Positions 1 through 64,000 of a stretch of 64,000 bases of DNA are shown in pieces. The DNA is from Amphiscolops sp. MND2022 (taxonomy: Eukaryota), in assembly GCA_964187785.1 (NCBI GenBank), contig OZ076419.1, positions 7,936,001 through 8,000,000 of the forward strand, in the 5' to 3' direction. Numbering within the stretch: the first letter of the stretch is position 1; every line of letters begins with the position of its first letter. Both the position numbers and the translations under genes were made by a program. The notes below the pieces were generated by a model that saw only the letters and a list, made by a program, of their open reading frames with translations, ran no database searches and was not told the DNA's origin.

Positions 1-329
1 GGTCGGAACAAACAAAGTGGTATTCAACCTGGAACAGACTTTTCCTATCTGTTGTACATTAAAACGCTACAACCTTGGTGACTAACCAATTCTAGTTTTC
101 GCTGGCATCATTACAGCTGAAATTCAGTCACAGTTCAACGTCGAAAATACATGTCGAAGACAAATCATCCGTCATTATCAAGCTATTTCGACAATCAGTC
201 ACATCTGATGAGTAATTAGTCGATCTTCTAAGCAATGTCAATAGTCAGCAAAAGGCTTTTTTTTCAACTAATTCGTTCCGTTGTGTCTACTATATTCTTT
301 CCGAACAAGCATGATCTCAAAAATTTTGA

Positions 330-1460
330 AACTATCAATCAGAATTTACGTTACAGTATCGCCTTCCTAGACAGCCATGAAAGGTTCTAAAAGTCTGTGA
401 GTGTTTGTCGGAAGTATTTCGAATGAAAGAGAGTGTTACAAACAGATTGCTGCTGTTTTCGTCAACGTTGTCGAATATTGACACGTCACAATGGCAACGT
501 CAAAAATAGTTTCGAAAGAGTTCGAATTAAGTTGAGTGATTTCTAGTAATGTCAAATTTATGTCTTTTCAATGTCAATTTGGTGTCAAAGAAAGTAGAAT
601 AGAAAAGATCAAAAACACTTTACAGGTTGCGTGGCAATTGTTTGGTGGAAATGTTACCCAATCGCTCAAAAATGAGTTTAGCACGAATGTAAAAATCCGT
701 ATGTGAGTTTGCCTTGTTGAAATGTTTTGTTGTAACACAAAAGACATAAACTTGAAAATTTCACAAACGTCTGCTATATTTCCAGATACCGTTGAAATGA
801 CATAAGGTCTGACTCCGTCCAAATTCATCAAAAGTAGCGCAAGCACAGTTCGTTGTTGTTGTTGTCGTGCTGACGTATGCGTCCATTAACCCAAGTTGCG
901 ACGTTCCAGCACTGATACTAAACAAAACAATTCTACAAAAGTTTGATTTTGTTAGCAAGACATTTCAGTATAAGTTTGGAAACTGTTAACAAGCTTTAGG
1001 GTGATGACTCACTGAAAACTAGCGGCGCATGAAATTAATAAGTACTGTGCCACTACTTACTGTGGGACGACCTGTCCGGACAATGGTTACATTTAGCAGA
1101 ATACCTGTTTTACTGGGAGCTGTTTACATACCACCAACCACCTCACTGAAACTACAAACTGTTATCGTTCAGCTTGAGAGAACATTTTGATGAAATGTAT
1201 CAATATGTTCATAAGGACACAGGTGGTTTAAATAAATTCGCACTTTTCTACGCTGGGGCCGTATGGATTGTGTGGAACGTCCGGTCAGGAACGCGGAAAC
1301 CTTATGAGTGGTAAGTTAGGCTCACTTCGGAACAAAGCTCCTGTCTTACGGCTAGCTTCAATATCAATGTTCCTGTGTAGCCCGCTAGATCGAAAGTCCA
1401 TGTTTGAGCTAAATCCGTTTCAAGACTGTTTTGAAGTGGTGAAAAAACCATTTCTCTAAT
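330..1460 (+). mobile_element. Decayed non-LTR retrotransposon 5' region (ORF1 end plus AP-endonuclease start), paralog of 4107-4900
   Basis: 720-1270 is near-identical to 4107-4740, with internal deletions. The + frame at ~1100 gives LLGAVYIPP, typical of LINE APE domains. The left boundary is approximate. Confidence 0.45.
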
Positions 1461-2189
1461 CGCAGTGTTTATGGCTTATGAGACTTGGGAATGTTGATCT
1501 GCTTTGATCGAATCGCGTTTCTTTGACATTTACCCAGCATTTTCGATTTTTGTCCTTCTAGCAATTTCCACAATGGTTTCACTATTTTCCCAACTATTCG
1601 TTTTCAATAAAAATCTAAAATACAAATAAGACCAAAGGGTAATAGAAAATACAACAGAATTTCACAACATTCAAGTTTCTGGCTGGTATGAGTGTCACCA
1701 CTGAAAGTTGTAATGTGGTCAAGTTTAGCGCTGGATATATTGGGGAGGAAATAGCATGACGCAAACATATGGCAGTCATTGGGCCATAACAACAAATTGA
1801 CGTCAGTGTTACTTCATCTTCTGTTCAAGATGCTTATAACACACTCTCATCACTTCACAGGAAATGCATGAAATGGGGCGTCAGGCGGCATGCTTTTTAA
1901 GTCAATGGTTTATCAGCTAATGTGAACATTATGCTGTGAGAGGATCGTGTGGTAGTACATGCTGATAACACAATAGACCTGTAGTCCGCCCGACTACAGT
2001 AATGAAAGCATTTGATTGCTGGTAAACTAATTGAATCACGAGTCCAACGGACTAGAGCACTGTACAAGTTGAACACGTTTCAATTCCGCACAGTTATGTG
2101 TATTTGATCAAAGAGTAGTGTCTTTTCAACGAAATAATTGCACCTTGTACTGAATCTATCGGCTTGTACATCCAATATAAGAACTACAA

Positions 2190-2850
2190 CCATTTACAAA
2201 AAATTATAAACCAAAAATGAATTGCAAATAAAGCCATGTATTGGTGTAGTGGAACTGACTTACAGTCCGCTTAAAGAGGTAGCACCGATGTCCTAAGTTT
2301 GTTCTACATCAAATTTGTATATTATTGATTCAAATGAAGCATCTACAACAAGACAGTTCGATATATCTAACATATGTTAGCAGTCGCCACGCGGACCAAA
2401 GATTGAATCATTTGAGAAACAGTCAGGAGTTAGTCTGTTGATTCTTTCTTCATCCGCAAGACATATAAAGGTCACAGGAGGCATCCCGTGACACACAGAA
2501 ACAAACCCATATGAAACACTGGTTGCAAAGATATTTAAAATAAATAATCAGTTTTAGTTTAGGTGTATGACTGCGCTTTGTACCTCTCCAGTTCAGCCCT
2601 TGTCAATTCCAGCCGCTCGACTCGCAATGACACGAAGGTCCGCATTCTTATTTTTAGGGCAGTACGTGTATGTGAACGTACCTGACTTAGTATTGACCAA
2701 ATCCAAACTGATTCAAGCAATCAGGAAGCACTTTTGTTCAAATTTTTGTTTCAGTGTTTGACATTTGGATTTTTGGCCCAAGACGTGGTCGGTAATTCAG
2801 ACTAATTTTTTCTACAAAACGAAGTCGTCGTTTTACATGCACTAACGGTT
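2190..2850 (-). pseudogene. Decayed coding block, paralog of 8306-8960; possibly an NHL/beta-propeller-like fragment
   Basis: Colinear similarity to 8306-8960. Both copies translate on the minus strand to related stop-interrupted peptides (LDLVxTxSGTFTYTxCPK; FIxLADExR; FGPRGD; LVVDAxFESIIYKFD). The family call is a weak inference. Confidence 0.35.
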
Positions 2851-2879
2851 TCAACCATAATTGGACCCTTGAGTTTCGA

Positions 2880-3950
2880 TGATGGAAATTCCACTGTATT
2901 ATAACTGCTTAACGACGGTATAACTATCACTTTCTACTGCTGCCCACATTAGTGAAAAAATTTATATGTCCATTTGAGTATCTAAGTATTACATATTAGT
3001 TGGTCTCTCACCAGTTGTACATATCTTAGAATGGTGTGCCAACTTTTCAGAGGTAAGTCAATTGCAAACGTTGTGGTAACAACATCGGGGTGTGTCAGAA
3101 TCCCTAAGCCACCATCTTGGAAAATTATTCGAAAATGTTGTAATTGTATGAAGAATAATAGCACCGATATCTGTCACCAAACGGAACAAAAGTACAAATG
3201 TGTGCATTGTCTGGATCGACGCTCTTTGGCATCGAGAGGATGCCTTGTCTACCTGAAGACAATAAGGAAATTGCATCAGAGCTGATTGCTACCCCTACCA
3301 AAAGAACTAAAAGATTGAGAAACTCATCACCGAAACCAAATGGCCCGCATAAAGCAAGGCAAAAGGCCAGGGTTAGTTGCGTATAGCTCAACTGCATTGC
3401 GTTATCCTTTTAGCTAAACCTGGGAAACCCTATTCAGTTATTTCAATGGAGACTCACGGAAAACTAGCGGCACACGAAATTTTTAAGTAAATTGCCATTA
3501 GTTACTGTGGGACAACCGGTCACGGAGAAGTTTCGATTTTAGTCAGAAACGATAAGACGCACGTACCGAAAGGCTCAAACAATCCGATTGGCACTGTCGG
3601 GACCAAGGTTACAATTAACAGAATACCTGTTTTACTGGGAGCTGTCTACATACCACGAAACAGCTCACTGAAACTACAAACCGTTATCGTTCATCTTGAG
3701 CGTACAAATTGTTGAAATGGATCAATATGTTAATAAGGACACTGGTTGTTAAAAAAAAATTCGCACTACTTTTGTACGCTGGGGCCGTGGTGATTGTGAG
3801 GAACGTCCAGACAGGCACTCGGAAACTGTTTGAGAGGTAAGTTAGGCACATTTCGGAACAAGTTTCTTGTTTTACAGCGAACTTTAACATCAAGGTTCCC
3901 GTGTAGCCCGCTGGACCGAAAGACCATGTTTGAGCTAAAACAGTTTCCCT
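2880..3950 (+). mobile_element. Decayed LINE 5' region: gag-like ORF1 zinc knuckles followed by APE start (I/Jockey-like)
   Basis: ORF 3031-3285 has KCCNC...C...KCVHC...ASRGCLVY, a degenerate ORF1 knuckle pattern. Downstream come ET(H), G-x-V-S-I-L-V, LLGAVYIP and ANFN APE-like motifs, broken by stops. Confidence 0.6.
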
Positions 3951-4106
3951 GAATGTGGAGCTTCTGAGATCTTTAGCAGGATGGCTAAAACATATAAAGT
4001 CTTTAATATTTAGGTAATAATAGCCATGGATGGTCTTATTAAGGAAAAGCATGTCTTGGAAAACAAGATAGAACGAAATTGGAAGTGTGTGTGTTGCAGC
4101 ATGTTG

Positions 4107-4900
4107 AAATGTTTTGTTGTAGCACAAAAGACATAAACTCGAAAGATTCACAAACGTCTGCTATACTTCCAGATACCGTTGAAATGACATAAAGTCTGAC
4201 TCCATCCAAAGTCATCAAAAGTAGCGCAAGCACAGTTCGTTGTTGTTGTTGTCGTGCTGACGTATGAGTCCATTAACACAAGTTGCGACGTTCCAGCACT
4301 GATACCAAACAAAACAATTCTACAAAAGTTTGATTTTGTTTGCAAGACATTTCAGTCTAAGTTTGGAAAATGTTAATAAGCTTTAGGGTGATGACTCACT
4401 GAAAACTAGCGGCGCATGAAATTAATAAGTACTGTGCCACTACTTACTGTGGGACGACCGGGCAAGGAGAAGTTTCGATTTTAGTCGGAAACGATATCAC
4501 GCACGTACCGAAAATCCTAAACGCCCCAATTGACTCTGTCCGGACAATGGTTACATTTAGCAGAATACCTGTTTTACTGGGAGCTGTTTACATACCACCA
4601 ACCACCTCACTGAAATTACAAACCGTTATCGTTCAGCTTGAGAGAACATATTGATGAAATGTATCAATATGTTCATAAGGACACAGGTGGTTTAAATAAA
4701 TTCGCACTACTTTGGTACGCTGGGGCCGTGGTGATTGTGAGGAACGTCCAGTCAGGCACTAGGAAATTGTTTGAGAGGTTAGTTAGGCACATTTCGGAAC
4801 AAGTTTCTTGTTTTACAGCGAACTTTAACATCAAGGTTCCTGTGTAGCCCGCTGGACCGAAAGACCATGTTTGAGCTAAATCAGTTTCCCTGAATGTGGA
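4107..4900 (+). mobile_element. Third partial copy of the same decayed LINE 5' region
   Basis: 4107-4460 matches 720-1070, and 4390-4900 matches 3440-3950. Confidence 0.6.
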
Positions 4901-7900
4901 GCTTCTGAGATCTTTAGCAGGATGGCTAAAACATATAAGTCTTCAATATTTAGGTAATATTAGCCATGGATGGTCTTATTAAGGAAAAGCATGTCTTGGA
5001 AAACAAGATAGAACGAAATTGGAAGTGTGTGTGCTGCAGCATGTTGTTCAAGATAGTTTGATATTCCATCAACCCATTTCAGGCAATTCATGTTGAATAA
5101 TTCCAATTTACGTCTGTAAATCAATGAAGGGTACCATATAGCACGACACTCAGTACACAAAGACGATAGTAAAGTAACTTTGTACGGATACAAAGATATC
5201 GAGGCAGGTTCCGTTTCAAAAACTGGAAAGACTTCCTAGCTGCAATTAATTTAGTTTGAATATGCTTGTCCCTGGATAAATTGTCAGAAACCATGATAGC
5301 CAAGTATTCGATAGTATTTACAACTGGTAGCTCGTTGCCATCCAGGAAGAACGGGCTTATTGGTTCTCTATTTTTCAATGGAGATAACGTTGCATTTGGT
5401 AATATTGAATCTCATTAGGTTTTCGTCCGACCAGTAAAGAAAACCGGTGATATCGTGCTGCATATTAGAAGTTGTCAAGACTGAGTGAAGCTTACTGTCA
5501 TCGGCAAATAAGTAACTCGAGGATGTTTGCACTGTTTGGGTAGATCGTTAATAAAGATAAGAAATAGAAGAGGGCCGAGCACGTTCCCCTGAGGAACACC
5601 ACTTGTAAATTTTGCAGAATCAGAAAGAAACCCATTTACGTATACCTTTTGAGATCTTTGCTTAAGATAGTATTTGAAAAACACCTAGAAATCGGAGCCA
5701 AATTTGAAAGAAGCCTATTTCTGGAAGAGTTTGTGATGAGAGACCAGGTCAAAGGCTTTAGAAAAATCAAAATAGACTGAGAAGCTGGGTCCATTCTCAT
5801 CAAGTTGAAGAAGCAATTGGTCAAGAGAAGGGAGTAATTGCGTACTTGTTGAACGATTTTTCAAAGAATCATGTTGTATGTCACAAATAAACGGTCGTAT
5901 TTAAGGATAAATGAAACGAAATGTAATTTTCGCAAGAATTAGGGATAACTGAGGCAAATTGCTAATTGGACGATAATTTTCCACATTTTTGGGGTTACCA
6001 GATTTGTGAATTCGCTTTATGGTAGAAAACTTCCAGGAATCTGGCCTCTGTTCTGATCTGATAACGGTATTAAACAACTGGGTGACAAGAGGTGCTAGTA
6101 GCCATGGACAGGAGTTAAAAACGAATGTGGGGTTGGGATCAGAGCTCGAACAATTAGAGGATGCACTGGAAAGTAAATCTTCAACCATCGAAACTTCGAT
6201 TGTCATATCCTGCACAAACATTTGTGGATTTTCAGCTATTGGTAAGAATATTGCGTTGCTTGTTTGGTATACAGAGCTTAAGTAGGAATAGAAGAGGTTA
6301 GCGATATGAAAATTGGTGCTAGCCTCGTTATGTTTCCAATGCATCTGGTTGGGTAAATGATTAGGAGAGAATGAGCGCAGGTACATGAAGCAAGAGCGAG
6401 TCGAACTGGGTGAGGGACTGTCAATCAAGATAGTTTTGTCCAGTTCAATAGAATTTTGTATGTCGTCCTTCAACTTCTTTTGAAATGTTGGTTCATAATT
6501 GTTGCTGTGTGGAGCTTATTAATCATATGTATAAAGTGAGAGGAGTAGAAATATGAGACTCAAATCTCCTGTTAGTTTTGCGATGACAGGATGCATTGAT
6601 TGCATTCATGAGCACTTGATACCAGACGGCAACATAATCATCAAAATAGAATTGAAGAAAACTGGAGTTAGGGAAGCTCAGAAGGTCATAGTAGCGAGAA
6701 GACAGATTTTGATTGAAGCAGTGAGTGGCGAAAGAAGAAACTGAATACTTTGAGATGTTGTTTGAGAACTTTGGTTGGGCAAGGGCTAAGGTAAGGAAAA
6801 CCATGCAAAAACAGCAAAGTTATCTGAGTACAGACAATCATCCACACAAACCGTAAAAAGTTCTGGAGTTGAGGTCAATATGAAATCGAGTATGCTTCCG
6901 GACTTGTAAGTTGGTTCGAAAACAAGTGGCAGGAGATTTAAATTTTCGCTTTTTTCCAATATTGCCTAAAAACAATCAGAGTGTGCCCAAGAGACGTCCA
7001 CCAAGTTAATGTCACCAAGGGTTGTAAAATAATTCGAAGATACAAGATCGTCGTTGAAGTATGAGGAAATGCAGTCTACTAGTAAGTCAGCTTGAATACG
7101 GTATGGAGCATTTGTGGCCGGGTTATAAATCAGTAGAAACATGTGAGAGCAGTATTCGTCAAATAGCTAGATGGCAGTTGAGTAATTGTTTAGCTTTGAA
7201 ACTTCTGAATGGTTGAATTAGTTGAATTGAAGTTCTTTTTTGGTAGCTATCAAAACCCCACCATGTTCCCCAGTTATTCGATCTTGTCTGGAGATTGTTG
7301 TATAATTGCTTTTTAGTGGGAAACTTTCAGAATCCTTGATAAATGGTTAGAGCCAAGTTTTAGTTAGAAAGATGATATTTGGGGAATGAAAACTGAAAGA
7401 ATTCAGAAGTTTGAGTCGTAGCGAAACATCAATAAGGCTTTGGACATTGATTAGGCAAGATTTGATTTGCAGTCAATTTTGCAAGTTAACCTCAAAACCA
7501 TTTCTCATAAGTTTCAGACCTTTAATTCGCAGTTCTTTTTTGGGGACGTTCTTATTGTTTTTCATTTGATATCTTTTTCAAACAGTTTACGTCTCGTTGC
7601 TTGGTCTTCCTTTTTTAGCGATTTAGAAATGTAGAGTGGCACAGGGTATGATTTCAGTTTGTAAGCTTTCGATAAACTTTTGCGAGCATCCCATTCAGAG
7701 GTAAAACGTACAAACAGGGGCCTGGGTCTTTCTGAATCACGCTGAGGACGTCCAAGTCGACGTGTTGTTTCAATGGAGAACATGGGGTCACCAATATGTT
7801 GGAAGACTTATTCCAACTTGAAGTCATCAGCTTCAAAAGAGGGATGAAAGTCACCCTTATCCTCAACAAGGCGACTTATTAGAATCTCACGACAAGTGGG

Positions 7901-8240
7901 TTCTCCACTATGGGGAGCGTTTGGCCCTTTATGGGTAGGTTCAAGTTTTGTTTTATTTTCATCAAAGGAATTTTGAATTGATTTAACTGAAACTTTCTTA
8001 GCTATCCAAAAATTCAATTTAGGTTCGGATGTTAAGACATCATCGTTGTGGCAAACACTACAGATCCAGAGACACCCTCTGATTCTGCCCATCACAATGA
8101 CATCATCTTGAGAGAGGCCAGCACATGAGCAGCCATGATACCAAACAACACACGAGTCACAAGCTACAAGCAATGCCTGACGGGTCCTCATCCTTCACCA
8201 CTTTCTTGCAGGATCCACACTTGGATGCCGACCTAGATGT
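4900..8240 (-). mobile_element. Near full-length decayed CR1-clade LINE (PHD-containing ORF1, APE, RT)
   Basis: PHD finger CGSC...CDSCVVWYHGC...WICSVC (~8240-8050). ORF1 RLGR...PRPLFVRF...KLK motif (7562-7783). APE IIFLTKTWL (~7370). RT motifs NYRPISNLP, SGVPQGNVLGPLLFLIFINDLP and LLYYRLCVLSVVLYG. Many frameshifts and stops. Confidence 0.85.
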
Positions 8241-8305
8241 TTTGTTTGTCAAGTCACCGGAAACTATTCATTAAGTTCATCACTACAATTAGGCTGTAGT
8301 ATAAT

Positions 8306-8960
8306 CATCCACAAAAAGTATAAATCAGAAATGTGTTGCAAATAAGACGATGTATTTGTGTAGTCGAACTGACTTAAAGTCCGCTTACAGAGGTAGCACC
8401 GATGTCTTGAGTTTGTTCCACATCAAATTTGTATATTATCGATTCAAATGGAGCATCTACAACAAGAGAGTTCGATATATGTACCATAGGTTAGCTGTCG
8501 CCACGTGGACCGAAGGTTCAATCAATTGAGAAACCCTCAGGATTCTGTCTGTTGTTTCTGTCTTCATCCGCAAGAAAGATAAAGGTCGCAGCAGGCACCT
8601 GGGACACACAGAAACAAACCCATATGAAATATAAGTTGAAAAACTTTAACGAATAAACAGTTTTAGTTTTGGTAAATGACTGGGCTTCGTACCTCTCAAA
8701 TTCTGCCCTTGTCAATTCCAACCGCCGGATTCGTAGTGATTCGAAGCTCCGCATTCTCACTTTTAGGGCAGCAAGTGTATGTGAATGTACCTGACTCAGT
8801 TTCAACCAAATCCAAACTGTATCAAGCAGTCAGGAATCACTTTCGTTCAACATTTTGTTTCAGTGTTTGACATCCGGATTTTTGCCGAAAGACGTGGTCG
8901 GTACTTCAGAATATATTTTTGACGTGACGAAGTCGTCGTTTTACATGGACTAAAGGCTTC
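8306..8960 (-). pseudogene. Decayed coding block, paralog of 2190-2850
   Basis: Direct colinear similarity to 2190-2850 (e.g. gaactgactta..gtccgctta..gaggtagcaccgatgtc). Confidence 0.35.
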
Positions 8961-9740
8961 AACTCTAAATGAAAGAGTTCACTGGCCGTGGAACTATTCA
9001 AAAGTCATTTTTCCGAGAAAACACCATAGCGTCAGCGTTTCAATAAACATCACCGTTAGCGGATCGCAGTCACTGGTGACAAGACGTCAATTATTTACCT
9101 CAACTCTGAGAACACGCATGTCCCAAAGTTTTTCGGAGAGGCAAGTAAGGTCTCAAGAAACACAACAATCCTTGGTTGATTGTTGACAAAAAAGTGATTT
9201 TCAACGGACACCTACAGCTGGTAGAGGGAAAGTTGCTAAACAGTGAAATACATTTAGAATGTTCTGCGGCTCAAATTTTGATGTCAAGCAGTCAAGGCTA
9301 TCAAAGCTCTACAAAACTATAGTGCACCCCCAACTTCTGTACGCAGCCCCTGTAAGGGCCAAGAAACACAATCAAGCACATAGCTGATTCCAATGCACAG
9401 CGCTCAAGCTTATCCCTGGTACAAATACGAAGTTCAATAAGTTGGCAGCAGAAATGCAGTGCAGTCTCTCGCCTATGCAGTTACAAATCAGTTACATTTA
9501 AATTTAAAATCAAGGTTTCTCAATACCAGGTTTATGGGAGCTATATCGGAAGTGCAAATAGGCAGAGATAAAAAACCGATAGAAACCTCGTTGGCGAATG
9601 TTACAAAGTCAGAGTATTTGGAAAACAAAATTTACGGATGCGCTCACGACAACCCACTGGATTGCCTATGCACTGACGACTACCCATCCAATCTTTCATT
9701 GAATTGGAAGAGATCACTTCTGCAAAAACGACAAGCAGAC
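8960..9740 (+). mobile_element. LINE RT C-terminal fragment, decayed
   Basis: The + frame at ~9305-9355 reads KLYKTIVHPQLLYAAPV, the post-RT LYxxxxRPxLxYAxxVW motif. Boundaries are approximate. Confidence 0.55.
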
Positions 9741-10250
9741 ACCTAAAAAAAACTATCAACAAGCTCATTTTGATTTGCAAGTTGTCGGCTCCAAATCCAA
9801 TTCCGGCGGGTGAATTCCAATTCCCAGCAATTCCATTCTAAATCCAAAAGTGCATAAAATTCAATTCCAGTTCCTGAATTCCTGAAAGTTGGAAAAAACA
9901 TCGGATAGAAAATTCGGAGAAGTGTCCAAATTAATATCCGGCGAAATTGCATTCGGCGAAGTGACCAGTAGTATTAAATGAGCGTCATCGTCAGGTTAAT
10001 ACGTTAGTTATAACAACATTTGGTTTTTCAGAGCATGTGCGACGAGGACACCCTCTTTTTACCCCTGGTAAAGTCTTCTGACTAGGCGGCCGCGAAGATG
10101 GCAATTCCGAAAAGGTTAGCCCGCGTGGCAAATGCGGAAAAAAATCAATTCCGTTTCTCGTACTCGGAATTGACTCAAATCCGATTCCTATTTCCTACAG
10201 ATGCGTCGGTTTTCAACTCCATCAGAAGCCAACTAGTTGGCAGCCCTTGA

Positions 10251-10393
10251 GGGTATATGCCCAGTTTGCCGCGACTCAATTCGCCGAATCCGAGGGACAG
10301 TTTGCCGAACTTTTTTTTTCGGCTAACTGGGCAAGGTAGGGACAATTTGTCGAATTCGGCAAACTGGGTTCCGCCAAACTGTCCCATATTCCC
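10251..10393. mobile_element. Small MITE-like element with GGG termini and internal CAGTTTGCCG subrepeats
   Basis: Left end GGGTATATGCCCAGTTTGCCG versus reverse complement of right end GGGAATATGGGACAGTTTGGCG. No clean TSD. Confidence 0.5.
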
Positions 10394-10596
10394 TTTGAGC
10401 AGAGACCCCACTCTGCCCTTTTTGAGTAGATACCGAATCAGTCCTGCATTACTTATTCTCTTTGCCTTCTGTACGAGCAATTTCGTGCGCCTGAACTAGC
10501 CACAGAAAATTCAGTTGCCTAGACCACGAGGCTAATTAACTTCATCACAGACTCTGGACTTTCGAAAGCATAACAGAAAGGAAACGGCACTTTCAA

Positions 10597-10949
10597 GGGG
10601 GCAGGGACGTTTAGTCACCAGCCATTTGGGCGACAAAAATTTGAGCCCATTTCGGCGACAATAATGTCGCCCAAATGTCCCATAGACTAAATGGCCAAAT
10701 ATGTTCACATACCCCTAGTGCCCTAAATGCAGAAGCGAAGCGGAGCGACGTGCCATATGGCCATGCCTCATTGTTGCTAAGTGTCGAAGGGAGCGAAGCG
10801 ACAGAGCCATAAAACAAATATGCGAACCTCTTCAAATATATCAGTTAATTGATCAATTTGATCAACCCCTTTGGTCGACACTTTTGTCGCCTATGTGACC
10901 GACGCCATATTGTCGCCCAAATGACTGGTGACGGAATGTCCCTTACCCC
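10597..10949. mobile_element. MITE, ~43-bp imperfect TIRs, 6-bp TSD TTTCAA
   Basis: Left GGGGGCAGGGACGTTTAGTCACCAGCCATTTGGGCGACAA versus right RC GGGGTAAGGGACATTCCGTCACCAGTCATTTGGGCGACAA. TTTCAA at 10591-10596 and 10950-10955. Confidence 0.8.
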
Positions 10950-11134
10950 TTTCAAGACAGTACTTCACTGCTAAAGTCGCAAAATCTCCTATTTTTGTTA
11001 AAAAAGCTGAGATGAAGGCTTTTCATTGAGTCGAAATTAAAAGTATTCAGAGCGTCAGAATCAAAGTTACCTATTCATGGCGTCGAAATTTTATATGAGC
11101 AATTATTTCCAGTTTAACATCTGAAGAGGTTAGC

Positions 11135-11232
11135 TCATTTGTAGTATGGCTCGGTCGCCAAGTAGCAACATTGAGTCATGGCCATATGGCACGACGCTCC
11201 GCTTCGTTTCGCTCCTGCTTTTAGTGCATCGA
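11135..11232 (-). repeat. Inverted copy of the GAGCGAAGCG-rich module also found inside the MITEs at 10597 and 49484
   Basis: Reverse complement reads gcaggagcgaaacgaagcggagcgtcgtgccatatggccatgactcaatgttgcta...gagccata, matching ~10725-10815 and ~49635-49725. Confidence 0.75.
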
Positions 11233-11269
11233 ATCCAATGAGGAAACTGTCCCTCCTCAAGCTGATAAC

Positions 11270-12691
11270 CCCTCAATTTTCTTGAGTGATTTGTGCTTTT
11301 CAGTGGAAATCATCCAAAATATCTTGAAAATGTTCTCCGATCCAACAAACCAGCTGCCAATGGAATACCTCCTGTAATACTAAATGCCATGTCTCAACAT
11401 CTTGCACCGTTCATCTACCTACTTTTCACATACATAACGTCAACACTCAGGTGGCCCGATATCTCGAAATGCGCCTTTGTTACACCAGTTCGCTAAAAAA
11501 GGAAGCCGTAGTGATATTCAAAATTACAGACCAATCTCGATTCTACCTAAGTTCTCGTTGATATTCGAAAAACTGCTATTCGACTTGATTTACAGGAAAC
11601 TCCGAAAAAAAGCAAACTATCGCCAGCATGGTTTCCAACGTGGTAAATCCACTAATACTCAGCTGATCGAATTCTTAGATGAGCTGTATCAGAATTTTGA
11701 CAATAATGAGGAGCAAATAGTCGCTTACTTGGATATTCAAAAGGCTTTCGACTCAGTATCTCATGCAACCCTCCTTGACAAACTCTCAAAATTTGGTTTC
11801 GACGACAGCCGTCTCCGACTCATTCACCCATATCTGACATGTAGGACTCAAAGAGTTAGAATTGACGACACACTATCAACTGTTGGTGAAGTATCAAGTG
11901 GAGTTCCCCAGGGCAGTGTTGTGGGTCTTCTTTTCTTTTCACTTTATGTAGATGACATGCTTGCTCTTCCAGAATTCTCCCACTGCTACTGCTTCGCTGA
12001 TGATACCAAAATATGCTCAAGTGTTGATCCTGAAAAGCTCCAGTCAGTTCTGAGCACAATCTCTTTCTGGCCTTATGACAACCAAATGACATTTCATAAA
12101 GACAAATGCTGCTTCTTGCATTTTCAGAAAACGAAAGCTTGTCGTTTAGTTCTTGGACTCCAAATTTTGCAGGAAGAGTCAAGGGCGGTCCATCTTGGTG
12201 TCACATTATCGAATGATCTAAGCTGGAATGCTCATTTTTTGACCAAACTTGTCAATGCGACTAAAAGTTTCAAAATTTTGCGACACTCTGTACCCCATCG
12301 AGTTCCTTCGAGAGTAAAACTCAATCTCTTCCAAGCGTTGTGTTGTTTCCATCATTTTATACTGTTCTTCTTCATGGTCCGCAAATATTAGCCTTACACG
12401 CAAAATGGAATCTTTGAACCACAAAGGTCTGAAGTTGTGCTTTGGCAATAATTCCTACAGCATTCTTCTCCAAACATCAGCAAAAATGCCCATCGCTTAT
12501 CTGAAAATAGAACGAGACTTGCGCTTGTTTCCCGACATGTCTGGAGCCACGTGCATAAATTTCCATGACCATTTTACCGTCAATGTGACACTAGATCCTT
12601 TCGAAGTAATGTGAAACCCAAACTCGTCGCGCCGACATTCAAAAGAAAAGTAGTTCTTCGGTCGTTTTTTCCCAAGAGTAACTCAACTGGT
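11270..12691 (+). mobile_element. 5'-truncated CR1-clade LINE (RT and C-terminal region), running into the gap
   Basis: ORF 11477-12391 has NYRPISILP, QHGFQRGKST, YLDIQKAFDSV, SGVPQGSVVG, FADDTKI and HLGVTLSNDLSW. An SFFPR C-terminal motif lies just before the gap. Confidence 0.85.
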
Positions 12692-12891
12692 NNNNNNNNN
12701 NNNNNNNNNNNNNNNNNNNNNNNNNNNNNNNNNNNNNNNNNNNNNNNNNNNNNNNNNNNNNNNNNNNNNNNNNNNNNNNNNNNNNNNNNNNNNNNNNNNN
12801 NNNNNNNNNNNNNNNNNNNNNNNNNNNNNNNNNNNNNNNNNNNNNNNNNNNNNNNNNNNNNNNNNNNNNNNNNNNNNNNNNNNNNNNNNNN
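12692..12891. other. Assembly gap (200 N)
   Basis: Run of N. Confidence 0.99.

Positions 12892-12943
<52 letters not shown>
12892..12943. repeat. (CTA)n microsatellite, at least 17 units, truncated by the gap
   Basis: Directly visible. It could be the 3' tail of the upstream LINE or the flank/target of the YR element. Confidence 0.95.
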
Positions 12944-15164
12944 ATCTAATTAATGGCGCTTTGCTGTTTGTGCTAGCTGGCGCTCTGCTGCTCCAGAACC
13001 AATACCTAAAGTAAAAATTGGGAAAAAAAGCCAAAACGATTGATTATACACTTCTACTGCTCTTTAAAATGTTTGGACTGCATTTGGTAAGGCATGGGCA
13101 GCGCAAAAAACGTTAAAAGTCAAAGTTCAAACGAAATCCGCATTTTCAAACGAAAAATGGCGCTCTGCAGAGAGCCCTGTCACAACTGGCTTTCTGCAAC
13201 CTGCAACTGGCGTTTCAACGAGTGCAAATGGCGTTTTACAAAGTGCAACTGGCGTATTCGAGAAATACGAAGAACATCAGTTGAATCATAAATAATGCAG
13301 TGAAATCAGCAAAAAATTTTGCGGAGGGTGACACAGATTCAAAGCAACTCAAACAAATCCTATGAAAGACGTAAGAACTGAAAGTTTGAGATATACTGAA
13401 TAATAAATTCAGATTTTGAAACTTCGTTTGTTTTGTTTCCAGCAAGCCTTGTTTTAGCAACCAAAATTTTTCAAGGAAGCTCACAGCACATTCAAAACTA
13501 GTTACAGTCTGGTTAAGGCACAAGATTGAGGTTCACAAGAAAAAGGTTCATTCGCTGATGGAGATGTTTCAGGAGAGTAGGTTGACCATTAGTAATTTCT
13601 TTCCAAGCAGAGCAATTGATGCAACGCAAGTTTTTACTGACACAATTGCTCTGCTTTGGAGAAAATGAGCACAAGAAGAAAAAGGCAGGGTCCGATTACA
13701 TTTGTAGTTTAGAAAAGTGAATGAAGTTTGTCCAAGACATACAAGCTATAACGGTTTCCGGGTCTAGCTTGAGTCATAACCAATTATCAAATAAAATCAA
13801 AAACTGTTAGAAAACATGGTCATCATGGAAAAAAGAGCGCCAATTAGATGCAAATATTTTTGATCTCACTTCATTTGAAGATTCAGTCAGTAGAACTACC
13901 TGACTTGGTCTCCTGTGAAAAAGAAAGAAAGAGCGCCAATTGGATTGCGAAAAACGACTTGTACCCAGAAGAATTGGTGTTTTGGTAAAAACAAAATTTA
14001 TTTACGCTGCTCTAAAAATAAACAGTTGATTCACTCAGTGGCCTTCACTCTAGAGTTTTCAAAGAAACAGTGTTTGCAAATTTATACAAAAGACGATAGA
14101 AGGGCAGGCTCTTTTTCCTTCCCCCCACACGCGGTGAACACCAAATTTTTACCTATTGAAATATGTTCTTTTGTAACTTTTAATTGATTTTAAACAATTA
14201 AAGCACTGTAATTTGCTGAGGCTGCAAATATTTGCGTAAATTGTAACCATTTTGGCATTATTTTCCAATATTTCTTTACTTTTTCTCTTGTGTGGGGGAA
14301 AAGGAAAAAGTTCCGAAGGGCATTTTGTGAAGCATAGCATTGAAGTGAACTCCCTTCATCTGGACATGTTGAAACATGCTGTCAACAAGACGGGAACCGT
14401 CCAAGTCCGCACCCCGCTCAAGGCGCAAACGTTTAACCGGGGCATGGCTCTAGTGTCTCGTGTTGAAATTCAAGAAAAACGCTATACTAGAATTTTTCTG
14501 TTTACGCCCAAATTCAAGCTCAAACAAATTGAGCACCTTGGACCTTTCACTCCCACCTTTACCCTCAAAGAAATGCCCAAATGGTCGCTGAAATTTTAAC
14601 TAATCCCGTGGAAAAAACATTGGTTTCGACAGCATGTTAGAGAATACCATGTTAGAGCCAATGAGATGCATTTATCATCAATTTCATTCAAAAGACTGGA
14701 ATTTTAATTTGACTAACACGTTGATTGACGACCAACACGTTGATTGAGGACAGATGATTCTACTAGATGATCGCTGTGGTGTATCGACTGTTTGGGCAGT
14801 CACAAAACTGATATTTCAAAACCGATTGGTGTTGAAGTCACCAGCAATGATAAATGCCCTCATTGGTAGTCATCCCTATCATACCAGGAATTGCGAAGCT
14901 CGAAATTAGTAGTACTAGTAGCACCTTGTTAGTGGAATAGACTTCACTGGATTTTTTTGCAAATTTCATCATCATCCACGGGGCCCATCATGAACAAAGG
15001 GCCCCGTCATCGCCAGAGGGCCCATCTTTAATCATTTCAAAACTTTGTCGTGTGGAGAAGCACGTGTTGCTGGAGGCGTTGTTGGAGGAATGTTGATGGA
15101 GACGCACGTGGGCCCTCATTGAGGGCCCTATAAACCTCGAAATTGGTTGACTAGTAGCACCTTA

Positions 15165-15940
15165 TTAGTGGAATAGACGTCACTGGAATTGACTTTTGTA
15201 AATTGCATCATCATCACTTCGTTGTGTGGAGGAGCACGTGTTGTTGGTGGAGTTGTTGGAGGAATTGAAGAAGAAATGTTGTTGAAGGAGCACGTGGGCC
15301 CTATAAACCTTGTAGTTTCTAGACCAGGAGCCCCTCATTAGTGGAATAGACGTCACTGGAATTGACTTTTGTAAATTGCATCATCATCACTTCGTTGTGT
15401 GGAGGAGCACGTGTTGTTGGTGGAGTTGTTGGAGGAATTGAAGAAGAAATGTTGTTGAAGGAGCACGTGGGCCCTATAAACCTTGTAGTTTCTAGACCAG
15501 GAGCCCCTCATTAGTGGAATAGACGTCACTGGAATTGACTTTTGTAAATTGCATCATCATCACTTCGTTGTGTGGAGGAGCACGTGTTGTTGGTGGAGTT
15601 GTTGGAGGAATTGAAGAAGAAATGTTGTTGAAGGAGCACGTGGGCCCTATAAACCTTGTAGTTTCTAGACCAGGAGCCCCTCATTAGTGGAATAGACGTC
15701 ACTGGAATTGACTTTTGTAAATTGCATCATCATCACTTCGTTGTGTGGAGGAGCACGTGTTGTTGGTGGAGTTGTTGGAGGAATTGAAGAAGAAATGTTG
15801 TTGAAGGAGCACGTGGGCCCTATAAACCTTGTAGTTTCTAGACCAGGAGCCCCTCATTAGTGGAATAGACGTCACTGGAATTGACTTTTGTAAATTGCAT
15901 CATCATCACTTCGTTGTGTGGAGGAGCACGTGTTGTTGGT
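15165..15940. repeat. 173-bp tandem array, ~4.5 near-identical units, with degenerate flanking copies (~14900-15160, ~15940-16200)
   Basis: TTAGTGGAATAGACGTC starts at 15165, 15338, 15511, 15684 and 15857. The period is not a multiple of 3, so the array is likely non-coding. Confidence 0.95.
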
Positions 15941-17013
15941 GTTGTTGGAGGAGTTGAAGAAATGTTGTTGGAGGAGCACGTGTTGTTTGAGAACTTGAAA
16001 ATATGTTGTTGGAGCAGCACGAGGGGGCCCTCTTTGAGGGCACTGTAAATCATCGTCTGGAAGTTGAAGATCGTTTGGAGCTGCGATACATGTGGTTAGG
16101 TCCACAATCCATTATTGTGGAGCAGCACGAGGGGGCCCTCTTTTAGGGCCCTATAAATAGTCGTCTGGAAGTTGAAGATCGTTTGGAGCTGCGAAAATAA
16201 ATGGAGCCTTCTCTCCTCATAATCATCATCAGTAAAATCTGAAACACATTCTTTTCAAGTAAAATTCAAATCATTTTATAAGAGCTCCACTCAAAATCTA
16301 ATGGCCCTTTTTTGGTCTACTCAGAATCTAACCGATGCGTTTTGCAATTGGTACTCTGAATAAAAAACAAAGCGAGATGAGTTTACGTTTTCGAGTAAAA
16401 AAAAACAAAAAAGCGTGAGTTGATCCAAAAATGTTGAAAAGCAATGTCTGCAAAAACATCAATCAATTTTGACCTTGCGAAAATGTAACATCCCAATGAT
16501 CGTTATCAATATGAATCTACAAAATGAAGTTAGATTTTGCAATATGAACTACCTCTAGTACTCGCTCGTGAAAAAAGGAAATGTGTTCCGAGAATTTTTT
16601 TGACAGTGGAACCAACCCCAAGATCGTTTTCCATCTTTTTATACTCTGGGGAGTTTTCAGGTGTTTGTATTTTTTGTTTTTTTTTGCATCTTTTTTTCAT
16701 TCCAGCCTGAAGTTTCAGGCGTACAACAACAATTCAACAACAGTTCAACAACAATTCAGCAACAATTCATCAGAAACCCAACAAAAATTCATGAACAATT
16801 CATTAGAAACAATGCAGTAATAAAAGTTCAAACAGCAAGGTAACAATGGAAATGGTAACAAGGTTAACATGATAACAAGTGATTAAAAAAGCTCAAACAG
16901 CAAGGTAACACAGTAAATAGTTACATTAACACGAAAAGTTCCTTGCAGCAAAGAAGTATGGGCTATTAGTAAAAATATTGAAAAGTGCAGGAAATTGGAT
17001 CAAACATATCAAT

Positions 17014-20000
17014 CTACTTGTTTGCTGAAGGAAGGTGTTGATTGCACGCCCATTTAAGTTTTGCATAAACTATGCTTTTAGAGGCTTCAGAAAGTTTGAT
17101 TCCAGCTTCTTCTATTTTGCGCAAAGCATCTTCTTTGTGTATTCTGTAATGAAGGCCACTGAATAATTCCATTGCTTTCGCTTCTTCTTTCGAAGGCATT
17201 CGCTTCCGCCAAATGGTCAAAGTTTTTATGAAAGCTTCTCGATTGACTTGACCTTTAGAAGTTGGGTTCTTTTTTCTGGCCTTCTTAGCTGGAACTGGCA
17301 TTTCTTCATCTGAGTCCTCTTCACTAAAGGAAAGACTGTTCTCATCCGAAGAAACCACTTCCTTAGGAGCAGACACTTTCGGCTTCTTAGTCTTCTCTTT
17401 GCTCTTCTTTTCAACAGCTGGAATGGGAGTAGAACTTATTTCTGGTGTAACAATGTAACTTCGTCGTTTTTGGACGGGAGTGGTGACTTCAGCGTCATGA
17501 CTCGGCGTTGATGACGTTGATTGCTTTTGGACATCGGGAGCAACCCATTTCACTGTCTTCTGTCGTTTCTGAACAGAAGTGCCAGAATGAAGATTGATAT
17601 CTGAAGAATCACTGTAAGAGGAAAGTTTGGATCCTGAAGGAGTACTGCTGTTCAATTTTTGAACGGCACGTTTTATCGTGTCATGATAGAAGTCGCTAAC
17701 TTCAGAGCTGTGCTTCACATAATGCGCTTCGGCTGTCTGTTTCCTATGAGCACTCTGTGTCTCGTGGAATGCTAGCTCTTCTTGACTCAATTTATGTTTA
17801 TTATAAAACACATAAGTCTCCCAGGTTTTACGGATCGAATTCCCATTAAAATTCTTCTCAAGAATTTCGTTGTCAAAGTGCTGAGCCATCACTTTCCTGA
17901 TGATGTTGGCCAGGGAATGATCTTTCTTATCCTTCTGGGTGCCAAAAACTCTGTCACCGACGTAACCGTGCTTCTTTTTGAACTCTTCCTTCAGTCTTTT
18001 TAACCAAGGAAATTGGTCTTTGTGAATTTTCAGTTTAATATCGTAGTAGTGACCGGTTTTGTGGTTGTCACAATCAAATTGACCCTCTTTCTTAATCTTT
18101 TTCACAAGAGACCATGTCAAGTCGTTAATTGGACCAGGACGACCGTTTAGATTCGAGCATAAAATGATGAAATTGAAACACTTGAGTTCATCCAAGCTAA
18201 GAAACTTCTTTGAAACATCTTCATTGCACAATTCTGTTATTTTGGAGTACACTGTAGCTAGATGAGTCATGTCAGGAACTTTTTCGAATAACTTCTGGCG
18301 CGTTCGTCGTTTTTCTTTCAACGAACCCTTCTGGTAACGTGCTTTAACGTCTCTAGATATGACGAGCCAGTCGACTTCGGCAAGTCCAGGAAACTGGGAT
18401 GGTTTATACGCCTTGGCATACTTGATCAACTTTTCCAAACTACAAATGTAATTGACCACAGTAATTCGAGTAAGATGTTTTTCTTCGAAATATTCTCTCA
18501 CAAAGACAGCGAAAGCTAATGTGTCTGTGAAACCAGCAGTTGCCTGAATTGCTTTACACAAAAAAGCTTTTTGAGTTGAGGGTATGTCCCATTGTCCTGA
18601 AACATCTCCATCAGAGAACAATCCTTTTTGATGAGTAATCCACGCCTCAACAAACTGACAATTTGGTAAGTGCAGGCCACTTTGAAAATTCTTAATTGCG
18701 AGAACAATGCTATGAGGAAACAAACTCATGTCCTCGCGGTCTCCAATTCTTTCCACATTATGTTCTTTTGGGTGCCTGTGTTTGTCACCCATCCTTACAT
18801 TGCACACATTGCACTGAAAGCACCTATCAGTTTTGATAGTGCTGTAGTAAGATAAAAGAAATTTACGGATAGGGTCAGTCTGCGGGAGTTTATGTAGATT
18901 AGTGAGATGATCCCTCATTTTATGTACTTCCTTTGCACACAGAAGACACTTTTCAACTGAAGGGCGTTTGCTCCGGTAGCTTTTTAAGGGACGCAGTTTC
19001 GGTTCTTCAGTCTCACTCTCTGTGTCACTATCACTATCACTTGAGTCGGTGTCACTCGTATCATCCTTTTCATCATTTTGCGGATGCGGATGGGAAGTTC
19101 CTTGCATGTTCCATTCAATGCTTGCATTTGGATCCAAACCCATGTGTGTCTCGGTGGCTAATTCTTGAGAAACAACTTCTTCTTGAGCTCCAACTTCCAA
19201 ACTCTGAATACTCCCAACTGGGTTTACAAGTTCATTCTCGACAGTAGCAGTCTCCAAACGTTCGCCAACTTCCAAACAACGACTTTCAACTTCCAAATCA
19301 CACGTAGCAGTTTCGATAAGTCCTCCAACAGTAGTAGTTTCCAAACGATCTCCAACATTCAAACAAGGATTTACGAGTAAATTCGCAACAGTAGAAGTCT
19401 CCAAACGTTCGCCAACTTCCAAACAACGACTTTCAACTTCCAAATCACACGTAGCAGTTTCGATAAGTCCTCCAACAGTAGTAGTTTCCAAACGATCTCC
19501 AACTTTCAAACAAGGATTTACGAGTAAATTCGCAACAGTAGCAGTCTCCAAACGTTCGCCAACTTCCAAACAACGACTTTCAACTTCCAAATCACACGTA
19601 GCAGTTTCGATAAGTCCTCCAACAGTAGTAGTTTCCAAACGATCTCCAACTTCCAGACAAGGTTTCACACGTTCCTTCTCGACAGTAGCAGTCTTCAAAC
19701 GTTCTCCAACTTCCAGACAAGGTTTCACACGTTCCTTCTCGACAGTAGTCTTCAAACGTTCTCCAACTTCCAGACAAGGTTTCACACGTTCCTTCTCGAC
19801 AGTAGTAGTCTTCAAACGTTCTCCAACTTCCAGACAAGGTTTCACACGTTCCTTCTCGACAGTAGTAGTCTTCAAACGTTCTCCAACTTCCAGACAAGGT
19901 TTCACACGTTCCTTCTCGACAGTAGTCTTCAAACGTTCTCCAACTTCCAGACAAGGTTTCACACGTTCCTTCTCGACAGTAGCAGTCTTCAAACGTTCTC

Positions 20001-21111
20001 CAACTTCCAGACAAGGTTTCACACGTTCCTTCTCGACAGTAGTCTTCAAACGTTCTCCAACTTCCAGACAAGGTTTCACACGTTCCTTCTCGACAGCAGT
20101 AGTCTTCAAACGTTCTCCAACTTCCAGACAAGGTTTCACACGTTCCTTCTCGACAGTAGTCTTCAAACGTTCTCCAACTTCCAGACAAGGTTTCACACGT
20201 TCCTTCTCGACAGTAGTAGTCTTCAAACGTTCTCCAACTTCCAAACAACAATCTTCAACTTCCAACCTTCCAGTATCAGTTTGCAAACAATCGCTAACAT
20301 TAGAAAGTTCTTCAAGTTCACCTTGCGTATTATTTCCTTCCAGAAACGAATTCAACTGAAGGGCAAGTTGTGTGTTATCGCTGTTTACGAATGACTGGAA
20401 CGCACCTTCCAATTCGCTCATCTCCGGCCCAGTGGAATCTCGACTCACCTCAAGAGCAGCCAACTTCGAAGTTGAATCACCTTGTAATCTTCCGCCCACA
20501 ACTTTAACTCCCTCCCCTAACTCTCTGTTGGGCGCCACAACTTCCAAACAACGACTTCCCTCTGTTTCATCATTAGTGACAGACTTCCCAACTTCTTTTT
20601 GGGGGGCTTCACTGACTTTCCTCTTGGTGGTCTTTCTCTGCTTAGGAACTTGCACAGCAAGTCCCGCTTTCTTCGTCCAGAATGACGTTTGCCTCCAAGG
20701 TGCAACTTTTGTTCCATAGCTGTATCTTAATTCCGTGCCCTCCGAGATGGAGGTGGTCGTAAAGAAGGCAATAGTCCATTTACCATCATTGCTATAAATC
20801 TTGCGAGCTTCACAATTCCTGGTATGGTATGGATCAACGTCATTGATAAACCTGGCTAAACATGTTTGATCTTCTGAGGAATCAACAACTAAATTTTCTG
20901 GCGGTCCTGTCTCAAATGCATAGGGGTTGTCAGAAGCAACAATCTTTACTGTCCCTCTGTAATTTAAAAGAAACTCCCCCTTGTGGAATTCTCGCTTCAC
21001 AAAGAGTCCTCTACCGGCATGAGGAACATCGCGAACTTCGAATAAATCTGGATCTTTATCGACGAAACTAAAAGGGTCCACTTCAAAACCTTTGACTCTT
21101 CGCGGTCGCAT
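17014..21111 (-). CDS. 1365-aa SET domain + peptide repeat + two C2H2-like zinc fingers + tyrosine recombinase fusion protein
   Basis: SET motifs: GRGLF, LNYRG, ARFIND, ELRYSYG (~21045-20716). Fingers: CLLC..H..H (~18948-18892) and CNVC..H..H (~18820-18760). YR residues (ORF-track numbering): R998 (NGRP), K1025 (HKT), N1098xxR1101, H1129, Y1138 (H-x8-Y). First ATG at 21111, preceded by a TTTTTTCAG acceptor. No stops or frameshifts. Confidence 0.85.
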   Translation of the reverse strand: MRPRRVKGFEVDPFSFVDKDPDLFEVRDVPHAGRGLFVKREFHKGEFLLNYRGTVKIVASDNPYAFETGPPENLVVDSSEDQTCLARFINDVDPYHTRNCEARKIYSNDGKWTIAFFTTTSISEGTELRYSYGTKVAPWRQTSFWTKKAGLAVQVPKQRKTTKRKVSEAPQKEVGKSVTNDETEGSRCLEVVAPNRELGEGVKVVGGRLQGDSTSKLAALEVSRDSTGPEMSELEGAFQSFVNSDNTQLALQLNSFLEGNNTQGELEELSNVSDCLQTDTGRLEVEDCCLEVGERLKTTTVEKERVKPCLEVGERLKTTVEKERVKPCLEVGERLKTTAVEKERVKPCLEVGERLKTTVEKERVKPCLEVGERLKTATVEKERVKPCLEVGERLKTTVEKERVKPCLEVGERLKTTTVEKERVKPCLEVGERLKTTTVEKERVKPCLEVGERLKTTVEKERVKPCLEVGERLKTATVEKERVKPCLEVGDRLETTTVGGLIETATCDLEVESRCLEVGERLETATVANLLVNPCLKVGDRLETTTVGGLIETATCDLEVESRCLEVGERLETSTVANLLVNPCLNVGDRLETTTVGGLIETATCDLEVESRCLEVGERLETATVENELVNPVGSIQSLEVGAQEEVVSQELATETHMGLDPNASIEWNMQGTSHPHPQNDEKDDTSDTDSSDSDSDTESETEEPKLRPLKSYRSKRPSVEKCLLCAKEVHKMRDHLTNLHKLPQTDPIRKFLLSYYSTIKTDRCFQCNVCNVRMGDKHRHPKEHNVERIGDREDMSLFPHSIVLAIKNFQSGLHLPNCQFVEAWITHQKGLFSDGDVSGQWDIPSTQKAFLCKAIQATAGFTDTLAFAVFVREYFEEKHLTRITVVNYICSLEKLIKYAKAYKPSQFPGLAEVDWLVISRDVKARYQKGSLKEKRRTRQKLFEKVPDMTHLATVYSKITELCNEDVSKKFLSLDELKCFNFIILCSNLNGRPGPINDLTWSLVKKIKKEGQFDCDNHKTGHYYDIKLKIHKDQFPWLKRLKEEFKKKHGYVGDRVFGTQKDKKDHSLANIIRKVMAQHFDNEILEKNFNGNSIRKTWETYVFYNKHKLSQEELAFHETQSAHRKQTAEAHYVKHSSEVSDFYHDTIKRAVQKLNSSTPSGSKLSSYSDSSDINLHSGTSVQKRQKTVKWVAPDVQKQSTSSTPSHDAEVTTPVQKRRSYIVTPEISSTPIPAVEKKSKEKTKKPKVSAPKEVVSSDENSLSFSEEDSDEEMPVPAKKARKKNPTSKGQVNREAFIKTLTIWRKRMPSKEEAKAMELFSGLHYRIHKEDALRKIEEAGIKLSEASKSIVYAKLKWACNQHLPSANK
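19190..20250 (-). repeat. Coding tandem repeat: ten 57/60-bp units (CLEVGERLKT(T)TVEKERVKP) followed by three 147-bp units
   Basis: Read from the translation and the DNA. All length variants are multiples of 3. Confidence 0.95.
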
Positions 21112-22274
21112 ATTCACTCTGAAAAAATGCAAAACTTGTTCAGTGTATCCATCAAAACTTGAACACTTTCACTACGTCTCTCGATCAATATTGAACTCCA
21201 GTTAATGTTTCCAACAGTCACTGGAAGTTCACCGTGTTTTCTTTGAGTCTCTGACACTTGTCTCCGCTTCTTCTGTTCCAAAAGGAAATCTGCAAGGCTC
21301 GCATTTCCCTAGTTTTCATCACGAGTTGAGACATACGATGAGTGCGTCTCTAACGTTCGTTTTGGTGAAAAACTCAAATCCGATTACGCTCATGTTAAAA
21401 AACGTGCTTATGATAGCAGCAAAACCGTCTAATCAAATGGCATCCAAACTTCTGAGGATCGAGCTCACCTAAAATTTAAACGTAATAACTTCAGGACTGA
21501 ATTCTTTTTCCCTATAGAAAAACACATCTCATAATTGATCGAAAAGCTTCTTTGCCACACATTGCTTTTTCCCTCTCACAAAACTATGATAACTTCAAAA
21601 GATTAAGAGGTGTCATTAGTAACTTCATGGATGGCTTTGAGTTTGATAATGATATAATGTTCAGATTTTATAATGATATAATAAGAATAAATACGAATAC
21701 TATTTTTATCAATGAGTATATAAATTTTCCAGGTGAATATTTGCCATTGATAGGGAATATGAAAACATCCGTTCCATAATCCTCGAGAAAGGTTCCGAGA
21801 AAAAGGTGATTCTTTTTTCAATTTTCAATGGAGAGGGTTTTGCGTTTTTGGATATGAGAAAAATCAATGTGTGGCTTTCAACGTGGGTTTTGTGAACGTT
21901 ATTTCTTCTGATCCGAGTGGTTAAAGGACAAAATAAAACTTTTCCGTTTTACAAAGTCCACAGAAAACCGCTGAAAAACAATGGTCGACCCAATTAAACA
22001 GAATACTGATCGAAAATGATTTCGCAACTGGCGCAGATTAGAAGGTCAATTGCAACTGGCGGTATGCTATGAGAATTCGCCAGTTTACAGAAAAATCTGG
22101 AAAATCATCATTTTCGGTGAAATTCAATTCGAAATTTTGTTTAAACGTGTTTTGCAGTTAATTTAAGCTGAATGAAACCATTTAGTCATGCTAAGTTGAC
22201 ATGTTGGCGATTTGCCCCCCTTAATTTTCAAAAGTGCTGGCGATTCGCTAATCTGGCGCTATGCTAGGAGGCAA

Positions 22275-22440
22275 NNNNNNNNNNNNNNNNNNNNNNNNNN
22301 NNNNNNNNNNNNNNNNNNNNNNNNNNNNNNNNNNNNNNNNNNNNNNNNNNNNNNNNNNNNNNNNNNNNNNNNNNNNNNNNNNNNNNNNNNNNNNNNNNNN
22401 NNNNNNNNNNNNNNNNNNNNNNNNNNNNNNNNNNNNNNNN
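22275..22440. other. Assembly gap (166 N)
   Basis: Run of N. Confidence 0.99.
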
Positions 22441-22505
22441 GTCGCCTTTTCAAAATGGGATGAATTGTTGTTTTTTTGGAACTTGGGACGAATTGTCGTC
22501 CAACC

Positions 22506-22733
22506 TGTGACATACACAGACCTTCAACCGACCTTCAACCGTATCAATACGGATAGCAGACTGAGAAATACTTGGTGCTATTGACTAACAACTCTAATTG
22601 CTGTCTATTTATGTTACTTAGATATACTACCATTTAGTATGATTTGATATATTCGTTGAGATTGAGATAGAAGAAGATAGTTGATTCTTATAGACAACAG
22701 CGTTTTACAACCAAGTATTTGGAGAATACCACA
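22506..22733 (+). repeat. Gypsy 5' LTR
   Basis: TG...CA ends; matches 27841-28057. Confidence 0.9.
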
Positions 22734-25700
22734 TGGAGCAATCAGCAAGATTTTCCCCAAATTTTACGATGACAACGACTATGAGCAATATACAACAACC
22801 ATATCTCGAAGACACCGGACTTGACGGTAAAAAGATATACACACCAAAAAAATGGACGGGGAACGACGACGACACTATATCAAATGGATCTACGACATTG
22901 ATATAAAACCGGCATTATCCGGGGAAACAATACCAACCAGCAACAGATGGACTGAACAAGAACCAGAAATAAGACAAGATCTCATCTGGGGAGCCGGTAC
23001 GTCAGCAATCGAGAACAAAACCAAAGGAGAATTTCACACGGACCCAGACACGATAAACACGGAAAGACTACTACAACCATTCAAGACCTATTACATGCCT
23101 AAGCGAAATACGTACCACAGCCGTTGAGATTTGTTTCGGGCAAAATAAGAAGGAATCCGAAACCTCGGAAGAACACTGGAGAAAACGTATCCCTGGAGAA
23201 AAACTGCGAATTCAAACAAGAAGATCTACTTAGCTCAAAATTCATCTCAAGTATCACCGATAAAAAAAACTACGTGAAAAACTCATACGCAAAAAAAACA
23301 TTGAACCTCAAAACAACGATGCACTCAGTAACCCAAGAGGGCTACGAGAAGAGACATAAACAATCAAGAATACCCACAGTACTGGTAAAAGAAAACTAAA
23401 CTAAACAAGAACCAATACAAAAAAGCCACTGAACAAACAATACCTAAACCGAAAAACCACCACAGAAGAAAAACGACTGCGGATTCTGCGGACAACAAAA
23501 CTCGACACCACTACACAAATGCCCGCAAAAACAGCGGAATGTAATAAGTGCTACAAGATGGGACATTTTGCAAGAGTATGCCGCAGCAATACCGAGAACG
23601 CAAGAAAAAGAATAAACCACATCGAGGAAACATACAACGATGAAGAACAAAGCGAACCCGAAAAAATTCAACAAATAACACGAATTAACCGAATACTGCC
23701 GGATAAGAACGACCACTACGAAATCAAGATGGAAATCAACGGGAAATACCAAATTTTGACAAGTGACACCGGATCCCCGGTCACGATCATGCCGAATAAC
23801 CCGGAACTATTCAACCAAAAAGACATCCAACCACTAAAAGAAAGATACCAAGATGTGAGCAAAAACGAAATCAAAGTCCTGGGGAAACTATGGGCAGATA
23901 TCGAATACAATGGTGAAAAAAAAAACAAAAATACTATTGCTTATCACACAAAGAAACGTCATCCTACCACTACTAGGTGTAAATTGGCTAAAAGAACTGC
24001 AAATCACCATCAACAAAGTCCTATTGGATGAACCCGCCAACCAATCGAATGCTATCCACACAAAATTCCTTAATCTATTTGAAACGAATCATACAATCAA
24101 AAACACGAAGGTGAAAATCCAAATGAAACCAGGATGCTACCCGATCCAACAAAAAGCAAGAACGATACCAAACCACCTACAACAAGACGTAAAGAACGAA
24201 CTTGACCGATTAATAAAATCCGAACACCTTGAAAGACTAGAAACAATCGAAGAAGACTGTTTTGTGCCACCCGTAGTAGTTACGGTAAAAACGGTAAAAC
24301 GGTAAAAATCGCAATGGACGCCCGTAGACTAATCAGAAATTGTGTGAAAAAAAGACCACACATGCCAAACATGAAGTAACTATTAAATCAAATATCCGCG
24401 GAGCTATCGAGAAACGACCGCGATCCAATCTGGATATTCGTCATAGACCTCGACTACGCCTACGAACAAACAACGCTAGCACCGGAAACCAGAAAACACT
24501 GGAACTTTACAGTTACAGGCGACAATATGGAAGGATACTTCCGATTCCTAAAGGGATTCTACCGTCCTGCCGACATACCAAACACTTTCCGAGAAAAAAA
24601 GACAGAACCTTCGGACACCAAACGCCCGAATGGCTCCATGACATTATCGTCGTCACACGTGGAATGAAGGAAAAACACACCAAAAAACTATATTCAGCAC
24701 TCAACAAACTAGAAAACGAAGGATACGAAGGAAGCAAAAAGAAATCAAACTTCTACCAGAAAGAAACAATATGGCTCGGACATACAATCTCACAAGACGG
24801 AATCAGACCTAACAAAGAAAAAAGACGCAATAAACAAAAACTAGGACACCCAACCAACATCAAAACACTAATATTCTCTTGTGGGTAATTCAATACTTGG
24901 CAAAATTTATACCAAACCTTTCCGAAAAAAAAACGGACAACATGAGACAATTACTCAAGAAGGGGACAAAATAGGACTGGACAGAAGAACGTAACTCAAA
25001 TTTTAAGAAAATAAAACAAGCATTAACATCCCTACCGTGCCTCGCCCGCTAAAACGGAAACAATGAAAATTTCGTCACAACTGATGCCTCCAATACCGGC
25101 CGTGGAGTAGCTCCACGGCAAAAACAATGAAACGTGGAATTGAAACCCATTGCATTACCTATGCGGGAAACAGGTCCAATTGTACTCGGACCATTAAGCA
25201 CTTGAACCACTACTAAAAAAAACAATGGCAACAAAAAATACAGCGCACGGCTAGACAAGATGGCATTTTCGACATTAGCCTAAAACATACCGCTGGCACA
25301 GAAATCGACTTTACAGAGTATTTCTGTCGCAATCCCGTCTAAAAACCGGAACCGGAAGCAAATTACGAAAAAGAGTTTGTAATCAACGCCATCGCACAAC
25401 TAGCAACGGTAAACGCCCGTATAGAACGGGTTTTCAACCACTCAGAAGCCGAGAACACCATCAATGAAACGAACATGCATGATACACGCACGCTAATTGA
25501 TACGCGACGCTGCCATACAAACAAAAGCCATATCAATTCCAATTGCTACACATTAGAGCAGTTTATTGACAATACCACCGTGAACTGTTTAACAATGAAT
25601 AACAACGACAACCAGAATGAGAGATTCTTCCGAACAGACGGACAACTGGGTTACCATCGAGGCGCAGATGATCAAATCATGACAATTATCAACAGACGAG

Positions 25701-27840
25701 AAAACTCCCCTGAAACTGCAGAGCTAGTAAACAGATGGATTGAACTAGAAAAGCCAGGAGTATTGCAACCACAGTGGAACATACACCTTGGCAGAGACAT
25801 TTAACTTCCATGACGAGAGAAGAGAGATAAAAAGAATAGCTCTGCAACTGAAAAGAAAAGAAGAAGAAGCACGCATCGGTGGAGACTACTTCCGGAATTT
25901 CGGCGACGAGATACCACCAAGGCCACAAAGCCAAGATCAAACGGACGGAAGAACTGAAACAGCGAGACACCGAATCCACAACATCATCAAACCAGGACGA
26001 TGCCGTGGCAACACCTGAGCCAGCAGTATACCCCGTCCAAAGTTACCGCTATGGCCCCATCGAGGACATAACCGTCGACCACCCTGAATAAACCGAGTGG
26101 TAGAGCAAAAAGCCACCAGGAACAAGCAGCAGAAAGACAACGTCAGGGCAGCCAAGTTGGACTTCAACCTCGATTTAAAGACATTGATTAAAGAGACAGC
26201 CGCCGACCCCGACCTGATAGAATTAAACTGCTGCATTTGAGACAACAACTTCTACCAATTCCCCAACGATTACAAATCTGTGGCCAGAAAGCTTACCGAC
26301 CGCTGGGGCATAACACTGGTGGACAATAGAATAATTCTGCCGAAGACACTACGCTACGCAGCACTCAACGCCTTACACTTCGGACAACCCGGGATCAACA
26401 AAATGAGTAACGACGCAGCAATATTCTGGTGGCCGAGCATGCGGGAAGACATCGAAAAGAAAGCAAAAACTTGATCAGCCTGCGTTAATGTCGGTAATAA
26501 CCTAAAATTCCAACTACCTTTCATCAAAAAAAAACAAAAATGGAACCCCAAAACTGCGGTGAAGAAATCCAAATCGATTTCATCGGAATTCGGAACAACG
26601 AAAAGTTTGCAGTCCAATCCGTATGTTCTAATTGCAGTAGACAAAAAGAACCGGTGACCGGTAGCCAAGATTTGCAAGAATACCAACCATGAAACCGCAA
26701 AAGCATTTCTAAATGAGTTGATAAATGTTTACGGAGTGCCAAAACGAATAAAATTAGATAGAGGCTGTGATTTTATCCCAAAAGAACACAAAGAATACAG
26801 CAAATCACAAAATATTAATTGTGAATACGGTACCGTGAACATGCATACTGGTACCAGATTGGTCGGACGAACGATCCAATCAATGAAGAATCTAATACTG
26901 ACGAATTTAGAAGACGACACCAGCTTACGCGAAAGCGTAAACAGAGCACTCCATGTACTAAAATTCACGACACACTCCGAAACCAAGAAAACACCGTTTG
27001 AAATTCATTTCGGGAGAAAACTCAGAACTAAATTATCTAACCTAAAAAATTCAGTTGTAGTAGACTTAAAAGTCCTCTGAGTCTATATCACCCAAAATTC
27101 TGCGGGTGAAATAACTGACCATCTGGTCATGTCGAAGAAGAAGACGGTCAAACCGATGCTCAGACGTGGAATGACCTTCTCACAGACCAAAACGCCGACG
27201 AGTTCGGTTACTATGGAATAATTCAAATATCCTTTTAAATTCAATGAAAAGAGATACAATAAAGGATCGCTAGATAGCAAACTCAAAAAGAAAACACAAA
27301 ACGATATATCGGGTACAGAACATACCGTGACCACAAGTAAAAATAAAATAGTACATAGAAAACTAATCTCCAACCCGTTACCCTCTCAGCAAATAATTGC
27401 CGCACCAACAAAGCGAAAAAACACCCGCCAAAACAATGCCGACCATCCATCCTGCTCACAAACCCTCGACACGGAAACTTGTGGCGCCAACTCGTGTATA
27501 TACGTCAGTAAAGGGACGCCCCGACCCATACATCACGAAAAAAGCCAGGACTGGCTTAAAAGAAAAGACCAGCCAAGAAACAACAAAGGGTTATTCAGGG
27601 AAGTGGATGGATATAAACCTGAGCATTGTATCGGACGAGGAATTCGACCGCTACAACAAATCCGAAGGCAAACCGCTCCACACCAACATTGACTATGAAA
27701 TACACCTGCTCCCAAAAGAAAATAAACTAACTGAAGAAGAGGATCACCGCTCAATACGGCAAGAAGATGAAGAAATTCGTGAAATACGGTCTTACAGAAA
27801 CTCTCAGCAAAACTGTTCAAAACTAACCTGGAAAGGGGAA

Positions 27841-28057
27841 AGTGACATACACAGACCTTCAACCGTACCAATTCGGTTTGCAGACAGAGAAATACTTGGT
27901 GCTATTGACCAACAACTCTAATTTCTGTCTATTTATGTTACTTATTTTTACTAACATTTAGTAGGATTTGATATATACGTTGAGATTGGGATAGAAAATA
28001 ATAGTTGATTCTTAAAGACAATAACGTTTTAGAACCAAGTATTTAGAGATTACAACA
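27841..28057 (+). repeat. Gypsy 3' LTR
   Basis: AGTGACATAC...AACA, follows the PPT, and is visibly diverged from the 5' LTR. Confidence 0.9.
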
Positions 28058-28579
28058 CAACCGATACTGACAAGACTCTGAAGCTAGTAGCTTCACTAGC
28101 TCCCGTTTTTCCAGAAATGCTTTAACTGCAAAAGGGTTACAATTTGAGTGTATATAATGTAAATCATAGAGAAATTTTCAAAAAAAAAATATAAACGTGT
28201 CTGAGGAACTGTTTGGACAATTCACGCGAAAATTGACTGAAATGTTTCATTTTTTTTGTTTGAAATAGGCAAACTTCAAGCGTGAAACGAATCAATGCTT
28301 GTCGGAAAAGACTCCGATTTCCAAGCGAAAAACTTAACCATCAAATTATCTTATAAGATTATATTCATGTGCAAAAAATGTCCATATAAAAGGGTTTGAT
28401 CCTTATCACTCATCCCCTTGTCCCTACGGCCATTTGAAGGGGAATAAAAAAAATTGTGTTTCAAATTTTTTCGCAGTAGTTCCTAATCTGTCAGTTTTTG
28501 ATTTTTGCGGGTCTTTTAGAGGTATCGGATTCATCGCACATATGTTCCACTTTAGTTTCTGTGACGCAAGTATGTTTTC

Positions 28580-28830
28580 CGTACATTCCAGACATTTTCT
28601 TGCAGAATTTCTTGCAATTTTAGACATTGTCTTGCAAGATACGTCCACCAAGAATCTTGCAAGAAATGTCTGGATCAGCAAGAACCTTGCAAGAAATGTC
28701 TGTCTCATCTGCCAGAATCTGACAGGTTTTGTCTGAAATGTGAGATACTTACAAAACTCTTGCAGATAATGTCTGATATGATCGACTTCTGCAAGATTCT
28801 TGCAAGAAATGGATAGAGCACATTTGCCAA
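28580..28830. repeat. Foldback/MITE-like patch built from TCTTGCAAGA palindromes
   Basis: Palindrome at 28630, 28655 and 28798, plus a variant at 28685. Further TCTTGCA and TGCAAGA half-sites are arranged as inverted arms. Confidence 0.55.
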
Positions 28831-29449
28831 GCACCTCCGAATTTTGATTATCTTTTTATATGAGTTTAAGTTTTTGATTTTCAACACTTACTTTCTATCA
28901 GCCACTTGAAGTCTTGCAGTAAGACAAGGAATCAATTTTTGCAATGCTGACAACAATTTTCATGGATGCAAGCGCCTCTAGATTGATTCGGGAGAAACTC
29001 ATCAAATTATTCGAGCCGGCAGCTTGTTGATAGGAAAAGCCAACAGAAAACGCTTCAAGTAGATTCGATTACCTGTAAAAAATTACCTTTCTGATTTCTA
29101 TGATTTATCACGCAGAAGTATTTCTGCTTTCCAATTTTTTCTACTGAAACTAAATGCATACATTTCACGCGTTTCCGGTACGTTTCCTTGATTTTATTCA
29201 ACAGGATGGAAAGATTATTATAGTAAAAATTTTGACAGAATCAATGGAAGCTCAGCTTATATTTTGGCTCAAAACGTGATTAACTGCACATACGAAACAA
29301 CATAATTGGAAAATAATGTACCAATCAACCAGTTTTTTTAATGATGCGATATAGTTTCGAAGCTTTGAATGTTTTTTTTAACAGTATTTCAGAACAAAAA
29401 ATAATAGCAGCAAAAAAATAATAGCGTAAAATTAGTCATTTATTAGCTA

Positions 29450-30220
29450 CTACCTGATTTCAGAGGGCCATGAATGCCGGTAGAGGTTTTGGACAATCTC
29501 CACTTCCATGAAGTCCCAATTGCTGGCCAGCTTTTTCCAACAAACTGATTGTTTTACAAGTCTTTTCTTGACAAGAGTCGATTAGTTTTCTATGATGTTC
29601 AAATCCGGACTGTAACGCGGCCAATCGTGAATGTCCCTTTATTTTTTACGGAAAAAAACTTCTGATGGACTCAAAAATGTGTATTATCATGTTGGAAAAC
29701 GAACCCCGGAAAATGTAACTCTCCAAAATTTCACGATAACTGGAACAGTTCAAGGTATTATGGAATCTAACCGGCATTTCTCATGCACCTGAAAAAAATT
29801 GCGCCCCTAAGCACCAGAGGTCGCCGGTTAGTCGACACATTTTTAACGTTTGTTTTGAGAATAACGAGTATTGGTTTGGTGGAAAACTTGTTCCATTCTA
29901 TCACTGCTAAGCTCAACTCGGGTCACAAACGTCAACACTACTTTCTTCCAAAAAGCTGCGGCTTTTAACCAACTTTTTTAACTTTCTTTACAAACTCTTG
30001 TCGAAATTTTTTCAAGTTGGTATTTTGACCAAACTTCATCTAAACAACAAGGTTTCTTCTCAATATTCTCCTGACAGTTGTTCTTGAAATTGATTCTTTA
30101 GTTGGAAATGAAAAACATTCCACAAGGATGCTCGTGAGACATGTTTTGGAATTTTTAAAATGTCTGTCATTATCTTTTTGAGTTTTCCTAAAACATTTCG
30201 ACGGACGCCAAGAGGAGGCA
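29450..30220 (-). pseudogene. Tc1/mariner transposase relic
   Basis: Minus strand reads ISRTTVRRIL (HTH region), FWKKVV, FQHDN and DWPRYSPDLNIIEN (~29630-29590). Frameshifted; TIRs not identified. Confidence 0.8.
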
Positions 30221-31218
30221 TTTTCGATAATTAGCTTTGTTCCGTTGAAAATGTCTGTGTCATAGGCTACCGCCTGCGATGGGACAACCTATCAAGTGTC
30301 CCCAGATGGTGATTGTCCTAACCCAGCCCTTGGCGTGCTATGGTTACAAGAGGAACTCAAACCTCTTATGTCAATCATAATCATCCTGTACGTTTGGACT
30401 TATATTGAAGCAAAGCGAAGTTTGTCTAATCGAAATATGACCGCATTCAACTGATAGTGCATCTTTCCACTTATTCATTTTTTTAATATTGCTTTACGGT
30501 TGTATGTTAGTATAGTTGTGAACTAGTATGAGTATATTTGAATGATGAATTGTTGATGAATGTAAACTGTAGTGTGCAAATATTTGACTGGTATAAAAAA
30601 AGGGAACGCGTTCAACTGAGCTACAGCTTAGCATCTGTGGACGCGTTGTCCTTAGCAGTCATTAGCAGTATCAAAATGTTAAAGCGCAGTCAATCACACG
30701 CAACGTCCATTGTGAAGTTCTTGGTGCATTAAAGAAAATGAAATGTTGACGCCATGTAAATACTTGTATCAACACGAATTTATCAAAACGTACAGATCTT
30801 TTTCATCACTCTTTCTAGACCAATATGTATTATATCGTAATATTTAGTTCAGGAGGCAATCAATTTATAGCTATGACGACGTAAAATCCATTTCTAACCC
30901 TGTGACACCATGAGAAAGGAGTGTCATATGGTTTCGAGGTTTATAGCTGTGATTTGTTGTTTATCCAATGATTACGATACCACAATCTCTGTAATACACA
31001 CGCTGTGGTTGACTTATTGTAAGAATTCAATGATAAATTCGATATTGGAACGTTCATCAAAGTTTTATGATGGTTTCTACTAGACAACTAAAGGCCAAGG
31101 AAAAGCGTTCGAGGCAGTCAGACGTAACGTCAGACCTTGAAAATTAGAATTTAATGTTAGGAAGCTTGTCTGTGGAAGACTATTATGGACAGGAAGCTGA
31201 TAGCGTAATTGAGGTAGT

Positions 31219-31593
31219 TTGCACAGGATTGCTAGTCAAATTCAAGATTTTATGTCTCTATCAAACACCAATAGCAGTCAAAATAGTGGAATTACATCTG
31301 AAACTAGAAGAGCAATCAAATCTGAAATCACTTCTCTTGTGAGTAGGAATCTAGAAGGAACACGATCAGACCTGAATTCACATATCCTTGATGCGATCAA
31401 CCCAGCAGTTGCAGAAAAGATGTTGCCAAGTGTTCAAAAAGCAAGGAGAACACAAAATAGTGATTCTTATATGAAAGTGGACACACGTTCAGATGAACCG
31501 CAGCAGCGCCAGAACACTGAAACTAGCCATAAAATACGTGAAGATTTCCCTAAAATAGGTTTAGGAAAACGTACCCAGAATAATCATAGATAG
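31219..31593 (+). pseudogene. Coiled-coil ORF fragment, possibly retroelement gag-like (partly repeated at 37010-37334)
   Basis: Open helical, amphipathic peptide (ETRRAIKSEITSLVSRNLEGTRSDLNSHILDAIN). The family call is an inference. Confidence 0.3.
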
Positions 31594-32404
31594 ACGAGAG
31601 AGTCCAATTGACTCTCAAAAGTGAAAAAGGTTATGAAAGTCTGTAAATCGATTGTACAGTAGGTTTGGTTTTTAAACCTACTTCACCGGCAACGTTTTGA
31701 TACGCGAACCCTGTTATTGTTCGACCAACTAAAAAAATTAAAGCTGCTGGGCTTTCGGATCTCCTGATTAACGTAAAACGTAAAACAAGTGAAATGATTT
31801 CATGTTCGCAAGAAATTGTTGCGAATACAACGTTACAGTTATCAGAGCCCCTCTTCAACTTTTTAGACTGTATGTCATGAACGCATCGGTATTTCCAACG
31901 CATGACTTTTAACCGGCTTGTCACCCTTTATAGTACTTTGTCTTCTTTTCCCAAGTCTCCTCTTCCCAAGAAAAACGCAATTTACTTCGAATATGACGTC
32001 AAACATTCGGATTTAGCAAGTGTCGAAGGAGGATTTAGGACAGCACAGAAACTTCATGAAATCTGTGGATTCACTGGTCTTTAAAATGGCACTGCTAAAT
32101 TCGGTTTCTTTGTTCGGAAAGCGCCGACTGAAAAACAATTTGGTGACTAGTTGACTGTCAGCTTGGAAAGTAGTAAATTTCTTACTTGCCGTTCATATTT
32201 TGAAACATGGGAAAAATAAGCTACTAACACGGCAAGCTTTTTCCTGAAATTTGCCATTTTGCAACGTTATACTCAAACGTTGGATGTTCTCCCAAAGAAT
32301 TCACCTTACCTAAAATTAGGTATATATTTCTAAACAAAACTCAGAATTTCCTCATTTTATGATAAAATACAAAAGATTTCACATATACGAGGGCAGTGAA
32401 AAAA

Positions 32405-33790
32405 TGTAAGTTTAAAGTAATAATAACTATTGTAATCTGCTTGAAGAGCTGAGATGAAAACGATATTTGAAATAACAATGTTTTCTGTAGCTCTAATTGT
32501 ACAATAATGATAGTGAGCTACTTCTACAGAATTTGTTAGTCAACAAGATCTATAAATGGCAACGGATTGTTTATCAACGGTTTTCATACTGATGTTTGTT
32601 GCTCTTCATATCCCCCTCTGCGATTGGATGAGAAGTATCCAATGGGGTTCCGTTGCCGTCCAGATTGCTGTTGTGGTGGGTATGCCGTCCACGTCCTGTT
32701 GGTGATGTATCTGGACTTCCGTGATCAGCATGACGAGCTTCCGTGGAGTAGTTCGTCCAGTAGTGTGAGCAGTTTATTGATTTTCTTCACTGTCCCGCTC
32801 CAGCAGTTCTTCCGTTGTCTCCAGTAAAGGTGGCAAGTTGAGGCGTTTGGCGGTGTTTCCTGTAATCAGCTTGGTTAGTTGGATTATTTAATCAAACAAT
32901 TGGGTTGATATGCGTTAGGCGTTTTGTTCGGCGTAGGTTAGTTTCTTCTATGTTTTCAATTTCGTTTTCAATGTCGGTGCTAGAGCTAAGGTTGCTGACT
33001 ACTTCTGAATCTGACTCATTTCCCTGTTCAAAAGTATTATAGAATACCTTACTATTGATGTCTCTAATGAGATCTTGTCCTGATTGTTGTGTGTCGCTCA
33101 TTATTTGCTCGATGTCGGAGTCCGACATTTGATCTGTATCGATTGTTAGTGGACCCAGTTGTTTATTTTCACCATTTCCGGGCCTCTTTTCTGGTGAAGT
33201 TGATTGCTCCTGGCTTCTGATTAGTTTGGGCCTTCCTCTGACTAATGTTCCCGCTTTCTTGGTGCCCGCCAATTCTGGGCTGGTGTCCGTTTGATCGTCT
33301 TGTAATGGGGATCGATCGGGAGTGGCCGGGGGTCTTGTCTTCTTTGCGGGCAAATCTTCCGTCTGGTCCTTTTGGTCCGGTACCTCTGTTGGAGGGTTCC
33401 TGTTCATATTGGTCTGTTTGACTGATTAGATTACGGTGGATTGTTCTATTATCAGATGTAGTCACAGTGTGGTTTGTTGCCCTTACGGCTGTTTGTAGCT
33501 GGTCTGAATATGGACTTTCACATTTTGTTTTTGTGTTTTTTCGTTCGAAGAATTGAAACGGATATTAACAACCGTCTTTGTCGATTTTCTTTTTTGATTT
33601 ATTGGCAGATGGTTGGTGCTACCGCCTTCTCCACTGAATGTGTAAACTTGTAATGTTTCTGGTTTTGCTAAAAAGGAATGGTTATTTGTTAGTTTTTTGA
33701 TTTCGTTTAGTTTTAGCATGTTGCTTAATTCCGTATTCGGTTCTCTTCCGAAATGAGTTCAAATGCCGATTTCTTTAGTCTAGTGTGTAA
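32405..33790 (-). mobile_element. 3' fragment of a second Gypsy family (integrase tail, extension ORF, PPT, ~205-bp LTR)
   Basis: AFEL(H)FGREPNTELSN and MTTSDNRTIHRNLIS parallel TPFEIHFGRKLRTKLSN and MTTSKNKIVHRKLIS in the 22506 element. PPT CAGAGGGGGA at 32620-32611; putative LTR 32610-32405. Confidence 0.7.
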
Positions 33791-35854
33791 TTATTGTAAA
33801 GTAATTATTCAAAGCGATGATGGTTTTTGGAATAATCACAAAAGTTTCAAACAAGACGCCCGCGGACCAGCGGGATAATTTCCGCCCCAAATCATTTGAG
33901 CAACAAAATCGTTTTAAGTCCAAAAATCTTTACAAATACATATCGCATGGAACTAAATTTATGTCTAATGAATTCTGTGAATGTGCTTCTTCATATTACG
34001 TAAACAATAATTCTTGGCAAATTTTGTAAAAAAAAAACCGTTTGATTTAAATATTTTCCTTTCCCATATGAAATATGGGCGGAAAATAACAACTATTTTA
34101 GAGCAATTTTTGAGTTTTTGATGTCGTAACTTAAGTAGTTTGGGCTGAGAATATCCTGCTAATTAGCGGGCGAGTTGATTCGCTTTTTAAAATGAAAATG
34201 ATATTCAATTTTGTTGTTTTCAACAACGTATCTTAAAATACAGCAGCAACTGCTGTTTGGAGCAATGATTGAAATGTTGGGCTGGAATCTAATCCTACAC
34301 TGGTCACAATTTTTTTTCTGTTTTGCCGAGATAGACGAGGATAAATTGTCCCTCATTGGAGAAATATTTTCGGCATTGTGACTTTTTTCTCGTTTTTTTT
34401 TCAATTTATGTCCCTCAACTTTTGCAAGGAAATGAATTGAAAGATGTAGTTTTCACTCTCTAGCCTTAAAAACATGTCGAAGCAATTTTATATTAGGAGC
34501 GGGGGGTCTTGTAATGTTTTCTGATGTCACGCATATTTCGACAAAATTCCGGTATATCCTATAGAGAAAAAAGCCAGGATTAGTCTATAGCCATTGTCGA
34601 ACTTTCGTAGTTTTTCAAATCAAAATATTTGCTTTCAGACAGGACGCAAAAAGCTTCAAAAAATTCGCAACATCCGAATTATTGATGCTTTATCCGAGTC
34701 ACTTTCCAAAAAGATGTGGGGGTCCAATTTAAAGAGATTTCGAATTTCTGCATTTTTTCAAATGTGGTAAATAAAATTTAAACAACTAATGGGATAGTTA
34801 AAATAATGATTTGATTTAACGTAAAAGAGTATGTAATAAACTCGTACTTTGGCATTCTTTTCGTATGATTTCACGTTCTGGAAGAAAGAGGGAAGATTCG
34901 ATTGTCACCAGAGAGACGAGTGACACGAGTTTGAAGCAACCACTAATTTGGTATTTTAAAAGAAACTGCTCAAAAACCGAAACTGTAGCGCAACGGTTGG
35001 CACACCAGGCAGGTTGGCCAGTTTTTTTAAACAAAAATTCAGTGAACTTTGAGTCGCAATTCTTTATGGGTAACAAAATATATCGCCCTGTTTGTGATGT
35101 TCAGAGCATAATTTAAGTTTGTGTTGAAATCCGTTTTCGCTGAGAAAAATCATTTTAGCGAAAAAAATGATTCATTTTTTCTACCCTGAAAATGAAATAT
35201 TTCGGTTTTAGGCAATATTATTATTCTAGTAAAATATTGAACACCCTTGGGGCTAACGTAACCCGTATCATGTCTTTTGAGATACTCATGCAATTAGCAT
35301 TTCACCATGAAGAGGAGAATTATCACTTATCGATTCACAGTTTTCGCAATGTTTATTTTCTGAGGTCTGTTCTAGCCACAAATGGACGATTTGTTGATTT
35401 CAAGCTGAATGAGAAGTTGAATCGCTATAACTTAGTTGTGGTTACTCCATACTAAGAAAGACTTGCATCGCTTCAGAAGGAAAAGTGATCATTTTTTTGA
35501 AACTCGAAAACAAATTTTCATTAAAAATGGGAAGAAAATCAGCTATTATATTTTACAATAAACAGAATTCAATTTAATTTACGGGAGATTATATGACATA
35601 ACTAATGTCAAACAATAGATGATTAACGTCTTTCAAAAGATATCTCTTAGCTATTTTCTGACAATTTTGCACAAAAACTGTCAAATTACAGACAATTAAT
35701 GCTGAAAGCATATTTTCTTCGTCTTAAATGCTTCTTAAATCCCTTTCAAAAATAGAAGCCCATGATTTTTGCATGTATTCAGCATTTATTTGAAACAAGA
35801 AGATAGAATTCGTTTCCAATAACAGCCAAAGCAGCGAAGAGTTGAATCAAAATG

Positions 35855-35923
35855 TGACGTCATTCAATGTAGAGCGACCACGTAGCAAATGCTACTCGAT
35901 TTCTCTGCCAAGCTGACGTGGCA
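35855..35923. promoter_or_regulatory. Cluster of bZIP-type sites (CRE, CCACGT, UPRE-like)
   Basis: TGACGTCA at 35855-35862, CCACGT at 35878-35883, GCTGACGTGGCA at 35912-35923. Function is not shown. Confidence 0.35.
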
Positions 35924-38145
35924 TTCTGTAGAACGACCACGATGATAGATAATACCACTTTAGAACTACCATTTGCTGTATTCTTGTTTGTTATTATAAC
36001 TCTTATTCAAGCAAAATACTATTTTAGGGAAAGGAAAAATTTTCTGTGGATTTCCAAATAAGGGCAAATAACAAAAACTAAATTAGTTTCAAATAACATG
36101 AAAAAGTTTAACTAAACATAAAAATAAAGATGTCTACGAGAAAGTTTTAGTGGTCAAAGGCATTCATAATTTGGAAGATTCACTGAAAAAGGTATGAAAA
36201 TTAGATTTAAAATTTGTTGAGTTTGATTTGTATAGTTCGATTGGTATTCGGTTTTATATTTTTTATATGAAACTAATTTCATTTTTATGTTAAATGGGAG
36301 TAATTTCATTTATTTTATTTGCTTATATGCTATTTGAGTAATCTTTTAGAACTACCATTTGCTGTCTCCTTATCTGTTCTAAATCTCCTAACTAACTCCT
36401 TATCGAAGCAAAAGAGTATTTTAGGGAAAAGAAATACTTTCCAAACTAAGCTGATGAAATGTATGAAGTATTAAAACGAAACCAAAAATACCATTTTTGG
36501 TACTGAGACCATGTTAACCCTATAGCCCTAAACGACCCACTGGTACTTTAAAGTCACATACCTTTTTTTTCAATTTCTCATCCGTTTTGCCAGTAGCCCA
36601 TTATCTCTAGCACAGTTTTTTCCAACAATTCCTTGGTACCTAGATTGGTTTGAATGGCACAAGCACTATGAAAAGTGAATATATCTCCAAAACTGAGAAA
36701 AATGTTTTTTTTTCGCACGAAAAATCGTTTTTCTCTAAATTTCACTTTTTGGCGAAATCCAGTTTTATCAAAAAATCTCCCATAGCAAAAACCAACCCCA
36801 TACACTTGCACAACAAGTTCTTACGCAACAAATCCCAATAATATTCTGTTGTTACTACAAACCCCCGTGCAGCGGGCAGCACGAAGTGCGGAACTGCCGC
36901 GAAGCGACGGTATCGGAAAAACAAACTAAAATTCTGGAGAGGGGGGGGGGGCGGCGACAGGGGCTCATCTGACCAAAATGAAAGCACAATACCAAACCTT
37001 TCAAACGCGCAATAGCAGTCAAAATAGTGGAATTACAGCTGAAACTAGAAGAGCAATCAAATCTGAAATCACTTCTCTTGTGAGTAGGAATCTAGAAGGA
37101 ACACGATCAGACCTGAATTCACATATCCTTGATGCGATCAACCCAGCAGTTGCAGAAAAGATGTTGCCAAGTGTTCAAAAAGCAAGGAGAACACAAAATA
37201 GTGATTCTTATATGAAAGTGGACACACGTTCAGATGAACCGCAGCAGCGCCAGAACACTGAAACTAGCCATAAAATACGTGAAGATTTCCCTAAAATAGG
37301 TTTAGGAAAACGTACCCAGAATAATCATAGATAGACGAGAGAGTCCAATTGACTCTCAAAAGTGAAAAAGGTTATGAAAGTCTGTAAATCGATTGTACAG
37401 TAGGTTTGGTTTTTAAACCTACTTCACCGGCAACGTTTTGATACGCGAACCCTGTTATTGTTCGACCAACTAAAAAAATTAAAGCTGCTGGGCTTTCGGA
37501 TCTCCTGATTAACGTAAAACGTAAAACAAGTGAAATGATTTCATGTTCGCAAGAAATTGTTGCGAATACAACGTTACAGTTATCAGAGCCCCTCTTCAAC
37601 TTTTTAGACTGTATGTCATGAACGCATCGGTATTTCCAACGCATGACTTTCAACCGGCTTGTCACCCTTTATAGTACTTTGTCTTCTTTTCCCAAGTCTC
37701 CTCTTCCCAAGAAAAACGCAATTTACTTCGAATATGACGTCAAACATTCGGATTTAGCAAGTGTCGAAGGAGGATTTAGGACAGCACAGAAACTTCATGA
37801 AATCTGTGGATTCACTGGTCTTTAAAATGGCACTGCTAAATTCGGTTTCTTTGTTCGGAAAGCGCCGACTGAAAAACAATTTGGTGACTAGTTGACTGTC
37901 AGCTTGGAAAGTAGTAAATTTCTTACTTGCCGTTCATATTTTGAAACATGGGAAAAATAAGCTACTAACACGGCAAGCTTTTTCCTGAAATTTGCCATTT
38001 TGCAACGTTATACTCAAACGTTGGATGTTCTCCCAAAGAATTCACCTTACCTAAAATTAGGTATATATTTCTAAACAAAACTCAGAATTTCCTCATTTTA
38101 TGATAAAATACAAAAGATTTCACATATACGAGGGCAGTGAAAAAA

Positions 38146-39531
38146 TGTAAGTTTAAAGTAATAATAACTATTGTAATCTGCTTGAAGAGCTGAGATGAAA
38201 ACGATATTTGAAATAACAATGTTTTCTGTAGCTCTAATTGTACAATAATGATAGTGAGCTACTTCTACAGAATTTGTTAGTCAACAAGATCTATAAATGG
38301 CAACGGATTGTTTATCAACGGTTTTCATACTGATGTTTGTTGCTCTTCATATCCCCCTCTGCGATTGGATGAGAAGTATCCAATGGGGTTCCGTTGCCGT
38401 CCAGATTGCTGTTGTGGTCGGTATGCCGTCCACGTCCTGTTGGTGATGTATCTGGACTTCCGTGATCAGCATGACGAGCTTCCGTGGAGTAGTTCGTCCA
38501 GTAGTGTGAGCAGTTTATTGATTTTCTTCACTGTCCCGCTCCAGCAGTTCTTCCGTTGTCTCCAGTAAAGGTGGCAAGTTGAGGCGTTTGGCGGTGTTTC
38601 CTGTAATCAGCTTGGTTAGTTGGATTATTTAATCAAACAATTGGGTTGATATGCGTTAGGCGTTTTGTTCGGCGTAGGTTAGTTTCTTCTATGTTTTCAA
38701 TTTCGTTTTCAATGTCGGTGCTAGAGCTAAGGTTGCTGACTACTTCTGAATCTGACTCATTTCCCTGTTCAAAAGTATTATAGAATACCTTACTATTGAT
38801 GTCTCTAATGAGATCTTGTCCTGATTGTTGTGTGTCGCTCATTATTTGCTCGATGTCGGAGTCCGACATTTGATCTGTATCGATTGTTAGTGGACCCAGT
38901 TGTTTATTTTCACCATTTCCGGGCCTCTTTTCTGGTGAAGTTGATTGCTCCTGGCTTCTGATTAGTTTGGGCCTTCCTCTGACTAATGTTCCCGCTTTCT
39001 TGGTGCCCGCCAATTCTGGGCTGGTGTCCGTTTGATCGTCTTGTAATGGGGATCGATCGGGAGTGGCCGGGGGTCTTGTCTTCTTTGCGGGCAAATCTTC
39101 CGTCTGGTCCTTTTGGTCCGGTACCTCTGTTGGAGGGTTCCTGTTCATATTGGTCTGTTTGACTGATTAGATTACGGTGGATTGTTCTATTATCAGATGT
39201 AGTCACAGTGTGGTTTGTTGCCCTTACGGCTGTTTGTAGCTGGTCTGAATATGGACTTTCACATTTTGTTTTTGTGTTTTTTCGTTCGAAGAATTGAAAC
39301 GGATATTAACAACCGTCTTTGTCGATTTTCTTTTTTGATTTATTGGCAGATGGTTGGTGCTACCGCCTTCTCCACTGAATGTGTAAACTTGTAATGTTTC
39401 TGGTTTTGCTAAAAAGGAATGGTTATTTGTTAGTTTTTTGATTTCGTTTAGTTTTAGCATGTTGCTTAATTCCGTTTTCGGTTCTCTTCCGAAATGAGTT
39501 CAAATGCCGATTTCTTTAGTCTAGTGTGTAA
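38146..39531 (-). mobile_element. Duplicate of the Gypsy 3' fragment
   Basis: Lies within copy 2 of the tandem duplication (offset 5741). Confidence 0.7.
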
Positions 39532-41597
39532 TTATTGTAAAGTAATTATTCAAAGCGATGATGGTTTTTGGAATAATCACAAAAGTTTCAAACAAGACGC
39601 CCGCGGACCAGCGGGATATTTTCCGTCCCAAATCATTTGAGCAACAAAATCGTTTTAAGTCCAAAAATCTTTACAAATACATATCGCATGGAACTAAATT
39701 TATGTCTAATGAATTCTGTGAATGTGCTTCTTCATATTACGTAAACAATAATTCTTGGCAAATTTTGTAAAAAAAACCGTTTGATTTAAATATTTTCCTT
39801 TCCCATATGAAATATGGGCGGAAAATAACAACTATTTTAGAGCAATTTTTGAGTTTTTGATGTCCTAACAACTTAAGTAGTTTGGGCTGAGAATATCCTG
39901 CTAATTAGTGGGCGAGTTGATTCGCTTTTTAAAATGAAAATGAGATTCAATTTTGTTGTTTTCAACAACGTATCTTAAAATACAGCAGCAACTGCTGTTT
40001 GGCGCAATGATTGAAATGTTGGGCTGGAATCTAATCCTACACTGGTCACAATTTTTTTTCTGTTTTGCCGAGATAGACGAGGATAAATTGTCCCTCATTG
40101 GAGAAATATTTTCGGCATTGTGACTTTTTTCTCGTTTTTTTTTCATTTTATGTCCCTCAACTTTTGCAAGGAAATGAATTGAAAGATGTAGTTTTCACTC
40201 TCTAGCCTTAAAAACATGTCGAAGCAATTTTATATTAGGAGCGGGGGGTCTTGTAATGTTTTCTGATGTCACGCATATTTCGACAAAATTCCGGTATATC
40301 CTATAGAGAAAAAAGCCAGGATTAGTCTATAGCCATTGTCGAACTTTCGTAGTTTTTCAAATCAAAATATTTGCTTTCAGACAGGACGCAAAAAGCTTCA
40401 AAAAATTCGCAACATCCGAATTATTGATGCTTTATCCGAGTCACTTTCCAAAAAGATGTGGGGGTCCAATTTAAAAAGATTTCGAATTTCAGCATTTTTT
40501 CAAATGGGGTAAATAAAATTTAAACAACTAATGGGATAGTTAAAATAATGATTTGATTTAACGTAAAAGAGTATGTAATAAACTCGTACTTTGGCATTCT
40601 TTTCGTATGATTTCACGTTCTGGAAGAAAGAGGGAAGATTCGATTGTCACCAGAGAGACGAGTGACACGAGTTTGAAGCAACCACTAATTTGGTACTTTA
40701 AAAGAAACTGCTCAAAAACCGAAACTGTAGCGCAACGGTTGGCACACCAGGCAGGTTGGCCAGTTTTTTTAAACAAAAATTCAGTGAACTTTGAGTCGCA
40801 ATTCTTTATGGGTAACAAAATATATCGCCCTGTTTGTGATGTTCAGAGCATAATTTAAGTTTGTGTTGAAATCCGTTTTCGCTGAGAAAAATCATTTTAG
40901 CGAAAAAAATTATTCATTTTTTCTTCCCTGAAAATGAAATATATCATTTTCAGGCAATATTAATATTCTAGTAAAATATTGAACACCCCTGGGGCTAACG
41001 TAACCCGTATCATGTCTTTTGAGATACTCATGCAATTAGCATTTCACCATGAAGAGGAGAATTATCACTTATCGATTCACAGTTTTCGCAATGTTTATTT
41101 TCTGAGGTCTGTCTTAGCCACAAATGGACGATTTGTTGATTTCAAGCTGAATGAGAAGCTGAATCACTATAACTTAGTTGTGGTTACTCCATACTAAGAA
41201 AGACTTGCATCGCTTCAGAAGGAAAAGTGATATTTTTTTGAAACTGGAAAACAAATTTTCATTAAAAATGGAAAGAAAATCAGCTATTATATTTTACAAT
41301 AAACAGAATTCAATTTAATTTACGGGAGATTATATGACATAACTAATGTCAAACAATAGATGATTAACGTCTTTCAAAAGATATCTCTTAGCTATTTTCT
41401 GACAATTTTGCACAAAAACTGTCAAATTACAGACAATTAATGCTGAAAGCATATTTTCATCGTCTTAAATGCTTCTTAAATCCCTTTCAAAAATAGAAGC
41501 CCATGATTTTTGCATGTATTCAGCATTTATTTGACACAAGAAGATACAATTCGTTTCCAACAAAACAGCCAAAGCAGCGAAGAGTTGAATCAAAGTG

Positions 41598-41666
41598 TGA
41601 CGTCATTCAATGTAGCGCGACCACGTAGCAAATGCTACTCGATTTCTCTGCCAAGCTGACGTGGCA
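41598..41666. promoter_or_regulatory. Duplicate bZIP-site cluster
   Basis: TGACGTCA at 41598-41605, CCACGT at 41621-41626, GCTGACGTGGCA at 41655-41666. Confidence 0.35.
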
Positions 41667-42276
41667 TTCTGTAGAGCCACCACGATGATAGATAATACCA
41701 CTTTAGAACTACCATTTGCTGTATTCTTGTTTGTTCTTATTATAACTCCTTATTCAAGCAAAATACTATTTTAGGGAAAGGAAAAATTTTCTGTGGATTT
41801 CCAAGTAACAAGGGCAATAAGGGCAAATAACAAAAACTAAATTAGTTTCAAATAACATGAAAAAGTTTAACTAAACATAAAAATAAAGATGTCTACGAGA
41901 AAGTTTTAGTGGTCAAAGGCATTCATAATTTGGAAGATTCACTGAAAAAGGTATGAAAATTAGATTTAAAATTTGTTGAGTTTGATTTGTATAGTTCGAT
42001 TGGTATTCGGTTTTATATTTTTTATATGAAACTAATTTCATTTTTATGTTAAATGGGAGTAATTTCATTTATTTTATTTGCTTATATGCTATTTGAGTAA
42101 TCTTTTAGAACTACCATTTGCTGTCTCCTTATCTGTTCTAAATCTCCTAACTAACTCCTTATCGAAGCAAAAGAGTATTTTAGGGAAAAGAAATACTTTC
42201 CAAACTAAGCTGATGAAATGTATGAAGTATTAAAACGAAACCAAAAATACCATTTTTGGTACTGAGACCATGTTAA

Positions 42277-42869
42277 CCCTATAACCCTAAACGACCCACT
42301 GGTACTTTAAAGTCACATACCTTTTTTTCAATTTCTCATCCGTTTTGCCAGTAGCCCATTATCTCTAGCACAGTTTTTTCCAACAATTCCTTGGTACCTA
42401 GATTGGTTTGAATGGCACAAGCACTATGAAAAGTGAATATATCTCCAAAACTGAGAAAAATGTTTTTTTTTTCGCACGAAAAATCGTTTTTCTCTAAATT
42501 TCACTTTTTGGCGAAATCCAGTTTTATCAAAAAATCTCCCATAGCAAAAACCAACCCCATACACTTGCACAACAAGTTCTTACGCAACAAATCCCAATAA
42601 TATTCTGTTGTTACTACAAACCCCCGTGCAGCGGGCAGCACGAAGTGCGGAACTGCCGCGAAGCGACGGTATCGGAAAAACAAACTAAAATTCTGGAGAG
42701 GGGGGGGGCGGCGACAGGGGCTCATCTGACCAAAATGAAAGCACAATACCAAACCTTTCAAACGCGCTATAGCTAGTTTCTCTGGTACGCGTAGTTGTGA
42801 AGATATTGATGATTTAAATTTTTTATCCATTTTTTTGAAAAATTGCAAAAACGCCTGGGTCGTTTACGG
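42277..42869. mobile_element. piggyBac-like MITE (TTAA flanks); truncated copy at 36518-37010
   Basis: CCCTAAACGACCCA (42285-42298) versus RC of 42856-42869 CCGTAAACGACCCA. TTAA at 42273-42276 and 42870-42873. Confidence 0.6.
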
Positions 42870-45156
42870 TTAAAAGGACTTTATACGGTTAGAAATATGG
42901 TAGGATTGTCTCTACAGCTGTTTTGACCCTGATTTTTTTTAGTTTATTGTCCAAAATAACAAAAATTGACGCCTGGGACTAGCCAAAATCGTACAAAGAC
43001 CCTAATTTTAACGCAAATATTCTCCGCCATAAATTAGAATGGGCAACTTTTTAAACTGTGAAACATTGTAAAACATTAATATGTTGACATCAATTATTTT
43101 ATTGGACCGAAAACTTATCGCAAACGAAGTTGACCTAATAGTTTTTGAACCTTGTTTCTTATTTTCCACCTGTGCCCGCTTGGGGGGGATAGAAAACATG
43201 GTATTTGGAACTGTTTTCAGTAGCAATTCAACTTTGGCAAATACGGATTCTCCATGTGAAAAATGCTGAGCGACTGGAATTGTGATAATCTTTCAACTGA
43301 AAACTGGAAATCGGTTCCTATCCAGAACTAGCTAGCCTCAACGAAAGAGAATTCATTCAAACTTTTGAACTGTTGATAAATATTAATAGTATTTAAGCAA
43401 ATATATTTTGCACAGATATGAATGAAATGGACACAAATTGCGAAATAAAATGACAAAGACGGACAACAAAATTATTTCAAGTGGCAAGCCGTGAGAAGAA
43501 ACGCTTGATAAGTGGTTGAATTGAGTCACTTACATTGACACCGCTGATTAGCGGCCGCCCGGGAACTATTAAGCGCTTCCATCAGCGATTCAAATTAGCG
43601 GCAACTAATAGAACGAACAAAATCAAAATTTCCTCAATTTTCACGGAGTTTCAAAATTTCAACTCTTGCCCTTGTAAAACCCACACAGTATGAAAAATTA
43701 CTTTTTCGCAAAAGCAAAATTGAGCTTGGTATAATTTTGAAATATTATCCAAGTCAAACATCAAATTGTTTGGGAAAACATTTTTCCAGCGAAATAGCGA
43801 ATTTGAAATTAGCGGTTCAGCGAAAACAATTAGCAATGTCAAAACCCTGATATACGGTATCACATTTTCTTCCCAAATTCCGACCCGAGTTTTCTGACAA
43901 AACCTGACATTTGGCAGCCCAAAAAGAAACACAACTCACAAAAGTATATTGACGACAATAATGACATCAGAATATTTCATATAACACGTTTACGCAATAA
44001 TTACTTTCCATTATGTTGGGTGGTAAATCATCGTCATTTGAGGATATTTATTCATCGGGAAGATCGAATTTAGGCTTATCTTAATGCAATCAAAATCATC
44101 ATATTAACTAGTTATAACAAGATCAGAATATCAGCACCAATTATATTAAGTTGTTACTAATTTTTAAATCGGTTTTGTTTTTGAATAACTTTTGTTATAT
44201 TCAAACGAGAGCCCATGAAAATGCGCCCTGTATTCATATTCATCATTTTTTTCATTACAATTCCAATTGAATTCGCCGTTAGTAAAGAAATTTTCCGCAT
44301 GAATTGCAGGATGCATTTTCGTCTTTAGAATTAGCTTTATCATCCCAAGAGCACAGTGCAGAATTTGACAAGAATAGCATTCTGCATTGAATAGATGAAA
44401 TTGAATGAAATCACGAATTGAACAACTGCGCCTCACACTGATATGATGGATGTAATAAATGGAAAACGAACACAAACACACAAAGTTGTCAAATATTGGG
44501 TAACAAAAAGAAACATCGTCAGTTCGTTTCTCTCACATGAAATGGCGGCAGGTGCGACAATTTTGACACTTTTTGTGGAAAATTCACTTTTCCAAGGTTG
44601 TTAATTATACAGTTTTTTCACGAAAAATGTTTACAACAGGTTTTTAAACGAAATTACTGTTTTGTATTTTGTTTTTTTTCCTCTTGGGTAAAACTACCGT
44701 GGAAAACAATGTAATGTACGACGGTTTTTCATTTTTGCCAAATCTTTCATAGGACAAAAATTTAACATAGGAACTTTAATCATGAAAGTCATTCAAATAA
44801 TGAATTTTTTCCAGATATCATCTTTCACACGAGATATACTGATCTGAAAAAGGTTAAAAGTACCAAAAAAACTAAATAGTCAGAAACTACCATAAACAAC
44901 TGTGAAGAAGTGTCTGAAAAAAAAACAGGAAAAAACCTTTTTAAAATTCATGTTTTTTGTGTTGTAGTCATGAATAAAAACACCTTAACAACCTTGCTTT
45001 TTTCAATGATTTTTTATCACTATCTTTACAAAATTGTTTCAAAATTCTCCACCTCCAGTTATAAAACATTAACACTTTTGAAGTGAGGTAGCAAGCTCCA
45101 ACGTTATAACTCCAATAACGGTCGCCTCTGGGAAGCTTAAACGTCCAGATAACTTT

Positions 45157-48100
45157 TTAAAGCTCTGGATTAGGAGTAGGATCGTCACTGGATTCTCCTC
45201 CGGAATCGGAGGTCGCCTCACTTTCGCTTCCAGGTAGTTCCAGAGTCTCTGGCTTCTTTTCCTCTTCCTTCTTTTCGTCTTTCTCAGGAGTTTCCGGCTC
45301 CATGTCTTCTTCAACATCCGGACTTTGAGATCCAGTGGAATCGGAACTGGCATTGTCGGAAGACTTCGTGGGCTTAGCTGTGGTTGGCTTGGGTTTGGGT
45401 TTAGAGTATCTCATCTTGTTCACAAGGTAACCCAATTCGCGTTCTAGCTCTCTGAGCTTCACAGAAATGTCCGCAACTAGCACAGGTGGCATCTCGTGAG
45501 GACTAGAAGCTTCGATTGCAGCCGTAGTTTCGTTGACAAATGTTATGGTGTTGTTGAAGGCTTTGGTTAGCGTCTCAATTTCAACAGCCGTGAAAATCTG
45601 CATGTCCTCGGGCAGTGCAGATGAAATGTTCAGGAAAGTTTGAGTGCGGTTCAAAAGCTCGTCGACCGCTTTCAAGATTTTAGGACGTTCAGTCATCTCA
45701 TGCAAACGACTGGTGACTCCCTTGAACTCTTTCTTGAGGTCACCCAGTTTGGTTTTGTACTCCTTAGAGGTCAAACCGATGCCTTCGTCATAGAGCCAAT
45801 CAGAAGCGGCAGATAACATAGTCGTGAACGTCTGTCGTTCTTCTTCGGTTGTGACTTTGATGAAGTTCTCATTCGTATCCAACTTTTCTTGTTGACCGAT
45901 AATGAAAGATTCCAAATCATTCAAAGCTTTGGCAGTTGCAAGTTTCTCCAGATCTCTCAAAGTCAGCTTTAGCAACTTGTCTTTCGATTCTTTGATGGCA
46001 GTTTCAGTCATGGGCGGTAAATCCTTGATTTCAATGTCAAATTTCAACGTTTCGCTGTGTTGAACTGTTTTTTCTTCAACTTTCTTCACTGTTTCCTCCT
46101 TAGCTGCTTCATCTGAGGTGGTTTTATTAGCGGCCTCTTCTGAGGCTTTCGTATCGCCTTCCGCCTTTGGAGTTTCTTCGGATCCAGTTGGTTCGGGTTT
46201 TTCATCCGCCCCTTCTTCCTCTTTTTTGTCCCCGGTAGATTCTCCGTTTTCAGAACCTTCTTTAGTTTCAGTTGCATTCTCGGGTGCTTTTTCGTCCGTT
46301 TTACTGGAGAAAAAACTACTGATTGATTCAGACAGCTTTTCATAGGTACTTTTCTCTGCTGGTTTGTTAACTTCTTCCAACACCTTTTTCTCAAAATGGC
46401 TATCAACAGCAAGTATTTCCAACATTCCGCTGTCACTTAACCTAAAATGGGCTTTCACGCCTTTGTCAGTGACATTTTCTTCTTTCATGTTCTTATCGTA
46501 TGCATCTCGGACTCCACTGATTGCGACATTCAACAGGTGGGTTTTGGAGAACAGATTTCGCTCAGTGTCTGACAGAAAATCCAAGTTGGAATATTTAACC
46601 AAAAATGAGAAGTCATCAGCCATTCGGTTAAAAGTCATTGCCTTTTTGACTGGAAATATGTTCATTTTGTTGAATATCGTTCTGTCCACTGATTTTATTT
46701 TTTCAGCTCCGTCTTGTTCGTCAATGTAGAGCCTGTCAAAAGACACATCAATCGGAAACACGGAGGCATCTTTCACTACAAATCGTTTCACGCGGAAGGC
46801 TGAGCTTAAATGGGCGGCTTGGTAAACTGCGCCTAAAGCAGCGGCCTCATCCGCATTGACGTTCTTGGATATTTCTTTACCATTCAAAAGCTCGGCTAGT
46901 TTCTCCTGGATTTTAGGGATACGGAAGGAACCTCCGAAGACGATGAACGAATCAATCGAGTCTAAAGTCAGGTCGGCCATTTTCAAAGCCATTTCTATTG
47001 GCCCGCCGACTCTATCGTACAAATCCGAGCACAGCTCGTCAAAAAGCTCCCTCTTCACGAGATACTTGAAGTCATTTTCTTCATGCAAACCCTCAACTTG
47101 AGCGTAATGCTCGGTGTTAGCACTGAGAACTTGTTTAACTCTGGTCGATTCCTTCAACAACTTTGACATCGCTTTTGGCGAGTCTTTGATATCTACCGAA
47201 GTTTTCTTCGATTTGGAAAACTGTTCGGCCAAGTGCTCGCGAAGTCGGAAATCAAATTCGGAGCCGCCCAATGTTCGATCATACCCAAACCCACGTATGA
47301 ACAAATGTGGATGTGTTTCTGATCGTCCATTCTCAGTGATTTTGTCCACCTTGTATTCGACCACAGATGCTTTGGTAGAGCTAGATCCCATGTCGAAAAA
47401 CATGACGTACATCGCGGTTTCTTTGAACTCGTCTCTGCGGAAAATGCCATAGTTCAGAGCCACAGCTGCGTGATCTGACATCAGTTGAAGCAACTTGAGC
47501 CCACTGAAATAGACAAAGAATGTGACAATGTGACCAAAACTTGAATCAGAAAAACTAAGTTTCACAGCTACTTCGTGAACGTAATAAGGGTTCATATTCC
47601 CGACACAAACATTCATTCTTCAGGATATGAATGAAAACTCTACATCAAATTTTAAAATACAAATGAACGTCTACGACGGATTTAGTAAAAAGCAAAGGAT
47701 GTCATTCGATAGTTTTCAAATGTTTTATTCATGGTTTTCGCATATTTTTGTTTTAATTTTCTCCAAGGTGAGATTATTTTTGCTCAAACTAGGGTTCTCA
47801 TTTCTTCCTAAAAACGTTCAGTCCAGGGCTAAAAATAAAGAGCCATTGCGACAAGTGTTTCTAATTAACCTCAACTAAGTTTGATTTAATTTTTTTTCAT
47901 GGAAAAACTTCACCTCATTTCGACGGCATCGACCACAGCTCTTCGTTCCGCCTGATTGAAATACCCGGGTATGGTGACGATGACATTATTGATGGGGTCC
48001 TTGGCGAACTCAACAGCTAAGTTGCGTGAGTTGTTCAATAACATGGCAAGCAATTCCTCAACCGTGTAAAACGTTTCATCATCAACTTTGAACTGCACGG

Positions 48101-48898
48101 TCCCACGATCAGTAGGCACGATGTTATGATGAGGGAATCGTGACTTGTATTTAGCCACAGATGAATGCTCAACGGGTTTGCCTAAATTGACAAAATATTC
48201 ATTTTAGTTAGATGCTAAAGGTTTGTCAGATTTAGCAACTTCACGCCTTTTTCCGATTATTAAAAAAAGAAAACTATAATCATATATGAGGGAATCAAAA
48301 TAAATTCAAACGACTAAAATTATCCAAAAATCGTTTTCATTTCTTTCAATATCTCAAATAACGCTACTGAAAACTAATGCACCGTTTCTGTTCATAATTC
48401 CAACAAGTTTCGGCTGAGTTAACCCATCTTGAAACTCAGAAAATACTTTTAATTTGGTAGCAGATGAAGAAATGTTATTTAAGGTGTTTTGACTCCTGGG
48501 CACTAATCATTAATTCATTATTATCTAAAAAATACTGTCACTATCACAATCTGATTTTCGAGTAACCTAGCAGCGACTTAATCATCGAACTGTAACAATT
48601 TCAACTAACCTATCAAATCCAGAAAATGAGAAAACATCATCTTGGGTTTTTTGATACCGGAGTTCAAAGCAGCATCGCCAAATAACCTCTCATCTTGCTT
48701 GATAGTAACAACAGTCGGAGTCTTTCTCTTAGATTCCGAGTTTAATACAATTTCCATTGGAACACCGGGTTTCACAATGCCAATTTTGTAAAAGTCGTTA
48801 CCCAAATCAATAGAAATTACGGCCACACTGGTCACCAAAACTGGAAGAAATCCAACCAGGACCCAGAGACAAAGGCTAGATTTGTAGGCACCAACCAT
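45157..48898 (-). CDS. HYOU1: Hypoxia up-regulated protein 1 / GRP170 / ORP150 (ER Hsp70/110-family chaperone), 3 exons, 967 aa
   Basis: Exons 48898-48610, 48181-47914 and 47503-45157, joined by GT-AG introns (phase 1, phase 2) with the frame preserved. Signal peptide, then SIDLG, KRKTP, ERLFGDAA, TIPGYFNQAERRA, DMGSSST, LGG, GGSFRIPKIQ, NADEAAALGA, NDLESFI and WLYDEG. C-terminus NPEL. Confidence 0.95.
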
Positions 48899-49429
48899 TT
48901 CGACTCTGAAAACATACGCTATATTGAGAACACTAATGATTTTGAATTTGCATAGATGAAAATCAATCACTAGCATTTCAACTATCCGATCAGAGCAATG
49001 AAAACTTTATTTCGCGATTGATGGAAATAATTTCGAGTCAGCTAAATTTCGATATGAAGGTGATCAAAGTTGGATGTTTTCGTGAGTGTCGCTCATTCAC
49101 AGAGACTGGAATAATGTCAGATGAACGAAATTGATGACACGAGATTCGATGGGCAACACAGGATTTTGGTACAACAGTTAACTAAAAATTAAAAACCTTT
49201 CTCTGGATCTCAGACGGCTGATCCAGGTACTACCATTCAGGACTGAAACTTGCTGATCAGAAACTTCAGATTCCGATCGCTTCTTAATCTGCGCGTGTTG
49301 GCCGCCACAGGTGGAGCCGCACCGACTGCCTCTAAGGGAATGAAAAGGCTTGCATTCAAACTGAGCGAGAAGAGCGAAGACACCTATGCAGAGGTAATGG
49401 GCTACATTATATATATAATCTGCACAACC

Positions 49430-52400
49430 CCTAAATTGCGGGTTATTCGATTTGTCTGCCAATCGATTTTTCTCTTGATAAACGGGTGGGCGGAAGTAGG
49501 TCGAATGAACGGGATCGAAAATCAGAGTTACTCCTCAGGTCGACATACCAAATTTTTTGAATGGGATCGAAACAACTCAGATCGAAATTTTTATAACGTA
49601 GTCAGATATGTTCACATACCCCTAGTGCCCTGAATGCAGGAGCGAAGCGAAGCGGAGCGACGTGCCATATGGCCATGCCTCAATGTTGCTATTTGGCGAA
49701 GGGAGCGAAGCGACCGAGCCATACAACAAATACGATAAAATTCGACCGCATTCCATTCGATCCCTGCAATTCGATCAAAAGGTTCGACCACTGTCCTTTC
49801 GACCAGAAAAATTCGACCTATTTACAGCCACCCTTGATAAACGACAAGCGTTACTTTCACTGGTGTTTACTGAAAATATTTCCCTAATGTTCCTTACTGA
49901 AACCTGGCTTACATCCGATATACCCGAAACAGAAATCTTCCTCGGTAATAACTTCAAAGTTGTCAACAGAAATGAAAGGGAATCAGGTGAACATGGTGGA
50001 CTCTTAACTGCATCCTCTTTATCATTGTTTCACAAAATTGTGAATTTATCTATTAAGCGATATTACTTTTCAGGCGGCTGCGTTATTATTGACGATCACT
50101 GTCTGAATTGTTTTATTGCTATTTACAATCCGCAAACGCCTAAATTTCAAGTTGCTTTGCCTACTCTGTCTAATTGCTTGCATGAATACTATAAAATTTT
50201 CACCTCCTTTCGAGAAAAACGTGGTACTAATATCCCATATGTAATTTACGTTGTTGGTGATTTTAACCTTCCTAAGATTTATTGGGTTAACCTATCTTCT
50301 AGTCAGTCTACTGACATGGAATTTTTGGATCTGGTTGCCGATCTTGGACTGAATCAATTTATAACTGTACCTACTCATATTAAGGGAAACACTTTTGACC
50401 TCCTTTTTTCCACATGTGACGAACTCTGCTATTCAGTTTACAATAATCGATTTTCTGATCATTACCCCGTTCTTTTTCAAGTTGAACAATCTAATATTTG
50501 GGAGCCCTCTACCTGTTCTATCTCTAAAAGCGCATTTAGACCTGACATTATTTCGCAGCATCTCGACCCTCTGTACAATCTGTTCACCAGCTACTCTACT
50601 CAGAATCCTGATTTCATTTCTTCTTGGTATGGGCTTATTAAAAATGCGGTATCTCTATCAATTGCTACAAAACTATCACGTCGAATCAATGCTCCCTTCT
50701 ATTTTTCATCTCATACAATGCATCTCATTAATCAAAGCCGGACAAACAACAGAAAAATGTCACGTCATTCCTTCAACTCTGCCCTTGCAAACAAGCAAAA
50801 GTTTTTGTCACAGGAGATAAATGATTCAATTGAACTTGATAAGCTTTGTTTTGCTGACAAACTAATTCTGGACTCGCCGAATAGTTGCTTTAAACTTATT
50901 CGTTCTCTTAAAAACGGTAGTCATATACCGTCGATTATGAAATTCAATGATGTTTCAGCCTCTACAGACTACGAAAAAGCCAACTTATTCAACAAATTTT
51001 TCGGGTCTACATTCAGCCCTAAATCACTTTATGCTCAAAACCAATTAGGCACCCAATCACTTTGCCTTAATGATGTAAATGTTTCTATAGCTAATGTAGA
51101 AGCCCTGCTTCGCAAATGTCCGGACAGTAGCTCAATAGGTTGCGACGAATTACCATCCTTTGTTCTAAACAATTGCTTCAATTTACTTGCACCAGCTGTT
51201 ATAGAATTATTTCATTATATTTTTTCAACTAGAAAATGGCCTGACTGCTGGAAAATTGCTTTTGTTACCCCTCTCCACAAGAGTGGTTCCACAAATGATG
51301 TCATGAATTATCGTCCTATTAGCAATCTACCAAAACTGTTTTTAGTTTGTGAAAGACTTCTATTTGATTTTATTTACCCTCGGGTGTGTCATTTCATCAA
51401 AGCTCAGCAATATGGCTTCATGAAGCATAGAAATACTGTTAGCCAACTTGTTTCTTATTTAGACCATGTCTACAAATCAATTGATAACAATACCCCATCT
51501 GTTAGCGTCTCTTTTGACGTTAAAAAGGCCTTTGATACTGTTCCTCACGATGTTCTTATTTATAAACTGCAATTATTTGGCTTTGATAACGCATTTACTG
51601 AGCTTATCACATCGTATCTCACAAATCGGAAGCAATGTGTAAAGGTTAATGGTATGCTCTCTGATGTAATTGATGTGACTTCTGGGGTTCCTCAAGGTAG
51701 CGTACTGGGCCCTCTGTTTTTCGTTATTTTTGTTAATGACCTTCCCGATGAAGTGAAATATAGTCATTACTTTATGTTTTGCGATGATTTCAAATTGCAT
51801 TCATTATCCATCTCCGAATTCGTTCAATGCGATATTAACAGCCTATCATCTTGGTCCGAAGTTAATGGTCAGCATTTCCATCCAACGAAATGTCTCTATT
51901 TACCATTTAACTCGGGAGAATACGATCTCGTATTACAAGGAACTCCCCTTCAAGAAGCTCAAAATGTGGTTGATCTCGGCCTTACCATAGATAATAATTT
52001 AAACTGGGGTCTTCATATTGATCGCCAAATTGCAAAATGCACACGTGTTCTCAACTTTCTTAGACGAAACTTACCTTTTGGGATATCAATTCAACGCAAA
52101 AAGCAATTATATCAGTCCTGCATAATTTCTATTCTACTATATGCCTCACCATGTTGGTGTGCTTCTATTGAAGGCCTTAGGAAATTGGAAAAATTTAACA
52201 GTAGAGCTATGAAATAGAGTGTTTCGTTCAAATGATTATGTATCCTCTCTTGTATCACTAAAGCTGTTGCCAATTTGTTTCCAGGTACAACGAATCGACA
52301 TTTTACTACTATGGAAAATCATCAACATGAGAGTGATTATTCCGCATGATTTCACCTACAAATCCAGCTGTACACGATCTGGCACTCTAAAACTTTTTGA

Positions 52401-52662
52401 ACTCAAACATAACCATAAATTCAAAACGAATGATGGCTTCTTCCCCCGTTCAAAACGCGCTTCTAATGAACTTATTAGATTAGGTGTTATCAACTTTGAA
52501 ATGCCTTATTGCCTTTTTGTTAAGCGTCTCGATGCCTACTTTGAAAATAAACTGCAGTCTTTTAACTTGAATAACTCTTGCTCCTTCTATATAAAATGTT
52601 TTTGTAAGACTTGCCGTTCATAACCATTACTATTGTAATTCCTTAATTGTGAATTGAGTCTT

Positions 52663-52694
<32 letters not shown>
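49430..52694 (+). mobile_element. CR1-clade LINE, near-intact ORF2 (APE + RT) with (TAA)n tail
   Basis: FLTETWL, GDFNLP, SDHYPV, NYRPISNLP, QYGF, FDVKKAFDTV, GVPQGSVLGP, FCDDFKL and DLGLTIDNNLNW. Stop/frameshift at 52215-52218. (TAA)n at 52664-52693. Start of APE interrupted by a MITE. Confidence 0.92.
49484..49833. mobile_element. MITE with 23-bp imperfect TIRs and 9-bp TSD TTGATAAAC (Mutator- or Merlin-like by TSD length)
   Basis: GGGTGGGCGGAAGTAGGTCGAAT versus RC GGGTGGCTGTAAATAGGTCGAAT. TSD at 49475-49483 and 49834-49842. Internal GATCGAA and TTCGAC subrepeats. Confidence 0.88.
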
Positions 52695-52695
<1 letters not shown>

Positions 52696-53219
52696 TTCTA
52701 ACAAATAGGTCTTAGGCACGTGATATCAGTTGGGCGATTCCCAAAGAGACGAAAAACAGAGCGTCGAAATTTTGGAAGCTATTCATCGCGTCGAAAAGTT
52801 ATCATTGAACGCTTTTGATTGGTTGAAAATTTAAATATGAAAGAATTAAATTGTTTGGATTTGTGCGATACATAGCGGAGAACAAATTACGATGATAACA
52901 TAGTCATTGCGGTGACGCAGTCGCCAAATAAATTCATTCTCAGCGCGTGATTAAGTTCATTCAGAACGCACAATTAAATTCATTCTCAATATTGATTGGG
53001 CAAAAATATATGTGGATAATTGTACATGTAAAGAAAATAAGAGCAATCGAACATTCTGATAACGCAGTCAGCTATGGTCACATACTCCTAGTAGTAGTAG
53101 TAATAATAGGCTTCAATTTACCCCTTGGGGAGTTTACACAAAGAGAGATACAGATTTACAGAGGGAGAGATAAGTAAAAGTAATCAAAGAAGCTCTCAGG
53201 ATACACAAAAAGAACACTT

Positions 53220-53565
53220 ACATTTTATATGCCAAGTATTCCCATGCCTTCATCAGGGATAATTGGAACCGCAGATGGAACAGACCGTATAATGACAATT
53301 TCCTCAGGAATTTCATTTCCAACTTGCCACAAGAAACGATTCATTCACCTTTACTGGACGGAAACCCTTTGATTGCCAATATGATAAGCGATCTTCTCAT
53401 CGGAAGCTCACGAAGATTAGCTGAAAACTTATGGAAACCGAGCCGCACACCATCGCCCATGTGTATTTGTGGAACATCAGAGCAGAACAGCTACCACTAT
53501 TTCTTCTTTTGTCCAAATTATTGTAATTTCAGACCCTTTCATCTCAATTCTCTTGATCATTTCCT
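53220..53565 (+). mobile_element. LINE 3' fragment with C-terminal CCHC motif
   Basis: SPMCICGTSEQNSYHYFFFCPNY, the ORF2 terminal C-x-C...H...C knuckle; runs into the gap. Confidence 0.65.
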
Positions 53566-53765
53566 NNNNNNNNNNNNNNNNNNNNNNNNNNNNNNNNNNN
53601 NNNNNNNNNNNNNNNNNNNNNNNNNNNNNNNNNNNNNNNNNNNNNNNNNNNNNNNNNNNNNNNNNNNNNNNNNNNNNNNNNNNNNNNNNNNNNNNNNNNN
53701 NNNNNNNNNNNNNNNNNNNNNNNNNNNNNNNNNNNNNNNNNNNNNNNNNNNNNNNNNNNNNNNNN
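53566..53765. other. Assembly gap (200 N)
   Basis: Run of N. Confidence 0.99.
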
Positions 53766-53927
53766 CAAAAAGCAGTGCAATAGATTTTTGAACTTTTTTG
53801 TCGGCGCAAAATTTTTTTCCGGGAGAGTCCATTTTAAAATGACATTTTAATGCCCTGGATAATTTAAAGTGTCATGCTACCAACTACGACCTGGGCATTA
53901 AAATGTCACCGATATCTAATATATATT

Positions 53928-53994
53928 TCCCGGATTCCACAAAAACGTAAGATTTGCGAAGTTCGCAAATCTTACGTTTTTGTGGAATCCGGGA
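53928..53994. repeat. Perfect 67-bp palindrome (33-bp arms, 1-nt spacer)
   Basis: TCCCGGATTCCACAAAAACGTAAGATTTGCGAA-G-TTCGCAAATCTTACGTTTTTGTGGAATCCGGGA. Confidence 0.95.
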
Positions 53995-56900
53995 CACCAC
54001 TGCATGCCGACAGTTCGTACAGCTAAGCATTTGTTACTGGAATCCACGACTAAATCCGTGGAATCCGGGACAAATGACGTAATTTGCCAATTTTGCACGG
54101 TTAAAGGCGTGGTCGTGGAATCCGAGATTTTGAAAGCACTATGTTGCGCTTTGAGCAAATAAGGCTTGCCTGTGCACTCTAATGTACTGCTATTCGTTCA
54201 CGTCAAAACTTTGAACTAATTTTGTGTTGTCTAGAAGCCCTTGAATTACTTCTGTATCAATATGCATCGTTTTTGTGATAGAAATTGATGTCGATATACG
54301 GTTTTATGGTATTTGAATGTGTCATTATACGTTTTTCAGTGTTACGAATATGCGCCAGAAAACATTTTTGATGTGCACATTACACTGCATCATACGTGTC
54401 TTGATAATATGTTTATACGTGATTATGCGTATTGTGAAATTAGACATATGTGTCGTTGTTTGTATACTGGATTATCACATTATGAGACTGACCGTCCAGT
54501 GATTTCCGTTTCACAAGATCAGTCATTTGGCGAGTCTGCATTCTAAATCCAAGTTAGTGATTGTAATGAACAAATAACAATACCTTCATTCAAGCAAACA
54601 CCTGGCGGAAGCGAAAAAATAATTGTCTGAAATATTTTGCCACTGTTCCACGCTGCCGCATGAATTCACATGTTTTGAATTGGTCCGAAAAAATTGACAC
54701 GTATGGAGCAATATTCACTAAGCTTTGTTGTGGATAGGTTTTGAGAAGCTTCGCAGTGATTCAGTCTTCCAATGAACACAAGCACATTTCAACAAATAAA
54801 CGCTCATTGTAAAGCAGCAAAAGGACCCGGGAATGCACGGTTGTAGTTTTTTAAGAAAAAGGGACAGTTTTCGCCATCAATTCAGAGATTGAACTATTTC
54901 TGCATCCTGGTCCCAATCCTTCCAGTTACTATCCAGACGAACAGCAAGATTACGCAGTGTTTTCTTTTCAATGTTTGAATGACACTTTGAGACAAGCTGG
55001 AGAGGTCGTGATTGACTTGAGTCGGCTGCCACTTTACGACTACAGCTTTTGTGAAGTGGAAGTCTACGGAAGAGGTTAGTTGACTTTCTTCCTTACTGAC
55101 TGAAAAAGATCAAAAGATCACTTCCGTTTTAAAAACTCGTTCAGAAATTGTGAACAAGTTGAGGCTTTGCCAAAACAAGTTTTTCGATTGAACAAAAATT
55201 CAACTTACAAGTCTCACGAGGCTCTCTACAGATCTGTTTTGAAAATAATAAAGTAATTCGATAATACCCTAGTGCATCAAAAAGCTAAACACTCAAGTGG
55301 GCTGACAAATTTTCAAACAGCTATACCGTTTATTATACTCGCTGGAGAAAAAATTGCAACCGACATTTTAAGCTCTGATTGGAAATCAACAGATTTTAGC
55401 TTGAATTTTTCACCTCTCCGGTATGAGTGATCGAACTTTTTCCGATGTCCATTCTAACATTGAAAACATTTCATTCTTTTCGTTCATTTCTGAAAATGTC
55501 GCCATTACATTCTAACTTGCGATCAGAAATTCTAGGAATGCTGAAATGCAAGAAAATTTTATCCTAAATTTCTCGATTATACAATTGTCACAAATCGACG
55601 ATTCAACGATTTTGGAAGAAATATAACGCAAATGGAATTGTATCTCACAGAAAGAAACCAGGAAAGTCTGAGAAAATTTTAAATTAGAACGAAAACACCT
55701 CATGCGACAGAGAAATATGGATGGAATGCCAGCAACTTTGACGAACAAACTAGTAGAAATGTAACGGCATCATCAGTTACACCAAAATCAGGCCAGTTTG
55801 AAACTTGGACAAACGTTTTAACCCGATGTGTGAGGTGGCACTAGGCATGTGATTGCTCTTTTTGCGGTTTTCGCCATTTTCAATGCAAAACAACGACAAT
55901 AGCAGACCGAGTCAGAACACAGTGAACGAAATGGCCTGAGAGCTCAAAGAAACTGTGAAAACCTCGAGTCTTTTTCGGTGCTAACATCTGTTTTTTATCG
56001 ATTTTCAGCATTATGCTTCCCTATGTAGCGGAAACAGGAAAATTGATTCTTTTTGCATAAAAATCCTTGTTTGCTACTTGGAGCCCCAGTGCCCCAGCTT
56101 GTAGCTGTGTGGTCTCCCAGTTTTATGCGTGCTTTATCCGAGAACTAGTTTTTGCATTTATAGACGTTTTTCCGATGTCACCCTGGAAATGAAAAACTAC
56201 CGATTCCTGGCATTGTTTCGATGAGCTAGTTAAGCGGTGGTCCTCAGAAAGCCAGGAAGATGTCCGTTACTGTTAGCAATTAAAGACACGGACCAGTTGG
56301 ATGGTATTCATCGGATCACCCACAGCCCCAGGGCGGTTTTCACCCCTGGAGGCGGAAAAGATCGAGGGTGATGGGCGCTTGTCCCGACCGATACACCTAT
56401 TTCTGCAGGATCCTCCACCTCTGCTAACGCGTTAAGCGACCGATCACAGCTTGTCGTTACATGAGAACCCATATTATAGCTATCACTGAGACATCGCATC
56501 CCTTTGTTCGAAAAACTATCAAGCTACCACAATCCAAAACTCCCTATTATATCGTTTTGAAATTTCCGACCCGCTGTTATTGGACGCCAAGAAGGACAAG
56601 TATTGTCGAAAATTGCAAATTCCCATCACAGGGTCCTCTTTTTCGCAAGCGTAGTTGACAGTAGAACGTTGCTACCCATGCTTAACAGGTTTTGCTAGCT
56701 ATTTTCCGCTATTTGCGTTGATGTACGAGAGGTGGAAATGATGGATGTGCCATGTTCCATTCTGCCAAAAGATGCGTAGACTTTTCCTGACTTTTCCCTG
56801 GCATTTCTTTTGGAGACGTGCTAGATTGACGGTTTTTGGTAGGAAATTAGAACAGAAAATATCTCTGGCTGGTCTGGATGTTGAGTAAAAAGACACCCCA

Positions 56901-57288
56901 TATGAAGTTTCGATATCTTTGCAGTACGGTATGAAAAAAGTTTTCGATTGCGTATTTTTTGATACGGAATCGTTTGGTTGTGCTAGTTGTCCCATGTTGT
57001 ATCTCAGTGTGTGCTTTTGCACTTGTTCTCAGTGAAAAAGATTGATATTAAGTACAAAAGTTGCGAAAACTTCATTTTTGGCCGCCACATCAGCGCAACG
57101 CGCTCGCATTTTGCAGAGATCTCGCTGTAAAGGCAAGCTGGTGGTGTTTTGTTTGGAGATTGTCAAATTCGAGATCCAGACTGAAACCTCAGCAAGTTCC
57201 TGTGGCAGGGATGATATCAGCGCCTGTTGCCCCAGTGCAGTTGTGCACAGCCAAGGTCTTTGCAGATTATCCAAGATCGTCTATCAAA

Positions 57289-57678
57289 TCAGAACAAACT
57301 TTCGGACAGAGGGTTGACGTTGTGTTGACTGACATCTTGTTGGAATTCGTTTAATTCTATGGGTCTATTCTCTAGTATTACGTTTTCAAAGTTTACTCCA
57401 TTCAAACCCTGGTTCAAATCGCAAGACGTCTTGTCAGTCAACGAGTGTGTTTTAGAAGACAAATTTTCTATCATTTTTAGTATTTCTCGTTGTCCGGTTG
57501 CTGTCTCCTTAATCCGCTTATTCACCGACTTTTCGATTTTTTTTTCTGTCAAAATAGCAAAGTCTTTGTCGGAAATGCTGGGGACGTTCCCCGTCCTCAT
57601 GCTCGAACACTCTGGCTCATCTACTGAACTTGTGATTGATTCACGTCTGGCTTTCCTCTTAGAACTTCGCTCAGGCAT
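57289..57678 (-). pseudogene. Basic/coiled-coil ORF fragment, possibly retroelement gag-like
   Basis: MPERSSKRKARRES...KIEKSVNKRIKETATGQREILKMIENLSSK. No diagnostic domain seen. Confidence 0.25.
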
Positions 57679-58299
57679 GCTGTTTGGATTGATCTCAAAT
57701 TTCTTAGGAAATAATTCAAACTGACCGATGAACAAAGAAAATGCAGATTGCAAAATGTTAATTGTCGTTTAATTGGCAAGTTAATAATTCGCAACGAAAT
57801 AAAATTTCAACTACTAATGGCTCCCAAATTTCAGCATATTTATACCTTTCACTCTCCGAAGAGCGGGGAAAACACAACAACATTTCACATGCCGTTCAGC
57901 TCGGCGTCCATCCCAAGCGAGGAAACCGGAAGCTCAGTTCCGCTTTGTCGAACTCAGACTTTCAGCTTGTTCGTGCTTTCCGAAGAAAGCACGCGTCCAC
58001 TTCCTGTCTGAGTTGCGACTCCGCTTGCCTTCGCCTCCAATTTCCCGCTCTTTCAAGACGCCGAAGCTGAACTTGGCGAAATTGAAAGTGGTGAATCATC
58101 AAGAGTACTGCAAATTGAATATGAGAATTTGGAAAAAGAATGACAGTCAATGTTTTACAAAAATATTCCTTAGATTGATAAAGATAGCATCGTTCTAGTT
58201 TTAGACTGACAAAATCACACACAGGAAAGTAAATGAGTAGATAGGACAGTTCATGCGATGTTTACAAGGCTGATTTGACTGAGAACTGTGAGGCATTAG

Positions 58300-58900
58300 C
58301 CCCAGGCCACAGTCCGGGACGGACAATTTTACTTCACGAGGTAAAGAATAAATACTGATGACGAATATTTATGAAAAGCACCATCTTGGGCGATGGTTAA
58401 CGTAATTCAACAGCAACGGGTTCGGGGAATAGGAAATACATATTATTATTGTGTACAACTAAATCTTGGGCCCAGGCTGAGGTCCAGGCTTGTTTATTAA
58501 TCAATCACTATTTACATGCAAAAAATCATTATATGTAATATTTAACCGACAATATCATTCATGAACACAATTAATAAGCTCCAGGTTTATTCCTGAACAA
58601 AAATACGTAATAACATAAACGTTTACTGCTTTTATACTTAACTTGGTACATAATCATTTTCAGGCCGCATCCCAGGCCGCGGTTCATCGTATTTAGTGCA
58701 TTTAATATGAAAGGTCTGTTATTAGGACAATTGCACTCATATCGTCATTTAGTTACTGCAGCGGGTAATAAAACGTGTACATGTATTCATTAGCACATTT
58801 AATTCAGTCGCGTTGTGATAGCAGCGTGGTTTATTCTCAGGCCGCGTCCCAGGCCGGCCCTTCACGGTCTGAATTTGATGCCGGCTGCCAGGCCGCAGTC
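58300..58900. repeat. Dispersed CCAGGC(C) motif cluster
   Basis: CAGGCCGC(A/G)TCCCAGGCCG at 58661 and 58838. Further CCAGGC at 58302, ~58472, ~58484 and ~58888, in AT-rich surroundings. Confidence 0.7.
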
Positions 58901-59185
58901 TCGCTATAAAATTGTTTGGTCGCTCCTTAAGCGGTGTGGTTCACATGTTGTTAACTGTAGTACTGTAATTTTATTATTATTGACTGCACCATAGCTCCGT
59001 TATACTGTAAGTACGTATATATATGTATGTGTATAATTGTATAAATACTAATATATATGTATGTATAAATTTATTTATTCAATTATATTGCACATATCAT
59101 TTAGCGCCATTGTTTCAGGATATATGGATTGGACTGATTGTTTTCTGGTTTTCTGTTTTCATTTCTCCTTCTTCCATTTCCTAAT

Positions 59186-59782
59186 TTATTCTTCGAAGAC
59201 TGGGTTGGCTCTGCTGCAGTACTCACAGCTCAAGTGGGGCTGTGACAGTCCTCGGCTTCTTTGCCCAGTTCCCTCAGGAAGGAGAAATTGGGAAGTGGAT
59301 CGTATCGGTGTATCAAACAAAGTAGTGAGGTCGTCTCTCATTGAGTCGTATGATCGCCATGAAGAGCTGCTTTCCCAACTGCTGCCTGACCAGCAGCCTT
59401 CTGAGCTGCTGTCGGTCTCACTGATCGAGCTCATAGGGCTGTCGAAAATATAATCAGGGCTGTATTGGTCTCCTTGGTTGAACCGTCTGATTGGGCTCAC
59501 GAATTCTCCATCTGGTAGAACCGGATTGTCTGTAGTAAATCTTCGTATTACTCCTTGTTCGTTTTCAGCGTTAATTGCATTCTCGAGCGGTTGTTCAAGG
59601 ACAAGGACGACGTGTAGATCTTCCGTTTTAATTATTTCATAAGTAATAGTAAGCTGCGTTGGATTGTTAATATTATAATTAGGCGGCGGTGTATTGGGCC
59701 TTTGTCTTGGCTGTGCTGGCTGATCTCGGTCGAGAATAAAGACGTCTTCATTCGTTTGATCGCTGGAGTTGGAATTTTGCAT
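59186..59782 (-). CDS. 198-aa hypothetical Ser/Pro-rich ORF, divergent from the gene at 60015
   Basis: Uninterrupted ATG-initiated ORF with disordered composition and a terminal CEYC. No recognised domain. Confidence 0.4.
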   Translation of the reverse strand: MQNSNSSDQTNEDVFILDRDQPAQPRQRPNTPPPNYNINNPTQLTITYEIIKTEDLHVVLVLEQPLENAINAENEQGVIRRFTTDNPVLPDGEFVSPIRRFNQGDQYSPDYIFDSPMSSISETDSSSEGCWSGSSWESSSSWRSYDSMRDDLTTLFDTPIRSTSQFLLPEGTGQRSRGLSQPHLSCEYCSRANPVFEE

Positions 59783-60014
59783 TTTGTTTGAGTAGCAAGC
59801 AAATTGTCAGTTGATTAGGAATATAACTGACTAATCCGCGTCCTGAAAAACTGTTCACACCATTTGTGTTGAGCTTGTTGAATTGTTCAGCTGGCAGACT
59901 GAACAACTCTCTTATATAGTAGATAACTTCTAGTATTGATATTTCCATGGATTTTACGCCACATCTTCATTGTGTTATTGTGTTTGGTATTTTTTTAGAA
60001 AGTTTTGAAAAGAG

Positions 60015-63000
60015 ATGAGTTCTACTGAAGAAGACAACGCTCTATTGCGACAAAGTCAAGAAGTGGGAGTAAGAGAGAGTGAGGTGGGTGAAGAATCTAA
60101 CGTGGAGTCTGTGATTCGTGGAGAGGAGATAGTGTCTGGTGGTGGTAACAAGGACGATAGCGATGAGGCGGATGTTACTGGCAGTTTGGATGGGGCAAGG
60201 CATGTTGTCACTGGTGTTGTGGCCGAGACGACGGGACGTGGATTTGGTGAAAAAGATGTCTCAGAAGATGAGATTGCTGAAGCGGATGTCGAGAGTTGCC
60301 CTGAGAGTGGGTCCTACCACTCTGCTACCAGTGACAGTCGTCATGACATAGATTACTTGGCGAACAAGAGGGGTAAGCTTTCCTAGAAATCCTGGCCGGC
60401 CCTTTCTGGTTTTGTTTGAACGCGTTCTTTTTCATCTACTTTCTGTAGTTACTGATGATGACGAGCTTGACGAGGATTATTGTCCCAGCGCCAGTTCAAA
60501 GTCGCAGCACAAGAAAAAAAAGAAGTCTCGGTCCAGTCGGATACTTTCGACGAGCAGTGTCCGGTCAGCCAAGCGTGTTCGATTGGCTGATGTCGTTGCG
60601 GGGGTCATTCCGAGGCCTCCTACCTTGATGGACAGTCTGGGCGAAGAATATTATCCACCGACCATTTCTGCTTCTAGAACTCTTGAAAGTAGGTATTCCT
60701 CTCCCCGTCTTGTTGTCCGTAATGTACTTTCTAGGAGTGGTTTGTATGAGGGGACTGGTACTCGTGATACTCCTTTTAAGGTAGCTCTATGTTTTGTTTT
60801 AGTCACTGGATCGGGACCTGGGCCCGGTGTTGGATCGTCTACAGACGGTGATGTCTTCGTGTGTGAGAGTGCTGTGGAAACGCCTGCTCAGGAAAGTGAC
60901 ATTGCGTCATTGTTGCCTGATGAGTTATCTCGACACACTCGAACTCAGCATGGTCGGGCCGCGGTAGGGCTGGAACCCTCTGTCATCCATAACGAGTGCG
61001 AGAGAGGTGGGTTTCCCTGTTTGTGTTTCTGTCTTCTGTTTGATCGATCCTTTCTATTGGGTTTTGAAATATGTAGTTGCTTGGTTCTTTTTATGTTGTT
61101 CCGTTTTGGTATATTACGGTGTTTGTTATTAACTGGGCTGAAGGCTGTCCCCACTGGTTCTCCTGTTGTGATGTCGGCCGCGCAATCTGTCATGCTGGCT
61201 CGAAGTGCTGCCCGGGTTGAGCGAACGGAATCCCAGAAAGAGTATTTTCTCGGATTTCTTGGTCGTTGTTTGAAGGGTATTTGTTGTGTCGCCAATTGTT
61301 TCGCGTTTTTTTGAAAGTTGGTTTCCTGGTTGTTCTGTTTCTCATTGGGTTGTTTATTGTTTGAAACTGGTTCATTTTAGAATTTGAAGAGTTGTCTCGG
61401 TTGCTGAAGCGGAAAGGGATTGACGCCAATGATCCTGGGCGTATTGTGGATCCCGTCGAACTGAAAAAGGAGCGTCGCCTAGCCCGCGACGAGGAACGTG
61501 TGAAGAAGCAGACTGAGAGGCATGTTCCAACCAAGGCCATTACTAATCACCCTCTACCAAAGCTATTTGTCAGTCGACGAAATGATAAAAACCCCAATGG
61601 TTTTAATTGCTCTGTGTGCCGCAAGGATGTGTCTTTCCTGTCCCGAGGTATTTGGAGGCACTTTGAGTGCAAAGGCCATTATACGAAGGATCGGCGTTAC
61701 CGATTTGATCACGAGGATTTTATCTATACTGAGAAGTTCGATGCTATCCCTGTGAGTGAAATTTCGTCGGAATTGCGAGCTGAGATCGAGAAGACGCCAC
61801 CTGTCACACTGGGTAAAATGAACAACTTTGTTGAGGACGAGGTGGATGCATTGGTTGGCGTCCCGTCCAATGTGCCTCCTACGACTCTCGTGGGTTGTCT
61901 ATTTGAGCTTTTGAGGAGTGGTGGTTCACAGATGTTTCTTCGTCGTCTGTGGAGCCAATTTCGTACGACTCTCCCTGTTGATAGCCCGTATGCCTGTGTT
62001 ACCTGGAGGAAGACTGAAACCTTGGTTGTAATTGTCCAGACCGTTTACCCACGCGTACTTCGTCGTGTAAAGTCATGGCTTGGTGACAGCCCTTTTAGTT
62101 TGTCAGTGCAATCGTCATTCTCCGGGGTGCGATTTACTGTCCGATGCTGTCCCGATGACTCTTTGAATGAAGTGTGTCTCGTGGAAGAAGATGTAGGAGT
62201 TGTCTCCTGTGAGTCAGAAATTCGTTGTCTGTCTTACGTGTTGTCTCTGGTGTCCACTCGCCGTGGGCCTATTGCTATCCAAACCTGCCATCCTGTGTTG
62301 TTCAACGCCTATGTGGATTGGTGTCGCTCCATGGGTCGACCTGTGCCTGTTGTTGCTGCCATCTTTGATTTCGATCTTCTGCGGCGTTTAGTTCGCGATG
62401 CAAGTTTGGTTTGTGTTGGACCTGTGGATCCTTTTGCAGCCATAGAATATCTGGTACAACGTTTGAAGAAATTCTGTTCCCAGGCCTGGCTTCTGAACTT
62501 GCCGCAATTTCGACTTTGCTTGGAATCTGGGGTTGTTCCTCCTGAGGCCTTGTGTGATGTGTTGCAAGAGCTCCTGGACAATTGGTCTGATGTCAAGATT
62601 TGTCTGTCGAACGATGTCTTGTTGATGCGCAAAAACATCAATGTCGTGGATCTGGATTCCCTCTTGTGTTCAGACCGTTTCGGCTTGCCTCGGCTGGCTT
62701 TGTTGCATGTTCTTGTGTTATGTTTTCGATCCAATTGCAAGAAGTTGTTTGAGTCAGATGTTACGGATTACCCTTGCAGAAGCTTTAGTGATTTTTGCTT
62801 CTTGTATTGGAGTTTATTGAGCAAGGTGAAAAAGATAAGCCAGCTTCCTTTTATCGACAATTCGTCTGACTACATTGACAAACCACTGAACAGTTGGGCG
62901 AATGTGACTGCTTCTGAGTGTCTCCAGGGAGAACCCAGTCTTATGAAGGCACTGCGTGGTCTTGACGTGGGTCTTCGGCGGACGTTCCTTCGTGAGTGTC

Positions 63001-63802
63001 AAGGATAGTTACTGGAATTTCTGAAAGTTCTTGGCTCGTGTTCTTATGCCAAATCTCGCATTGCTCGATCGCTCAGTTGCCTTAAGGTCGACATGTTACT
63101 GGGTGGTGACTCTGATTACGTTGTGGATTTGTTCCAGGACCTTGTCCTCTGCCTCCAGGAATCTGGATGTCTAGGCGATGCGGAGCGGGATGCCGCAACA
63201 AACGAATTCAAGTCGCTGATTGTAGATTCACGTCAACGGAGTGTTGATTGCTCGCAGATTCCTGATGTCTTCGATTATCTGGAGGGGAATGATAGTTACC
63301 AGTGTCGGGCCTATGTGAAGCAAGTTGTGCGACTGGTTCGTGTGATCATTTGCCCTGTCCCAAAGTCGTTTCCCCCAGTGGATATTTCTACCAGCGGGAC
63401 GAGTTTGCGGCCTTCTGAAATTCGGTCCGGACTCCGAGGTGTACAATCATTTGTACTACAGCCTAATTTCATGTCGTCTGATTTGCTGTAGAGTGCCTCG
63501 AGGAGTTAAAAGTGAATTTGCCGAATGGTCCTCAGTTTTTGGGTTGTGGCTCCTTCAATCCATGGGTCGGTGTGGGTCGTCATTCCAGTGAAGAGATCTA
63601 CAATAGCCTGTTCGAATGCTATAATGCTTATTATTCTGGGCAGGTGGAGGAATGGAGGACTCGGATGTCGTCTAGACTCGTAGTGCGCTCAAGTTCTGCT
63701 GTTGATCGTGCGTCTGCTGAATGTAGTCAGCCTGGTTCTTGTTCGTCGTCTCAGACAGGAAAAGGAAGTAAGCGTGCTGCGCGTCAAGGAAAATCGTGTT
63801 GA
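60015..63802 (+). pseudogene. Spliced, disrupted gene with acidic N-terminus, NLS-like KKKKK and BED/C2H2-like finger; possibly DNA-transposase-derived
   Basis: In-frame phase-1 GT-AG introns at 60373-60448 and 61277-61380 join ORFs 60015, 60412 and 61392. Finger FNCSVCRKDVS..G..RHFECKGH. In-frame TAG at 63006-63008 and a frameshift at ~63490 split the C-terminus. Confidence 0.6.
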
Positions 63803-64000
63803 TTTCTTTTTAGATGAAAATTTTTGGCGAACTTCTTGTTGACTTTGTATGATTTATATTTCTGATTTTTCTTTTGATGAATTAGTATTTATTCGTTATT
63901 TGTCAGTCGGTTCCGCAAGTCGGTTCCATTGTAAAAAGTGAAGGCTCTGGTATTATGGAGCGTGATAAAAAACGAAAATTGCGAGGCAGTTTCAGTGATC

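Follow-up and report, generated by a model that had tools for sequence, protein, structure and literature searches.

Of all classes of eukaryotic DNA transposons, the least is understood about Cryptons, which were reportedly described by Goodwin et al. in 2003. According to previous studies, Crypton activity has been directly seen only in Chlamydomonas, and the Crypton integration model has been seen live for CryptonF-1_cRei (PMC9977147). Animal Cryptons were described as carrying no extra domain and no terminal repeats (Kojima & Jurka 2011, PMC3212892), and the tyrosine recombinase (YR) of CryptonA was found to match the Pfam model DUF3504 (PMC3212892). Here, we analyzed a window of 64,000 nucleotides from Amphiscolops sp. 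MND2022 (contig OZ076419.1, positions 7,936,001 to 8,000,000), in which one long open reading frame (ORF) probably encodes the transposase of an autonomous 9.48-kb Crypton-like DNA transposon, currently or very recently active and recombining via (TAG)n. The gene consists of the following features:

17014-21111, minus strand: intact ORF of 1365 aa, with ATG at 21111, stop codon at 17014-17016 and no internal stop
20713-21015, minus strand: SET domain, aa 33-133 (Pfam PF00856, PDB sequence matches, motifs, dN)
19223-20248, minus strand: coding tandem repeats forming the linker from SET to the zinc fingers, aa ~290-630 (TRF)
18742-18954, minus strand: two C2H2/Ros-MucR-like zinc fingers, aa ~720-790 (consensus, profiles, model)
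18280-18666, minus strand: helical core-binding-type domain, aa ~816-944 (structural alignments, model residues 97-225)
17707-18279, minus strand: YR catalytic domain, aa ~945-1135 (fold matches, conservation, hhalign)
17026-17241, minus strand: conserved C-terminal tail, aa ~1291-1362 (identity to P0003 and P0004, dN/dS)

The gene layout is therefore SET, repeat linker, two C2H2 fingers, YR and conserved tail, and an upstream TTG at 21132 offers an alternative start that would give 1372 aa. Protein variants span 1285-1366 aa and differ in the copy number of the linker repeats, which have periods of 57/60 nt and 147 nt (TRF) and encode 19/20-aa and 49-aa units. Two sister subfamilies (loci L004 and L001), which are ~54% identical in protein and likewise single-gene, possess unrelated repeats at the linker position. 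The zinc fingers follow a family consensus of CxxC..H....H / CxxC..H and were modelled at pLDDT 89-96, with weak profile matches to ZBTB7A and Ros as well as ROS_MUCR matches in relatives. The C-terminal tail, for which the Pfam search returned no match, is 43-48% identical to the proteins P0003 and P0004 and shows a dN/dS of 0.09 between L001 and L004.

A SET domain was recognized by Pfam (PF00856, E=2e-8) over aa 33-133, and its score of 35.1 bits lies above the gathering cut-off of 22.4 bits; SET was also called in the proteins P0003, P0004, P0058, and P0024. The best PDB sequence match was the SET domain of KMT2A/MLL1 (4e-4), with KMT5A at 0.05-0.5, and in the Atlas the closest clusters consist of viral SET and 'set-1-like' proteins. 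The motifs GRGLF, NYRG, and ELRYSYG are present and kept in three subfamilies, while the NH(S) cofactor/pseudoknot motif reads ND in all three. An AlphaFold model of aa 1-180, built on a 6-sequence alignment only, stayed at a low pLDDT of 31.6. In the subfamily comparison, the dN of SET was 0.26-0.41 vs 0.8-1.5 in the linkers, and the purifying selection on SET equals that on the YR. Judged from these substitution rates, SET is a selected part of the protein, the constraint showing that it functions but not in which way. SET-less relatives of ~700 aa also exist. One relative in AFDB was automatically named SETD8-A, and automatic annotation currently lists members of the family as host genes, either "SET domain-containing" or "SETD8-A", which is probably misleading.

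The AlphaFold model spanning the zinc fingers and the YR has a pLDDT of 88.5, and its best 50 Foldseek matches in the PDB are all YRs; overall, the fold comparisons returned solely YRs or type IB topoisomerases. VIA-align gave Z scores of 10.0-10.7 to XerH, Tn1549 Int, XerA, Cre, and lambda Int over 250-270 residues covering both domains, the Atlas fold search led to PF00589 clusters, and relatives match Phage_int_SAM_1 in the core-binding domain. Among 28 proteins at 20-55% identity, the catalytic residues were conserved as R in 28/28, K in 27/28, R in 26/28, H in 25/26, and Y in 25/27. In statistically weak hhalign alignments (E 0.13-0.15), R991 coincides with R173 of Cre and R212 of lambda, and K1018 with K235 of lambda. 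Together with the predicted structure, these results show that the ORF encodes a two-domain tyrosine-recombinase fold with conserved R-K-R-H-Y. At the His position of HxxR, the 28 family members carry Asn (15), Thr (10), Asp or Lys and never His, so that the canonical R-H-R-Y tetrad expected of Cryptons is incomplete, with R, R, and Y kept.

The YR region has no Pfam or PDB sequence match of its own in profile and sequence searches, and the profile search for relatives reached no annotated ones, while one family member matches PF00589 at 4.3e-5. DUF3504 (PF12012) gave no match at E<=10 for the ORF and none at E<=0.01 among the 28 family members, and DUF3435 (PF11917), representing the CryptonF / Starship 'Captain' lineage, was not matched in Pfam searches of the ORF or the 28 members. 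The resemblance to DUF3435 clusters that a language model gave (0.91) is a lead rather than a test.

A preliminary description of this DNA, made from the sequence alone, had proposed a stop-free 1365-aa ORF, and re-reading the minus strand of 17014-21111 bore this out. The SET motifs it listed (GRGLF, ARFIND, and ELRYSYG) are all present, and the Asp that it read in place of the canonical His in ARFIND recurs as ND in 3/3 subfamilies. The YR fold it placed at the C-terminus agrees with the structural matches to XerH, Tn1549 Int, Cre, and lambda Int at Z ~10, and the H-x8-Y spacing is correct (H1122, Y1131). Its catalytic residues were rightly identified, but all the numbers given were 7 too high because they had been counted from the TTG; counted from the ATG, they are R991, K1018, N1091-x-x-R1094, H1122, and Y1131. 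That N1091 stands in place of the canonical tetrad His was a point absent from that description. The combination of SET, zinc fingers, and YR in a single protein, which it had also put forward, is supported by the Pfam SET match, the finger profiles and model, and the YR fold with its conservation. No published description of a SET-tyrosine recombinase fusion in a transposon was found in a search that covered the literature but not Repbase or Dfam.

The ORF is the sole gene of a sharply bounded unit of 9,481 bp (9,481-9,482 bp across copies with identical boundaries at 99.98-100% identity), of which the following parts lie in the window:

12892-22274, minus strand: visible part of the transposon unit, with the 3' end (gene orientation) exactly at 12892
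12892-12942, minus strand: 3'-terminal (TAG)17, CTA on the plus strand; proposed crossover core/target repeat
12954-13254, minus strand: 3' subterminal cluster of six CGCCA (TGGCG on the plus strand); candidate protein-binding arm
13433-14488, plus strand: recombinase-module relic, decayed and full of stop codons, corresponding to aa 797-1186 (tblastn, inverted repeats)
14874-14903, plus strand: 10-aa scrap PYHTRNCEAR, identical to SET residues 94-103 (inverted repeat)
15042-15982, no strand assigned: 173-bp tandem repeats, ~5.4 copies, in the non-coding 3' part (repeat families)
22029-22258, minus strand: 5' subterminal cluster of five CGCCA (TGGCG on the plus strand), oriented like the 3' cluster
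22275-22440, no strand: N-run with a true length of 166 nt, covering the 5'-terminal ~98 nt of the unit and ~68 nt of flank

Locus L006 is the copy in the window, and window positions 22441-27000 correspond to L006 8671-4112 at 100% identity; the unit begins at locus position 8740, and its 5' end inside the N-run was placed by coordinates only and not read. Over 9,383 bp, this copy is 100.000% identical to L008, L009, and L010, and it is 99.7% identical to L002. At least 11 copies, many of them 100% identical, lie in different flanks of one assembly, and the unit boundaries are common to all copies while the flanks are unrelated; at least 8 copies share boundaries identical to the single nucleotide. 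The ~9.4 kb of identity between copies includes 5.4 kb of non-coding DNA, and the identical protein is encoded on 9 contigs in different contexts. ORF scan and Pfam searches revealed no RT, RNase H, or gag within the unit, where other ORFs of at least 80 aa in 12892-22274 represent the YR relic or overlap with the gene. In the visible sequence, the 5'-terminal ~98 nt being in the N-run, neither LTR nor ITR/ICR nor split direct repeats were found. The recombinase relic is inverted relative to the intact gene and present in every copy; as the SET scrap lies downstream of it, the relic order is circularly permuted. Unit sizes in the family range from 6.6 to 11.5 kb with long non-coding parts, and the DNA of the three subfamilies can no longer be aligned.

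The preliminary description had suggested a mobile, Crypton-type element without RT, which accords with a multi-copy unit having sharp ends and no other gene. It had named a single-copy, syntenic locus as the observation that would speak against mobility, and the count gave at least 11 copies in unrelated flanks. This is clearly a mobile element and not a domesticated single-copy gene. The 9.5-kb unit, its (TAG)n bracket, and its CGCCA arm motifs had been missed by that description. It had also suggested that the methyltransferase could modify chromatin at the target or the protein itself; this is a possible role, with purifying selection on SET matching that on the YR on one side and the ND reading of NH(S) on the other.

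Most copies carry (TAG)n on both sides, in arrays that measure between 33 nt and 2.7 kb and border on different DNA, while L007 and L008 are without a 5' array. The same bracket surrounds the sister units L004 and L001, and the flanking arrays are in the same phase in the unit and both sister subfamilies. The 3' CGCCA cluster contains three 21-nt repeats, and for two of its motifs the distance to the (TAG)n junction is 14 and 38 nt; these 13/14- and 37/38-nt positions are kept in L004 and L001. In addition, L001 has an unoccupied palindromic repeat centred on GTAG, which is occupied in L002. No circular form, excision footprint, or allelic empty site was seen, and the read data were uninformative on this point.

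We propose that the element excises as a circle in which one (TAG)n tract lies between two arms. The CGCCA sites probably position the recombinase via the core-binding domain and/or the two zinc fingers. The recombinase would then synapse the circle tract with a genomic (TAG)n or a TAG-centred site, and strand exchange within the repeat would leave the integrated copy flanked by (TAG)n and the target otherwise unchanged. Exchange in any repeat register would account for the varying array lengths. As for SET, the guess that we favour is lysine methylation at the donor or target site, with either a histone or the recombination complex as the substrate. Tentatively, and as a reading that is rather unlikely in its full form, the family may represent an undescribed, widespread lineage of animal DNA transposons that combines a non-canonical YR (Asn/Thr for the tetrad His), site-specific (TAG)n integration, and a fused, active SET histone methyltransferase that marks chromatin at the donor or target site, for instance to permit recombination, to shield the new copy, or to silence the element itself.

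It might be argued that the unit was spread by microsatellite-mediated ectopic recombination or segmental duplication in the host, the recombinase being irrelevant or dead, as flanking (TAG)n arrays of up to 2.7 kb could promote ectopic exchange, the His of HxxR is absent, and direct signs of excision or circles were not seen. We consider this improbable: the single-nucleotide boundaries of at least 8 copies recur in unrelated flanks, the bracket and the CGCCA positions are kept by three subfamilies with non-aligning DNA, and five catalytic residues are kept at 20-30% identity with a low YR dN, which together argue for a working enzyme with a cognate site. A domesticated host gene in repeat-rich DNA, namely a Crypton-derived regulator like the DUF3504 genes, would have precedent in the repeated domestication of animal Crypton YRs (PMC3212892) and in the defective DUF3504 domains, where the tetrad His is also absent. 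It is hardly credible here, with at least 11 copies in unrelated flanks, many 100% identical over 9.4 kb, and no DUF3504 match; copy number refutes it. DIRS elements pair a YR with a methyltransferase-like domain and possess inverted or internal complementary repeats (PMC13465315), and this unit does hold an inverted relic of its own gene, which could point to a degenerate DIRS/Ngaro-type YR retroelement without RT that is mobilized in trans. Such an origin is very unlikely, given that RT, RNase H, and gag are lacking from the unit, that the DIRS methyltransferase domain is not SET, that the visible sequence contains neither ITR/ICR nor split direct repeats, and that the sister subfamilies are single-gene as well.

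A genuine YR transposon whose SET is a catalytically inert binding or scaffolding module, for example for a histone tail or a host factor, has somewhat less than an even chance. The ND reading of NH(S) in three subfamilies and the modest sequence scores (35 bits; PDB E>=4e-4) are consistent with it, and the SET-less relatives of ~700 aa indicate that recombination as such does not need SET. On the other side, both ELRYSYG tyrosines are preserved, as are GxG, the NYRG tyrosine, and the Asn in the NH motif, and the constraint equals that on the YR, which speaks for a function without telling which. An active Crypton-like transposon recombining via (TAG)n is the explanation that we prefer.

The gene is intact, the sites can be defined, and 9.5-kb copies with 100% identity are numerous, so biochemistry and transposition assays come within reach in an animal. 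Conservative recombination into microsatellites would, if true, give a DNA transposon a safe-harbour strategy of a new kind, and (TAG)n targeting would also be a possible source of array growth. Moreover, a constrained SET on a transposase makes the writing of host chromatin marks by mobile elements directly testable, and an active one would be the first transposase with its own histone writer. The enzyme might also prove to be a naturally programmable-looking eukaryotic integrase, and genome engineers may be interested in a tyrosine integrase that is adapted to eukaryotes and whose target is a simple repeat.

Like Cryptons, the unit has a YR as its only gene and lacks RT as well as long terminal repeats, and the element end is a short sequence identical to the target, hence found on both sides after integration; Cryptons share a 4-6-bp motif with the target, whereas the shared sequence here is the microsatellite (TAG)n. 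Other differences from Cryptons are the SET, repeat linker, and two C2H2 fingers of the protein, a YR that no Pfam YR model recognizes (DUF3504 of CryptonA included), Asn or Thr in place of the tetrad His, and the large size of the unit (6.6-11.5 kb), which has long stretches of non-coding DNA and subterminal CGCCA repeats. DIRS1-like retrotransposons are also YR-mobilized eukaryotic elements with a methyltransferase-type domain, but they have RT/RNase H and ITR/ICR, while this unit has no RT. The methyltransferase domain of DIRS is a DNA-methylase-like fold and not SET.

Lambda Int, Cre, XerH, and Tn1549 Int share with the ORF the core-binding and catalytic domains, the R, K, R, H, Y order, and H-x8-Y, and the lambda att sites similarly place repeated 'arm' motifs beside a core. 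The ORF differs from these bacterial and phage YRs in sharing only ~10-13% identity with them and in the absent His of HxxR, a eukaryotic host, and N-terminal zinc fingers where they have an arm-binding domain. The small SET without pre-/post-SET cysteine modules resembles minimal SET methyltransferases (KMT5A/SET8 and giant-virus vSET-like proteins), with which it has GxG, YxG, and ELxYxYG in common, whereas it reads ND for NH and finds its best PDB match in the KMT2A SET. SETMAR of primates likewise joins SET and a transposase in one polypeptide, but it is a single-copy host gene formed by exon capture of a mariner DDD transposase, whereas SET here is fused to the own YR of a multiplying element. 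No YR element targeting a microsatellite was found in the literature. Dada, which inserts in small-RNA genes (PMC3706591), and the Chlamys Penelope-like elements, which target (C)n (PMC9977147), resemble the unit in having a repeated, largely harmless target, but Dada uses a DDE transposase and Chlamys an RT/GIY-YIG, whereas the present unit employs a YR.

An open reading frame (ORF) does lie at window 17014-21111 on the minus strand, as had been proposed, and it encodes 1365 aa when read from its ATG and 1372 aa when read from a TTG further upstream; the residue numbers of the preliminary description were all 7 too high, because they had been counted from this TTG. Its SET, zinc-finger and tyrosine recombinase (YR) architecture was supported by a Pfam SET match, by model and profile matches of the fingers, and by the YR fold together with residue conservation. 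The two C2H2/Ros-MucR-like fingers occupy aa 720-790, while aa ~290-630 consist of coding tandem repeats with 19/20-aa and 49-aa units. The copy number of these linker repeats differs among near-identical copies (the related proteins P0134, P0139 and P0137 have 1346, 1285 and 1366 aa, respectively). As well, the SET-to-finger linker consists of tandemly repeated coding units in each of the three subfamilies, namely that of the ORF and two sister subfamilies at loci L001 and L004, and its units (19/20-aa, 5-aa and 22-aa) are unrelated. The conserved tail that ends the protein has no match in Pfam and shows a dN/dS of ~0.09 between L001 and L004.

L004:7597-7989 and L001:8933-9434, linker coding repeats of the sister subfamilies
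Window 17026-17241, minus strand, conserved C-terminal tail of ~70 aa, with 41-63% identity across subfamilies

The C-terminal part alone gave no YR match against Pfam or PDB sequences. An exhaustive HMMER search with aa 720-1160 returned 127 cluster representatives, some of them full-length proteins of ~700 aa with 23-30% identity. From these came the 28 relatives of alignment A1, with the consensus LNxRxGPL ... HKTGxxY ... NSIRKxWDT ... QTGHSxxTAxxxY. The AlphaFold2 model built from A1 has a mean pLDDT of 88.5, and the best 50 Foldseek matches of this model in the PDB are all tyrosine recombinases. VIA-align gave Z scores of 10.0-10.7 to XerH, Tn1549 integrase, XerA, Cre and lambda Int over 250-270 residues, which span the core-binding and catalytic domains, with type IB topoisomerases scoring below the YRs; the C-terminus thus models as the recombinase it had been taken for. 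A shape search of the ESM-Atlas with the finger/YR model also returned PF00589 clusters. Pfam Phage_integrase is matched directly by one family member (4.3e-5), and Phage_int_SAM_1 by others. No annotated relatives came up when the family alignment was used as a search profile, and the sole match of the family profile among PDB sequences was to the zinc fingers. When A1 was aligned by hhalign with single Cre and lambda Int sequences, both genuine and taken from annotated phage records, the E values of 0.13-0.15 were not significant and the local registers were correct, in which R991 corresponds to Cre R173 and lambda R212, and K1018 to lambda K235.

Among the 28 family proteins, R991 is conserved in 28/28, K1018 in 27/28, R1094 in 26/28, H1122 in 25/26 and Y1131 in 25/27, and the canonical H-x8-Y spacing noticed earlier holds across the family. 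The His position of HxxR is Asn in 15 proteins and Thr in 10, and never His. The R, K, R, H and Y assigned in the preliminary description therefore stand as family-conserved residues, and the canonical R-H-R-Y tetrad does not. In Cre, substitutions of the HxxR His are among those better tolerated in the active site. Because fold matches and family conservation agree, the modelled YR fold and five of its six predicted active-site residues are regarded as confirmed.

The SET motifs read at the N-terminus are borne out by Pfam SET (PF00856), which scores 35.1 bits (E=2e-8) over aa 33-133, above the gathering score of 22.4. Among solved structures, the SET domain of KMT2A/MLL1 is closest in sequence (4e-4), followed by KMT5A/SET8 (0.05). 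GxG, NYRG and ELRYSYG are conserved in the three subfamilies, and the NH(S) motif is ND in all of them. The AlphaFold model of this region (pLDDT 31.6) is too poor for any structural statement on SET, and a search keyed on it found only the ORF protein's own cluster. Constraint was judged by the contrast of dN between domains and linkers in place of dN/dS, because dS is saturated between subfamilies. The between-subfamily dN of SET (0.26-0.41) is like that of the YR (0.16-0.42), with fingers at 0.16-0.43 and linkers far higher at 0.8-1.5, which argues that SET is under selection as strong as the recombinase. Methyl transfer by SET, and with it the chromatin writing suggested earlier, is a putative function.

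Since SET-less relatives of ~700 aa exist, SET counts as an accessory of the zinc-finger/YR core. Further SET-bearing relatives were found (P0058 and P0024), relatives in AFDB are automatically named "SET domain-containing protein" and "SETD8-A", and the finger/YR model can be aligned with an Atlas cluster whose 197 "SET domain-containing" proteins come mostly from chordates. A tree test of a single origin of the fusion needed two gains or losses of SET, with which such an origin would remain compatible.

The 90% cluster of the ORF protein holds 10 variants, mostly full length, on 19 contigs, and one exact 1365-aa sequence occurs on nine contigs of one assembly with different neighbours at each. 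The unit common to all copies measures 9,481-9,482 bp, from 1,261 nt before the ATG to 4,122 nt after the stop; its copies are 99.98-100% identical and their flanks unrelated. At least three other copies match that of the window at 100.000% identity over 9,383 bp. On this genomic evidence the element is mobile, as had been guessed from the ORF: it forms multi-copy units with common ends in unrelated flanks. A domesticated single-copy gene is ruled out by the copy number.

In the window, the 3' end of the unit is exactly 12892, adjoining a 200-N run, and its 5' end lies ~98 nt inside a 166-N run, whose length is marked as true by the coordinates. This copy is the L006 locus, with window 22441-27000 equal to L006 8671-4112. 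The ORF is the only gene of the unit. In the unit's 4.1-kb 3' part, 173-bp tandem repeats are found together with a relic of this gene, which is decayed and inverted. From window 13433 to 16200 on the plus strand, the relic, which every copy carries, runs as YR', a SET scrap and then repeats:

Window 13433-14488, plus strand, YR' relic, decayed and inverted relative to the ORF
Window 14874-14903, plus strand, SET scrap, following YR' in circularly permuted order

This relic may go back to a nested relative, or to the junction of an old dimer or circle; between its YR and SET parts (14480-15060) no convincing fossil circle junction was found. Reads of four runs, whose library type is unstated, gave flat depth over coding and non-coding parts and no joints, a pattern that speaks neither for nor against transcription, splicing or circles. 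The L006 gene table also lists two more ORFs on the element's strand, ~5.8 kb downstream of it: one of 450 aa, which is the second to contain SET, and one of 610 aa. They fall in the region of the window's 200-N assembly gap. Just past the masked junction, ORFs at window 22852-24305 (plus strand) encode a CCHC knuckle of gag type (CYKMGHFARVC) as well as a segment resembling retropepsin, and this neighbour looks like an LTR retrotransposon. A strong AT skew is seen over window 22-28 kb.

The visible 3' end of the window unit is a (TAG)17 tract in gene orientation. At the other loci, same-orientation (TAG)n lies outside both ends, with 33 nt-2.7 kb on the 5' side and ~50-380 nt on the 3' side, and beyond these arrays the DNA is unique and different per locus. 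The two sister subfamilies, one of which comes from another sample, have 54-55% protein identity, and outside parts of the coding region their DNA can no longer be aligned. They are bounded likewise: L004 is an 11.5-kb unit between (TAG)15 and (AGT)58, and L001 a 6.6-kb unit between (TAG)21 and (AGT)19. In each of the three families, CGCCA motifs precede the 3' junction by 13-14 and 37-38 nt; AAAACGCCAGTT is found at +34 and +51 from the 5' junction in both L004 and L001, with an inverted TGGCG (L004) or TGGCA (L001) at +11. On the window plus strand, six TGGCG occur in 12954-13250, five in 22029-22254 and two in the 8.8 kb between, against a background of ~0.4 per kb. The distant SET-bearing relative L016 differs in its subterminal repeats and lacks a TAG array, which limits the evidence for (TAG)n targeting to the three closer subfamilies. 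In L016 a 36-nt unit with GCTCGYGGTGTAAGCAA is repeated in tandem ~10 times (L016:5050-5450 and 5590-5700), and the inverse motif stands upstream of the gene, with a tRNA-like stretch (GGTTCGATCCC) nearby. The terminal system of L016 is a different one, and its target may differ as well. The SET-less distant relatives are on contigs too short to include element ends.

At three loci the array sits in a palindromic repeat family with arms like TTGTCAYCG...GTAG...CGGTGACAA, which recurs at these places:

L001:4660-4700
L002, L008 and L009, just beyond the 3' arrays

The palindrome in L001 is unoccupied and has a single central GTAG; in L002, (TAG)n-element-(TAG)n stands between the same two arms, with no other target DNA gained or lost between the two. 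This repeat may be a favoured target, or a place where microsatellites arise. The 5' array is absent from two copies, L007 and L008; the L008 flank shows an inverted GCGCCAGTTG motif, and homology begins 29 nt later. By analogy, these junctions may be recombinase-mediated rearrangements as reported for CryptonF-1_cRei. At L005 and L009-L013, the 5' arrays (1.0-2.7 kb) are far longer than the 3' ones, and pure trinucleotide arrays of such length are unusual; they might have been made by repeated shifted-register recombination, or by slippage.

The element probably works like a Crypton, for which the integration model proposed by Goodwin et al. was seen in action for CryptonF-1_cRei (PMC9977147). 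A circular intermediate would carry one (TAG)n core between CGCCA-bearing arms, the CGCCA motifs may be bound by the recombinase and/or the zinc fingers, and AAACGCCAG sites are candidate targets of the fingers and the core-binding domain. Strand exchange inside (TAG)n could then happen in any repeat register, and this would account for arrays of differing length. CryptonF-1_cRei ends in CACCG and targets CAYCG (PMC9977147), whereas the sequence common to element end and target here is (TAG)n.

As in the structural definition of Cryptons, the element has a YR only, lacks RT and long terminal repeats, and carries at its ends a direct repeat identical to the target; a DIRS-like retroelement is ruled out by the lack of RT. 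Unlike that definition, the R-H-R-Y tetrad fails here, and the family had no match to DUF3504 (CryptonA) or DUF3435 in the Pfam search. Animal Cryptons have no additional domain and no terminal repeats, according to Kojima & Jurka (PMC3212892), who mention neither SET nor methyltransferase. They are said to be without a C-terminal domain, whereas a conserved tail is present here. Full-text searches of the literature, Repbase and Dfam not included, brought up no SET + YR transposon and no YR element that targets a microsatellite. The element is classed with Crypton-like transposons, among which it is marked by its SET/zinc-finger fusion, its non-canonical active site and its microsatellite target.
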